DNA of 61,708 bases, the filler included, from Basidiobolus ranarum (taxonomy: Eukaryota): the NCBI GenBank assembly GCA_040143965.1. It is 21 parts of 21 records of this genome, joined end to end, with 100 filler letters (N's around TTAATTAATTAA, not from the genome) between each part and the next. Parts side by side here need not be neighbours in the genome. Positions count along the whole stretch, not along the records: positions 47,144 to 49,978 come from JASJQH010009810.1; 20 more parts are not named here. One strand, given 5' to 3'. Positions 1-61,708 of this stretch are shown here, one piece after another; position 1 is the first letter of the stretch; every line of letters starts with the position of its first letter. The position numbers and the translations under genes are program-made. Below the pieces are notes generated by a model. That model was not told the DNA's origin. It did not search any database and saw only the letters and a list, made by a program, of their open reading frames with translations.

Positions 1-2506
1 GGAGTGGCAGAGTGTTCCAGAACTAGATCTACAGTTCCTCTCAAATACCTGAATATTTGTTTTACTGCAGTTTTGTGCTCAGATCCTGGAATTTTGGGAT
101 ATTCTCTGACAGCTTCCATTGCCACCACAATGCCTGGACATGTTCCAACCAATGTATACATGAAACTACCCACCATGGATTGAGAAGGGAACTCCCAGCT
201 TTGATTTGAGTCATTTTGGCCTAAATCAGATGACATTTTGATTAATTTCCTTTTGGGACCCATTGGTGTTGAAGCATGCTTGTATTCTCCTGTGTGAAGC
301 ACTTTAGGATGTCTATGATGTATCTAGACTGATTCAGCATGATCTTCAGGTTGGGTTTATCTCTCTTAGTTTGGATTTCAAAAAAGTAATTTAATTTACC
401 AATATCAGTAGTCTGAAATTGGTTTGAAAAGCTGCTTTTTGTCCAATTGAGTGCTTCTCAATCATTTGTGGCTATGATGAAGTCATCCACATATAATGCC
501 AAGACAAGGATCCTGATTCAGTTGTTTTGATGTATATATTGTGATCAATTGGGCATGTTTGGAATTTCAGTGATTCTAAATAGGTATCTATCTTGTTGTA
601 CCATGCCCTGGGAGCTTGCTTCAGTCCTTATAGCAATCTACGCAGTTTAAAGACCATGTCAGGATGTTTTGGTCAACAACCTAATCTGGTTGCTTCATAT
701 TGATCTTTTCTTCTAGATATCAATTCAGAAAGGCTGTTTTTTGCAACTATTTTATGTAAATCAAAGTCATGGAGGGCTGAGAGTGCCAGAAATGATATAA
801 TGTAGCTAAACTTAGCTACTGGAGTGAAAGTTTCATTACAATCAACTCTTGGAGTCTAGGAATAACCTTTAGCAACTAACCATGCTTTGTACCATTCTAT
901 GGTTCCATCAGCTTAGTCTTTGATTTTGAAGACCCATTTGCTATCTATTGGCTTTCTTGCCAATGGTAGAGGACATAAAACCCATATTTAATTGTCCTGA
1001 AATGAAAAAAACACATCAGAAACCCGTATCACAATGCTGCTTCAGCATATATATCATCATTGGAAGTATTCCACCAGTTTTCTAGCTTATTTCTCCTTCT
1101 GGATGATCATCTGGGTGCTGAATCATCACCTGATGTAATAGAGACAGGAAGTTTGGTTGTATAGGGCTCTGATGAGGCTGGAACTTTGTCAGACACTTCC
1201 AGAATTGTGCTGATTGTGTTTTCTGGATCAAGAACTGTTTTTTGAGGTGAAAAATATGCCTTTTCAACAAAAATCACATCTCTGCTCTTAATTAACGTGT
1301 TATCTTTGGTATCAAACAGTCTGTAGGCCTTATATCAATTGTACTAAATAATTAATGTGCATTTTCTGCTTTTAAGTTTCAATTCAGAGTGGTTTTGAGC
1401 TGTAATTAGGCAATATGCTATGTAACCAAAGATCCTCAGATGATCCACACTTGTTCTCATCCATATAGAGCTTCAAATGAAGTAGAATTCTGCAGCAATC
1501 TTGTTGGGCATTTGATTTGATAAGTGCTGCAGTAGAGACAGATTCAGCCCAATATTGGTAATTAAACTTTTGATCATGTAACATTTATCTAGCCATCTCA
1601 ACCAAGGTCCTATGAACATATTCTGCAACTCCATTTTGCTATAGAGTACAGGGTGCAGTTGTTTGGTGCTTAATCCCATGCTTACAACAAAAAGTAGCAA
1701 AGTCTTTAGAGCAGTATTCTCCACCAATATCACTGCTTAGAGCCTTTATTTTTGGTGCTGGTTCCTTCTCTATTATTGCTTTGTAGTGCTTGAATATAGC
1801 TAAACCTTCAGATTTGAATAGAAAAAGAATACCTAAGTACAACTTGTTTTGTCATCAAAAAAGGTCATTAAGTACCTTTTCCCAATTAGTGCAACATTTT
1901 TCTTGGGCCCTCCTAGATCAGAATGAATCAAGGCTGCACTAAGTGTGGATTTGATCTCTTCAGAGCTTGAAAATGGCTGTCTGTGATATTTGCAATCCAT
2001 GCAACCTTCACACAAATCCAGTTAGGTGAAGTTTCAATTTAGAAGCTGGAAACAGGCTGACTTCAATTCAGTTAGATCAGTTGTTGTTCCCTAATGTGGC
2101 CTGATCTTTTATGCCATGTTTGACTACCTATTTTACCGGTTTGGCCAAGTTTGCATTTGCAGAATGCAATTAATTCATTTCTAGCTTATACAAGTTTGGA
2201 GTTTTGATTCCAGTAGCTAATTTGGTATTAATTTGATCTGTGATAGTGCATCCAGCCTTGCTGAGCGGGAAATTTAGTCCTTGGGCTGTTGCTCAACTTA
2301 CTGAGAGTAGATTCTTGACTATATTTGGTACTAGAGTACATCATCCAATTTTGCAGATGGGGTAGCTGAACTTTGGTCTAAATCAAGCACAACTGTGCCC
2401 ATACCAACTATGTTTAGTGCATGGTTATCCCCTAAATTGACTTTCCTTGTTTGGATGGGTTTCAAGATGGAAACCAATCTTTCCAACATGACAATTGTGA
2501 TAAAAC
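1..2506 (-). mobile_element. Degenerate Ty1/copia pol (protease, GAG-pre-integrase, integrase, RT)
   Basis: Minus-strand fragments KVNLGDNHAL..GMGTV, CEGCM..KYHRQPF, LIHSDLGGP, SDIGGEY, and an RT region with KWVFKIK-like and LYVDD-like motifs; many stops and frameshifts; PR-IN-RT order is copia. Confidence 0.9.
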
Positions 2507-2733
2507 TGTTGAGCGGATTTGGCAGTGTTTTGGACAAGACTTAGATTAGTGAATCAAACACTTAAGTTTTATTGAATTGAATATGTCCTATTTAGAGTTC
2601 ACTATGAAATAGGACTATTGGATGTGCTGAGATCATAACAAACAGGCCTGTTAAGCAAGGTTGAAAATTTGAGGTGATTTGGAGAAGTTTTGAGAAAATA
2701 GTAAAAATTGGTAAAAGTGATCTGATTGATATT
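2507..2733 (-). repeat. Copia LTR family A, partial
   Basis: Aligns with the complete copies at 31455-31797 and 47717-48053; begins TGTT; cut by a MITE at 2734. Confidence 0.8.
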
Positions 2734-2855
2734 GGACTTGTTGCATGGTGCCAGGATTTATTGGACCTTGGATCAATATATTAGAGTAAATGTGATTGAA
2801 ACTGATCATGTAAGAGGGTGCTGGATAGTGCCAAATTGTGCCGCATAAATTTCAG
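2734..2855. mobile_element. GGACTTGTT-TIR MITE, truncated by contig end
   Basis: Reverse complement of about 36080-36202; preceded by ATT; interrupts an LTR. Confidence 0.75.
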
Positions 2856-2955
2856 NNNNNNNNNNNNNNNNNNNNNNNNNNNNNNNNNNNNNNNNNNNNT
2901 TAATTAATTAANNNNNNNNNNNNNNNNNNNNNNNNNNNNNNNNNNNNNNNNNNNN
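2856..2955. other. Artificial contig spacer (first of 20)
   Basis: 44 N + TTAATTAATTAA (stop in all frames) + 44 N. Other spacers start at 5811, 8766, 11720, 14672, 17623, 20572, 23520, 26467, 29412, 32355, 35296, 38235, 41172, 44109, 47044, 49979, 52913, 55846 and 58778. Confidence 0.99.
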
Positions 2956-3026
2956 CTTCTTGGCTCAGTTGGCAGAGCGTCTGCCTAGTAAGCAGAAGGT
3001 CGCTGGTTCAATTCCGGCAGAAGGCA
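2956..3026 (+). tRNA. tRNA-Thr(AGT), first ~2 nt cut by contig start
   Basis: Cloverleaf: D arm GCTC/GAGC, anticodon arm TCTGC-CT-AGT-AA-GCAGA, T arm GCTGG-TTCAATT-CCGGC, acceptor CTTCT/AGAAG; followed by an oligo-T Pol III terminator. Confidence 0.93.
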
Positions 3027-4155
3027 TTTTTACTGACTTTTTGTGTCCATGTATAGTAGAAGTTGTCTAAGAGAGCCTTACCATCAGGGTGAACTTGGAA
3101 CAGTTCGAGTAATTAGTGCTGAATCTCGATGAGAGACAAGGGTGACTGGCAAGTGAAAAACACTATTCACTACCATTTAAAGTCTAGGAAATCCAATTAA
3201 ACTATTCTATTCATAAACCACCCGGCTTGAACCATACTACCGGCAGTATTGAAGGAAAGCGTCCACCTACTTTAGATTTCCCAATCTGTGCAATTAATCC
3301 GGTTTCAATATACAGTGGTGATGGCGATAACGGATATGAGGAGTATGCCATCAAATATGATTGCTATTACGGAAGCTGAGGCGATGCTCAGATATTAAGC
3401 AATCGAGTCATCGATATAGTGATTAACTTCGCAAGTGCCCAGGATCGTTGGTCCTTACTAATAAAGAGTAGACCTTTAAGATGTTATTGAACTATTAGCC
3501 GAGATTTCAAATCGATTTTCTGCATTGGCAGCCTAAATATAAGTTTAGGATTGGTCAACAATATCCAATACTAACTACATTAACTCCGTAGCTATAGTCT
3601 TTATTACCATCGGTGAAGTGACAATAACAAGTCACTGCGCAACTATGCATACTCGAGCTTCATCGACCAGTAAATTTCTTGATACAATTTTGTTGAAAAT
3701 TCTTCTCAGTCATATTTATAGTGTTAAGCAATTATATTATGCGAAATCAATTTTATGACAGAGAGCAGTCATATAACCAGTTGGAGAGTACTCTAACGGG
3801 TCGCGTTTATTCTCAATGGCTTCTCTAACAAAGTGATATTAAATGCCAATGTGCTTCTATCATGAAGTTTACAATTTTTAGCTAAAGAGATACAGCTTTA
3901 ATTGTGCTTGAAAATCATGGCAGCTGATTGTTGAGAAATGCCTAAGCCCACCTAAAATAACACAGCTAGAGGGTCTACTACATCGTATAGTTAGCTATCC
4001 TAATTTCTCTATTTTATTATTCAATAAGCACATTCAAAATTGGCTTAAAATGCTTTTACCTCATATTTCTATACAAACATATTGCTATCCTCAAACATGT
4101 CCAAGAGACCCCAAAATCAGTGCACTTATTCCTGGGGAACATCCCAAGCTCATTC

Positions 4156-4475
4156 TATTGAAATTAGTATTGCCTATACATGGATATAGTCATATATAGG
4201 TTAGTATTTAGTTACCTTATACTTCACTAAGATATCACCCATTGTTCTGCATCATAACTTACTTGGGATATTTTACCAACTTAGAAGCGCTCAGACATAT
4301 CAATTTTCACACTTAATCCATAGGCCTCAAGCTTCACACACATGTTTCTAAGCCCTTCCGTAACATATTTCACACTTTGTTTACATTTTTCATAATTTTG
4401 AATGTCAACTTTCTGCTCAATAAATCAACAAATGAACATCACCAACTTCTATAGTTCTCCAAACCACCTCAAATT
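4156..4475 (+). repeat. LTR family D, partial
   Basis: Starts TATTGAAATTAG (decayed TGTTG); homologous to 41272-41380 (ends TTTAACA) and to the reverse of about 56360-56643 and 58542-58777. Confidence 0.65.
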
Positions 4476-4479
4476 ACAT

Positions 4480-5630
4480 ATATATTCTTGTAAACCACTT
4501 TGATTATATGTAAGTTTGTACAAACTCTCATCCTTTACTTTCAAAGCTTAAAAAATCTCATTTTGATCAGCAATGAAGCATCCTAACTTATCATGATTGA
4601 ATGTCAGTCCTTGTAAATTGGCCTTGCATACAAAAAATAAAATCTCAGCACTATCTAGAGCATTTACACATTCTTAAGAGTATACACTTCCTCTTCAGAA
4701 GCACCAGTTAAGTTGACTTGCATTGCTCCCATTCCAAAGGCTCCCATTGTAAGGTCATCTTATTTGGAAATCTGTCTCAGCAGGATTTTTCATAATCCAC
4801 AAGCCAAAGATTTTCATTTATGAAATGTCAGGAAGCTACAGAATCAATATACAACAACAGAGAGGCCTCTATGACAGTCATTAGTAGAGCAAAAATGAAT
4901 AAGTGCTTGTTTGTTTTAACCATGCTTTTTATTTCTTTTAGTTGGATCTTGATTTGCATAATACTCTATCAGAAGTTGGCCAAATGTATAATTTGAAATT
5001 CAGTTTTCAGTTGTGGATTCAAGAACCATTACTAGGCTCTGAAACCTTACTGGCTTCCCAGTCAGAGTGGTAACTGCAATCTCTTGGTTAGAGGTAGGTA
5101 ATCCAATTCATTCCCTTGTATACACTAAAATGGTGACTGTATTGAAAAGGTATTCAATCTTTTTTGCTGTTTCTGATTAATCATAAAATTGTCATCTAAT
5201 AAGCATCATATTTACCCCAAAACATGTTTGCCAGGTGTCTTCAAAGACTTTTCATACCTTCTTTGCAGGCTTGGCTCTTGAGCAATGAAAAAACATTTTC
5301 ACCAATGTTAAGACAAAGTGAACCAAAGGCACAGTTTTGTTTTTTAACCTGTGGCAAAGCTTTGATTTCAGAGAGTATTGCAAAGTTTTCTTCAACAAAA
5401 ATAATGCTGGAAAGGCCTTTTTCATGTAGCAGCATTTTGATTTTAATTACCTAAACTTGTCAAATGGTTTCATTGAAATTTTTGGAAGCAAGAACAGTTG
5501 CAGAAGTTTGAGAACTGGATATTACAAAGAGTGCAAGTTCAGATCCTATAGGCCATTTATATTTTTTTGCAGGCTGCTTGAAGTGACTTGGAGAACCAGA
5601 GAATGCATAATTCTCATCTGCCAATGCATT
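4480..5630 (-). mobile_element. Degenerate Ty1/copia gag-protease
   Basis: Reverse strand has the copia protease motif (tatattgattctgtagcttcctgacat, YIDS.AS.H) and UBN2-like gag remnants homologous to 36847-37854. Confidence 0.75.
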
Positions 5631-5810
5631 TATTGAAATTATTTAGGGAAAAATATTGGTCTGGCCAGGATTTGAACCTGGGACCTCCTTCACTGTAGCA
5701 AGGTGCTCTAACCACTGAGCTCCCAGTCCTTGTATGCTATGCTTATATTGCTAGTGAACCTTAAGCTAGTCTGTCTATGTATGGTACTTTGGCATTTCAG
5801 CTACACAAGC
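5631..5810 (-). mobile_element. tRNA-containing LTR-like element, copy 1 (truncated by contig end)
   Basis: Reverse complement of about 48425-48603; boundary TATTGAAA at 5631 abuts copia gag sequence. Confidence 0.8.
5657..5729 (-). tRNA. tRNA-like pseudogene (anticodon position ACA) inside a mobile element
   Basis: GGACTGG-GA-GCTCAGTGGTTAGAGC-A-CCTTG-CTACAGT-GAAGG-AGGTC-CCAGGTTCAAATCCTGG-CCAGACC-A; 73 nt; mismatches in the acceptor and anticodon stems. Confidence 0.7.
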
Positions 5811-5984
5811 NNNNNNNNNNNNNNNNNNNNNNNNNNNNNNNNNNNNNNNNNNNNTTAATTAATTAANNNNNNNNNNNNNNNNNNNNNNNNNNNNNNNNNN
5901 NNNNNNNNNNAGTTAACTTCAGTTATGATACATATATCAGAAACAGAAAGCAACGTATCTATAGCCCCTATATTCTAAATAGAA

Positions 5985-6407
5985 ATATCTCTATATCTAT
6001 ATAACAAGTATGTCTTAATACCCCCACTTATCTATTATATCTTATTACACAAACTCCTGAATATCTCAAACAATTGATTTACTTTTCTACTATATAAGTC
6101 ACCATATACTCTTAAGAATAAACTAACTAAAACACACTATCATAAGTTGCTTCTAATACTCAAAGTTTACCCCATTATGTCAAGATCCTCCAACAATATC
6201 TCTATATCTATATAGCACATATGTCATATTACCCCCACTTATCTATTATATCTTATTACAAAAACTCCTGAATATCTGAAACAATTGATTTACTGTTCTA
6301 CTATATAAGTCACCATATACTCTTAAGAATAAAGTAACTAAAAGACACTAGCTTAAGGTGCTTCTAATACCAGAGTCTACCCCCCATTATGTCAAGATCC
6401 TCCAGCA
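5985..6407 (+). repeat. Tandem duplication of ~211 bp of an LTR-like 3' end
   Basis: 5985-6195 is repeated at 6196-6407; units end CCAACA and CCAGCA. Confidence 0.8.
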
Positions 6408-6419
6408 GTTTGTAAATAT

Positions 6420-8765
6420 CAGTCAATTCCAATCAAGAAACTAATCAATTATGATATAACACACTTGGCCATAATGGATTTAATTATTTGAGCAAAATGA
6501 GCAAAAATTGCCAAGTTTCTGGAATTCACATTAGCTCCCTTACCAAAATGAAAGTTTGTGAGGGCTGGAAAATTTGTAAGTGTTTAATATATAGAAAATA
6601 AGCCAGGCATCATTCAACAACTCTGTTTTAATCAAATATGTCAAAAATTTGAATCACTTTCATTCAGATTTGTGGGGACCTGTCCAAAATTTATCTTTAG
6701 ATGGAAAAAGATATGTGGTTGTAGTTACCAATGATTATATAAGATACAATTGGTCCTACTTCATGGAATGAAACAAAGAAGCTCTCTCTATATTATATAC
6801 TATATCAGTCACCATATGTCATGATTCTGATCTTGACATACTGATCCACTGCAAATAGAACTCCTTTATTATTAGATTATGACATTGTATCTGCTGTGCC
6901 ATCCCTTCTTGGCAATCTTGTGCTAGTTCATCAAGGTTACATTATATGGAAGTCATGTGCTTTGGAACATTAATGAAACCTAACCAATTATGTCAACCCA
7001 CACATAGTGTATTTCTACCCAGACCTTCCATGGAAGGTCACCTGATCATCCTTACATCATCCCTCTTTGTATTGGTCCTTGTAGTCCCCAACACCCCAAC
7101 ACTTGAATTTGTCACAGTATGTTCCCTATTCAGTATATTATGTTTCACCTTGCAATATCTACATAAGCCCCATGTATTCCTTGATCTGACCTCAGTCTAA
7201 TCAATGCCAGTTTTTAATAAAGATTCTTGCCAAAGTATCTTCCCTGTCCAGCCTTGTCTTATCTTGTGTTGTGGTCTACACCCAAGTACTGTCCTGCCTT
7301 CTAGCCTCTTGTTGTTGTTTCCAGTCCTTGTCAAGTTCCTTATTGTGACACAATGTATTCCATGCATCTCTCTTAGAGCCACATGCCAGAAACACCTTCC
7401 AGGGCCAATCCATTGACCCACCCCCAGCAATCCAAATGGAAGAACACCCTGAATATGAAGTTAGCAAAATCCTAGATTTCAGAATTTATCAACACAAGTT
7501 GCTATATTCAGTGGACTGGAAAGGATACTCAACAAATGATCAATCATGGGAACCAGCAACAAATATTTTCAATTCCAAGGAACCTTGCCACAAGTTTCAT
7601 GAAGCCTACCCAAAAAAACCTGGCCCTATGATGTCTAGAAGCCATCACTAAGAAGGGAATACAGTCATCTTTCTGATCTTGGCATACTGATCCACTGCAA
7701 ATATAACTCCTCTATTATGGGATTATGACTTCATATTGGCTGTGCCATGCCTTCTAGGCAATCTTGTGCTAGTTCATCCCAATTTACTTATATAGAATTC
7801 ATGTTCATTGGAACATTCCATGAAACCTAATCAATCATGTCAACCCACACACACACTGTATTTCCACCAAGACTTCCATGGAAGGTTACCTGAATATCCT
7901 TACATCATCCCCCTTTGTATTAGTCCTTGTAATCCCCAACACCCTGACTCTTAAACTTGCCACAGTATATTCCCTATTCAGTATATTATGTTTCACCTTG
8001 CAATATCTATATAACCCCCATGTATTCCTTGTTGAGACCTCAGTCTGATCAATGCCAGTTATCAATAAAGATTCTTGCCAAAGTATCTTCCCTGTCCAGT
8101 CTTGTCTTGTCTTATCTTGTCTTGTGGTCTACACCCAAGTACTCTCCTGCCTTCCAGCCTCTTGTCATTGTTTCCAGTCCTTGTCCAGTTCCTTATTGTG
8201 ACACATATTCCTAAACTTTAGCATAGCAAATTGGACAAAAACACAATCAAATGTATCCTATTAGGATATCAGAACAAAGGCTATCATCTCTTAATTGCTG
8301 GCACAAATCAAATCATCAACTTCAGAGATACTATATTCATTGAAGAAAATCACAAATCTTCTAATTGGGGGAATTTGATTTAGGCTGTAAATTAATTTTG
8401 CAATAACTCATATTCTGAGTAAACATGTTCTGAAACCAATCTAGAGCAAACAAGCACTGAAACCAACTTGGAAAATGCTACACTGGAAATAGATACTGGA
8501 ATTAGGCCAAATTTGGAATCTGAAAATATCTATCAACAATTTCCAAATTTAGAAAATATCACATCTGGGACAAGGTCTAAAACATCAGCCACCAATCCCT
8601 GTGGTGAATATTCCTAGCAGAAAACCAACAAGCAATAATCCTGTCTCAAACTTCACTACCAGTTCTGCAATCAAGGAGAACAAACTACTATATGGTATTA
8701 TGTAATCAAGCAGCTAGACAAGTAGTGAAACATTAGGCAGCACTGGAATTGCACCAATTTATACC
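6420..8765 (+). mobile_element. Degenerate copia integrase, interrupted by a gypsy insertion
   Basis: CEGW..., HSDLWGP, SLDGKRY before 6790; HHIPK..SKLD..KCILLGY motif split at 6816/8204. Confidence 0.8.
6817..8203 (+). mobile_element. Internally deleted chromodomain Ty3/gypsy: LTR (6817-7350), integrase tail plus chromodomain, PPT, LTR (7663-8203)
   Basis: Two ~535-540 bp direct repeats (TGTCA...TGACA); internal HNVFHASLLEP and EYEVSKILD..YSVDWKGY...SWEP; PPT AAGAAGGGAA at ~7650; CATA on both flanks. Confidence 0.9.
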
Positions 8766-8865
8766 NNNNNNNNNNNNNNNNNNNNNNNNNNNNNNNNNNN
8801 NNNNNNNNNTTAATTAATTAANNNNNNNNNNNNNNNNNNNNNNNNNNNNNNNNNNNNNNNNNNNN

Positions 8866-9560
8866 CAATACCCCAAAAATCCAGGATCTGAGCAAAACAT
8901 AGCAGTAAAATTAAAATACAGTTTTGTGGATAACTGTATATCTAGATCTGGAAAACTTTGGCACATGCGATGCACAAATATTTGAAGGCTATAGTGTGGC
9001 AGATTGGAAAGAAACCTTGATGATAGATGATCAACAATTGGGTACACTTTTCCCTATTGCAATATAGCCTTATCTTTGAATTATGCAAAGCAACCAATTT
9101 TAGTACTTTTCACAACAGAAGTAATGTATAACACCATCTTTTCCACTACACAAGAAGCTGTCATTAAGGAAGTTATTCTCCAACTTGGATGCATTCAATA
9201 ACATGCTATCACTATATTTGAAGTCAGTCCAAATTGAATTTCACTAGTTAGAACCCCGTATTTCATGCCAGACAAATATATAGAAACTACACACTGTTTT
9301 GCAAGAAAAGCAATAGCAAATGCCAAAATTGGACTTTTCAGTTTCACTACCAAGGAAATAATTAGTTGAATAGGAATATTGAATTGAGGTACATAGAAAC
9401 TCATTATTTATTACCAGGTTGGCTCATGTTTGAATTATTTAGCACCAAATTCTGATATTCAGAAATGCATGTTCATAGCTCTACTTGATAAATAGAGCAA
9501 TCAGATAACATTTATCAATTTGCACTATTTTCTTAAAACATTTGCAAATCATCCCAAAGC
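8866..9560 (+). mobile_element. Degenerate copia RT/RNase H fragments
   Basis: GYVFPI..WxSKKQ-like and STTEAEY-like remnants homologous to other copies in the window. Confidence 0.6.
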
Positions 9561-10199
9561 CAGTCCCAAATCTTACTGGCAAGCCTATGATGAACTAAAC
9601 TTATCCTATAGTTGTATTTTATAGTAAACTATAAATGGGACATTCAATTCAATAAATCTTAAGTGTATAATTTGTAAATCTATATTTAGTCCAAAAAACA
9701 TCCTTAATACTTACACACTTTTATTCAATTCAAAAAAAATATGCATATCTAACCAAATTTAGATATCTGGATTGGATGAATTAAGTCATTTCCCTGGAAT
9801 CCAAATTAAACAAAATATGCCAATTAGAGAATTATACTCAATTAGTCTGGACACAGCTTAGACATTCTTAAGTGCTTCTATATGGAAAAAAGCCAGAATG
9901 TGCTAACACCATTGGATCTCATTGGGATGTTTAGCAAATTGTTAACCAATTTTGCCTAAAATCATTCAAATTCATTGCAGGAGCTACTACATCAGTTCTT
10001 GATGGGTATCCAATAGTCCTACATGATAGTAAGAGTTCTCGGATATATACATTAATCACACCTGTAATAGAAGACCTAGATTTCTCAAATATGTTCCTGG
10101 GACCTTTATTAACAAATTTTACACATTGGTATATTTACATCTTGATAATGCCCACTTTCTACTCAATATGGCTAGAAGTGAAAACCACCAATTTTACTC

Positions 10200-11340
10200 A
10201 TTATCCAAATCTTACCACCCACCAGTTAACAACACCAGAAGAATAGCTTCTGAAGGCCTTGACCAGAATGCAGCACTTTGCTGTTGATCAACACCAAAAC
10301 CAAGTGTTAGAATGTGACAATGAAGATGATTTTTGTTGCTTAGCTGAAGCCTATGCAACCAAGAGAGCTTCTCCACCTGAGGAGCTAAGACCTGCTGGTA
10401 AACAGAATGCAAGATTTTCTGAGCCAGAGGTTGTTATCGAGAACATTCCCATATCAACATCAAGAGTAAATGTGGAAAGACCTTCTCAGCCCAACTATCA
10501 TATGCAAACAAAGATTGGTAAGAAGACAGATCTTCAGACATTTATCAGGAGAATCTTAGACTTTCACCTCCCTGTCACAATTGGAGAACTTGTTAGTATT
10601 TTACCCACAGTCTGAAAGAACCTAGAAGACAACATACCTACTAGGAGACAATCTATATATCTGCCTTCTTCAAGAATTATACCAACTACTCATATTCAGC
10701 CACTTCCCAAGATGCACAAGAAAGACCTACATTTACATACAAATCAGTGGATATAGCCATAGTCAGTGGTACTCCTCATGAGACCTTATACAATGCCATA
10801 TTGATAGTGGGTCAGAGATTTGTATGATGCCAATGGACTTCTCTAAGTCATTACCATGCAAATACTTGCACCCAATGGATACAGATATACACTAGAGGAT
10901 GTGTGATGCCAACACTGGAGTCTCTTCACTGTCTGGGGTCATTCATGTATTTCCCAACAACATACAAGAAGTAGAGCACACTCTTCCTGTATTTATTTGT
11001 CAGAAGGTAAACTTCAACCTACTACTTGGAAGACCATGGGAGACAAAAGCAAGTGGAATGGTCATCAATCACCCTCATGGATCTGTTTGGTACACCATTT
11101 ATGGAAGCAATACTGTACTACTTGCCAACTTTTTTGGAGCACCAGCTACAAACCATAGAACCCAAACTCAGTGCAAATGCACCATCAAAAAGCATCTGAA
11201 GAACTGAAGACAGCCAAAAATGTTCACAAGGACTACTTTGACAAAAACCATCTCCTCCTATCAAAACCACTACAAGTTGATCACCTTGCACTAGAATATG
11301 AATTCACTCAGTACAAATAATAAACAGAGAGTATGATCAC
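10200..11340 (+). mobile_element. Degenerate Ty3/gypsy gag-protease region
   Basis: RILDFHLPVTIGELVSILP, aspartyl protease DSGSEICMM at ~10803, and FNLLLGRPW. Confidence 0.7.
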
Positions 11341-11478
11341 CAATGGAGAGGCCTATACAAAATTGCTAATGTTGTAGGCAATGAAAGGAGTCCTCAAAGT
11401 TGTCTGGACTTACTGGTTTGGCCAAAGTTGCATTTTAACTTATATCATTCTGGTCATATAACTGTGGTATCTCCATGG

Positions 11479-11719
11479 TATTGTGAAAATATGTGCTGTT
11501 TGGAGGAACTTTAGAAAAGTGGAGTTGTGAATAGCTTTGTGAGATAATTATTTATTGCCAGGAAATGAAGCCTTTATACATTTTGGTGTAAATACAGAAA
11601 ACTAACACTGAGATTGAATTCAGAACAACTATGGGAGTAAAATGAGCTATCTTTGAGGCAATTTGGACAAGTTAGAAATTTCCAATATGGAATTGCTGGT
11701 TCTCACATTATTCACATAT
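11479..11719 (-). repeat. Copia LTR family B, partial
   Basis: Reverse complement of the 3' part of the LTR at 36433-36814. Confidence 0.8.
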
Positions 11720-11819
11720 NNNNNNNNNNNNNNNNNNNNNNNNNNNNNNNNNNNNNNNNNNNNTTAATTAATTAANNNNNNNNNNNNNNNNNNNNNNNNN
11801 NNNNNNNNNNNNNNNNNNN

Positions 11820-12088
11820 ATATATCTTTAGGTGGAAAAAGATATTTAATCACATTTATTGATGATTATACAAGATACACTTGGGTCTACTTTATGGAAA
11901 GAAAAGAAGAAGCTCTCTCTATCTTTAGAGATTTTAAAACACTTGTGGAGACTGAAACTGGAACTAAAATCAAGAAAATATGTACTGATAATGGAGGAGA
12001 ATATACTTCAACACTATTTAAGCACTTTTGCAAAGTTCATGGAATAAAGCCAGAAACTACTGCTCCCTATTCACCTCAACAAAATGGA
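11820..12088 (+). mobile_element. Copia integrase core fragment
   Basis: FIDDY, TDNGGEY, TAPYSPQQNG; close match to the reverse of about 54150-54410. Confidence 0.9.
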
Positions 12089-13067
12089 TACCAACCAGAT
12101 TACCGGTATTACCACTGTTGGCGACAAAATGATTTCAGTAGGTATGGATGATCATTTACGTGTTGCTACCATCACCGATGGAAAATTCAGGTATATCTTT
12201 GATTATGTCGAGTAAGCGATCCGTCTTTAACTAAATTCTGTAGCTCTGTCTCTGTTGCGACTGGGGTTCTCCCGAAGGGTGTCTCTGTCACAACTGATGA
12301 AACCTCAGTAGTCGTTTCCACTGAAGGAATCGCTTTGATCAGAGATGGGAAGTCTGTTAGTCAGTTATCCATCGACTACCTTCCAAACTCCATCGCCATT
12401 AACCCCGATAATGATATGGTTGCAGTTGGAGATGATGTAAGATATCCTATTTCAACTCATTTGTTTCTTTGACAATAAGAAATTTAAACTGGAATGGTTG
12501 TTTAGACGGAGAAGGTGTATCTGTATAAGCTAACTGGAGAAGAATTGGTGGAAGACGGAGTGTTAAGCAATAATCGTGGTGCTGTCTATTCACTAGCATT
12601 TTCTCCTGATGGTTCATTGCTTGCTGCAGGTGATTCTCGTGGCAAAATCATGGTTTATGATGTTGCTACCAAACAGGTAAAGTGAAATATCCTTGTGGAA
12701 CACGGTGCCAATTTTCCTCACCTTTTCTATCCTTACAGGGCAAGATCTCACGTTGGGTGGTCCATACTGCTCGTGGGAACAGTGTTGCTTTGTCACCCGA
12801 TGGTTTGCACTTAGTGAGTGGCTCACTAGACACTAATGTTTATGTTTGGAGTGTTGAGTCTCCCATGAAGAAAATTACTATTTATGGTATGCTATGGATA
12901 TGGATCGTTAACTATATTTGCGTCTGGCCAGTTGAAATAACCCATTTATCTACTTACTAGGTGCTCATCAAGTTGCTGTCACTGGTGTTGTATTTGTAGA
13001 TGAGGAGACCATCGCCACAGTAGGCCAAGATGCTGCCCTCAAAATGTGGTCACTTCAGTACCACTAG
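12089..13067 (+). CDS. AIP1: Actin-interacting protein 1 (AIP1/WDR1), 3' part; 5' end replaced by copia DNA
   Basis: Introns 12191-12243, 12437-12505, 12677-12738 and 12887-12960 (GT-AG) give an open WD40 frame: TNQITG..SVGMDD..LAFSPDGSLLAAGD..HTARGNSVALSPDGLHLVSGSLDTNVYVWSVESPMKKI..GAH..TVGQDAALKMW; stop TAG 13065-67; AATAAA downstream. Confidence 0.85.
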
Positions 13068-13918
13068 ACTAGTCAGAATATCCAATATTGCTGCATCATT
13101 ACTATATTATTTGGATTTAACTCAAATAAATAAACAGAAAGTCCAGACATAACCAATTAACTCGGTTCTATCTATAAGAATCTGCAGACTCAAAATCATG
13201 AACAGCTCCACAGTATCTCAATTTTCCAACACATCAAGTGTTGTATTTACCAATGCTAAGTTCTGCCAAGTGACGCTCTCTTTGTTGTATATAATTGCAC
13301 CTTTGACGGCGTTTCTTTTAATTATACACAATATTCTCCAAGAATATAGGGTATATTCATGGTAACCATTATTTGAGGATAAATTCACTATACAATATTC
13401 AAGTGCTCTTTGCAATATTCTTTTACATCTATCCACCTGCATTCTAACATACAGTCCACCTTCACGAAAATATTAGATATTACAAATACGCTTATCCCAT
13501 GCAGTAATTCAGTTTATCGTGCACAAATCGTTTCAAGACAAATGGATCTTTTATGCAAGTGCAATTGTATCGCATGTGGACTATCATTGACTATCTAACA
13601 TAATTAATTAATTTTGATCGTCTACCATGGTGCAAATGCAATAAAACACCAAGCCAATTTTACATACAATGTAGGGTTTCTTTTAGTTCATGCGAAACAC
13701 ATAGAATAGAATATTCGAAGAGATAAAAAGCAAATGTAGAGAATTATGAAAATAAAGCTGAAAACTTTGGTTTTTTTTGACGGAAGGGGGCTTTGGATTT
13801 TTACAAAAACCTTTCTAACATGCGTCTCCAATAAGTCCATGTGGTGTTAATGGATGATTTGCTTTCATAAACGCTACCAAGATTCGGTAGATGGGTAATG
13901 TAACCCAGTATAACGAGC

Positions 13919-14613
13919 TTAGCCTCTGGTTCTTCTAAGATTTCTACGTCCTTGATTACCTGCTGCAGAAGTAAAACTAGCGAAAGTATCTTCATCACCG
14001 GCATTCTACAAACATGGTTTTTATGATTAGTAAGAAATAATCTGTACATTTAGAGTACTATCTTTGCTTACGTTATCAACTTGTGAGCTTAAAAAGTTCA
14101 ATTTTGACTGCCGTCCACCTCTAGAAAGAACACCAACTGAACGATTACTTGACTGAGTAGCTTCAGTACTATTTATTTATCTATATGATTAGTATCTATA
14201 TTATTACTAGGATTAAAGGAGCACTTACTTTGTTGCTTTTCGCTTCCTTCCCCTGGTAGAAGTACTGGGGATTATTTCTTCTTCAACATCATCATTCTCA
14301 GGTGGGGTCGGTTCGACTAGTACATCATCTTCACTAATTTCCTGCAAAGTTGGATTTGATATTAGCTTATCAATCAAATTCACAGCAATGCTATGGCTGT
14401 ACACGTTACAGATTCAGACGGTACAATTTTGGTCCGACTTCGGGCTGTCCTTGTGCTTTTTGCAACAACTTTAGGACGACTAGTGGTGGCAGCAGCTTTC
14501 CTGCCACCCCGTTTACTTGCAGTTGCTATTTTTCGAATCTTAAGTGGTACAACAATCTCGTTCTCTGAACTAGACTGAACATCCGACGCATTTTCACTTC
14601 GTTCCTTGGTTGA
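13919..14613 (-). CDS. 3' exons of a gene with a disordered, charged C-terminus; resembles fungal MRE11 C-tails
   Basis: Exons 14613-14410, 14341-14229, 14168-14072 and 14005-13919 splice in frame (GT-AG): ..KRGGRK..EISEDD..RGRKRK..RGGRQSKLNF..DEDTF..RRNLRRTRG*. The gene is well supported; the MRE11 identity is only a resemblance. Confidence 0.6.
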
Positions 14614-14994
14614 CTAATTCAGAGTAAATGATAAGTTGAAGTCATCATTCCCATGCAAGAAGAATAAACAANNNNNNNNNNNNNNNNNNNNNNNNNNNNN
14701 NNNNNNNNNNNNNNNTTAATTAATTAANNNNNNNNNNNNNNNNNNNNNNNNNNNNNNNNNNNNNNNNNNNNATGACAAAGGGTATGGTGGTTACAAACAT
14801 CAGGTATCGAAAACACTTAAAGGAGTGTCTTCGAAGTGGCATAGAAGTTCTAAAAACTACGATGTCCAAAGGCTATTGAATGAACGCCTCTTAACTTTGA
14901 ACATAATGATGCCTCTTTTGGCTTATTGCCTCATGTTCATTATGGTTTCAAACAAATCACTTGTAGAGTTACTTGCGCTCCATGTCAATTGTTT

Positions 14995-15225
14995 ATTGGC
15001 TGCACACTTGATTAGATTGAACGCGCATCATCAAAATAAGTAACTTGTCCTATGCCTGTACTTAAACAAGCTTGCAAAGAACTCAAGTTTAAATACGTCA
15101 GTGTCAGTATATATATATATATGACCTGACCAATTGGATGTCGGTTGGCTTTATATTTTGTGACATGTAACAGGAATGTTGTCGGTGTACTCTGTGAACC
15201 TATATAGTGTTGCTAGGTTTATTGG
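14995..15225 (+). repeat. ~230-bp block repeated at about 16670-16940
   Basis: Shared GCACACTTGATTA..AAATAAGTAACTTGTCCTATGC..AAGCTTGCAAAGAACTCA..ATATGACCTGACCA. Confidence 0.85.
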
Positions 15226-15313
15226 TAAATGCAAAAAGCCATTTAAATATGCGACTACAAAGGGCCAAACTTCAACCTGTAAATGAATTCGTAACTAAGT
15301 AACCTGCTACATT

Positions 15314-15615
15314 TAGATCATGTTTCTAGATCATGTTTCTAAATCATGTTTCTAGATCATCAAGGACAATAGTAACGAGTTTATCTCTTTGAAAGATTGA
15401 TTCAGTTATCATACCTTCAACAAAGGATTTTACTTCGTGAATAATACTGATCTCGAACTCTCCGTGGTTTGTCTAAAATAAGCACTTGTCATGATTGGCT
15501 GCGCACTTGATGAAATAAAAACCGCATTATCAAATAGTACTTCTAGTCAGGTTAGAAATGAACTGTACTCAATCAACTGTACTCAATCAACTGTACTCAA
15601 TCAACTATACTCAAA
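15314..15615 (+). repeat. Minisatellites (TAGATCATGTTTC)x~3.5 and (AACTGTACTCAATC)x~4
   Basis: Read directly at 15314-15360 and 15561-15613. Confidence 0.85.
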
Positions 15616-15832
15616 AAAGATTACAAAGATTTTGGGTTAGATTACATCATTGCCACTGTCAACACCATCAGGTTAGTTAGGTATTCGGAACAAGTGCTCA
15701 TAACGTCAATATCAAATCAAGTCCAGTTGCTACAGCCAGTGTGACACTACTCGCACCTGGTAAATTTGCTCAAGTAGTATTGTATCCCTCTCTACAAGAA
15801 TACTTTGATATTATCTGATACTTAGCGCCAAT

Positions 15833-17160
15833 GACTACTGACTAATGACGAAGGGTATAATTCCAAGAAACAAGAGGTATGAGAAACATTTAAAACAGAG
15901 TCTTCGAAGTGCTAAAGACTACTGACAAATGACGAAGGGTATTGTGATAACAAATGACGGGTATGCAAAATACTCAAAGTAGAGTCAACGCAGTTCTAAA
16001 GACTGCTGGAAGACAACAAAGGGTATGGTGCCAAGTAAGAAGCGGTAAGCGAAACACCTGAAGGAGATATACAAAATATTCACGACTGCAGACAGATAAC
16101 AAAGGGATGGTCCAAAGAAACGACCCGTATTCTGACCACTTGAAGTAAAGCCTACGCAGTGCTAACAACTGATGACAAATGACGAAGAGTGTGGTGCCAA
16201 GAAACGTTGGGTATGGGAAACACTGATAACAGAGTCTAAGAAAAGAGCGGTATGAGAGACGTTTGAAGCACAGTCTACACAGTACTAAAGTTTACCGACC
16301 AACGAAGAAGGGTACGATAATAACAAACGACGGGTATGCGAAAGGCTTAAATGAGAGTTTTCGCAGTGCTAAAGACTACTGAGAAATGACATAAGGTATG
16401 GTGCTAAGATGCGAGCGGTATGGGATGCACTAAAAGGACTGTCTGCACAGCGCTAAAGCCTCCTGAAAAATGATCAAGAAAATAATGCCAAAAAAAAGTG
16501 GGTATGGGAAACACCTAAAGCAGAGTCCACGCAGTGCTAAAAACTACTGACAAATGACGAAGAGTATAGTGTCAAGAAACCAGCGGTATGTGACACACTA
16601 AAAGCAAAGACTTACAAACCAGTACGAGCAAATCAGCAGTAAGCTTTGGTCATTCCACGCACCATTCCACGCACACTTGATTACATTGAACCCGCATCAT
16701 CGAAAGTTTACTTCAAAATAAGTAACTTGTCCTATGCTTGTACTTAAACAAGCTTGCAAAGAACTCAGGTTTAAATACGTCAGGGTCAGTATAAATATCA
16801 TCGAGTTAGTCAAAGCTTATATGACCTGACCATTGGGATGCGGCTTGGCTTTATGTTTTGTGATTTGTTGGTGTACTCTGTTTAAATGTTGTGCAAAACA
16901 TTTGTTGATTATGTAAACCTATATATGTTACGATAGGTTTGTAAAAGAATTAAAGGAGAGTCTACGCAGTGATCAAGATAACTAATAAATGACAATGGGT
17001 ATGGTGTCAAGAAACGAGCAATATGGGACACACTAAAAGGAGAGTCTACGCAGTGCTAAAGACTGCTAACCAAAGATGAAAGGTATGGGGTCTACAACCA
17101 GGCGGTATGGGACACACTTAAAAGAGAATCCACGCAGTGCTATAGACTACTGATAAATGA
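15833..17160 (+). repeat. Degenerate 84-bp tandem array (9 units, then ~3 more)
   Basis: Unit starts at 15833, 15917, 16001, 16084, 16167, 16290, 16374, 16458, 16542, then 16977, 17061, 17145; consensus GACTACTGACAAATGACGAAGGGTATGGTGCCAAGAAACGAGCGGTATGGGAAACACCTAAAGCAGAGTCTACGCAGTGCTAAA; another unit at 14772-14866. Confidence 0.92.
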
Positions 17161-17552
17161 TTATCATAACTATCTTAATTTTTATTAAAATCAATAGTTG
17201 AACTCTTAATGAAAGTCTCATCCAAACAAAGAAAAAGTAAAATAAACTTCAATTTCAATCCATTGCGATATCTCAAAATGCTATGTTATCAATACTTACG
17301 CCAAATACTCACGCCACGCGGTAATATCAGGTATTGCCGAGACTTATTCCAGAAATCATGGGCCTATAAATATATATATATATAAGTGGACCCTGTCAAG
17401 CACAGTATTAACAAGTATCTTGGTAATGAGTAGTACATGGTGAGCAATCGGTGTGTGCAATCAGTTCAACCGTAATTAACCCAAAATTTGACTTTGTTAA
17501 TGGGAACTCATTTGCAAATCGACCGTATTGTGATACAAGTCAATATACTATA

Positions 17553-17622
17553 CCATACCCTTTGACTTGTTCACATACCCTTGGACTTGTTCACATACCC
17601 TTTGACTTGTTCACATACCCTT
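17553..17622 (+). repeat. 20-bp tandem repeat (TT(T/G)GACTTGTTCACATACCC)n running to contig end
   Basis: Three near-identical copies plus a partial one. Confidence 0.9.
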
Positions 17623-17722
17623 NNNNNNNNNNNNNNNNNNNNNNNNNNNNNNNNNNNNNNNNNNNNTTAATTAATTAANNNNNNNNNNNNNNNNNNNNNN
17701 NNNNNNNNNNNNNNNNNNNNNN

Positions 17723-18399
17723 TGTTATCGAAGGATCAAGGAGCTCTAAGACGGCATAACATTTCAGACACAAGAACTTTTCCAGTTGAATATTACCAAC
17801 CAAGTTACCAGCATAAAAATACCCCAGGTACCACACACTTATCAACCATGGATAAAGAAGGTGGAGCAGTGGCTTTGACCACCACTATCAATCTTGAATT
17901 TGGATCTAAAGTTATGGATCATGAAACTGGTATTGTTTTCAATAATGACATGGATGCTTTCTCTTCACCTGGATTGGTGAATGTATTCGGATTGCTTCCA
18001 TCGCCAGACAATTTTATCCAACCTGGCAAACGTCCACTCTCATCCATGTCACCAACCATAGTAGAGACCGACGGGTATCCATCTTTAGCAGTGGGTGCTA
18101 GTGGTGGTAGTTACATAACAACGGCAACCATCCAAGCCATTCTCAATATATACGATTTGGCTGAAAGCGTCGATAAAGCAATTGCTGCACCTCGTGCTCA
18201 TCATCAGCTAATGCTGGATGAAGTGACTGTAGAGCCACAATACGCTGAACATTACATTAAATCTTTGGAAGCACTCGGACACAACGTTACCAGATTGGCT
18301 ACCACACAATGTGTGGTCCAAGCAGTTGCTAGACTACCAAGTGGATATTTCAACGCTGCATCAGATTCTAGAAAAAGAGGAGTTGCTGCTGCGTTCTAA
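17723..18399 (+). CDS. ggt: Gamma-glutamyltranspeptidase, 3' part
   Basis: Frame open from 17725; autocleavage motif GTTHLS (Thr at 17830), TTTINLEFGS, NNDMDAFSSPG, PGKRPLSSMSPTI, GASGG, AASDSRKRG; no intron in this part. Confidence 0.95.
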
Positions 18400-18978
18400 G
18401 TAGATACTCTTAGGAGAAAAAAGCGTTGGTTTTAAGTATAGAAATAGAAACAAATTAGTTGACAAGAATAAATAAACAATAATAGTGTTACAACAACCCC
18501 TAATCTTTGCATATTACACAAAGAGATATTGTAGCAAGTTACGTCAACATAAATAAGCTTTTTTAACTAACCCTAAGGCATCTTGACCAATCAAAGATTC
18601 TACGCTCTTACCAAGAGGGCATAAGTGGTGGTGTCGAGATATAAGCGTTACCAACTTAAGAAAACTTAGCTAACCCTATATATATACAATATGAGCTACG
18701 ATTTAATCTGTTCAACATCCCGGACCACAAATCCACCTATGTTGTTCACAAGACACTCCAATTGCGGATTCACTCTTACAATTATGCTGACCGCCTACAT
18801 ACATTGTTCGTGCATTGATAGAAACAGCGTCCATTCCTCAGCCCTACAGTAGTCACGTATCTTCACAAGTCAAGAGAGTAATTATTGTGTGTCAGTGTAT
18901 TCGAAAGTTATCTCTTGTTTGTATAAACGGCCTGACCTGGATGCTTGTATTTTCATATATTAAACACTCTCAGTTATC

Positions 18979-19247
18979 ATGCTTTTTTGTACAATTTCTT
19001 CTTGATAGGTGCTGCCATAATTTCTCTGCTCATGCCAGCCAGCGCCACTCCTAATCATCTAAGGTCTATAGTCCGAGATACCCAGATCAGCGATGGAAAA
19101 TGGGTGCCAAAAAGCTCGCATATTACTCTCACAGGGGATGTCAACTCCTTTGGCCAACACTTTATTCAGGCAAGCTACACTGACAAAGACGGAAAGACGC
19201 ATTCTGGAGAAATCAACCGTGGTAATCATGGAAATTACAAGCCATAA
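18979..19247 (+). pseudogene. Putative small secreted protein with a frameshift in a T run just after the ATG
   Basis: ATG at 18979 is out of frame with the signal-like LYNFFLIGAAIISLLMPASA-TP; TATAAA at ~18922. Confidence 0.4.
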
Positions 19248-20099
19248 TTTACCCATTATCAATCATGGTAGCTTAGTTGCTATTTAATATTTGCTACATG
19301 ATAGTCGCTATACAATGGTTGATCTATTCTCTAACTATTCATTCTGAAAGAGTTGCTATTAAGAGTTGCGTCTTACTAAAATATACATAAAGAGACTAGG
19401 TGGTAGTTAACAATAACAGAGACTTCGGCACATCACTGAAGAAAGTCAATGAGACTCGTACGGCAAATCCTAGATATGGTATATGGTGAATGCCTGAGTA
19501 AACTACAGTAATTCGTAAGTGTTGAGGAATTGAAACTATGATATTAGGTGCATTACTTCAGGTGGATTCCCTAATTTAGGTATAATAATAATGATGGCTA
19601 AATATCTGTTAGGGTTAGGGTTGAAACTGATAGATCATTGCTTCTTTGACAAATAGGAACTGTGGTAAACCAAGACAAGGTACGACATGAAACTAACCCT
19701 ATCAGTAACACTAACAGTGTATCGTAGTTCATGGTTGTATTGAAGGGTATATATATTGCATGAAAAGAGACGAAAAGTGATGGAAAGTGATTATTAACTA
19801 TCCTCTATTGGTTATGTGTAAGGCTTGGTCATCTCTATTGGTTATGGGTAAGGCTTGGCCAGAGTTCGGCTTACTAAGAACCTCTCGTAGGTAGAACAAT
19901 TGTCAGAGTAAATGTTAATTGCTTCGTGTGTTACTGTCGGAGTATAACCAGCTAATACAAATATATGTGATATTACAGTAAATTGAAAAGATTTACTACG
20001 AAAGTAGAAGTTGAGTTAAAGTAGAAGCTGAGTTAAAGTACAAGCCGAGGAAGCTGTAAATATGCTATTATTACTCTAATAGTTACAACACTTAGAGAT

Positions 20100-20571
20100 A
20101 TGCCAAGTTACTTCCTAAATAGGTAAGAAATTTATATCACATGCTGACAACGTAGATATACAACTAACCTTATCTTGCAATTAATCCCTTTTTAGCATAT
20201 TTTGCAACATGTCGAAATTAATCAACAACATGAACTTACTACAAGCCCTCGTTCATACAGCCAAAAACTATCCAACCCGGGGCCTTTACTATATCAATAG
20301 CTCCGACGATATTACAAATTCTTCCTTCGACAGCTACTCCAGTCTTCTTACGCGGGCATATAATATTGGCCAAGAGCTACGTCCACTCACACAAAATACC
20401 TCTCGCCAAATAGTTGTACTGTATTTTGACAATCATCAGGATACAATCAATCACTTTTGGGGATCGTTAGCTGCTGGTTTTCTACCGTGTATTCTTGGGA
20501 CATTGAAAGGTGATGATGAGAAAAAGGAAATGGAACTCTCACATCTCGATACTCTGTTCAACAAGCCCATC
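20100..20571 (+). CDS. NRPS-like (A-T-TE type) adenylation-domain protein, N-terminus
   Basis: Exon 20100-20122, intron 20123-20195 (GTAAG..CTAAC..TAG), in frame with ORF 20209; IVVLYFDNHQDTINHFWGSLAAGFLPC...LSHLDTLFNKP fits the N-terminal pattern of fungal aryl-pyruvate dimerising NRPS-like enzymes. Confidence 0.75.
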
Positions 20572-20749
20572 NNNNNNNNNNNNNNNNNNNNNNNNNNNNN
20601 NNNNNNNNNNNNNNNTTAATTAATTAANNNNNNNNNNNNNNNNNNNNNNNNNNNNNNNNNNNNNNNNNNNNTAATTTGTAAGTTATAAACTAGGGGATGA
20701 ACTTACTTTGTCAGTTGCCCAAAATTGTAATTTGGCAATACTAAATTGG

Positions 20750-20948
20750 GTAACTTGGTACGGGCTGGCATGATATCTCCAATAAAATCATTGTGTCCAA
20801 TTGTGGTGGGATAGTGCCATATTGTTCCTTATAGTGTCCGATCAAGTGTTATAGGACCCAGCCATGGTAATTGACATAGCATGCCAGATGGTGTACTTGC
20901 AGGCTGGATCAAGTGGCATGATCTGGCCTGGTCTGATAGAACAAGTCT
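20750..20948. mobile_element. MITE-family right end (GAACAAGTCT then ATT); left boundary uncertain
   Basis: TIR matches 36193-36202; internal GATAGTGCC motif shared with the family. Confidence 0.55.
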
Positions 20949-21029
20949 ATTCTGAAGCAACTAGTCAACAGCTAGAGAGTTACTCAACAATGATACAAGA
21001 CATTCAGAATGCTGTACATGAGCTATAGC

Positions 21030-21544
21030 TGTAATGATTTTATCTTGGTATACTCATCTACTACAAATAAAACTCTTCTATTATCAGATTATGACATTAT
21101 ATCTGCTTTGCCATCCTTTCTTGGCAATCTGGTGTTAGTTCATCCAGGTTACCATACATGAAAGTCATGTTCTTTGGAACATTCCATGAGACCTAACAAA
21201 TCATGTCATTCCACACATTGTGTATTTCTGCCAAGACCTTCCAAGCAAGATCACCTTATTATTCTTACATCATCCCTCTTTGTATTGGTTCTTGTAGTCC
21301 CCAACACCCTAACACTTGAACTTGCCACTATATATTCCCTATTCAGTATATTTTGTTTGACCCTGTAATATCTATATAAGCTTCATATATTTTTTTAATG
21401 CCAGTTATTAATGAAGATTCTTGCCTAAGTATCTTCCCTATCTAGTCTTGTCTTGACTTGTCTTATGGTCTACACCCAAGTATCCTCCTGCTTTCTATCC
21501 TCTTATTGCTCTTTCCAGTCCTTGTCCAGTTTGGTATTGTGATA
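21030..21544 (+). repeat. Gypsy LTR (same family as 6817-7350), solo-like
   Basis: TGTAATGAT...TTGTGATA, collinear with the other copies; no clear TSD. Confidence 0.85.
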
Positions 21545-21839
21545 TCAGCAACATGATGCTCCCTCTGTCCATTCTTGTACAAAATATCAATCAATCCCAC
21601 ACCATACCTATGAGCATTATTGTGACAATCTAGTGGAGCAGAACATGTGGTAAACCATTAGACCTACAAAATAACCCAAAATTGCTTGCACACATGAAGG
21701 TTGAAATCTGGTAGCAAAGCCAGCAAACAAAAAGACTCTGAATGTCAGAGCTGCCATCACTTGCACTGATAATTAGTGGTTCAACATTTTGAAAACTGTG
21801 TGGAATCTTACCTGAAAGTGGAATCTGGCCCAAAATCAA

Positions 21840-22296
21840 AAAAAAACACTTAGAAGTGTCATGCTACAAAGACATCAAAAATCAGTCAAAGTGCCTGAGG
21901 AGTGTTTTAAAAAGTATGAAGGGAAAAGCACAGTGCAAGTATGTTGAAAGTGGCTTCAGAAGAACAACATAAAACATGGCATTCAGTCTTGTGTTAACCA
22001 TGCAAATATCTGGAAAGAACATAGCAGAGTGGTGAAATACTGCATGGTATCCAAGAAATAGCTGGAAGAATATTGATTCAGCAATTTTAATGTGCCAATC
22101 CATAGTTCTCTGAGATTGTAGCCAATCTTGTGCAATTACTTTGCAAGATCTTGAAATTTCACTGCTGACACTAAAAAAATTGATTAGAATTAAATCTAAC
22201 ATGACAATTTTATGATGGTAAGTAAATGGGCAATCCATGTTGAATTAAAATTGTGATGTTTTTCCTACAAAACCAATCCTGATATTTCTGTTAGGG
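21840..22296 (+). mobile_element. End of a DNA-transposon-like repeat terminating in ...ATTTCTGTTAGGG
   Basis: Homologous to the reverse of 52311-52912, 55102-55845 and 47272-47716. Confidence 0.7.
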
Positions 22297-23340
22297 CCCA
22301 TGGCTAAAGCAATAACACTGCATAGCTCAATCTGGTTCACAAAGAAGTCTTTCTTGCTGCTTTCCTAGAAATATTGACAGATTATTGCACAAACAAATTT
22401 GTCTAGATTATAGATTTACTTACTCTTAGTCCATGGATGGGGTTTTGTTGCAGTTATTGTGCTCAAACAGAGCAAAAACCCATGGGCACATTAAAAAGAG
22501 CCCTTTGTTGGCAGGTTAATATACTCAGGACCCTCTTTCAGTGATTGCACTACATTGATCACAGATTTTGCTCACACATTGTGAATCCAATCAGCATATG
22601 ATAATACTGTCAATATAAACAGAGCATCATATCACTCCATGTGTGCTCCATTGGGAAATCCCAAAATGTATAACAAGGGCCTAGAATCTCTAAACATTGT
22701 GAAAGATGCAGTGGGAATGTATTGAATACTGGCACAAATGCCCTCTGTCTTCTTTAAGACTGTTACACAGTCTTTCATATCAAATTTGAAAATCTTTGAC
22801 AGTAGCTGTATATGCCCAAAATCAGTCGATGTTAGTTGCTGCTGTAAGAGTATGTTTACAATATTCACAAATCAATCCCAATGGGACAGATACAAATCAG
22901 GCAGAAATCTTTTCAAGATTCCACTTGAATATATACAAATCCAATACTTCAAGTATTTGTATTTAAATAAACACCTAGATAATCTGTATAAATGCATAGA
23001 TAAGTGGAAATTGATGGGAGTACTGGTAAAATATGATGGTATCTTGATGTTTTCAAGCATTTTCCCAATGGATTCACACTTGGATTCTAGCTCATAGGGC
23101 TCATTTCTATTGAGTTTTCCATTGTATTGCTTAGTAATTAGTTTTGGAAAGTCCTTAAATAGTAAGAGCAGAGTGCCTACTGGGACACTCTGGCTCCAGC
23201 TGATCCCCTTTGTCAAAACAATCTCAGGATTATGGCTAATCCCAAATTTGATGTTAGACTGACTCTTTGGTAAATTGATATCAGTGGGCATATTGAAATC
23301 TAACCAGGCTCTTGATGTTAACTTCATGGAGCTTGGTGTT
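22297..23340 (-). mobile_element. Degenerate Transposase_21 (CACTA/EnSpm) gene, C-terminal part
   Basis: KYWICIYSSGILKRFLPD and IKIPSYFTSTP; homologous to 50079-50950 and 28380-28950. Confidence 0.8.
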
Positions 23341-23440
23341 AGACTTGTTCCATTTTATTGAGCCAGATCAGGCCAGCTAAAAAGTGTGCCAGCACAAATT
23401 GGCATGAATGGGCACTATCCGGCACGATGTTATTTACCAT
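23341..23440. mobile_element. MITE-family left end (AGACTTGTTCC)
   Basis: Interrupts the transposase sequence; carries GGCACTATCC motifs. Confidence 0.55.
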
Positions 23441-23619
23441 TTTGGAAACAGTATATTTTACTTATGTGGTATGTTTAAGAAAAGTACTTTTAGACATTAT
23501 TGCACATTCAAAAGATAATNNNNNNNNNNNNNNNNNNNNNNNNNNNNNNNNNNNNNNNNNNNNTTAATTAATTAANNNNNNNNNNNNNNNNNNNNNNNNN
23601 NNNNNNNNNNNNNNNNNNN

Positions 23620-23817
23620 TGGGACAGGAGTGTCAATCTCATTGTGCTCCCAGATATTCAATCTAACTGAAGCACCAACAATCACTGAGCGGAACTTGTC
23701 ATTATAGGCATCTCCGTAGTTGAAGCGGACGGTTTGACCTTTTTCGTAGGTTTCAGTCTTGCTGCCTTGCATGTTCAACTCATAAGCGAACTTGACTTTG
23801 TTGGATTCTACGGACAT
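23620..23817 (-). CDS. cadA: DdCAD-1-like Ca2+-binding beta/gamma-crystallin-domain protein, N-terminal 66 aa
   Basis: [10 protein letters not shown]...[43 protein letters not shown] closely matches the Dictyostelium DdCAD-1 N-terminus as I recall it; 5'-UTR intron 23894-23834 (GTAAG..CTAAT..CAG); TATAAA at 23947-23942. Confidence 0.85.
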
Positions 23818-25426
23818 GATGCGGTAATTAGAGCTGAATATGAAGAACAATTAGTAAAGAATACAAGTTTTAGTATAAGAGAGAATATTCTTACCTAACA
23901 GTAATTCTTGTTCTTTCAAATTGTTGTTGAATCCTCTTAGATTTATACCTTCGTCGTAGAGCTTGGAAATCCGCATTTGCTTATTGACTCAATGTATATT
24001 TGGCGATCTTGCCATATATATAACGAAACATACCGGTTTTGTGCTTTGCTTGAGGGTACGAGAAACCACTACTAGCTTGGTTTGAGCCATCGACGGCGTA
24101 AAGAAATACGAGCATGTTTTCTATTGAACATACCGATAATGGTAAATTTCGCGGTGGCTTAGAATACAACTGGTTAGTACGGATCAGAATACTATGCCTA
24201 ATTGAACTAATACTAATCGTTAGTTAGTAGTACGCCTACAGATACGAAATATATAGCTATCTTTTATAGTCAAAGGCTTAATTGTCTCAAACGCTTTATG
24301 GAATCTGCATGAATTTTCCCCTTTCAGAGATACTCAAAAAAATGTCAATTGGAGTGAACATCGAATTCAATATATTACTGAGACGGGTTCATCATACATA
24401 TATCACTAATTTTTGAGCATTGAAACCTGTTCCGTGTCTATCCAGTGTTATTACTTCTCAGTTACAAGGATCTTGAGCTTGGCGTATCATGTTTAAAGGT
24501 GGCTTAGTAGTCGGGCCTAAACTATCTGGTTTTCGTAGGTAGTTTCTGATAAATGTAGTACATAAATAGTTTGTCTACTATAAGATTTACCTTGTCAGGT
24601 TATAAATATCTGAATTATTCTGAAAGTCTCCATCATAGTTTAAGTGGATGAAAAACCTGATGTCATTGGATAGGTAATTTGCCACAAATGCATTTTAACG
24701 CGTGCTGTGGCTACCAAGAAATACAGACCACAACTATACCATTTTTCTGAGGTTGCACTATATATGATGAATTTGACTTACGCTAAGTACATAATGACCT
24801 TTAGGAGGGATAAATGTGTATAAGTATGTATCTACATACTATTACCCAAGTACTGGTGCTCTATGCAACTGGAGTTAAGTCGACAGAAATGTATCCCTTG
24901 GATGCAACTAGCTCTCTCACAATGGAACTTATACGACTGCTTCAAGGATTGGCCAAAGTCGGTCATACTGCTTTGCCAATATTAAAGTCAAAGTATAATA
25001 TGGCACTGTTCCATACCCTAGTATACAAATGAAATAATAACTGAGATCTAATATAGCTGATCTCTATTGTTCAATTAAATAAATGTAACTGCAATAAATT
25101 CGAAAAATACCCTATTAGTTTCTTAACATCAGTAGTAGCTAAACACCATCTACTAATGGTTTATAAATGCATATATCTTTACTAGCTCTAATCAGTAGAA
25201 TGATATTAATCAGACACGCATACAGAAGCTATGTCAACTATAGTAGATCTTGTAAGTCATCGGGAATTAGATCTGATAATAACTAACTCCGTATTTCATG
25301 AGCATGTAGTTGCATTTCAAGAGAGCTATATAACAAGAAAGATATCTAACCAATACTCAACATCAGATACCACGCTCACAATACCACTCACATCATTGAC
25401 TACTTGGATTACAATCAAAGCAACAA

Positions 25427-26466
25427 ATGTATTTTTCTTCCATCAAATTGCTTTTTTCTCTTTCGTCTGCTTCGGTTATCGCTGGAGTCAGCTTTGCTGA
25501 GAGGGATTATTCCCCTTCTCATCACAGTAGTCAGTATGCAGTGAACAAAGAGTGGGATAATAGGGAGCATCCAGGATGGAGGAGTGAGAAAGACGAATAT
25601 GCTAATCTACAGGAAAATAATGATTATAGACGCCATAATGACTATAATCATGACGATGACCAAGACTACGATATTAATCATGATGACTACGAACGTGGTG
25701 GCAATAGATACGAAGATCGTCATGGTAGATACAGAATGGATTCTCGTCATGCTGAGGAGTATTGGGATTATGATAGTGAGGTCAGTAGAAAAGGTAGAAA
25801 CCGTTACTTTGATGATAATGACCCATCTGGAGAGGATATTAATGGAGGGAACGGGTCATCAAACTCTGGCTCACCAGCTGAAGATGGCGATACACCAACC
25901 AGTCAAGAGAATGCTGATCCAGCGTCTGGGAACGGCTCTGGTGAAACGACAGGAAGTAAGGAGGCCACGAAACCAGAAAACTCACCAACTGGAGATGGGA
26001 CAAATATTCATCAGGATGATGACTGCCATAGAAATCTTGTCGATGGGCGTCTAAACGTACTCGACATCAAAGCTAAAGTTTGCCTTGGCTTAGATTTGGC
26101 TGGTAATATTCTCAATAATGACCGAGATACATCCTCTCTGGGAGCTCCCAGTGGCCTCACCGAAGGATTGCCAGGTGGTGTTCCTTCAGGTAAATCCAAT
26201 GGCTTACCTGGAAATTCAGCAGGTGATTCTATCCCCAATGGTTCTAACATTCCTAAATCGCCTGGGGCACCTGCTGGAGATACCGACAGTTTACCAAGTG
26301 GTACACCTGGAGCTTCTAGTTCCCTGGATAACCTCGATAGCCCACTCAATGAAAGTGGAAAATTCTCTGACTTAGATTTTGGCCGTTGCGAACATATTGC
26401 TATCAAGGTTCGTCGATTGTTGGGAATCAATGTTAACGCGGTTGTGTGCCTTGACAGGCTCATTAG
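25427..26466 (+). CDS. Secreted low-complexity protein with two Cys-bracketed hydrophobic motifs (3' partial)
   Basis: Signal peptide MYFSSIKLLFSLSSASVIA; D/Y/R/H-rich block; G/S/P linkers; motifs CHRNLVDGRLNVLDIKAKVCLGL and CEHIAIKVRRLLGINVNAVVCLD; over 340 open codons. Confidence 0.85.
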
Positions 26467-26761
26467 NNNNNNNNNNNNNNNNNNNNNNNNNNNNNNNNNN
26501 NNNNNNNNNNTTAATTAATTAANNNNNNNNNNNNNNNNNNNNNNNNNNNNNNNNNNNNNNNNNNNNACCTAGACACCATTATTTAACTGTAGATCTAATT
26601 GTGGAATACTCTGGCACTCCTGAAGCATAAAGATTTATCTAGCATATCCAATAGTTGTAATTCAAACTAAACTATAAATAGGACACATTCAATTCAACCA
26701 AGCTTAAGTGTCTAACTCAAAAATCCAAATCTTGTCCAAACACTTCCGAGTCACCTAGACA

Positions 26762-28085
26762 CCATTATTTAACTGTAGATCTAATTGTGGAATACTCTGG
26801 CACTCCTGAAGCATAAAGATTTAAAAGCTACAGCAATGCAGACTGAGGGTGAAATCTTGATGATACAATAGCAACAACTAGGTACACTTTTCTCTATGGT
26901 AATGGAGCCAGCACTTGGAATAGTATGAAGCCACCAACAATATCTCAAACTCCTACAGAAATAGGTAGCACAGTATATTTCCTAGTACCAGCTCAAAAAT
27001 ACTCTGAATTTTGAGCCCACAAGCAGAAAGTGCATTTTGTTTTCACTAATGTGTTAAATCAAAGGTCTATAGACTGTTTGATACCAAAATCAAAAGTTAA
27101 TCAAGTGAAGAGATAAAATTTATGATGAAAAAGCATATCTGTCACCTCAGATCCCAGTTTTTGATGCCAACAATGCAATCAGCTCTATTCTGGAAGTGTT
27201 TGCCAAAATTGCAGCTTCATCTGAGCCTAATGCAGACAAAATTACAGCCCTGATTATAGCAGAGAAGATTCCGGGCCTAGGTTATAATTCAGAATGAGGA
27301 ATTAACCAATGAGTTGGTGGAACACTTTCAATTATATTGTCCAAGCTTATGCAGTATTCTGTGACAAGCCACATACTCTTGATCATGCTCTGGAGTATCT
27401 CAAATCACAATTGAGGGAAAAAGTAATATTTAATGAGTTTTCATCACTTCAGGACCATAAAGAAGGGTTTTTAGTCCTCTACTATCAAGGAGAATGCCAA
27501 CAGGTTGCAAATAGGTCTATAATGTCAAAGATTGTGCTGATGGAACAATAGGAAGGATAAAGCAGGATTAGTTTGAAAAGGTTGTTCCCAGAGTCAAGAT
27601 GTTGATTTAATGTAATGTTGGGATGCAATAACCTAGTTTAGCTCCATTACATCAATCATGGCACTAAAAGCTATCCATTACTCTCATTTGCATTAAAAGA
27701 TGTGATAACAGCCTTTGCGGATGTAAATTGAGAGGAAGAGATCTGTATGAGGCAACCAATGGGATTTTTTAATCCATAACACCCTGATATAGTCTTAAAC
27801 TGCCAAAATGGATATACAAACTCTAGCAAGCTCCCAAGGAATTGTACAAGAAGATAGATATCTACTGGAAACATTAGAATGCTAAGAATGTACAGCCAAT
27901 CAAAGTACTGATATTAGATGATTAGAAATTGGATCATATATCTTGGCACTCTATGTGGATGACTCAGCCATAGCTACAAATGATATAGATGAACCTAATT
28001 AGACAAAGAGCAGCCTATTGAACCCAGAACAGATGACTGATATGGGTAAATTAAGTTATTTCCTAGGAATACAAATTAAGTGAGC
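26762..28085 (+). mobile_element. Degenerate copia integrase C-terminus and RT
   Basis: SWWNT..YA..DKPHTL, LALYVDD and MTDMGKLSYFLGIQI remnants. Confidence 0.8.
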
Positions 28086-28124
28086 ACTTTCCACTACAGA
28101 AGCAAAGTACATGGCTACCTCACT

Positions 28125-28324
28125 TTTCCATTTTCACCATTTTCTCAAAACCTCACCAAAACATCTCTAATTTTCATCCATACTTTAATGGCCTGTTTAT
28201 TATGATCAGAATATCCAATATTCCTATTCCTCAGTAAGCAATTAATAGGACCTATTCAGTTCTATATAACTTGTCTAATTCACAAATGAAACCTTGTCCA
28301 AACCATTTCCAACTCCCCTAAGCA
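28125..28324 (+). repeat. Copia LTR family A, partial
   Basis: Reverse complement of part of 31455-31797; further fragments at about 9570-9712, 26640-26761, 32735-32930 and 35233-35295. Confidence 0.7.
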
Positions 28325-28379
28325 CATTTGACAGTGAGTTAGATTTCACAATGCAACCAAGAACACCCATTGAAATAGT

Positions 28380-29411
28380 ACAAAATCTTTACACAGTTGC
28401 TGTGTGTGCCTGAGCTCTGCCAATGTCAGTGGATGCTGCAAAAATATATTAACAATATCCACAAACAGCTCCAAGTGTTGCCAATACCTAGGAGGCAACA
28501 TTCTTTTCAAGATTCCATTTGAACATATACAAATCTAACACTTCCAGTCTTTGCTCTTGAAAAAGTGCCTAGATGAGTGGATATTGATGGGAGTCCTGGT
28601 AAAATTTGATGGTATCTTGATGCTTTCAAGTCATTTCTAAATTGATTCAAACTTTAAACCTATCTCAAATGGCTCAGGCTTATTGAATTTTTCACTATGT
28701 GGCAGAAAAAGTAGTATTGGAATGCTGATGAATCACAAGTTCATAGTGTCCAATGGGAAGCTCTGGCTCCAGCTGACCCCTTTAGCAATATAATCTTATG
28801 CCTATGGCTTAGCTAAAGATTGATGTTGCACTGCCTATGTAGTGAATTAATATCAGTGAGCATGTTGAAATCTGACCAAGCTCTTGATGGTTGAATCATG
28901 AAGATAGTGTTGCACTTACATAGTAGTAATGCATATGCATGGTAGAGTAAACTCCAGTGATTTGATGGAACCTATAGCCAGATAGCACATTGTGCCACTA
29001 AAGCCTTCAAGTTTACTGATGGCAGGTGTGTCATCAATACATTAAATGATGTTGGCTTTGAAGAAATATTTACCCATCTGAACCCCATTAAAAACCATTC
29101 AGATTCCAAAAATCAAAGGCTCCAAGGAGCTATCTATAAGCAATGGTGATTTAGGTTCTGATATGATAGATATATCAAAATATCAAGACTATCAATCAGA
29201 GAGAGGAAGATAAAACTTAATTAAAATTATTGGCCAGCAAGCCTGTCTAATTGTATATTTGCTTAGTGAGAAATCATACAGAGCCAATGCAAATGCATGA
29301 TCATATGTGTTGTTAAAGAAATCTTAACTTTTCAGATTCTGATAGTGATATCTATCCAGTATATTGGTAATACCACCAGCTTTATGGTGAGTACTTTGGT
29401 ATTGGACCAAT
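28380..29411 (-). mobile_element. Degenerate Transposase_21 gene
   Basis: Reverse strand ACWPIILI, EPKSP, DDTPAISKLEGFSGT remnants. Confidence 0.8.
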
Positions 29412-29511
29412 NNNNNNNNNNNNNNNNNNNNNNNNNNNNNNNNNNNNNNNNNNNNTTAATTAATTAANNNNNNNNNNNNNNNNNNNNNNNNNNNNNNNNN
29501 NNNNNNNNNNN

Positions 29512-31454
29512 TCAGATCGCAAATTCAGAAGGATCAACTGAGCTTATTTTACCACTTTTTGCCATGTTTGCATGCTCAGAATGCAATTTGTTGATTTCTA
29601 GCTTGCACAAGATTTGAGGTTTGATCCAGGTAACTAATTTGGTATTATTGTGATCTGTGACAGTGCATCCAGCCTTGCTGAATATGAAATTTAGTCCCAT
29701 AGTGGTTGCTTGGTTTAATGAGAGTAGATTGCTGGCTATACTTGGTATATAGAGTAAATCATCCAATTTTGCAGATGGTATAGCTGAACAATGGTCAAAA
29801 TTGAGCACAACTATGCCCTTACCAACTGCATCTAGTGCATAGTCAGCACCTAAGTATACTTTCCTTGTTTGGATGGGATTTAGAGCTGCAAAACCAAACT
29901 TTCTTGGTTGACATATGCTGCCAAGCTCCCAAATCAATGTACCATGTTTCAGAGTCTTATTTAGTGTTTACTGATAGGGCAGATCTAAATAGATGATCCC
30001 TATCAGTGCTTACTTGATTTGCTTGTTCTTATTTTTACTTTTTGGCAAAAATCCTTTTTCTGCAACCTTTGATAATATGGCCTGGTTTTTTGCATCACTT
30101 GCAGATGATTGATTTCCTATTAGAAGCAACATTGTTGAAGCATGTTGGATATTTTACAGCTCCAAAAAATGCCTGTTCTGAAGTATTTTTGCTGAGAATT
30201 AGATCTCCTTAGTTCCTCATTCAAATGCTTAGCACCAACTTATTCCATTGTTGATGGCTCTGATCTTGGTTTTAGGGCAATTATAAGGTTCCCAAACTCT
30301 TGTGGCAGGGTCCCAAGTGGTGTCATGAATAAGTAATCTTCATTCAGAGATGTTCCAATAGATGAAAGCTGACCTGCCATAGTTTTTATCTGATTTACTT
30401 GCTCAAGCATAGATTCATCAGATATCATCTAAATTGAGAGTAATATTTGCCTACAATATAGCCAATTAGCCATACTTCTAGTCTCATATAGTCCCCTAAG
30501 TGTTTCCCAAGTATTTTGAACATTTTAGGCTGATTGTAGGTGACATATTTGAGAGCCTCTGAGAAGGAGACAAAGCGTTGAGAGTGCTTTCCTCAGCTTC
30601 TTGTGAAAGGCGAGGATAGCTTTGGGTGGTCCCTGTGTCTCTATTTCTTTGATTATGCAACCTTCACACAGTTCTAATTTACTGATATTTTTAATTTCTA
30701 AGTCTGAAACAAGCTGATTTTGGATCATTTGGGTACATTTTTGCTCCCCAATGTGGTCAACTCTTTGATGCTGCAGTTGACAGCTTATTTCACTACTTAT
30801 GGCCAAGTTTTCATGATCAGAATACAATTTGTTGATATCTAGCTGGTATCACTTTTGAGGTTTGATCCTGGTAACTTATTTGGTTTTATTCAGATCTGTG
30901 ATAGCGCATCTAGCCTTGCTGAACATGAAATTTAGTCCTTGAGTTGTTGATTGGCTTACTGAGAGTATATTCTGGGCTATATTTGAAGCATAGAGTATAT
31001 CATCCAATTTTGTAGATGGTCAAGCTGAATCTTCATCTGAGTTAAGCACAAATATGGCCTGGTTTCTTGCAATACTTGCTGATGATTGATTTCCTATCAG
31101 GGGTGCCATTGTTGAAGCGTGTTGAATGTTTTGAAGCTCCAAAAAATGCCTGTTCTGCATTATGTTGCTGAGAAATAGATCTCCTCGCATCAACATATTC
31201 CATTGTCAATGGCTCTGATCTTGATTTACAGGTAATCACAAGGTTTTTAAACTTATTTGGCAGGCTCACAAGTAGTATCATGACTAAGTCATCTTCATTA
31301 AGAAGTATTCTAATGGATGAGAGCTGATCTGCCTTAGTTTTTATCTTATTTTTATGATTAAGCATAGAATCATCAGAATTCATCTAAATTGAGAATAGTT
31401 TTTTCCTAAGATATAGCCTATCAGCTAGACTTTTAGTCTCATATATTATGAATG
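29512..31454 (-). mobile_element. Nested degenerate copia gag/protease fragments
   Basis: KVYLGADYALDAVGKG, QIKTMAGQLSSIG, zinc knuckle CKKPGHI; at least two interleaved copies. Confidence 0.85.
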
Positions 31455-31797
31455 TGTTCAGGGGATTTGGAAGTGTTTTGAACAACATTTGGATTTGTTG
31501 ATTTGACACTTAAGTTTTATCGAATCCAATATGTCCTATTTATAGTTTACCATGAAATAGGACTATTCAGCATACTTGGAGCATAACCAACATGCCTGTT
31601 AAGCATGGGTGAAAAAGTTGGGTGGTTTGGAGAAGTTTTCAGAAAATAGTGAAAATTGGTAAAAGTGATCTAATTGATATTTCTATCAATTAGAGCTATA
31701 AACACACATTTTTCTATGATAGAATTGAGTGCTAAATAATCACAATGTGAATAAACTTACCACCAAATAATGAGTTGCTATTTACCTAATTTCAACA
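31455..31797 (-). repeat. Complete copia 3' LTR (family A, 343 bp) with PPT
   Basis: On the minus strand, PPT GTTGAGAGGGAA precedes TGTTGAAATTAGG...CCTGAACA; RNase H lies upstream. Confidence 0.88.
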
Positions 31798-31809
31798 TTC
31801 CCTCTCAAC

Positions 31810-32354
31810 AAAATATTTTGTGTTTCTCCTAAACAAACTGCTATCTTAATAATTCAAATTATACTTTAGCTAAAGGTTTAGTTAAGAAGTCAGCAATCAT
31901 CTCTTTCATAGGGTGATAGACAAGTTCAATTATATCATTCTCTGTTGCTTCTCTAACAAAATGATGCCTAATATCTATATGTTTTGTTCTAGCATATATG
32001 TTGGCTTTTAAGCTAATGAAATACAACTATGATTATCTTCAAATACATTAATAGCATGTTTTTGCTTGTATCCCAAGTCTGTAAATAACTTCCTTTATCA
32101 CATAGCTTCTTGTGTAGTAGCAGAGGCAGCCATATACTCTGCTTCTGTGATGGAAAGAACTATGGTTGGTTGCTTCTTACTATTCCAAGTTATGGCAAAC
32201 CTGAATTCTTGAGATATTGGCCAACAGTTCCCACTGCCATGGCAATGTTTGGACATGTTCCAACTGTTGTATATATCACAATACCCACCGTAGATTGCTC
32301 AGGGAATTCCTGGCTTTGATTTGATTCATTTTGGGCCTAATTGGATGATATTTT
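31810..32354 (-). mobile_element. Copia RT/RNase H end
   Basis: Reverse strand WNSKKQP, ITEAEYMA, FEDNHSCI, RTKHIDIRHHFVRE, MIADFLTKPL. Confidence 0.9.
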
Positions 32355-32939
32355 NNNNNNNNNNNNNNNNNNNNNNNNNNNNNNNNNNNNNNNNNNNNTT
32401 AATTAATTAANNNNNNNNNNNNNNNNNNNNNNNNNNNNNNNNNNNNNNNNNNNNTTGGGTACTTGGTTTACAACTTCACTGTCTCCAATATGAATTGGGT
32501 TGCCTACTTCTCTAGCAGATGGAAGCTCTGTAAATTCCTCTTGGAAAACAATATTCTTTTAATACTTCTATTGGTGCAGTTAGGATATCCTTTGACTCCT
32601 TGTCCTGCAATACAGCTAATAGAAACATCCATGATTTTTCTGGACTGCTCTGCTGAACTGGCTTTTATTGGCAGACATATCACTCTTCTGGCTGGTCTAG
32701 ATCAGGTGATACTCCATTTTGGCTTATTTGGTTTATTCATATTCTGATTATTTAGCACTCAATTCTACCATCCAAAAACATGTATTTATTGCTCTAATTG
32801 ATAGAAATATCAATATGATCACTTTTACCAGTTTTCACCATTTTCTCAAATCTTCTCCAAGTCATCCCAAGCTTCACCCATGCTTAACAGACATGTTTGT
32901 TTTGATCTAAGTAAGTCCGATAGTTCTATTCCAACAGGC

Positions 32940-35232
32940 TTCAATAATGGTGCCCCAGATAGTAAATCAATCATCTGCAAGTATTGCAAGAAACCAGGCC
33001 TCTTAATCAAAGATTGCAGAAAAAGGGTTCTTGCTAAAAAGCTAAAATTGGAACAAGCAAATCAAGTAAGCACTGATGGGATCACCTATTTGTGTCTGCC
33101 CTATCAATAACCACCAAAGGAGACCCAGAAACAAGGTACATTGAGTCGGGAGCTTCCCAGCAGATGTCAAAGAACAAAGATTAGTATTTCAGGTTAAAAC
33201 TCATCCAAACAAGAAAAGTCTACTTAGGTGATGACTATGCACTGGATGCAGCTGGTAAGGGCACAGCTGTGCTCAATTTTGACTAAATTCAGCTACACCA
33301 TCTGAAATTGAATGATGTCCTCTATGTTCCAAATATAGTAAAGAATCTACTCTTAGTGAGGCAAGCAACAACTTGAGGACTAAATTATGAGTTTAGCAGC
33401 GTTGGATGCACTATCACAGATCAGATTAATACTAAACAGCTACTGGGATCAAGCTCAAAATTATACAAGTAAGCAATCATGAAATTGCATTCTGAGCATG
33501 CAAACTAGCCAAAACTAGTGTAATAAGTGGTCAAACACTGCATAAAAGATTAGGGCACATTGGGAAACAAAAACAGGCCTAAATGATCCAAAATCAGGTT
33601 GTTTCAGCTTGACAATTGAAAATATCATCAAATTGGATCTGTGTGAAAGTTGCATATATTGAAAACATCACAGACAACCATTTTTGAGCTCTGGGAAGAT
33701 CAAATCCAATCTGAAATTTGCCCTGATTCATTCTGATCTAAGTGGGCCCATCAAAAGCATCTCACTATGTGGCATAATACATCAAGATATTTATTGATGA
33801 CAAAACAGGATATACTTGGATATACTTTCTCAAATCAAAATTTGAAGCTTTAGCTTTGTTCAAGTACTAAAAAGCAATAGTGGAGAAAGAATAAACATAG
33901 AAAATCAGGGTATGAAGGAGTGATAATGGTGGAGAATACTGCTGTAAATACTTAGCAAGTTTATGCTCTAAGCATATATTTAAACAACAAACTGCTGTAC
34001 CTTATACTCCACCACAAAAGGAATTTGCAACATATGCTAATAGGACCACAGTGGAGATGGCAAGATCAATGTTACATGATCAATAGTTAGATCACCAATA
34101 TTGTGCTGATATTGTCTCCACTGCAGTCTGTATAAGAATGGATACCCAACAATATGCCTACAAAGCAATATTCTACTTGAAGTCCTGTATGAATTAAAAC
34201 CAAGTATGTATCATCTCAGTTTCTTTGTTTACATAGCACATTGCCTATTTCCAGCTCAAAAATACCCTAAATTGGAATTTAAAAGGAGAAAATGCATATT
34301 TTGTGGTTACTTTGATGGATATTAAGCCTAAAAACTCTTTGATTACAAAAGTCAGAAGTTAATTAAGTGCAGAGATGTGATTGCTGATGAAAAAGCAATT
34401 TTTTCACCTGATGTCACAATTCCTGATCCCGATGACATAATCTGCAATATTCAAGAAGTGTCTGACATAATTTGGGCTCATATCAACCAAAATTCCATGC
34501 CCAATTACAGCAGAGGATGATTTAGGACCTAGGAGATCACGCAGCAGGAGGAATAAGCCAGGAACCTGGTGGAACACTTCCAATGATGATGTTGTTGCTT
34601 ATGCAGCACACAGTGACAAGCCACAGACTCTAGATCAAGCTCTGCAGTGTCCAGAATCAAAATATGTAAAAAGAAATGTTTGATCAGTTCTCTTCATTTC
34701 AGGAAATAAAACATGGTTTTTAAGTCCTCTACCATCAGGAAGAAAGCCAATAGGTTTCAAATGGGTCCATAAAGTTAAACCCATGCTGAAACAACCATAG
34801 GGAAGTACAAAGCAAGATTAGTTACACAAGGTAAATCCTAGACTCCAGAAGTTGACTTAAATGAAGCTTTTGCTCCAGTGGCTACATTTAGCTCAATTAT
34901 AATAATCCTAGCACTCACAGCCATCCATCACATTGAGTTACATCAAATGGCCATAAAAACAGCCTTTCAGAATGGATTTCTAAAAGAAGAGATCTCTATG
35001 GACCAACCAGATGAATTTGTTGACCCAAAACACACTGATAAGTTCTGTAAACTGCAGAAGTTGCTATATGGACTCAAGCAAGCACCCAGGGCATGGTACA
35101 ACAGTGTAGATACCTATTTCAAATCACTGGAGTTCCAAAGATACACCACTTATCACAGCATTTACTTCAAAACAGCCAGATATATGATCCTTATCTTGGC
35201 ACTATATGTTGACAACTTGATCATGATGAAAG
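32940..35232 (+). mobile_element. Degenerate copia gag zinc knuckle, protease, integrase, RT
   Basis: CKYCKKPG, YLGDDY, HSDLSGP, SDNGGEY, YKARLV, LYGLKQAPRAWY, LALYVDN. Confidence 0.92.
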
Positions 35233-35449
35233 TGTTTTGGGGACTTGGAGGTGTTTTGGACAAAATTTGGATTTGTGAATTAGACACTGAAGTGTNNNNN
35301 NNNNNNNNNNNNNNNNNNNNNNNNNNNNNNNNNNNNNNNTTAATTAATTAANNNNNNNNNNNNNNNNNNNNNNNNNNNNNNNNNNNNNNNNNNNNTGGTT
35401 TGCTATTTTGGAGGGTGGATCCAATCTGGATCAAATTGATTTTATTTTT

Positions 35450-36432
35450 GTTAGGACAATACATACAATGATATTACCTTTAATAAAATATTCACCCATC
35501 TGAACCTCATTATATAACCATTCAAATTCCACATTCAAAGGCTCTAAGAAGCAATCTATAAGCACTGGTGTTTTAGGTCCAGATATAATGGATAGTATCA
35601 AAATATTATGACTCTTATACAATCACAAGGAGGACAATTTAAGTTGATTAAAATTATTGGCCAGCAAGCCTTTCCAATGGTATATTTGTTTAGCAAGAAA
35701 CCATCCAAAGCCAATGCAAATGCTTGATCATACATGTTCTTAAAGAAACCTTGACTTTTCAGATTCTGGTAGTGATATCCATCCAGTATATTGGTAATAA
35801 CATCAGCTTTATAGTGAGTACTTTGGTATTGTATCATTGATCTATATTTGGGTGATTTCATCAAAACTTTAAGATGAGGAATCAATAATATGTAAGCCAA
35901 ACATGAACAATATTTACCTGATTCAGTGATTGCCAATTGTGTGCAAATAGTACATGACTTCAGGTTTTTCAGATCACTGGTGAATGCCAAACAACCATTT
36001 GGACATGAAGGTAGTTTAATGGACTTGTTCTCTGTGATAGTGTCAGATTGTGCTGTATATATCATATTGGATAAAGTATTCTAAAATTTATGCGGCACAA
36101 TTTGGCACTATCCATCACCCTCTGGCATGATCAATTTCAATCACATTTACTCTAATATATTGATCCAAGGTCCGATAAATCTTGGCACAATGGAACAAGT
36201 CCAATTACTGAAGAATTATAAGTCAAACAATTGACAGGTGTTTTCCACTTGTACCAGGTCTGTGGCAAGCAACAGTTGCCAATCAACTGTGGTAAAAGTG
36301 TAAGAAAGCCAATAAACACCAGGTTGCTAAGACTGGATTGAACTCTCCACTCCTCAATAATCAAAGCTGCTTCCTTTACAGTAAGTGTTATGAGTGGACT
36401 AATGTTTGCGAATAACAAAGAGTCTGTAACAA
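35450..36432 (-). mobile_element. Degenerate Transposase_21 gene, interrupted by a MITE and cut by a copia LTR
   Basis: CPNGCLAF, ILDGYHY, LALDGF, CWPIILINLN, ISGPKTP, FLEPL. Confidence 0.88.
36021..36202. mobile_element. Complete 182-bp MITE, TIR GGACTTGTTC/GAACAAGTCC, TSD AAT
   Basis: Removing it plus one AAT restores GTAGTTTAATTACTG, matching the uninterrupted transposase copy at ~51598-51612. Confidence 0.88.
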
Positions 36433-36814
36433 TATTGAAGTTTATTGTCTTTAACATATTTGTTATCTCTATCTTTATACACCTGACTATTTCATATATC
36501 AAATATAAGTTAGTTAACATTACTTAGTCAAATATCACTTAACTGAAAATTGGAACATATATTATATATATATATATGTGAATAATGTGAGAATTAGCAA
36601 TTCCATATTGGAAATTTCAAACTTGTCCAAATTGCCCCAAAAATAGCTCATTTTACTCCCACAGATGTTCTGAACACAACCTCAGTGTTAGTTTTCTGTA
36701 TTTCCACCAAAATGTATAAATGCTTTATTTCTGGACAATCAATAACTATCTCACAAAGCTATTCACAACTCTTCTTTTCCAAAGTTTCTCCAAACAACCC
36801 ATATTTTCCCAATA
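36433..36814 (+). repeat. Copia 5' LTR (family B)
   Basis: TATTG...CAATA (decayed TGTTG...CAACA), followed by PBS and gag. Confidence 0.8.
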
Positions 36815-36825
36815 GGTTATGAGCC
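36815..36825 (+). promoter_or_regulatory. Primer-binding site GGTTATGAGCC (half-tRNAiMet type)
   Basis: Directly after the LTR; same type as the Drosophila copia PBS GGTTATGGGCC. Confidence 0.8.
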
Positions 36826-36846
36826 GCATGTTCTGACCTTTACAGC

Positions 36847-37854
36847 ATGACAGAAACCAAGACTATGACTTTTATTAACTCAAGTGTTGCAAAGCTTGAT
36901 GGAGAAAATTACAATTTCTGGAAGTTCCAGATGCAAATCATGCTGGAAGACAGGGAGCTTTGGGATGTAATCTCTGGATATGAAAAGGAACCTTCTGACC
37001 CTTCTTTATTGGAAGCTTACAAGAAAAGGGACAAGAAGGCTGTTAATGTCATTTGTCAAAGTTTGAAGGGTTCACAACTTGTGAATATTCAATATGCAAA
37101 TACTTCCCATCAAGCTTGGACTATATTGGAAGAGTGTTATGAAGCAAAGAGTGTTGCTAATAGACTCTTTCTCTGGCAAAAATTCTTCAATATAAAGATG
37201 GAAAAATCTGAAAGCATGGTTACTCATATTGCAAATGTGAGATCTTTGGCAAAACAACTGGAACATATTGGTGCAACTTTACATCAAGAAGATGTCATTT
37301 GGACTCTTCAAAGTAGTCGACCACAACAGTACTCAAACCTGGTCACAGCTTTGGAAGCAAGTTATGACAAGTTGTCTTTGGAGTTTGTGGTGGCAAGGCT
37401 AATGGATCAATATCTCAGAAGTAAGAGTAAGGAAAAAGGATCTGCGGAAGCGGCTCTTTTTGGAGCTGGAAAACATAGCTTTGGCAAGTATAAAGGTTTC
37501 AAAAGATGGAAACCAGGTTTATGCTATGGTTGTAATAGACCAGGACATCAGTTAAAATATTGCAAATCAAGAAATTACAACAAAAATGAGAAGTCGGAAG
37601 AAGCAAATCAAGTTTCAACCAAAGAGGAAGTTTTATTCATTTCTGCCCTATCAGTGACCTTGAAACCAGACTGTAGGTTGTGGTATAATGATTCTGGAGC
37701 CTCTCCACATTTCTCTAATCAAAAAAACTGGCTTAAGACACTTAAAACTGATATAAATAAGAAGGTTTATCTGGGAGATGACCAGCCACTAGAAGCTCTG
37801 GGTGTGGGAGAAATTGAAGTGGATCTTGGGGGCATCACTGGGACATGTATTTGA
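36847..37854 (+). mobile_element. Copia Gag-protease ORF (frame breaks after 37854; homology continues to ~38070)
   Basis: KLDGENYNFWKFQM..LWDVI, UBN2-like region, CYGCNRPGHQLKYC zinc knuckle, WYNDSGASPH protease. Confidence 0.95.
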
Positions 37855-38487
37855 CACTGAAAAACATGCTATATGTGCCTGGGATACCAAAAAATTTGTT
37901 ATCAGTGAGTAAAGCTACATCTGAGGGATAAATCTTTAATTTAGATCAATATGGCTGTACAATCAGGGATCATAAAGGGAATTACATAGCTTCTGGAGCT
38001 AAGCAAAATAACTTGTATAAACTTCATTATATTAGGCCAATATATGGACAAGTTAATACTCCTGTTGTGTCCAAGAGAAAAGTTGATAAAAAGTCTTGAA
38101 CTTTACTGAACCAAAGAAAACAGTTAAGTGCAGAATCTTAGAACTGTTTAAGCAGGATATATAAGCAGAGCAGATCTAACTAATATATGTCTTGGGAATA
38201 ACAGTTGGTTGCTATGTTATGGTAGAGAGTAGGTNNNNNNNNNNNNNNNNNNNNNNNNNNNNNNNNNNNNNNNNNNNNTTAATTAATTAANNNNNNNNNN
38301 NNNNNNNNNNNNNNNNNNNNNNNNNNNNNNNNNNGTTACATTCGGTAAATACATCAACTCACTAGATAATGAGGGAATAGGTGCTCGTGGTTTCTAGAAT
38401 TTTATGAAACAATGAATATAATAATAACATGTATTGTGACTGTGCTAGTGGGAATGCTTTTCGAAAGAAAATATGGTTTACGGGAGA

Positions 38488-39075
38488 TTAACAAGAACTT
38501 CGATTTACCAACAGAATCGCCGTAAGTAGTAGGAACGGCTGAATGGCAACACCAGTCACCTCATTCCTTAATACCAGACTCCCTACTGGATTACCTTCCG
38601 ATCCTTTATCGCTATAGGAGAAGGTGAATTGAGCTACGAGCTTCTTTTTTGAAGCTGTAAAGCATCTAAGATACTTCCTTTCCTGGTAATCCCAAAAAAA
38701 AAGGGTTCCATCAAGAAGAAACCCAAATATGCCAGATTCACTTGAGGGATAGGCAAATTGTAGTTTAGATCGGAATCTCTCAGAGGTGATCCAAATATAG
38801 CCTAATGTTGACCTGGGCTTAGCTACGTAAAGGGTTTCCCCCGTTTCCAAATTGTTTAGAGTGACTGTGGTGCTGAAGAACCCTCTTTCGGTAACGACGG
38901 TATACTTGACTTGGCCATTCAATTTAGCCAATATTTTATCACCATCTCGTTCTAACTTGATGATAGCGTTTTCAGTGTGGTTGGACAACGACTTTGGAAA
39001 AGAGATTGAGTGGATATGAGGTTTCTTAAGAGTACTTTCATTGAAGGGCAATATACGCTGAAGCTTCGCAGTCAT
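38488..39075 (-). CDS. Intronless hypothetical protein, LURP-one/DUF6593-like
   Basis: 195-aa ORF with KYTVVT, FLLDGTLFFWD, LVAQF, GSLVL and a terminal hydrophobic helix FLLLTAILL; normal CpG content. Confidence 0.7.
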   Translation of the reverse strand: MTAKLQRILPFNESTLKKPHIHSISFPKSLSNHTENAIIKLERDGDKILAKLNGQVKYTVVTERGFFSTTVTLNNLETGETLYVAKPRSTLGYIWITSERFRSKLQFAYPSSESGIFGFLLDGTLFFWDYQERKYLRCFTASKKKLVAQFTFSYSDKGSEGNPVGSLVLRNEVTGVAIQPFLLLTAILLVNRSSC

Positions 39076-41271
39076 GATCTCACTACGTTATAATCAAACC
39101 TTCGCAATGGGTGGATACTTACTATGTGAAAGGCTAGGTGAAAGGTCGAAAGGGGAAGTACACAGGAAATGGTTGAAAATCATTCACGAACCTCCTGTCT
39201 ATATACGTAAAATCAATAATGACACAATATGCTAAGCCGTTTGGGCTTAGACGCAAATTAAATGAGTTGACAAGCACCTATACATCAATCCACCTAAACA
39301 TACGCACAACGCCCCTTAAAAAGCCCATATTCATACAAATGTCTAGCTCAACTACAATGCAGCATTCGACAAACGTGCAAACCACCAATAAGAAGATCAG
39401 GATATTACCATTCCATCTACACACATCAGCACTGTTGGTGTATAGCTATAGAAACTCGATAATTTTCTCAAGTGGGGTGATTTAATTACGGTTATTTGCC
39501 TGCGTTTAAGTTACAAAAATTGTAGTAGATGTGGATGCTATTTCACTAAATCGAAGTATACTCTTCTAGAACCATTCACAAATTCGCAAATGGCACTGGT
39601 GATATCCATATCAAACCCTTCTCAAACCATATATGCAATTCCAAACACAGTGTGACAGGTACAGATTGGGACTCTTGGTCTCCGAGCTCACCCTACATAA
39701 TACGGTAAAGGTAAATACCAAGAAGAAATCCACTGAAGATGTAGATCCCGTCATATGCTAGAAAAATTCTTAACCATTTATCATTATACGACTACCATCT
39801 TTGGTGATCTCCTTTTTTCATGTATTCCAATAATTTCGGCAAACCCTAAGGCAAATATACAATGTATGTTTCATACAATGATACAGGCTCTATATACAAA
39901 GCAGACTGGTTGATGTAAGCAAAGAATTTCAATCTATGGAAGATATTCATTGATTCTTCTAAACACGATTGAATATGCCGGTTGTAATCTTGGGAGCCGC
40001 ATGGACCTAGGTAAAAATTACAATGCTCTGTCCAGTGGGAGTCATTCACTTAATAGTTTTACGTTGGAGCATTACATTACCGTAAGGACCTCCAGCTGAT
40101 GCTATTGTAGATCGCATTGAAATAGCCAAGAATGGATCTTGTTATCTATGTGAAAATTCATATGTAATCGGAAGATAAATATTTGATAGTTTCAAACTAG
40201 CTTGTGTAGACAACAGGCTGAAAATGAGAATATATTAGGGATTTTTGAGCTCTTCCAATCAATCAGGATTTTGCGGTTGACGCATGTAGGATTTACTACT
40301 GTTCTTCCTTTAAAATGACCTTTGGTTGTATTAATACGCTCTTGTAAACTGGTTTTCTCCCAAGATACAAATGGTATTTTCTAGCTTTTTCGAATCTTCA
40401 AAATCAATTTGACCTGATGTTGTGCCAGCTGTCTGAAGAATCACCATCAGTCGATTGGAAATATTTCAAGCCCCCCTTCATTTGATCTATATCCGTCCTG
40501 TCTAACCACAACGGAAGTTATCCATATATCCAATATCTATTTGACTTCCGTAGGCCAACATTTCAGCTCGGAGCTATCTACTGAATAATCATTTCGACTC
40601 AGGCCAATGGATGCCTTAGAAACTACTTGGAGGCATGGTTCTAGTGTTGCTAGTTAAAAATGCATGCTTATATGAAAACCAATAGGATTGATGAAATAGT
40701 GATTCATAAATGATCGAACAGGCATCTGCAAAAGGAATCATATCACAGTGTGTAATATTAGGTTGCCGTAAACCTTTTGGTATCATGGAGGTATCTTCTT
40801 AATCCGCTTTTAACCTGCATTGGTATTGTGAATTGATTTGGTGTGTACCGGAAATAGTCAAATAAGAAACGTATCTAGTATACATGCTGATTCATCGAAA
40901 TATCTAGGAGTTTTGTAAGCCTCCTGTGAATTCTCCCAACATTATGATTCTGCAACGTAGCTTTTGGCAATCATTATACTGGATTGCAGTTTTTCTCATG
41001 TAATGCAGCATCCCTGATTATTGATTTCCTGTGCAGTTTTTGTATCCTTCCAGTATTTTACTAAGTGCAGTATCTCCTATTTATGCGATCATGGTAAATG
41101 TGGAAGATATCTTGTATGGATGATTGTTAGCATTCTGAGCAATGTAGTCGCAAGTATAGTATTTTATAATCNNNNNNNNNNNNNNNNNNNNNNNNNNNNN
41201 NNNNNNNNNNNNNNNTTAATTAATTAANNNNNNNNNNNNNNNNNNNNNNNNNNNNNNNNNNNNNNNNNNNN

Positions 41272-41380
41272 TTGACAAAACTATAAATGTCAACTTTCTA
41301 CTCAATAAATCAATAAGTGAAAACCACCAATTCCTCTAATTCTCCAAACCACTTCCAACAGGCTCCCAAATACTTTAACA
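41272..41380 (+). repeat. LTR family D 3' end
   Basis: Matches 4395-4470 and the reverse of 58542-58650; ends TTTAACA. Confidence 0.7.
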
Positions 41381-43059
41381 GTCACGAGGTCTTGCGACAG
41401 ACAATAATCACATTAAGTACTTGTTACGGCTGTTAGATTTGCGGGCGAATAAAACGTTGAAGTTTAAATCGTAACTTCAGAGTAGGTAGGTTGATAATTT
41501 GAATGCAACGATGGGCATCGACATCAGAGTAAGCTAGTATTACAATGCCAAACTAATTAGTTAGTGATAATACAGTTATGTCATCAGAATACTTTACTAC
41601 TCAACTATAATAGATTAACAAGGTGATTAGGCACGTGTGTATGTGGCTTATAGAGAGTTACCTTACATATAAATGTCAGATGATCACAGTATTGTATTCC
41701 AAATTCATCCAGCTAAATATAATCCAAGTGTAAGGGGCACAGTGATATTATGCACTGAAACGACAAGTATACTTCAACATGAACAGAGCAACAATAAGAA
41801 TTGCCCCAATAGGTACATATATGTAGTAATACAATACATGTGCTTAGTCCACCATGAAAAGGCCAGTTGATCAAAAACAGTTAAGGGCCACTACAAACAA
41901 CAGCATATAATTAAGAAATAGCAACGTTGATTAAAATCTAATGCGTGTCTAATTTGAAAGATATAATAAGCAAACTGGGACAAATACGGGCTGCCATTTG
42001 ATAGGTGAAATCCAGAGAGATGCCTATATATGGAAAGTAATAAAAGTAACTAATGTCGCATTTCAAACTATCTATACATTGTTATAAGTGATTAAAGGCT
42101 GCATGTATATCATGGAATGATGCCAATAAAGTGCCTGAGTTTTCCAATAAGACGAATGGTCTCAGCGGAACTGTTATATTTTGTCCATTCTGTTTACGGG
42201 TAGAATTTGCACATACTAACACAAGATCTTATGTATGATGTATTCCCAATAGCTCGACAGAAGCCTCGCATATCCCAAAATAACATTCTCTTTGATGGGC
42301 AAACTGTCAGGGATAATGCTATCTTTATGTACTTTTGGAGTAATAGAAAACATGATATGCGCATCAACCAATCCTGTTGGCAGCCAGTACATCTCCAGTA
42401 CCCCTCTGATGAGATATCCCACTTGGCATAAACCCTGCGACCGGTCATTGATCGCTCAATACTGGTATGTTGGCCTAGCCAAAACATGCAATACTCGAGC
42501 AACAATCAGGGAATAACAACGAAATACAAACTTACCGAGGAGGTATCTTCTGATTAGTCAGGGTCACCATCAGTCACTGTAACACATAACCATAGCTCCA
42601 ATTGTGTATATAATAGAATTTCTCACTAAGCACAATAAAAAAGGCAAGACAAATCTGTGGGCGGTTGTTCTCAAACTTGGCATAATATTTAGTCATATCG
42701 TGAGTTGCATACCCGATGAAATGTCCGCTCTCAAAACCAAGTTAGTATTCTCATCAAACCATGTACACAAGGTCATGTAACAATGATCTGATTGGACTGG
42801 GGAAGAGACAACTAAATAGTGGAGATGGTGAAAAATTTTACGTGTTTCATTGAGCGAGCTCTCCCGTATTTCAGAGACGGCTTTCTATGAATACTATTGT
42901 TGTCTCATCTGAATATCAGTAAATTAATAGGATTATGATGATCTCTGATCAAATAGATAATCATTGCGATATTTACTGGTTTGATATCTTATTAAATTGC
43001 CTTGAGCTGTATCCGCTTTTTACCCTAGCTAAAGAGCGAGAGAGAATCTCCCGAAAAAC

Positions 43060-44108
43060 ATGACTGGAATAGACAAGAGAGTCCTATGCATACAATCCCA
43101 CGTTGTCCACGGTTATGTTGGTGGGTGTATTTTTATGGAATTCTTTCAACGTTTCTTCAACCCTAAAAACCATTCTTTTTGCAAGGTAACAAGTCTGCAG
43201 TATTCCCTTTGCAATTACTTGGTTTCGATGTGGACAACCTGAACACTGTACAATTTTCAAATCATACTGGTAGGCATTTCACATACCAATTACCATTTTG
43301 AATCTTTTTCTAAATGAGGAGAATGAAGGTTATCCACTTTGGACAGGTCAGAAACTGAGCTCGGAGGAATTGTGGGAGGCTTTTAGTGGGATAGAAGTTA
43401 ACGGTTTAGAAGACTACACACATCTTTTAACAGGTAATTGTTAATAGTCATTTAGTTGAGGTTTTCACGAAAAGAGATCGTAACCCTCTAATTATCTTGG
43501 TTATTTTTTTACTTTAAGGTTATATCGGTAATACTGAAAATCTTCGAGTTGTTGCCAAAATCTTGAAGAAACTTCGGGCCAAGAATCCAAATCTGATTTA
43601 TGGTAAGAAGTTGAAGGCTAAAAATGAAACATTAACTCCACTCCATTTCGTCACTAAACTTTGTATACCTATTCGAAGTTCTGGATCCAGTGTTGGGGGA
43701 TAATGGTCGATTCTATATCCCAGAAGAAGCAGTACCTATATATCGTGACGAATTGGCCAAGCAAGCAAATGTCATCACACCTAATCAATTCGAAGCAGAG
43801 TGTTTGACTGAAATGAAAATCAATACACTGGAGGATGTTCACAACTGTCTGTCTAAATTCCATAGCTTTGGTATCGAGCATGTGGTCATCACCAGTTGTC
43901 AATTAGAGGACACTCCCAAGGATACTTTAATTTTATTTGGTAGTCAACAAATTGGAACGAAAATTAGCCAATTTTCACTAGAGTTCCCACAACTGGACGG
44001 ATACTTTACGGGAACAGGGGATGTATTATCTGCACTCATCTTAGCCCACTTGCAGAAAGAGACTGAATCAGCAGTTGAAGAAAGCTTGGTGGCAGCATGT
44101 GAGAAGGG
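43060..44108 (+). CDS. pdxK: Pyridoxal kinase (PfkB family), 3' partial
   Basis: [71 protein letters not shown]; introns 43121-43185, 43270-43328, 43434-43518, 43603-43678. Confidence 0.97.
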
Positions 44109-44208
44109 NNNNNNNNNNNNNNNNNNNNNNNNNNNNNNNNNNNNNNNNNNNNTTAATTAATTAANNNNNNNNNNNNNNNNNNNNNNNNNNNNNNNNNNNN
44201 NNNNNNNN

Positions 44209-44369
44209 GTGGTGATGACTATGATGATGATTATGATGGTGATGACTACAAGAATGGAGGAGGAGGAGGAAAGAAGTATGGCGGCGGTGGTGGCGGTGAT
44301 GATTACGATGGACATGGCAAGAAATACGGAGGTGGTCATGGCGGAAACAAGGACTATAACGAATATTGA
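44209..44369 (+). CDS. Gly/Asp/Tyr/Lys-rich secreted protein, copy 1 (3' end)
   Basis: GDDYDDDYDGDDYKNGGGGKKYGGGGGGDDYDGHGKKYGGGHGGNKDYNEY*; 3' UTR similar to copy 2. Confidence 0.85.
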
Positions 44370-45292
44370 GCTTCTGGTTTCTATAAGATGTGACTTTCCA
44401 TTAGACAGAATCTACCCTTGATAATACCCAATGCTCTCCATTAGATAGTGCTAATAAATAAGCCCCATTTTGGCAAGTTAAACTGCTCTTGATAGTTTAT
44501 TTATTATCACACTTTGAGTTCTCTAAGGTTTATGAACCCACTTATCTTTAATGGCATGATATGTGTTGCTTATAAGATCTTTGCAGCACAACATCAGTGT
44601 GAACGTAAACATCTCTGATGTTCAAGGTGGTGACTAGAAGTGCGTATACCTTTAAAGAGTAAGGTTAAGTGAATTTTTGTCAGCAGGATTGATATTGCAA
44701 TCTACTTCACCTCTATCTTTTTATTCGGGATGATACATTGCATTTATTGATATGCAAATACTCGTGTCCGATACGTGTTTCTTCGTAGCATACAATGGTT
44801 GGATATATCTTAAGAAGTTCATATGAATTGCATATAGGTATTGTTGATTTTAGACGGCATATGTAGATTACCACTCTCAATTAATCAAATTTTCCAAGTG
44901 TTTATTCTTCTACTTGTCGTGTTCTATACTAAAAACCTTTTTCGTTATCCCACATAGTATAAGTGTTATCATCATTCGCAGCTTTGTTAGCATGTATATT
45001 AAGCAATACTTATTTATGTGATCGACATGGATAGATACATATACTAATACTATATAATCATCTAATTTAATTTATGCTATCCTATCTTCTCACTCGTGTC
45101 CAGATGTTTATATTTGTCATCGCCTTGAATATTCCCATGTTTATGAGGCAAGTAGAGAGAATATTGAACGAGGTACCTACCTTTGATCACATTATTACTG
45201 CAGGGATCTACATGCTAATACTTCCAAATCAACTAGCCTTCTGAGTATAAATAGTGATCAAATTTACGTTGTATCAATCAACTATCTCAATA

Positions 45293-45877
45293 ATGAAATA
45301 CCCAACTGCTCAACTACTAATTGTCCTTTCTGCTGCTCTAGCCATCAGTGCTAATGTACTCGAACGCTCCTATGATCCAAGTTATAAGGGAGTAGGTTAC
45401 GGTGGTGACGGCGGCGGTAGAACTAAGAAATACGGAGGCGGTGGTGGCGGTGGCGGTCATGGCGATTACGATGATGACGAATACGATGGTCATGGTGACG
45501 GAGGTGACTACAAACATGGAGGAGGAAAAGGAAAGAATTATGGCGGTGGTGGTGGTGACTACGATGATGATGATGAATACGATGGACATGGTAATGGACG
45601 AGGAAAGAAGTATGGAGGCGGGGGTGGTGGTGGAGACTATGATGATGATGAATATGACGGACATGGTGGAGGAAAGGGAAAGAAATATAGTGGTGGCGGT
45701 GGTGGTGATGACTATGATGATGATTATGATGGGGATGACTACAAGCATGGAGGAGGAGGAGGAAAGAAGTATGGCGGCGGTGGTAGTGGTGACAATTACG
45801 ATGGTGACGACTATGATGGACACGGCAAGAAATATGGTGGCGGCCATGGTGGAGGTAATGACTACAACAAGTACTAG
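45293..45877 (+). CDS. Gly/Asp/Tyr/Lys/His-rich secreted protein, copy 2 (complete, 194 aa)
   Basis: TATAAATA at 45246; signal MKYPTAQLLIVLSAALAISA; alternating GKKYGGGG and DYDDDEYDGHG repeats; AATAAA downstream. Confidence 0.92.
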   Translation: MKYPTAQLLIVLSAALAISANVLERSYDPSYKGVGYGGDGGGRTKKYGGGGGGGGHGDYDDDEYDGHGDGGDYKHGGGKGKNYGGGGGDYDDDDEYDGHGNGRGKKYGGGGGGGDYDDDEYDGHGGGKGKKYSGGGGGDDYDDDYDGDDYKHGGGGGKKYGGGGSGDNYDGDDYDGHGKKYGGGHGGGNDYNKY

Positions 45878-46711
45878 GCTTCTGAATTCTATGCGATACA
45901 ATTTTTCTTTAGATAGAATACACCATTGGTTAATACCCAGAGTTATCCCATAGATAAAGCTAATGAATAAACACTTTTATTAACAAGCAATACTGGTCGA
46001 TGTTCTCAATTTCACCGTTCCTAAAGCATCAAACATATAGATTTATAGGGTTGTCAAAACAACTGAACATGGTGATGATTAGTTCAAATACTCTTTTCTA
46101 TGCCATTTTTCACGTACGTTCTATTTTGGTAATTATTTTATGGACAACCGTATCTTATTGGCGTGAATATACTAATTGGATAAATGTTCTTCATCGATGT
46201 TGATAACAACACTGTTTATCCAGGATATAACATCAATCCTTGCTGCACTTATTATCAGTATCTGTAGGAATGGCAAGACTAATCCTCAGAAAGGAGTAGC
46301 TAATATGGATTAATTAATTCACCCCAAACATCTCTTAATGATTGTAGTAGAAGCGTGTTTATCAGTTGTGTATGCCCTGCACATTAATATAGGAGTTGAC
46401 ACTGTTCTAAGCTATACAATGTGTTGTTTTGTATTTCGATCATCATAAACATGTGATTTAATGCATATTCTTATGCTTATGCAATATGACAATCCATTTC
46501 AAATTAATGAAATATATGAATCCAGCTGCTCAATAGTGTTCAAATGTTGATACATGGCATCTCCTTGAGTTTTCCCGCATTGAAAAGGGTAAATAAGGAG
46601 CGAATTGAACGAGGTAGTTATTTTGTGTATTATGGTTACTAATTTGATCAACAAGGATCTTAAAGTATAAATAGTGATCATTTTCTATTTGTTTAACCAA
46701 CTATCTCAACA

Positions 46712-47043
46712 ATGAAATACCCAACTGCTCAACTACTAATTGTCCTTTCAGCTGCTCTAGCCATCAGTGCTAATGTTCTCGAACGCTCCTATGATCCAAG
46801 CTATAAGGGAGTAGGTTATGGTGGTGACGGTGGTGGCAGAACCAAGAAATACGGAGGTGGTGGTGGTGGTCATGGTGATTATGACGAATATGATGGTGAT
46901 GGTCATGGAAGAGGAAAGAAATACGGTGGTGGCGGTGGTGGTCATGGTAATTACGATGATGACGAATATGATGGTGACGGTCATGGAAGAGGAAAGAAGT
47001 ACGGTGGTGATGATTACGATGATGATGAATACGATGGTGACAG
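46712..47043 (+). CDS. Gly/Asp/Tyr/Lys/His-rich secreted protein, copy 3 (5' part)
   Basis: N-terminal ~50 aa identical to copy 2 with synonymous changes; TATAAATA at 46666. Confidence 0.92.
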
Positions 47044-47143
47044 NNNNNNNNNNNNNNNNNNNNNNNNNNNNNNNNNNNNNNNNNNNNTTAATTAATTAAN
47101 NNNNNNNNNNNNNNNNNNNNNNNNNNNNNNNNNNNNNNNNNNN

Positions 47144-47271
47144 TATTGTACAGAAACTTTTGCTCCTGTCACCAAGTTAAATTCAATTAGATTGATTTTA
47201 GCAATTTCACCTAAATATCAGCTTATTGTGCATCAAATGGATGTTAAAACTGCTTTTTTTAATGGTGAACT
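47144..47271 (+). mobile_element. Copia RT fragment
   Basis: ETFAPVTKLNSIR..HQMDVKTAFFNG. Confidence 0.85.
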
Positions 47272-47716
47272 GTCAAGTTAGAGTTGATTTTGATCAAGTT
47301 TTCCGGTTTCAGCAGCAAAATTTCAAGATCCTGCAAAATAGTTGCACATGATTGGCTACAATCTTGGAGTACTATGGATCTACACATTTACCACTGGAAT
47401 GCCAATTTGTCACCTTAAAAATTCCGAATTTCTTTGATATATTCTTCTCAATATTTTAAATAGAGTTCTTCATACCCAAGATTGGGCTTATATCAAACAC
47501 AAGCTTGTATCAATATCTCCATCAAAGCCCACCATTGTATTAACCTTGCTGACTCAACATTCTTCCAGCTATCTGGCATATACCTTGCAATGTTGGGCTA
47601 CTGTGTATTAAATTCTTCCTAGATATCTGCATGGACAACACCAGACTGAATATCAAGTTAAATGTTCTTTGTCTGAAGCCACTTTCTGCATACTTGCACT
47701 GCATTTTTTATGAAAA
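47272..47716 (-). mobile_element. Fragment of the CCCTA-terminus DNA-transposon repeat
   Basis: Collinear with 55190-55660. Confidence 0.7.
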
Positions 47717-48053
47717 TGCTAAGGGGATTTGGAAGTGTTTTAGACAAGATTTGGAATTGTGAATTAGACACATAAAATTTATTGAGTTGAATATATCTTG
47801 TTTATAGTTTACCATGAAACAGGACTATCTGATGTGCATAGATCATAACAAACATACTTGTTAAGCTTGGGTGCAAATTTCAGATGATTTGGAGAAGTGT
47901 TGAGAAAATAGTGAAAATTTGTAAAAGTGATCTAATTGATATTTCTATCAATGAGAGCAACAAGCACACACTTTTAACAATGGAATCAAGTGCTAAATAA
48001 TCAGAATATGAATAAATATTCTAATAAAAATGAGTTGCTACCTAATTGCAACA
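47717..48053 (-). repeat. Complete copia 3' LTR (family A) with PPT; RNase H at about 48100-48321
   Basis: PPT GTTGAGTGGGAA precedes TGTTGCAATTAGG; RHIDMGHCFVRE and MIANILTKPL upstream. Confidence 0.85.
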
Positions 48054-48321
48054 TTCCCACTCAACTAATTGTTTGTATTTCTCTTGAACTTAACTTATAG
48101 CATAATAATTCAAATTATGATTTAGCTAAAGGTTTAGTCAAGATGTTGGCAATCATTTCTACAGTACGGCAACAGACAAGTTCAATTATACCATTCTCTA
48201 TTGCTTCCCTAACAAAACAATGCCCCATATCTATATGTCTTGTCATAGCATAAATGTAGGGCTTTTAGCTCAGGAAATACAACTTTGATTATTGTCTAAT
48301 ACAATGATTGCACATTTTTGC

Positions 48322-48603
48322 TGTTGAAAGTCTGGTGACTTGTGGTACAAGCAGTAATTCCCAAAGCAGAAAATATGGAGTATGGTGACTGCAAATGAAC
48401 ACAAAGTCTAAGGCCAATCAGTTGCTTGTATAGCTGAAATGCCAAAGTACCATACATTGACAGACTAGGTTAAGGTTCCCTGGCAATATAGGCATAGCAT
48501 ACAAGGACTGGTAGCTCAGTGGTTAGAGCACCTTGCTAGAGTGAAGGAGGTCCCAGGTTCAATTCCTGGCCAGACCAATATTTCTCCCTAAATAATTTCA
48601 ACA
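48322..48603 (+). mobile_element. 282-bp LTR-like element containing a tRNA-like gene (copy 2, complete)
   Basis: Termini TGTTGAAA...TTTCAACA; left flank is copia RNase H, right flank is a LINE ORF; second copy at 5631-5810. Confidence 0.8.
48505..48577 (+). tRNA. tRNA-like pseudogene (anticodon position AGA) with intact A and B boxes
   Basis: GGACTGG-TA-GCTCAGTGGTTAGAGC-A-CCTTG-CTAGAGT-GAAGG-AGGTC-CCAGGTTCAATTCCTGG-CCAGACC-A; short variable loop, so not a true Ser tRNA. Confidence 0.7.
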
Positions 48604-49978
48604 GCCTGAAAGGCAAAGAATGTATTGTTAATATATAAAGATACATCTGCATGGCTATGTGAGTGTCTACTAGTTGCTGCTATTGTTCCTACTCTATCTC
48701 TTTTGCTAAAGACTCTTGAGATATTTTGTAATTTTCTCTCAGCCATATCTGTTGAGAGAGGAACTTGAATACCAGGGGCATGTTTTGCATTTTCTTTGAG
48801 ATACTTCTGAAATCCATCTGGCTTACAAATGTTTGCTAACACAAGTGAGGTTGGACAAGCAATAACTGTCTAGCATTCAATTGCTGCTACTAAGTCTCTG
48901 AGTGGATTTGTAGAAGCTTTGATATAATGTAATCCAAATCGGATTCCCAAGGTTTTCAAATCCATTGTGCATAGATTCAATTCCAGTCAGGCTTTGAATT
49001 AATCTCCGGTACTGCTTGGAGTGATACTTGGAGGCATTAACTACCTAACCTAGTGCTTGTTGTTGGACAAGTTCTACTTTGTTGCACAGATTGCTGGTCA
49101 GAGTCAACTGCGTTAGTGGGGCAGCATACTCCCGTCTGGATCTAATAAATGTTCTAAAGAGATGAAGCATGATTAAAGGAGGCCAACAAGAACCTTTGAG
49201 CTGTAGCGGCTTTAAAATATGGGATGCTTTAGCTGTGCAGCTTTCAATATAGCTTGGCCAATCAATCTCATGCTTGGTAATGGGAAGTCCCAAGTAGTAA
49301 TACATTGTTGGCATTGGGATGTTGACACCATATAAGCAGAGTTTCCATTCCTCAGAGGGTCCAACAAAGCCAGACTTTGCGATATTGATTTCCATAACAT
49401 CATCTGAGCACCATCTTGTAATGCATTCCAGTAGTTGGTTTGCATGTCCCAGGCTCTCTGCAAGAAGCATGATTTCATTGGCAAATAACAATGCTGAGAG
49501 GACTGGTCTATCAGTGTTATGAGAAGCAAGTTCTTGAGCCAGATCTTCAATATAAGCATTGAATAGGAATAGTGATAGAAGTGAACCCTGAAATAGGCCA
49601 TGAAATCTTGGAAATGGCAGAGATGTAGCCCCATTGACACTGATGGTTGAGTAACAGGAAGAAAATAATGTGAAGATTAATCTCACTAGCTGAGATGATG
49701 CTCCAAAATTTCTAAGCTTTTTTAAGAGTATTGATATTACAACTTGATTGTATGCCTGCTTAAGATCTATAAATACTCTATTTGGCCTCTGATAAAGCCT
49801 TGACAAGTGGCAAGCATCATATGAAATTATTGAGTGGGAAATAGTAGAGAAGCCCTTTCTGAAGCCTGCCTGAGAGTAATGAAAGCTTGAAAGCTGTTGT
49901 GCACCAACATACAAAGTTGTTTAACTTACGCCATATCTATACAACTTGCATGAATATCTGTTTAGTTTATCATTCTTG
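48604..49978 (-). mobile_element. Degenerate non-LTR (LINE) reverse transcriptase
   Basis: QAGFRKGFST, FIDLKQAYNQV, GLFQGSLLSLFLFNAYI, LLFANEI (decayed FADD), YYYLGLP. Confidence 0.92.
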
Positions 49979-50078
49979 NNNNNNNNNNNNNNNNNNNNNN
50001 NNNNNNNNNNNNNNNNNNNNNNTTAATTAATTAANNNNNNNNNNNNNNNNNNNNNNNNNNNNNNNNNNNNNNNNNNNN

Positions 50079-52250
50079 ACATGGGCACATTGAAAAGAGC
50101 CCGTTGTTGCAAGGGTAATATACTCTGGAGTTTCCTTAACCCATTCCATTACATCCATCATGGCTTTTGCTGATACATTGTTAATCAGATTAGCATACAA
50201 TGATACTGACAATTTTGCACAGAGCATCATTTCACTCCAGGTGCACTCCATTGGGAGCTCTCAGAATGTATAGCAAGAGCCTATAATCTCTAAGCATTGT
50301 GAAAGATGCAGCAGGGAATGCATTAAATACTGACATATATTCAGTCTATCTTCTTTAAACCTGTAATAAAGTTTTTCATATCCAATTACAAAATCTTTGC
50401 ACAGTTACTATATCTGCCTGAGATCTGCTAATGTGAGTTGATGCTGTAAGAATTTATTAACAATATGCACAAACAACTCCCAGTGTTGCCAATACTTATC
50501 AGGCAGAAATCTTTTCAAATTTCCACTTGAATATATACCAATCCAATACTTCCAGTCTTTGCATTTGAATAAACACCTATGTGAGTGGATATTAATGGGA
50601 GTCCTGGTAGAATATATTGGTATCTTGAAGTTTTCAAGAATTTTGCCAATCAATTCAAACTTTGATCATATCTTGAATGGCTCTTTCATATTGAAATCTC
50701 CACTCTATAGCTGAGTATGTAGTATTGGTATATTGTTGAATAGTAAGTGCATAGTGCCTAATGGCAAGCTCTGGCTCCAGCTGATCACCCTTAGCAATAT
50801 AATCTTAGGCTCACAGGTAATACCAAGTTTGATGTTAGACTGACTATTTGGTAAATTGATATTAGTGATCATGTTGAAATCTGACCAGGCTTTTGATGTT
50901 AAAATCTTGGAGTTTAGTGTTGTATTTGGATATTAGTAATGTGTATGCCTGATAGAGTGAACTCCATTAATTTGACAAAATCTATAGCAAGATAGTGCAT
51001 TGTGCCAGCAAAACCTCCAAGTTTACTTATGGCAGGAGTGTCACCAATACATACAATCATATTATCTTTAGTAAAATACTCACCCATCTGAACCCCATTA
51101 GATATCCATTCAAATTTGGCAATTGGGGATTGAAGAAGCTTTCTAGAAGTACTGGGGATTTAGGTCTAGATATGATGGATAATATCAAAATATTATGACT
51201 CTTATACAATTCAGAAGGAGGAAGATTTAAGTTAACTAAAATTAGTGGCCAGCAAGCCTTTTCAATGGTTATTTGTTTGGTAAGAAACCATCCAGAGCCA
51301 ATGCAAATGTATGATTGTATGTGTTCTCAAAGAAACCTTGACTTTTCAGATTTGGGTAGTGATATACATCAATTATATTGGTAATACCATGAGCTTGATG
51401 TTGAGAACTTTGGTAATGGATCAATGATCTATATTTGGGTGATTTCATCAAAACTTTAAGACAGGGAATCAATGGTATGTAAGCCAGTTATGAATGATAT
51501 TTGCCTGATTCAGTGATTGTCAATTGTGCACAAACAATACATGACTTCAGGTTTTTCAGATCACTGATGAAGGCCAAACAACCATTTGGACAGGAAGGTA
51601 GTTTTATTACTGAAGGATTATAAGTGACACAGTTGACAAGTGATTTCCACTTGTGCCAGGTCTGTGGCAAGCAACAGTTGCCAATCAACTGTGGTAAAAG
51701 TGTAAGAAAACCAATAAACACCTGGTTGCTAAGATTGTATTGAACTCTCCACTCCTCAATAATAAAAGATGCTTCCTTTACATTAGGTGTTATGAGTGGA
51801 CTCATGTTTGCCAATAACAAAGAGTCCATAACTAAACCATTGTCTTCTTCTTCAACTTCTGATATACTACCATCAGTACTGGAATAACTGATGTCAACAT
51901 CTATTAGCAAGTCCTCAAAGTTGTCTGGACTTACTAGTTTCACCAAAGATGTATTTCTACCTACATCATTCTGGTCATATAACTGTGGTAACTCCACAGT
52001 ATCTTGACTTTAGGCAGTGTTACCAAAACTTTGAGGCAAACTACTGTCAGTGGACTCAATGGGCAAAATTTAAGTTGATTTAGTGCACTTTTTACTGCTT
52101 TTATACACCAGGCTTTGTGCAGCTGGTAACTTTGTACAGTGACCATGCTTGTGATTATTTTTTCTATGAAGCCTCTGGCTTTTATTGCAGAAGAATTAGT
52201 AACAATAATAGCAAGGCTTCTCTAAACATTTTTGTTCCAGCATAAGATGG
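50079..52250 (-). mobile_element. Degenerate, near full-length Transposase_21 gene
   Basis: LPQTW, CPNGCLAF..CIVC, LALDGF, CIGDTPAISKLGGFAG, KYWIGIYS. Confidence 0.9.
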
Positions 52251-52310
52251 ATATTGTAGAAAAAAGAAAACCTCCTGTGTAAGGGTGGTATTTTAGATAC
52301 AGCCCATCTA

Positions 52311-52912
52311 CCCTAACAGAAATTTGAGGATTGTTATTGTTGGAAACTGTCAAAATTTTAATCCATTTGGGATTGACCATTTACTTACCATCATAAAATC
52401 ATCAAGTTAGATATGATTGAAATCAGTTTATTCAGTTTCAAGAGTGGAATTTCAAGATCTTGCAAAGTAGTTATGCATGATTGGCTACAATCTCAGAGAA
52501 CTATGTATCAACACATGTGCAAGAAACATAACTCCAATTTTCCACAATTACCACTTGAATTCTAATTTGTCATCTTCAAAATCCCTAGTCTCTCTGATAT
52601 ACTCTCCTTCATTTTTTCATAGATTTCTTAATACCCAAGGCTTTGCTCATACCCAAAATGCATTTTATAAATATCTCCATCAAAGCCCACCATTGTATTA
52701 ATGTTGCTGAATCAACATTCTTCCAGCTTTCTGGTGGATGCTCTGCAATATTGTGCAACTCGGTATTAAGTTCTTCCCATATATATGCACAGTCAACACC
52801 AGACTGAATGTCAAGTTGAATATTCTTCTTCTGAAGCCACTTTCTGCATCCTTGCACTGTGTTTTTCCCCTCCTACTAATGAAAATACTCCTCAGGCACT
52901 TTGACTATTTTT
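52311..52912 (-). mobile_element. DNA-transposon terminus CCCTAACAGAAAT plus accessory ORF remnant
   Basis: Same sharp boundary at 55102 and 22296 with different flanks. Confidence 0.75.
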
Positions 52913-53012
52913 NNNNNNNNNNNNNNNNNNNNNNNNNNNNNNNNNNNNNNNNNNNNTTAATTAATTAANNNNNNNNNNNNNNNNNNNNNNNNNNNNNNNN
53001 NNNNNNNNNNNN

Positions 53013-53382
53013 ATCAAGGAATATATGGGGCTTATATAGATATGGCAAGATGAAACATAATATACTTAATAGGGAATATACTGTGGCAAGTTCAAGAGTT
53101 AGGGTGTAAGGGACTAAAAGGACCAATACAAGGAGGGATGATGTATGGATGATCAGGTGACCTTCCATGGAAGGTCTTGGCGGAAATACACTATGTGTGA
53201 GATGACATGATTGGTTAGGTTTCATGGAATGTTCCAAAGAACATGATTTCCATATAAGGTAATCTGGATGAGCTGACACCAGATTGCCAAGAAGGGATGG
53301 CACTGCGGATATGCTGTCATAATTTAATAATAGAGAAGTTCTATTTGTAGTGGTTCAGTATGCCGAGATCAGAATCATGACA
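53013..53382 (-). repeat. Gypsy LTR (family of 6817), partial
   Basis: Reverse complement begins TGTCATGATTCTGATC. Confidence 0.88.
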
Positions 53383-55101
53383 ACAGGTAAGTTGGTTTAA
53401 ATCCAAGTTTGATTATCAATCAAAGTGTGGTTCTCATCAGCCATTGCAGATCTCCAAAATTTTGTGTGAGGGCAATTCAGGGCCTCTTTTACAGTCTGGG
53501 GCTCATGTATTTGAGCTGTGCAGGTATAGGCCCAATTTTGGGACTCATTGAGATAGTAATCAACGCAATTTCTTATCCAATATGATCTCCTGGCTTGGGA
53601 TTAAGGTATTACAACTTCTGGCATTGTATTAGCCACTTCAGTTGGCAAAATTTTGTTTGAAGGGTCCACAGGAATGCTATATTGTTCATTGTTTTGGTTT
53701 GAGTTGATTTGAATAATTGGATCAGGAGAAGATTGATTTTTATCATCATCTGAGGTCATTTTGGGTGAAAATATTTTACTTTCATTAAACCAAGCATCCC
53801 TGGACTTGATTAACTTGGAAACTTTGGTATCATAGAGTCTGTAGGCCTTAGTTTGAGTACAATAAGCCAGAAATATGCATTTCTTACTTTTTGGATCAAA
53901 TTTAGACCAATTTTTGGTCATAGTTTTGACATAAGCAATGCATCCAAAGATCCTCAAATTTTTTACATCAGGTTTAACTCCAAGCCAAGCTTGATATGGT
54001 GTAGAGTCAGACAGACTTCTAGTAAAACTCCTATTCTGCAGATATACAGCTGTAGCAATAGATTCCACCAAAAAGTTATGAGATAAATTTTGCGCATTTA
54101 TCATAGATCATGCCATTTCTACTATAGTCCGGTTAGCTCTTTCAGCAACTCCATTTTGTTGAGGCAAATAGGGAGCAGTAGCTTCTTGCTTAATTTCATG
54201 AACTTTGCAGAAGTGCTTAAATAGTGTTGAATTATATTCTCCACCATTATATGTAGGTAATTTCTTGATTTTAGTTCCAGTTTCAGTCTCCACAAGTGTT
54301 TTAAGATCTCTAAAGATACAGAGAGCTTCTTCTTTTCTTTCCATAAAGGAGACCTAAGTATATCTTGTATAGTCATCAATAAATCTGTATGAATATCTTT
54401 TTCCACCTAAAGTAAAATTTTGCATAGGTCCACACAAATCTGAATGAATCAGATCCAATTTTTGACATATTTGATTGAACCAGAGCTCTTGAAAAGTTGC
54501 CTGGTTTGTTTTCCATATATACAACCTCACAAACTTCCATTTTGGTTTGGGGTTAATTTATTCCAGAAATTAGGCAATTTTTGATCATTTTGCTCAAATA
54601 ATCAAATTAAATATGGCCAAATCTCTTATGCCATAATTAAATAATTTATGGATTGGAATAACTTATATTTACACATCAACCTCTTTGATTATATGTAAGT
54701 TTGTATAAGTTTTAATCCTTTTCCCCTAAAGCTAAATAATTCGCATTTTTATCAGTGATGGTGCATCCTGACTTATCAAAACTGAATTTTTGCCCTTCTG
54801 AGTTGGCCTTGCATACAGATATTATATTCTTGGCAATATCTGCAGTATGTAGTACATCCTTAAAAGTATATACTTACTCTTCAGATGCTCCAGTTAAATT
54901 GACTGGAATTGTTGCCATTCCAATAGCATTCATGTGCAGTCATCTCCCATGTAAACCTCTGTGATTGGGATTTCTTCATATTCCACAAACCAATGTTTTT
55001 CATTTGTGAAATGTTGGGAAGTTCCAGAATCAATATACCATGTCTGAGAATTCTTGTTGGTAGTCATAGATAGAGCAGATTTGAACAAGTGATCTTCTGT
55101 T
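53383..55101 (-). mobile_element. Degenerate copia protease and integrase
   Basis: WYIDSGTSQH, HSDLCGP, NGGEY, PQQNGVAERANRTIVEMA, LRIFGCIAY, KCIFLAY. Confidence 0.92.
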
Positions 55102-55845
55102 CCCTACAGAAATTTGAGGATTGTCATGGTAGGAAAATGTCACAATTTTAATCCATTTGGGATTGACCATTTACTTACCATCACAAAATTGTCAAGTTAG
55201 ATTTGATTTTAATCAAATTTTTCAGTTGCAGGAGTAAAATTTCAAGATCTTGCAAAATAGTTGCGCATGATTGGCTACAATCTCAGAGAACTATGGATTT
55301 ACACATGTGCAAAAAGTGTAACTCATATTTTACACAATTACCACTTGAACACTAATATGTCCACTTTGAAATCCCTTGACTCATTGATATACTTTCCTGA
55401 ATATTCTTATAGAGTTCTTCATACCCAAGGTTTAGCTCATACCCAATACAAGTTTGTATCAATATCTCCATCAAAGCCCAACATTGTATTAACATTGCTG
55501 AATCAACATTCTTCCAGCTATCTGGTGGATACCCTTCAATATTGTGCCACTCTGTATTAAGTTCTTCCAAGATATCTGCATGGTCAACACCAGACTGAAT
55601 GTCAAGATGGATGTTCTTCTTCTGAAGTCTCTTTCTGCAAGCTTGCACTGCATTTCTTCCTTCATACTTTTGAAGATACTCCTCAAGCACTTTGACTATT
55701 TTTGTACATCCTTGTAGTGTGACAAAACAGAGGGTGCTTTGTGGTGTGTGCAGCTTTTTGCTTGCCTCCAACTTTGGGGCTAATTTCAACACTTTGAAAA
55801 TACCAGTTGAGGTTGGAGAGCCGTGAGTTTTATTTGCTGGAGTTT
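55102..55845 (-). mobile_element. DNA-transposon terminus CCCTACAGAAAT plus accessory ORF remnant, inserted in copia
   Basis: Homologous to 52311-52912; ORF 55352-55792. Confidence 0.75.
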
Positions 55846-55945
55846 NNNNNNNNNNNNNNNNNNNNNNNNNNNNNNNNNNNNNNNNNNNNTTAATTAATTA
55901 ANNNNNNNNNNNNNNNNNNNNNNNNNNNNNNNNNNNNNNNNNNNN

Positions 55946-56350
55946 CAAAAACCTCCAAGTTTACTGATGGCAGGAGTGTCACCAATACATACAATGATAT
56001 TAGCTTTAATAAAATATTCACCCATCTGAACCCCATTAGATAACCATTCAAATTCCACATTCAAAGGCTCCAAGAAGCTATCTAAAAGCACTGGTGATTT
56101 AGGTCCAGATATGATGGATAGTTTCAAAATATTATGACTCTTATGCCATTCAGAAGGAGGGAGATTTAAGTTAATTAAAATTATTGGCCTGCAAGCCTTT
56201 CCAACAATATATTTGTTTAGCAAGAAACCACCCAGAGCCAAATCAAATGCATGATCATATGTGTTCACAGAGAAGCCTTGACTTCTCAGATTCTGGTAGT
56301 GATATCCATTAAGTATATAGGTAATACCATCAGCTTTACGGTGAGTACTT
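55946..56350 (-). mobile_element. Transposase_21 fragment
   Basis: INLNLPPSE, ISGPKSP, LDSFLEPL, CIGDTPAISKLGGF. Confidence 0.9.
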
Positions 56351-56359
56351 TTGTATGTG

Positions 56360-56643
56360 ATTAAAATAAAAACTACAAAGTTGCTATACAGGCCATGACA
56401 ATCCCTGGCTGGTTTGTGCTACAGAAAGGTGGATTAAGGAAGGTCCCAGCAACATGTGTGAAAAGTTTGGGGCTTCTAGTGCAAGTTTGAAGTCTCTATA
56501 TATCTAAGAACTACAAAGTTGGTAAAGATGTATTAAGTAAATTCTGATTGAGAACAATTGATAATATCTTAGCAAATTATAAGATAACTAAGTACTAAGC
56601 TATTTATGAATATATAGGTGTTTAGGCAATGCTAATTTCAACA
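56360..56643 (-). repeat. LTR family D, partial
   Basis: Ends ...GCTAATTTCAACA, the reverse of the start at 4156. Confidence 0.65.
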
Positions 56644-57244
56644 GATTCAATCCAGACCAAATGGATCTTACTTTTGTAAAGGTGAATCAAAAAATGCTGA
56701 AAATCAGAGACAAGGCTGAATATTCAAATGACAAGTGAGAAGATATGATGGAAGTTGTCAGAAAGCTTTCCAGAGGTAGCATTGATTGCTAGTAAAGCCG
56801 GAAAGAATAGAGGCCAGGAGTCAAACTGTCATTGATGGGCTACTATTACACTGCTAATTTGGAGTTTCTCAGGGCCAATAGCTACTGGGCAACCATTGGT
56901 CTTTTTGTGGGGCACATGAAAAATGTGCAAGCATATAATCAAGCCACAACTAAGGCTCCAACTGTGGCTAAAATCCCATCCTCAAATGAGTAACATGAGA
57001 ATATGGCTCCTGCACCTATCCAGTCAGGAAGCTTCACTAATACTGCCAAAAAGCCAGCTGCTGAAGCAAGTGCACATACCCAAACTAGATAGCAAAAGAA
57101 ACCATACCTAACATCTCTGTCCAAAAATAAAACTCAATCCCCCCAGGCAGCCAAGAGAAAACTGCAATATAAGCACAGTGGCCATTTAGAAGCTTATACT
57201 CTCAGCTCTTGGATAATGGAGTATTATGCCAAGAGGCATAGGGG

Positions 57245-58541
57245 GCAGTAGTTTCTTGCTTAATTGCATCAATTTTGCAAAAATGATTAAAAAGAGTTGA
57301 AGTATATGCTCCACTATTATCAGTATATATTTGTTGATTTTAGGTCAAGCATCAGTTGTGGCAGTTGTTTTCAAATCTGTAAAGCCAGAGAGAGCTTCTT
57401 CTTTTCTTTCTATAAAGTAGACTTAAGTGTATCTTGCATAATGATCAGTTAATGTGATTGAACATTGTTTTCCATCTAAAGATAAATTTTGCATAGGTCT
57501 ACACAACTATGAAGTAATTGGATTCAGTTCTTTGACAGATTTGATAAAACCAGAGCTCTTGAATGACTGCCTGGCTTTTTTTCTCATATACAACCATCAT
57601 AAGTTTTCATTTTGGTTGGGGGTTAATTTGAAATCCCAATATTAGGCAATTATTGAGCAATTTGCTGAAATAATGAAATCCAATATGGCTTAATGCTTAT
57701 GCCATATTCAAATAGTTTGTTGATTGGAATGACTTATAATTATACATAAATCACTTGGGTCATATGTTAATTTCTATATGGACTAATTCTTTTCTTGCTA
57801 AGCTAAATAATGAACATTTTAATCAGTGATGATGTATCCTGGCATCTAAATTGAAATATAGTCCTTCTGAAGTGGCCTTACATAAGGATATTCATTCCTT
57901 GTCTATATCTGGAACATGCAGTGAATCTTAAAAAGTACACCATTTCTCTTTAGAGGCACCACTTACGTTGATTTGAATTGCTCCTATTCAGATGGCATCC
58001 AATATATGGTCATCTCCCATGAAAACCTGTCTAATTTGGATTTCTTCACAGTACATAAAAAAATGTTTTTATTGGGTGATTCTAGGTAGGTCCAGAATCA
58101 AGGCATCACATCTGATAATCCTTGCTGGTAGTCATATATAGAGCAGATATGGACAGGTGAAGATCTGTTTTACAATATTTACAGATTCAGTATGTTTTTC
58201 TTCTCTTGATATTCTTTTTATGCCATCATTACTTCAATAGTTGGCTTGTTTACAGCAATCACACAAAATGTTACTTTTCTTCTCAAAGTGCTTTTGACTA
58301 CAATAGGTAGGTTTCCCATAACCAATTAATGCATTTTCTTCATTCTTTTAGCTGAATCCTGTTTTACATAAATCTTCATCCAGGAGTGTGCCAAATTTAT
58401 AATTCAGTGTTGAATTTTCAGTGCTAGATTCTCAAGCCTTTACTAGGCTCTGAAACTTGTGCGGCAGACTATTCAGGACTATAACTATGATATGCTGATC
58501 AAAGGTAGGTACTCCAATGCATTCCATTTCATCCACTAATA
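57245..58541 (-). mobile_element. Degenerate copia gag-protease-integrase
   Basis: Collinear with 54170-55100. Confidence 0.8.
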
Positions 58542-58777
58542 TGTTGAAGTATGTGGGAGCATACTAGAAGTGGCTAGGAGAATTAGAGGAGTTGGTGGTT
58601 TTCACTTATTGATTTATTAAGTAGAGAGTTGACATTTATAGTTTTGGCAAGATTTAAGCAAACTAATGCATATGATGTGCTGAGGAAGGTCCCAGCCACA
58701 TATGTGCAAAGCTTCAGGCTTCTAGCACAAGTTTGAAAAATCTATATATCTGAGAACTTCTAAGCAGGTAAAAATAT
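58542..58777 (-). repeat. LTR family D, partial
   Basis: Starts TGTTGAAGT; reverse of 41272-41380 and 4270-4470. Confidence 0.7.
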
Positions 58778-58877
58778 NNNNNNNNNNNNNNNNNNNNNNN
58801 NNNNNNNNNNNNNNNNNNNNNTTAATTAATTAANNNNNNNNNNNNNNNNNNNNNNNNNNNNNNNNNNNNNNNNNNNN

Positions 58878-61708
58878 TGTGAATTGAGATGAAAATTTGC
58901 TTATCATCAAAAACAACATCTCTGCACTTAATTAACTTCTGAATTTTGGTATCAAACAGTCTGTAGGCCTTAGATCCATTGCAGTAATGATGAAATATGC
59001 TTTTTCTGCTTTTGGGTTCCAATTTGGAGCATTTTTGAGCTGGAATTAGGTAATATGCTATGCAACCAAAGTTCCTGAGATCCTCCATGCCCAGTTTTGA
59101 TCCCTATAGGGCTTCAAATGGAGTATATTTATGTAGCAATCTTCTTAGGTATCTTATCTTGATATAGTCTGCAGTGGAGACAAATTCAGCACAATATTGG
59201 TAATCTAAAATTTGAACATATAACATTGATTTTTATCTCCACTGTGATTCTATTGGCACATTCTGTAACTTCTTTGTTGTAGAGTATAGGGTAAAGTGGT
59301 TTGTTGCTTAATTGTTTGTTTATAACAATAACCAGGAAAGTCTTTAGAGCGGTATTTACCAACATTCTCACACCGTACTACCCTTACTTTTGTGCAGATG
59401 CTTTCTCTACCTTTGCTTTCTAATGCTTGAATGTAGCTCAGGCTTCAGATTTTGATTTAAGGAAGAAAATCCAAAAATATCATGCTTTGTAATCAATAAA
59501 GATCATAAAGTACCTTTTCCCACCTGGTGAGATGCTTTTCATGAGAGCACATAGGTCAGAATGAATCAGGGCAAAATTCTGAGTAGATATGACTACTCCA
59601 GAGCTTTAAAATGGCTTTCAGGAATGTTTTCCATATATTCCACCTTTGGGCAGATCCAATTTAGTGATATTTTCAATTTCTGAGCCTACAACAAGTTGAT
59701 TTCAGATCATATGGGTTGGTTTATGTTTCCTACTGTGGCCTAATCTTCTATGCCATGTTTGACCGCTTACTTCACTGGTTTTAGCCAAGTTTGCATGTTC
59801 AGAGTGCAATTTGTAGATTTTTAGCTTATATAAGTTTGGAGCTTTAATCCCAGTAGATAATTTGGTTTTATCCTGATATGTAATTATTGACACCTGTTGG
59901 ATGTTTTGAAGCTCCAAAAACTGACTGTTCTGCAGTATTTTGCTAAGAATTTGTTCTCCTTAATTCCTCATTCAAAAGCCTATGATTGGTTGCTTGTTAC
60001 TATTTGAAGTTATGGCTCTGTTACCATAGAGGAAAGTGTACCCATTTGTTGATCTTGTAGCATCAAGGTTTCTTCCCCAAGTATGCATCACTGTAGCCTT
60101 CAAATTAAGGTGCTTAAGGAGCAGCAGAGGGTTCCAGAACTAGATCTAGAGTTCATTGCAAATGCCTGAGAATTGGTTTAACTGTAGTATTGTGCTCAGA
60201 TCCTAGGTTTTTGAGAATTGGTTCACAATTCCAACTGCCACAGCAATATCTGGATATGTTTTGAGTCAATTTCAGCCAAATCAGATGAAATTTTGATTAA
60301 TTTTACACCAGGAGCCACTTGTGTTGAATACAGGCTGGCTATTCTCCATGTTGAAGCATTTAGGTTGTTTAAGATGTTTTTAGACTGATTCAGCATGATT
60401 TTCCAAATGTGATTATTTCACTTAATATGAATTCCAAGAAAATAACTTAATTCACCAATATCAGTCTTCTGAAATTGGATTAATAAGCTACTTTTCATCT
60501 GATTAAGTAGTTCTAGATCATTTGCAGCTATGATCAAGTCATGCACATACAGTGACAAGAAAAGGATCCTATTTATGGTTGTTTTGACCTCAAACTGGGA
60601 TATGCTCTGCATTTTTTGGATTCCAGTGTTTCCAAACAGGTATTTTTCTTGGTGTACAATGCCCTGGGTGCTTGCTTCAGGCCATATAGTATTTTTTGCA
60701 GCTTACAGACTGTATAAGGGTGTTTTGGGTCAGCAGATCCATCTGGCAGCTCCATATAGATTGCTTCTTCTATATTTCCAGTCAGACAGGCTTTTTTGAC
60801 ATTCTTTTGATATATTTCAAGGTTATAGATGACTGAGAGTGCCAGGTTTGATCTAAACAAGCTAAGTGTAGCAACTGGAGCAAAAAACTCATGAAAATCA
60901 ACTCCTGGAGTCTGGGAATAACTTTTGCAACTAATCTTGCTTTGTATCTTTCTATGGTTCCATCAGCTTGCCTTTGACTTTGTAGACCCATTTGCACCCT
61001 ATTGGCTTTCTCCCTGATGGCAGAGGACTTAAGTTAATATTTTATTGTCCTGCAGTGAAGAAAACTTGTCAGACATTACTTTTTGCAATAATTTTTGATT
61101 CTGCACACTCCAGAGCTTGATTTAGTGACTGTGGCTTGGCACAAAATGCTGCATAAGTATTTGCATCATCATTAAAAGTGTTCTACCAGTCATCTGGCTT
61201 CATTTTTCCTTCTGGTTTAGCTTCTGGGTTGTGAATCATCTTCCATTATAATTGGAAATAGAACTTTAGTTGAACAGGGCTCAAATACAGCTGGAATTTT
61301 GTCAGTCACTACCTGAATAGTGCTGATTGTGTTTTCTGACTGCACAAACAGTGATTTGTGGTGAAAAATTTGCTTTTTCATTAAAAATCACATTTCTGCA
61401 CTTAGTAACTTCTGATTGTCAGGGTATCCATTTGATGTATTTTTAAGCTGTGCTTTGCTGCTACTGCTAGTATGGTTCTTAGGTGTTTTGCTGCTACTGT
61501 TAGTACAGTTCTGGTGGAATTAAACTTTGCTACAGGAGCAAAAGTTACATTGTAGTTCACTCCTTCCATTTGAGAGTATCCTTTAGCCACAAGTCTGGCT
61601 TTATATCTCTCTACAGATCCATCAGCTTGCTGCTTAACTTTAAACACCCATTTGCATCCAATTGATTTTCGGTCATCAGGTAACTTAACCAAAGTCCAAG
61701 TTTGGTTA
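58878..61708 (-). mobile_element. Nested degenerate copia integrase and RT fragments
   Basis: [25 protein letters not shown] (twice), [20 protein letters not shown]. Confidence 0.92.

Follow-up and report, generated by a model that had tools for sequence, protein, structure and literature searches.

A 282-bp repeat of Basidiobolus ranarum with LTR-type termini and a tRNA-like module: a candidate LTR of Helenus type

Introduction

A short stretch of the Basidiobolus ranarum genome raises a simple question: what kind of sequence holds a well-formed tRNA-like cloverleaf between LTR-type ends and turns up inside the remains of other transposons? It could be the LTR of a small retrotransposon, a SINE, a DNA transposon or a displaced tRNA locus. 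A sequence-only reading of this DNA had taken it for an LTR-like mobile element with a tRNA-derived polymerase III cassette, and had added that embedded tRNAs were not known from any fungal LTR. This last statement does not hold, since Helenus, a group of small LTR elements mobilised by copia and bearing tRNA-like sequences in their LTRs, has already been described in fungi (Kojima 2024, PMC10886601).

The window, by which we mean the whole stretch of 61,708 nucleotides that was analysed (filler included), consists of 21 separate B. ranarum contigs of 2831-2855 bp each, joined by N44-TTAATTAATTAA-N44 linkers. On one of the contigs there is a gene whose closest match is from Basidiobolus. The unit is present on two of them, with copy 1 (48322-48603) on contig 17 and copy 2 (5631-5810) on contig 2.

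Results

The boundaries of the unit were set independently of its termini, as the points where the homology of the flanking sequences ends. They delimit the 282-bp unit with 8-bp inverted termini that had been proposed from the sequence:

48322-48603, plus strand (sense of the tRNA-like module): the 282-bp repeat unit in full length (copy 1), a candidate solo or recombinant LTR, delimited by the ends of flank homology and by divergence from copy 2
48322-48329, no strand: left terminal inverted repeat TGTTGAAA, by direct reading and chance estimate
48596-48603, no strand: right terminal inverted repeat TTTCAACA, by direct reading

A perfect 8-bp terminal inverted repeat, allowing for a shift of ±3 nt, was found in 79 (0.15%) of the 53,547 other 282-bp spans in the window, and one of the TG...CA form in only 10 of these control spans (0.02%). 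The ends of the unit, TGTTGAAA...TTTCAACA, are LTR-type termini, as in Helenus, with a short inverted repeat and the TG...CA form. TGTTG...CAACA is the classic LTR end of Ty1/copia and Ty3 elements. If the flanking GC/GC is included, the inverted repeat becomes 10 nt long and perfect (GCTGTTGAAA/TTTCAACAGC); these outer nucleotides can also be attributed to the copia and LINE sequences on either side. The reverse complement of positions 48593-48603, the 11-mer TGTTGAAATTA, recurs at three other sites, making four occurrences in the window where 0.14 would be expected. At one of these, in contig 11, it directly follows a polypurine-like gagagggaa past the end of a copia pol; the homologous place in contig 17 reads TGTTGCAATTA.

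One copia LTR family of about 336 bp, whose exact start position is uncertain, is present in seven contigs of the window, and the unit has no similarity to it beyond the terminal 11-mer. The window contains no direct pair of units (one copy is complete and the other cut), and no primer-binding site or polypurine tract adjoins either copy. A search for internal mini-LTRs in the 282 bp found only a 12-nt direct repeat, and the fold of the unit gave no hairpin signal beyond chance (z -0.5 and -0.7). No coding capacity was found in it. A protein search with a 57-aa frame of its left part returned no candidate. A 40-aa frame running through the tRNA-like module gave 15 protein matches at E up to 0.001, most of them of low identity (44-57% for those with a value) and split into several matched segments, which looked uninformative here. 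Similarity and Rfam tRNA scans of the window revealed no further copies or tRNA-like relics of the unit, and scans of metagenomes and prokaryote genomes gave no match to it.

Both copies lie within the remains of other transposons:

47711-48321, minus strand: left flank of copy 1, a degenerate copia with the C-terminal part of RNase H, the end of pol, a polypurine-like gagtgggaa and the 3' LTR (by homology)
48600-49953, minus strand: right flank of copy 1, a degenerate LINE ORF2 with the reverse transcriptase (RT) domain (RVT_1, 7.6e-20) followed by a partial C-terminal region
5631-5810, minus strand: second copy of the unit, with terminus TTTCAATA (94.4% identity over 178 bp, 48424-48601 versus 5810-5633)
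4801-5630, minus strand: flank of copy 2, a degenerate copia from gag to the start of the protease (gag residues 271-304 matched at 4801-4902 with E 4e-5 and in colinear spacing)

The left-flank copia, whose 3' LTR runs from about 48046 to 47711, is broken within RNase H at 48320-48322; contig 11 continues into the RNase H core (...TEAEYMAAS...) and contig 17 switches to the unit at the same point. On the right, the LINE ORF2 is broken at 48600-48604. All four homologues (516-999 aa) align down to 48600 and extend a further 65-67 residues past the break, through a Cys/His motif that is absent at copy 1; the ORF reads ...NTFFAFQAV followed by the unit and a stop, and the homologues go on ...QAIRWRMN.... 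A protein-atlas search with the RT of this LINE returned no taxonomic information of use. At copy 2, the copia gag begins at about residue 23 right at the edge of the unit (LADENYAF versus LDGENYNFW, read by eye). Because three out of three visible junctions cut the coding sequence of other transposons, the unit is best regarded as an inserted or recombined mobile sequence. The flanks named in the sequence-only reading, copia RNase H and a LINE around copy 1 and copia gag beside copy 2, were recovered by homology. As it had also stated, no target duplication was seen: the pentamers flanking copy 1 differ, TTTGC preceding the unit and GCCTG following it, and copy 2 has no left end. No duplication is to be expected at copy 1, since its flanks come from different elements.

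Several ways of tying the unit to its neighbours were considered and discarded. It is not the 3' UTR of the LINE next to it, a reading that would make copy 2 a 5'-truncated LINE, as ORF2 is cut 65-67 residues before the ends of its homologues. Nor is it the 3' LTR of the left copia, which is on the opposite strand, is cut in RNase H and has its own polypurine-like tract and LTR at about 48055-47711. An in-place 5' LTR in front of the copy 2 gag would leave only 1-3 nt between the unit and residue ~23, whereas about 78 nt, including the primer-binding site, separate the LTR end from the equivalent gag residue in the intact copia of contig 13. The tRNA-like sequence was also discarded as a primer-binding site: the complement of its 3' end does follow the terminus on the other strand, but it lacks the TGG expected from a mature CCA end, and the entire tRNA is present there. 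Finally, an ordinary tRNA locus was rejected on the grounds that the unit is inserted or recombined within transposon coding sequence.

Copy 2 stops at 5810, where contig 2 ends, which is a contig boundary and not a biological truncation. The two copies had been said to share the cloverleaf, the available upstream sequence and the same terminus. The first two of these held up in the alignment; the terminus did not, reading TTTCAATA in copy 2 and not TTTCAACA. The copies diverge by 5.6%, and their homology ends 1-3 nt from the TG...CA inverted repeat. The copia LTR copies of the window are 68-85% alike, compared to 94.4% for the two units, and this closer similarity, inside degenerate elements, would fit a younger and recently mobile family.

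The tRNA-like module comprises the following features, in agreement with the cloverleaf, the A and B boxes and the two anticodons noted beforehand:

48505-48577, plus strand: tRNA-like cloverleaf of 73 nt, anticodon AGA at 48538-48540, without a long variable arm, with A3:A70 and G31:G39 (ARAGORN; Rfam tRNA, 57.8 bits)
48512-48522, plus strand: A box TAGCTCAGTGG (direct reading)
48556-48566, plus strand: B box GGTTCAATTCC (direct reading; same 11-mer in the genuine tRNA-Thr of the window)
48581-48583, plus strand: T run, TTT then CT, 4 nt past the end of the tRNA-like sequence (TTTTT at the equivalent place of copy 2)
5657-5729, minus strand: tRNA-like sequence of copy 2, with anticodon ACA, G8 and both of the stem mismatches listed for copy 1 (ARAGORN; Rfam tRNA, 54.1 bits)

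The Rfam gathering score for tRNA is 29, and the genuine tRNA-Thr of the window, which sits at a contig end (2954-3026), scores 58.1 bits. The non-standard pairs A:A in the acceptor stem (3:70) and G:G in the anticodon stem (31:39) are common to both copies in the Rfam alignment, as the sequence-only reading had claimed. The module combines a Ser anticodon with a class I (short-arm) body, its anticodon differs between the copies and U8 is replaced by G in copy 2; by these features it does not look like a decoding tRNA, which had also been the earlier view. All three differences between the two tRNA-like sequences fall at unpaired positions, an arrangement with a probability of about 0.08 by chance that gives a weak hint of constraint. 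The module is preceded by 183 nt in the complete copy, at least 81 nt of which are common to both copies, and is followed by 26 nt devoid of an A-run or simple repeat. An Rfam search at E up to 10 found no second polymerase III module upstream of it, as a dimeric SINE would have.

The tRNA-like sequence is 73.6% identical to the tRNA-Thr of the window over 53 nt; Cys, Thr and Ala tRNAs are candidate parents. Reading by eye also picked out candidate motifs upstream of the module, a CCAAT-like GGCCAATCAG and TATA-like stretches.

Discussion

Our analysis suggests, with a probability that we would put at roughly 0.5, that the 282-bp unit is the LTR of a small LTR-retrotransposon family carrying a tRNA-derived module of the Helenus type, present here in solo or recombinant form. 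The edges of the unit coincide with breaks in copia RNase H, LINE ORF2 and copia gag. The LTR reading is further supported by inverted ends of a form that is rare among the control spans, and by the match of the TGTTGAAATTA terminus to the 11-mer that follows the polypurine-like tract in contig 11; the Helenus-type reading is supported by the abundance of possible copia helpers in the window. The full element would consist of an LTR, a primer-binding site, a short internal part, a polypurine tract and a second LTR. Through its A and B boxes, the tRNA-like sequence would recruit RNA polymerase III and so provide the element with its own promoter, and the RNA would be packaged, reverse-transcribed and integrated by the proteins of resident copia elements, whose integrase would recognise the TGTTG...CAACA ends. 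Solo LTRs would then arise through LTR-LTR recombination, and recombination between the LTRs of two insertions may account for the unrelated flanks of copy 1 and the missing target duplication. We infer LTR identity, polymerase III use, copia as the helper and recombination behind the mismatched flanks from these sequence features; a role of the tRNA module as polymerase III promoter, insulator or primer is a conjecture.

Among known systems, the unit probably resembles Helenus most, a match made by description. Helenus elements, for which Kojima uses the class name TRIMp3, have a primer-binding site and a polypurine tract between two LTRs in direct orientation; their LTRs measure 120-323 bp and the whole element less than about 1.3 kb (Kojima 2024, PMC10886601). 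According to the same source, there are 113 families in Pucciniales (rust fungi) and others in Agaricomycetes, and in fungi their insertions are flanked by 5-bp target duplications, with many copies reduced to solo LTRs. Primer-binding sites of the initiator-tRNA anticodon-loop type are reported for fungal Helenus and for the copia elements that partner them, and 'tRNA-Ser-AGA' calls stemming from Helenus are common in rust genomes (PMC10886601, Table 2). Likewise, the unit is short and non-coding, has a well-kept tRNA-like sequence with A and B boxes in both copies and an inconsistent isotype that includes a 'Ser-AGA' call, falls with its 282 bp within the Helenus LTR range and lives in a host rich in copia. 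One copia of the window has the primer-binding site GGTTATGAGCC at 36815, which is complementary to the initiator-tRNA anticodon loop, and this is a further point of likeness. In contrast to Helenus, paired LTRs, a primer-binding site, a polypurine tract and a 5-bp duplication were not seen at the unit, and its host belongs to Zoopagomycota, whereas the fungal Helenus in Table 1 and the text of the Helenus paper are all from Basidiomycota (PMC10886601).

Cassandra, a TRIM of plants and ferns that is described in the same paper, has a 5S rRNA-derived polymerase III promoter in its LTRs, from which transcription is stated to have been validated (PMC10886601). Its likeness to the proposed element lies in the design: each LTR of a tiny non-autonomous element holds part of a small-RNA gene together with that gene's internal polymerase III promoter. 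Cassandra is, however, 5S-derived and confined to plants and ferns, while the module of the unit is tRNA-derived and its use of polymerase III is putative. As for copia itself, solo or recombinant Ty1/copia LTRs have TGTTG...CAACA-type ends, measure a few hundred bp and occur inside other elements, and when LTRs of different insertions recombine, the resulting copies lack a target duplication and have unrelated flanks. The unit differs from ordinary copia LTRs, which carry polymerase II signals, in holding a cloverleaf.

The same termini evidence could equally serve a reading in which the unit is an LTR, autonomous or not, transcribed by polymerase II, with the tRNA-like sequence merely a passenger left by an old insertion of a SINE or tRNA gene, possibly in antisense. 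The 11-mer common to the copia LTR start would make the tRNA-like sequence antisense, a polymerase III transcript of copy 2 should terminate immediately at the TTTTT behind the tRNA-like sequence, and the candidate CCAAT-like and TATA-like stretches upstream, read by eye, also favour a passenger. We nonetheless consider this unlikely, as the tRNA-like sequence scores nearly as high as a real tRNA (57.8 versus 58.1 bits) and has perfect boxes despite the divergence of the copies. Such preservation is easier to understand if the tRNA-like sequence matters to the element, and the precedents Cassandra, Helenus and Ajax are read as promoter capture (PMC10886601). It is less probable still that the unit is a small MITE-like, non-autonomous DNA transposon with terminal inverted repeats of 8-10 bp, which acquired the tRNA-like sequence and was moved by a transposase. 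The perfect 10-nt inverted repeat, the small size, the absence of coding capacity and the insertions within other elements would suit a MITE, but once the outer GC is attributed to the flanks the LTR-typical TG...CA ends remain, no target duplication is seen around the unrelated flanks of copy 1, and the fold is no more hairpin-like than expected by chance.

The existence of only two copies, the unrelated flanks of copy 1, an extremely fragmented assembly with 2.8-kb contigs ending in repeats and a genuine tRNA-Thr likewise at a contig end could all be accommodated if the unit were not mobile at all and stemmed from the dispersed duplication of a degenerate tRNA locus, if contig 17 had been mis-assembled via a short repeat, or both. 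We give this little credence: the homology between the copies ends next to a significant TG...CA inverted repeat, and every junction cuts a transposon frame whose homologues continue, the pattern of insertion rather than of segmental duplication. A mis-join, although it would account for the flanks, would leave two insertions with identical ends to be explained. The least probable of the alternatives, in our opinion, is that a LINE moved the unit as all or part of a SINE-like retroposon of atypical or composite structure. Like a SINE, the unit is a short, non-coding and dispersed sequence with a tRNA-derived module that has A and B boxes, and copy 1 directly adjoins a LINE; fungal tRNA-related SINEs do exist, such as AfuSINE2 of Aspergillus fumigatus (PMC5063351). 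However, a SINE has its tRNA head at the 5' end, followed by a body and an A-rich or LINE-derived tail, whereas the unit has TG...CA inverted ends, no tail and a tRNA-like sequence that is not 5'-terminal, with at least 81 and probably 183 nt of repeat before it, no second polymerase III module there, and 26 nt after it. The adjacent LINE is moreover broken within ORF2, so that the unit can be neither the tail of this LINE nor a sequence with the same 3' end. The sequence-only reading had likewise argued against a SINE, from the internal position of the tRNA, about 180 nt from one end, and the missing poly-A or LINE tail.

Some observations sit uneasily with the Helenus-type LTR that we favour. 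Beyond the termini, no defining feature of an LTR retrotransposon was seen, and the window offers two copies only, with the left end seen once. The antisense orientation implied by the 11-mer would be a poor fit to a polymerase III promoter, and the TTTTT of copy 2, 4 nt past the tRNA-like sequence, should halt polymerase III before it reaches a primer-binding site. With an assembly as fragmented as this one, a mis-join could also lie behind the differing flanks of copy 1. A more specific version of the Helenus-type reading, in which the unit belongs to an independently born, recently active and polymerase III-driven mini-retrotransposon of the TRIMp3 type in Basidiobolus, with the captured tRNA as promoter and copia with initiator-tRNA anticodon-loop priming as mover, is a tentative proposal, and we hold it to be somewhat doubtful.

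Since the class of tRNA-bearing LTRs is already known from Helenus, the unit opens no new kind of mechanism; its novelty would lie in the lineage. Confirmation would bring mini-elements with tRNA-bearing LTRs to Zoopagomycota, a phylum for which Kojima 2024 (PMC10886601) lists none, and would back the repeated capture of small-RNA promoters by LTR elements. Should the TRIMp3 reading be true, the Helenus principle would extend from Basidiomycota to Zoopagomycota, and Basidiobolus would be a second fungal system in which counts of 'tRNA genes' are inflated by LTRs; the two units here are called as 'Ser-AGA' and 'Cys-ACA' tRNA genes. Such units would also break short-read assemblies of genomes of the Basidiobolus type.

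A minor observation concerns the trailer of the unit (48579-48600), which has a 22-nt inverted match of 86% to the RT coding region of the LINE (49822-49843), probably by chance.

The unit and its tRNA-like part

All the sequence observations of the sequence-only reading, namely the inverted ends, the 73-nt cloverleaf and the minus-strand second copy, are present in the window. This is made up of 21 contigs of 2831-2855 bp each, in descending order of length, with spacers of the form N44-TTAATTAATTAA-N44. These linkers (e.g. 2856-2955 and 5811-5910) are artificial, and features spanning them and distances between contigs are not real. Because the window consists of separate contigs and not of one chromosome stretch, flanks are meaningful only within a contig. 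The main features are as follows.

47144-49978, contig 17, carrying the complete 282-bp unit (copy 1, 48322-48603)
48322-48329, left terminal inverted repeat TGTTGAAA, read directly
48596-48603, right terminal inverted repeat TTTCAACA, read directly
48505-48577 (+), 73-nt tRNA-like cloverleaf with TAGCTCAGTGG and GGTTCAATTCC
2956-5810, contig 2, with copy 2 (5631-5810, minus strand) at the contig's end

Copy 2 is 94.4% identical to 48424-48601 over 178 bp and stops at 5810 solely through the end of the contig. ARAGORN calls the cloverleaf Ser(AGA) in copy 1 and Cys(ACA) in copy 2, and the Rfam tRNA model gives them 57.8 and 54.1 bits, respectively (58.1 for the tRNA-Thr(AGT) of contig 2). Both copies have A3:A70 and G31:G39 mismatches, which are flagged in the Rfam model alignment, and the conserved position 8 is a G in copy 2. 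Serine tRNAs have a class II architecture; the tRNA-like body is without a long variable arm, and AGA therefore cannot mark a normal serine tRNA. The copies differ at three positions of the tRNA-like sequence (position 8, anticodon position 35 and T-loop position 59), all three unpaired (chance about 0.08), which gives a hint of possible constraint and no more; seven further differences lie in the remaining 105 aligned bases. Four bases 3' of its tRNA-like sequence, copy 2 has a TTTTT run.

A genuine-looking tRNA-Thr(AGT), with its first base(s) missing at the contig start, lies at the beginning of contig 2 (2956-3026, plus strand); TTTTT follows directly and its B box (GGTTCAATTCC) is identical to that of the unit. 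At 56644-56664 (+), gattcaatccagaccaaatgg directly follows an TGTTGAAATTA site and is similar to the part of the tRNA-like sequence that comprises the T-arm and the acceptor 3' end (ttcaattcctggccagacca); it could be a chance likeness or the relic of a related element.

Boundaries and junctions

At the left edge, 47629-48322 of contig 17 aligns with 31362-32066 of contig 11 at 77% identity, and on both contigs the minus-strand translation yields the C-terminal portion of a copia RNase H together with the end of pol (...RHIDMGHCFVREAIENGIIELV...LTKPL). Upstream, contig 11 runs on into ...SITEAEYMAASATTQEAM... and contig 17 changes to the unit at 48320-48322. At the right edge lies a degenerate LINE ORF2 (RVT_1, 7.6e-20), encoded in the minus-strand frames between 48600 and 49953; its full-length homologues have about 990-1060 aa, 28-55% identity and a Cys/His motif at the end. 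All four aligned homologues match as far as base 48600 (residue 929 of 994 in P0121, 933 of 999 in P0122, 923 of 990 in P0124 and 449 of 516 in P0123) and run on as ...QAIRWRMN... through the Cys/His motif; the window reads ...FQAV-EII-stop, its last codons within the unit. In-frame stops and a frame shift (near 48950) interrupt this LINE copy, and its last 65-67 residues are missing. Since it is cut inside its own ORF at the unit edge, the unit is not its tail. In copy 2 this edge recurs (TTTCAATA, 5638-5631), with NALADENYAF immediately after it, the counterpart of AKLDGENYNFW (about residues 23-33) in the intact copia gag ORF at 36823; gag residues 271-304 have a colinear counterpart 730 bp beyond, at 4801-4902 (E 4e-5). 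Three junctions in three different broken transposon genes are characteristic of a mobile sequence that was inserted or recombined.

Among 53,547 control 282-bp spans of the window, 79 have a perfect 8-bp inverted repeat at their ends (±3 nt), 10 of them of the TG...CA form. Because the boundaries are fixed by the flanks and such ends are this rare, the terminal inverted repeat exceeds chance. A repeat search of the unit ends returned a 10-nt inverted repeat (GCTGTTGAAA/TTTCAACAGC), the outer GC of which is also explained by copia and LINE sequence. A 22-nt inverted match (86%) between the unit trailer (48579-48600, plus strand) and 49822-49843, in the LINE region encoding ...TISHSIIS..., is probably due to chance; less probably, it may be microhomology at a recombination joint. 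The LINE ORF2 homologue P0126 has an additional Pfam match to an endonuclease family (PF03372).

Resident copia elements

Copia remains dominate the window. [quoted passage not shown] Ty5 and Drosophila copia also have an anticodon-loop primer-binding site. The same initiator-tRNA site is described for copia elements of rusts (Kojima, 2024; PMC10886601). In contig 13, the LTR end lies about 78 nt from the residue at which the gag beside copy 2 begins, with the primer-binding site between them; the spacing at copy 2 differs, and copy 2 was rejected as an in-place 5' LTR of that gag. Members of one copia LTR family of about 336 bp, 68-85% identical, occur on seven contigs; most are fragments or solo copies followed by unrelated sequence. 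Their positions are as follows.

48046-47711 (-)
31797-31440
2733-2492
9356-9703
32732-32933
28120-28324
26637-26756
35287-35226

These LTRs start with TGTTG(A/C)AATTAGG after a purine run and end at about ...CACTTTCA. At the copia 3' LTR of contig 11, the pol end is followed by the purine run gagagggaa and then by TGTTGAAATTA, the same 11-mer as the tRNA-side terminus of the unit read on the other strand; the homologous site of contig 17 reads TGTTGCAATTA. The 11-mer occurs four times in the window vs 0.14 expected, a weak lead that the unit and the resident copia may have integrase-recognition ends in common. It is weak because no LTR end is evident at two of the four sites, because the exact copia LTR start is uncertain, and because LTR ends are inverted repeats, so that just three bases of orientation information are added. 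The unit copies are far more similar to each other than the copia LTR copies are, and both lie inside decayed elements; the family is therefore younger than its surroundings.

Contig 11 also has, at 29541-31445, direct repeats with spacings of 955-1241 bp, three of them long (116-279 nt, 80-84% identity) and one of 21 nt (95%), which suggests that a segment of a transposon has been duplicated, in tandem or by nesting.

Identity of the unit and rival explanations

The TGTTG...CAACA-type ends, the 282-bp length and the position of single units within other retroelements all indicate an LTR, in solo form here, a reading to which we give a probability of about one half. What stands of the sequence-only interpretation is a mobile, LTR-like, tRNA-bearing unit, as indicated by the junctions and ends; that it is an LTR retrotransposon is not proven. 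A fuller model, more tentative and short of even odds, is that the tRNA-like boxes would recruit polymerase III, with a transcript starting near 48505 in the 5' LTR and having to pass the short T run; proteins of copia would then carry out its reverse transcription and integration, and recombination would leave solo units. However, the TTTTT just past the copy 2 tRNA-like sequence should stop polymerase III, and the 11-mer lead would make the tRNA-like sequence antisense to the LTR. As both points count against a promoter role, the main rival is an LTR in which the tRNA-like sequence is a passenger, a reading that we consider unlikely.

The flanks of copy 1 are unrelated and without target duplication (TTTGC vs GCCTG), which fits recombination between the LTRs of two separate insertions, the proposal of the sequence-only reading, and equally an assembly mis-join: in a very fragmented assembly, a mis-join through a 282-bp repeat would give the same flanks. 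A duplicated tRNA locus is opposed by the junction pattern in three broken transposon genes, and we consider such a locus and/or an assembly artefact improbable. Slightly less improbable is a small inverted-repeat DNA transposon; a structured hairpin element was rejected, since the folding energy is as in shuffles on both strands (z -0.5, -0.7), as was a complete mini-element, since the 282 bp contain a direct repeat of 12 nt only. An odd SINE would account for the tRNA-like sequence and is the least probable reading: the repeat reaches at least 81, probably 183 nt upstream of it and just 26 nt beyond, without an A-run, in agreement with the earlier argument against a SINE. A search of the unit with Rfam (E up to 10) found no second polymerase III module.

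Comparison with Helenus and host lineage

Fungal LTRs that contain a tRNA were not known to the sequence-only reading; the class has already been described as Helenus, apparently copia-mobilised elements with tRNA-like sequences in their LTRs (Kojima, 2024; PMC10886601). In that paper, Helenus comprises 113 rust-fungal families and further ones from Agaricus, Coprinopsis and Amylostereum, with whole elements of 311-1263 bp and LTRs from 120 bp, in the sole plant family, up to 323 bp. [quoted passage not shown] Most of their tRNA-like parts do not pass isotype checks, and tRNA predictions, 'Ser-AGA' included, are inflated by them. Helenus, Cassandra (5S, plants) and Ajax (5S, nemerteans) are together called TRIMp3, and insertion of a SINE into an LTR is proposed as the origin (Kojima, 2024; PMC10886601). 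Compared by description, the unit fits this account in every feature testable on these contigs: a tRNA-like sequence with A and B boxes and inconsistent isotype, LTR-type ends and LTR size, and a copia-rich host with an anticodon-loop primer site.

The unit probably embodies the already described Helenus/TRIMp3 idea, and the new point is likely its host lineage, Basidiobolus/Zoopagomycota. Fungal Helenus hosts in the main text and Table 1 are all Basidiomycota (Kojima, 2024; PMC10886601), and the limited literature collection searched contained no report of Helenus-type or TRIMp3 elements in Basidiobolus or Zoopagomycota. From the contig 7 gene described next, the assembly most likely comes from a Basidiobolus species (Zoopagomycota); contigs 2 and 17 are assigned to it through association alone, as parts of one assembly with similar G+C (33-38%) and repeat families in common. 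The only clear host gene met in the window is an uninterrupted 224-residue gamma-glutamyltranspeptidase exon on contig 7 (17725-18396, plus strand; PF01019, Pfam 5.3e-70), the translation of which is 86% identical to a protein of Basidiobolus ranarum and 83% to one of B. meristosporus; 58% of the query aligns at 95% identity with a further B. ranarum entry.
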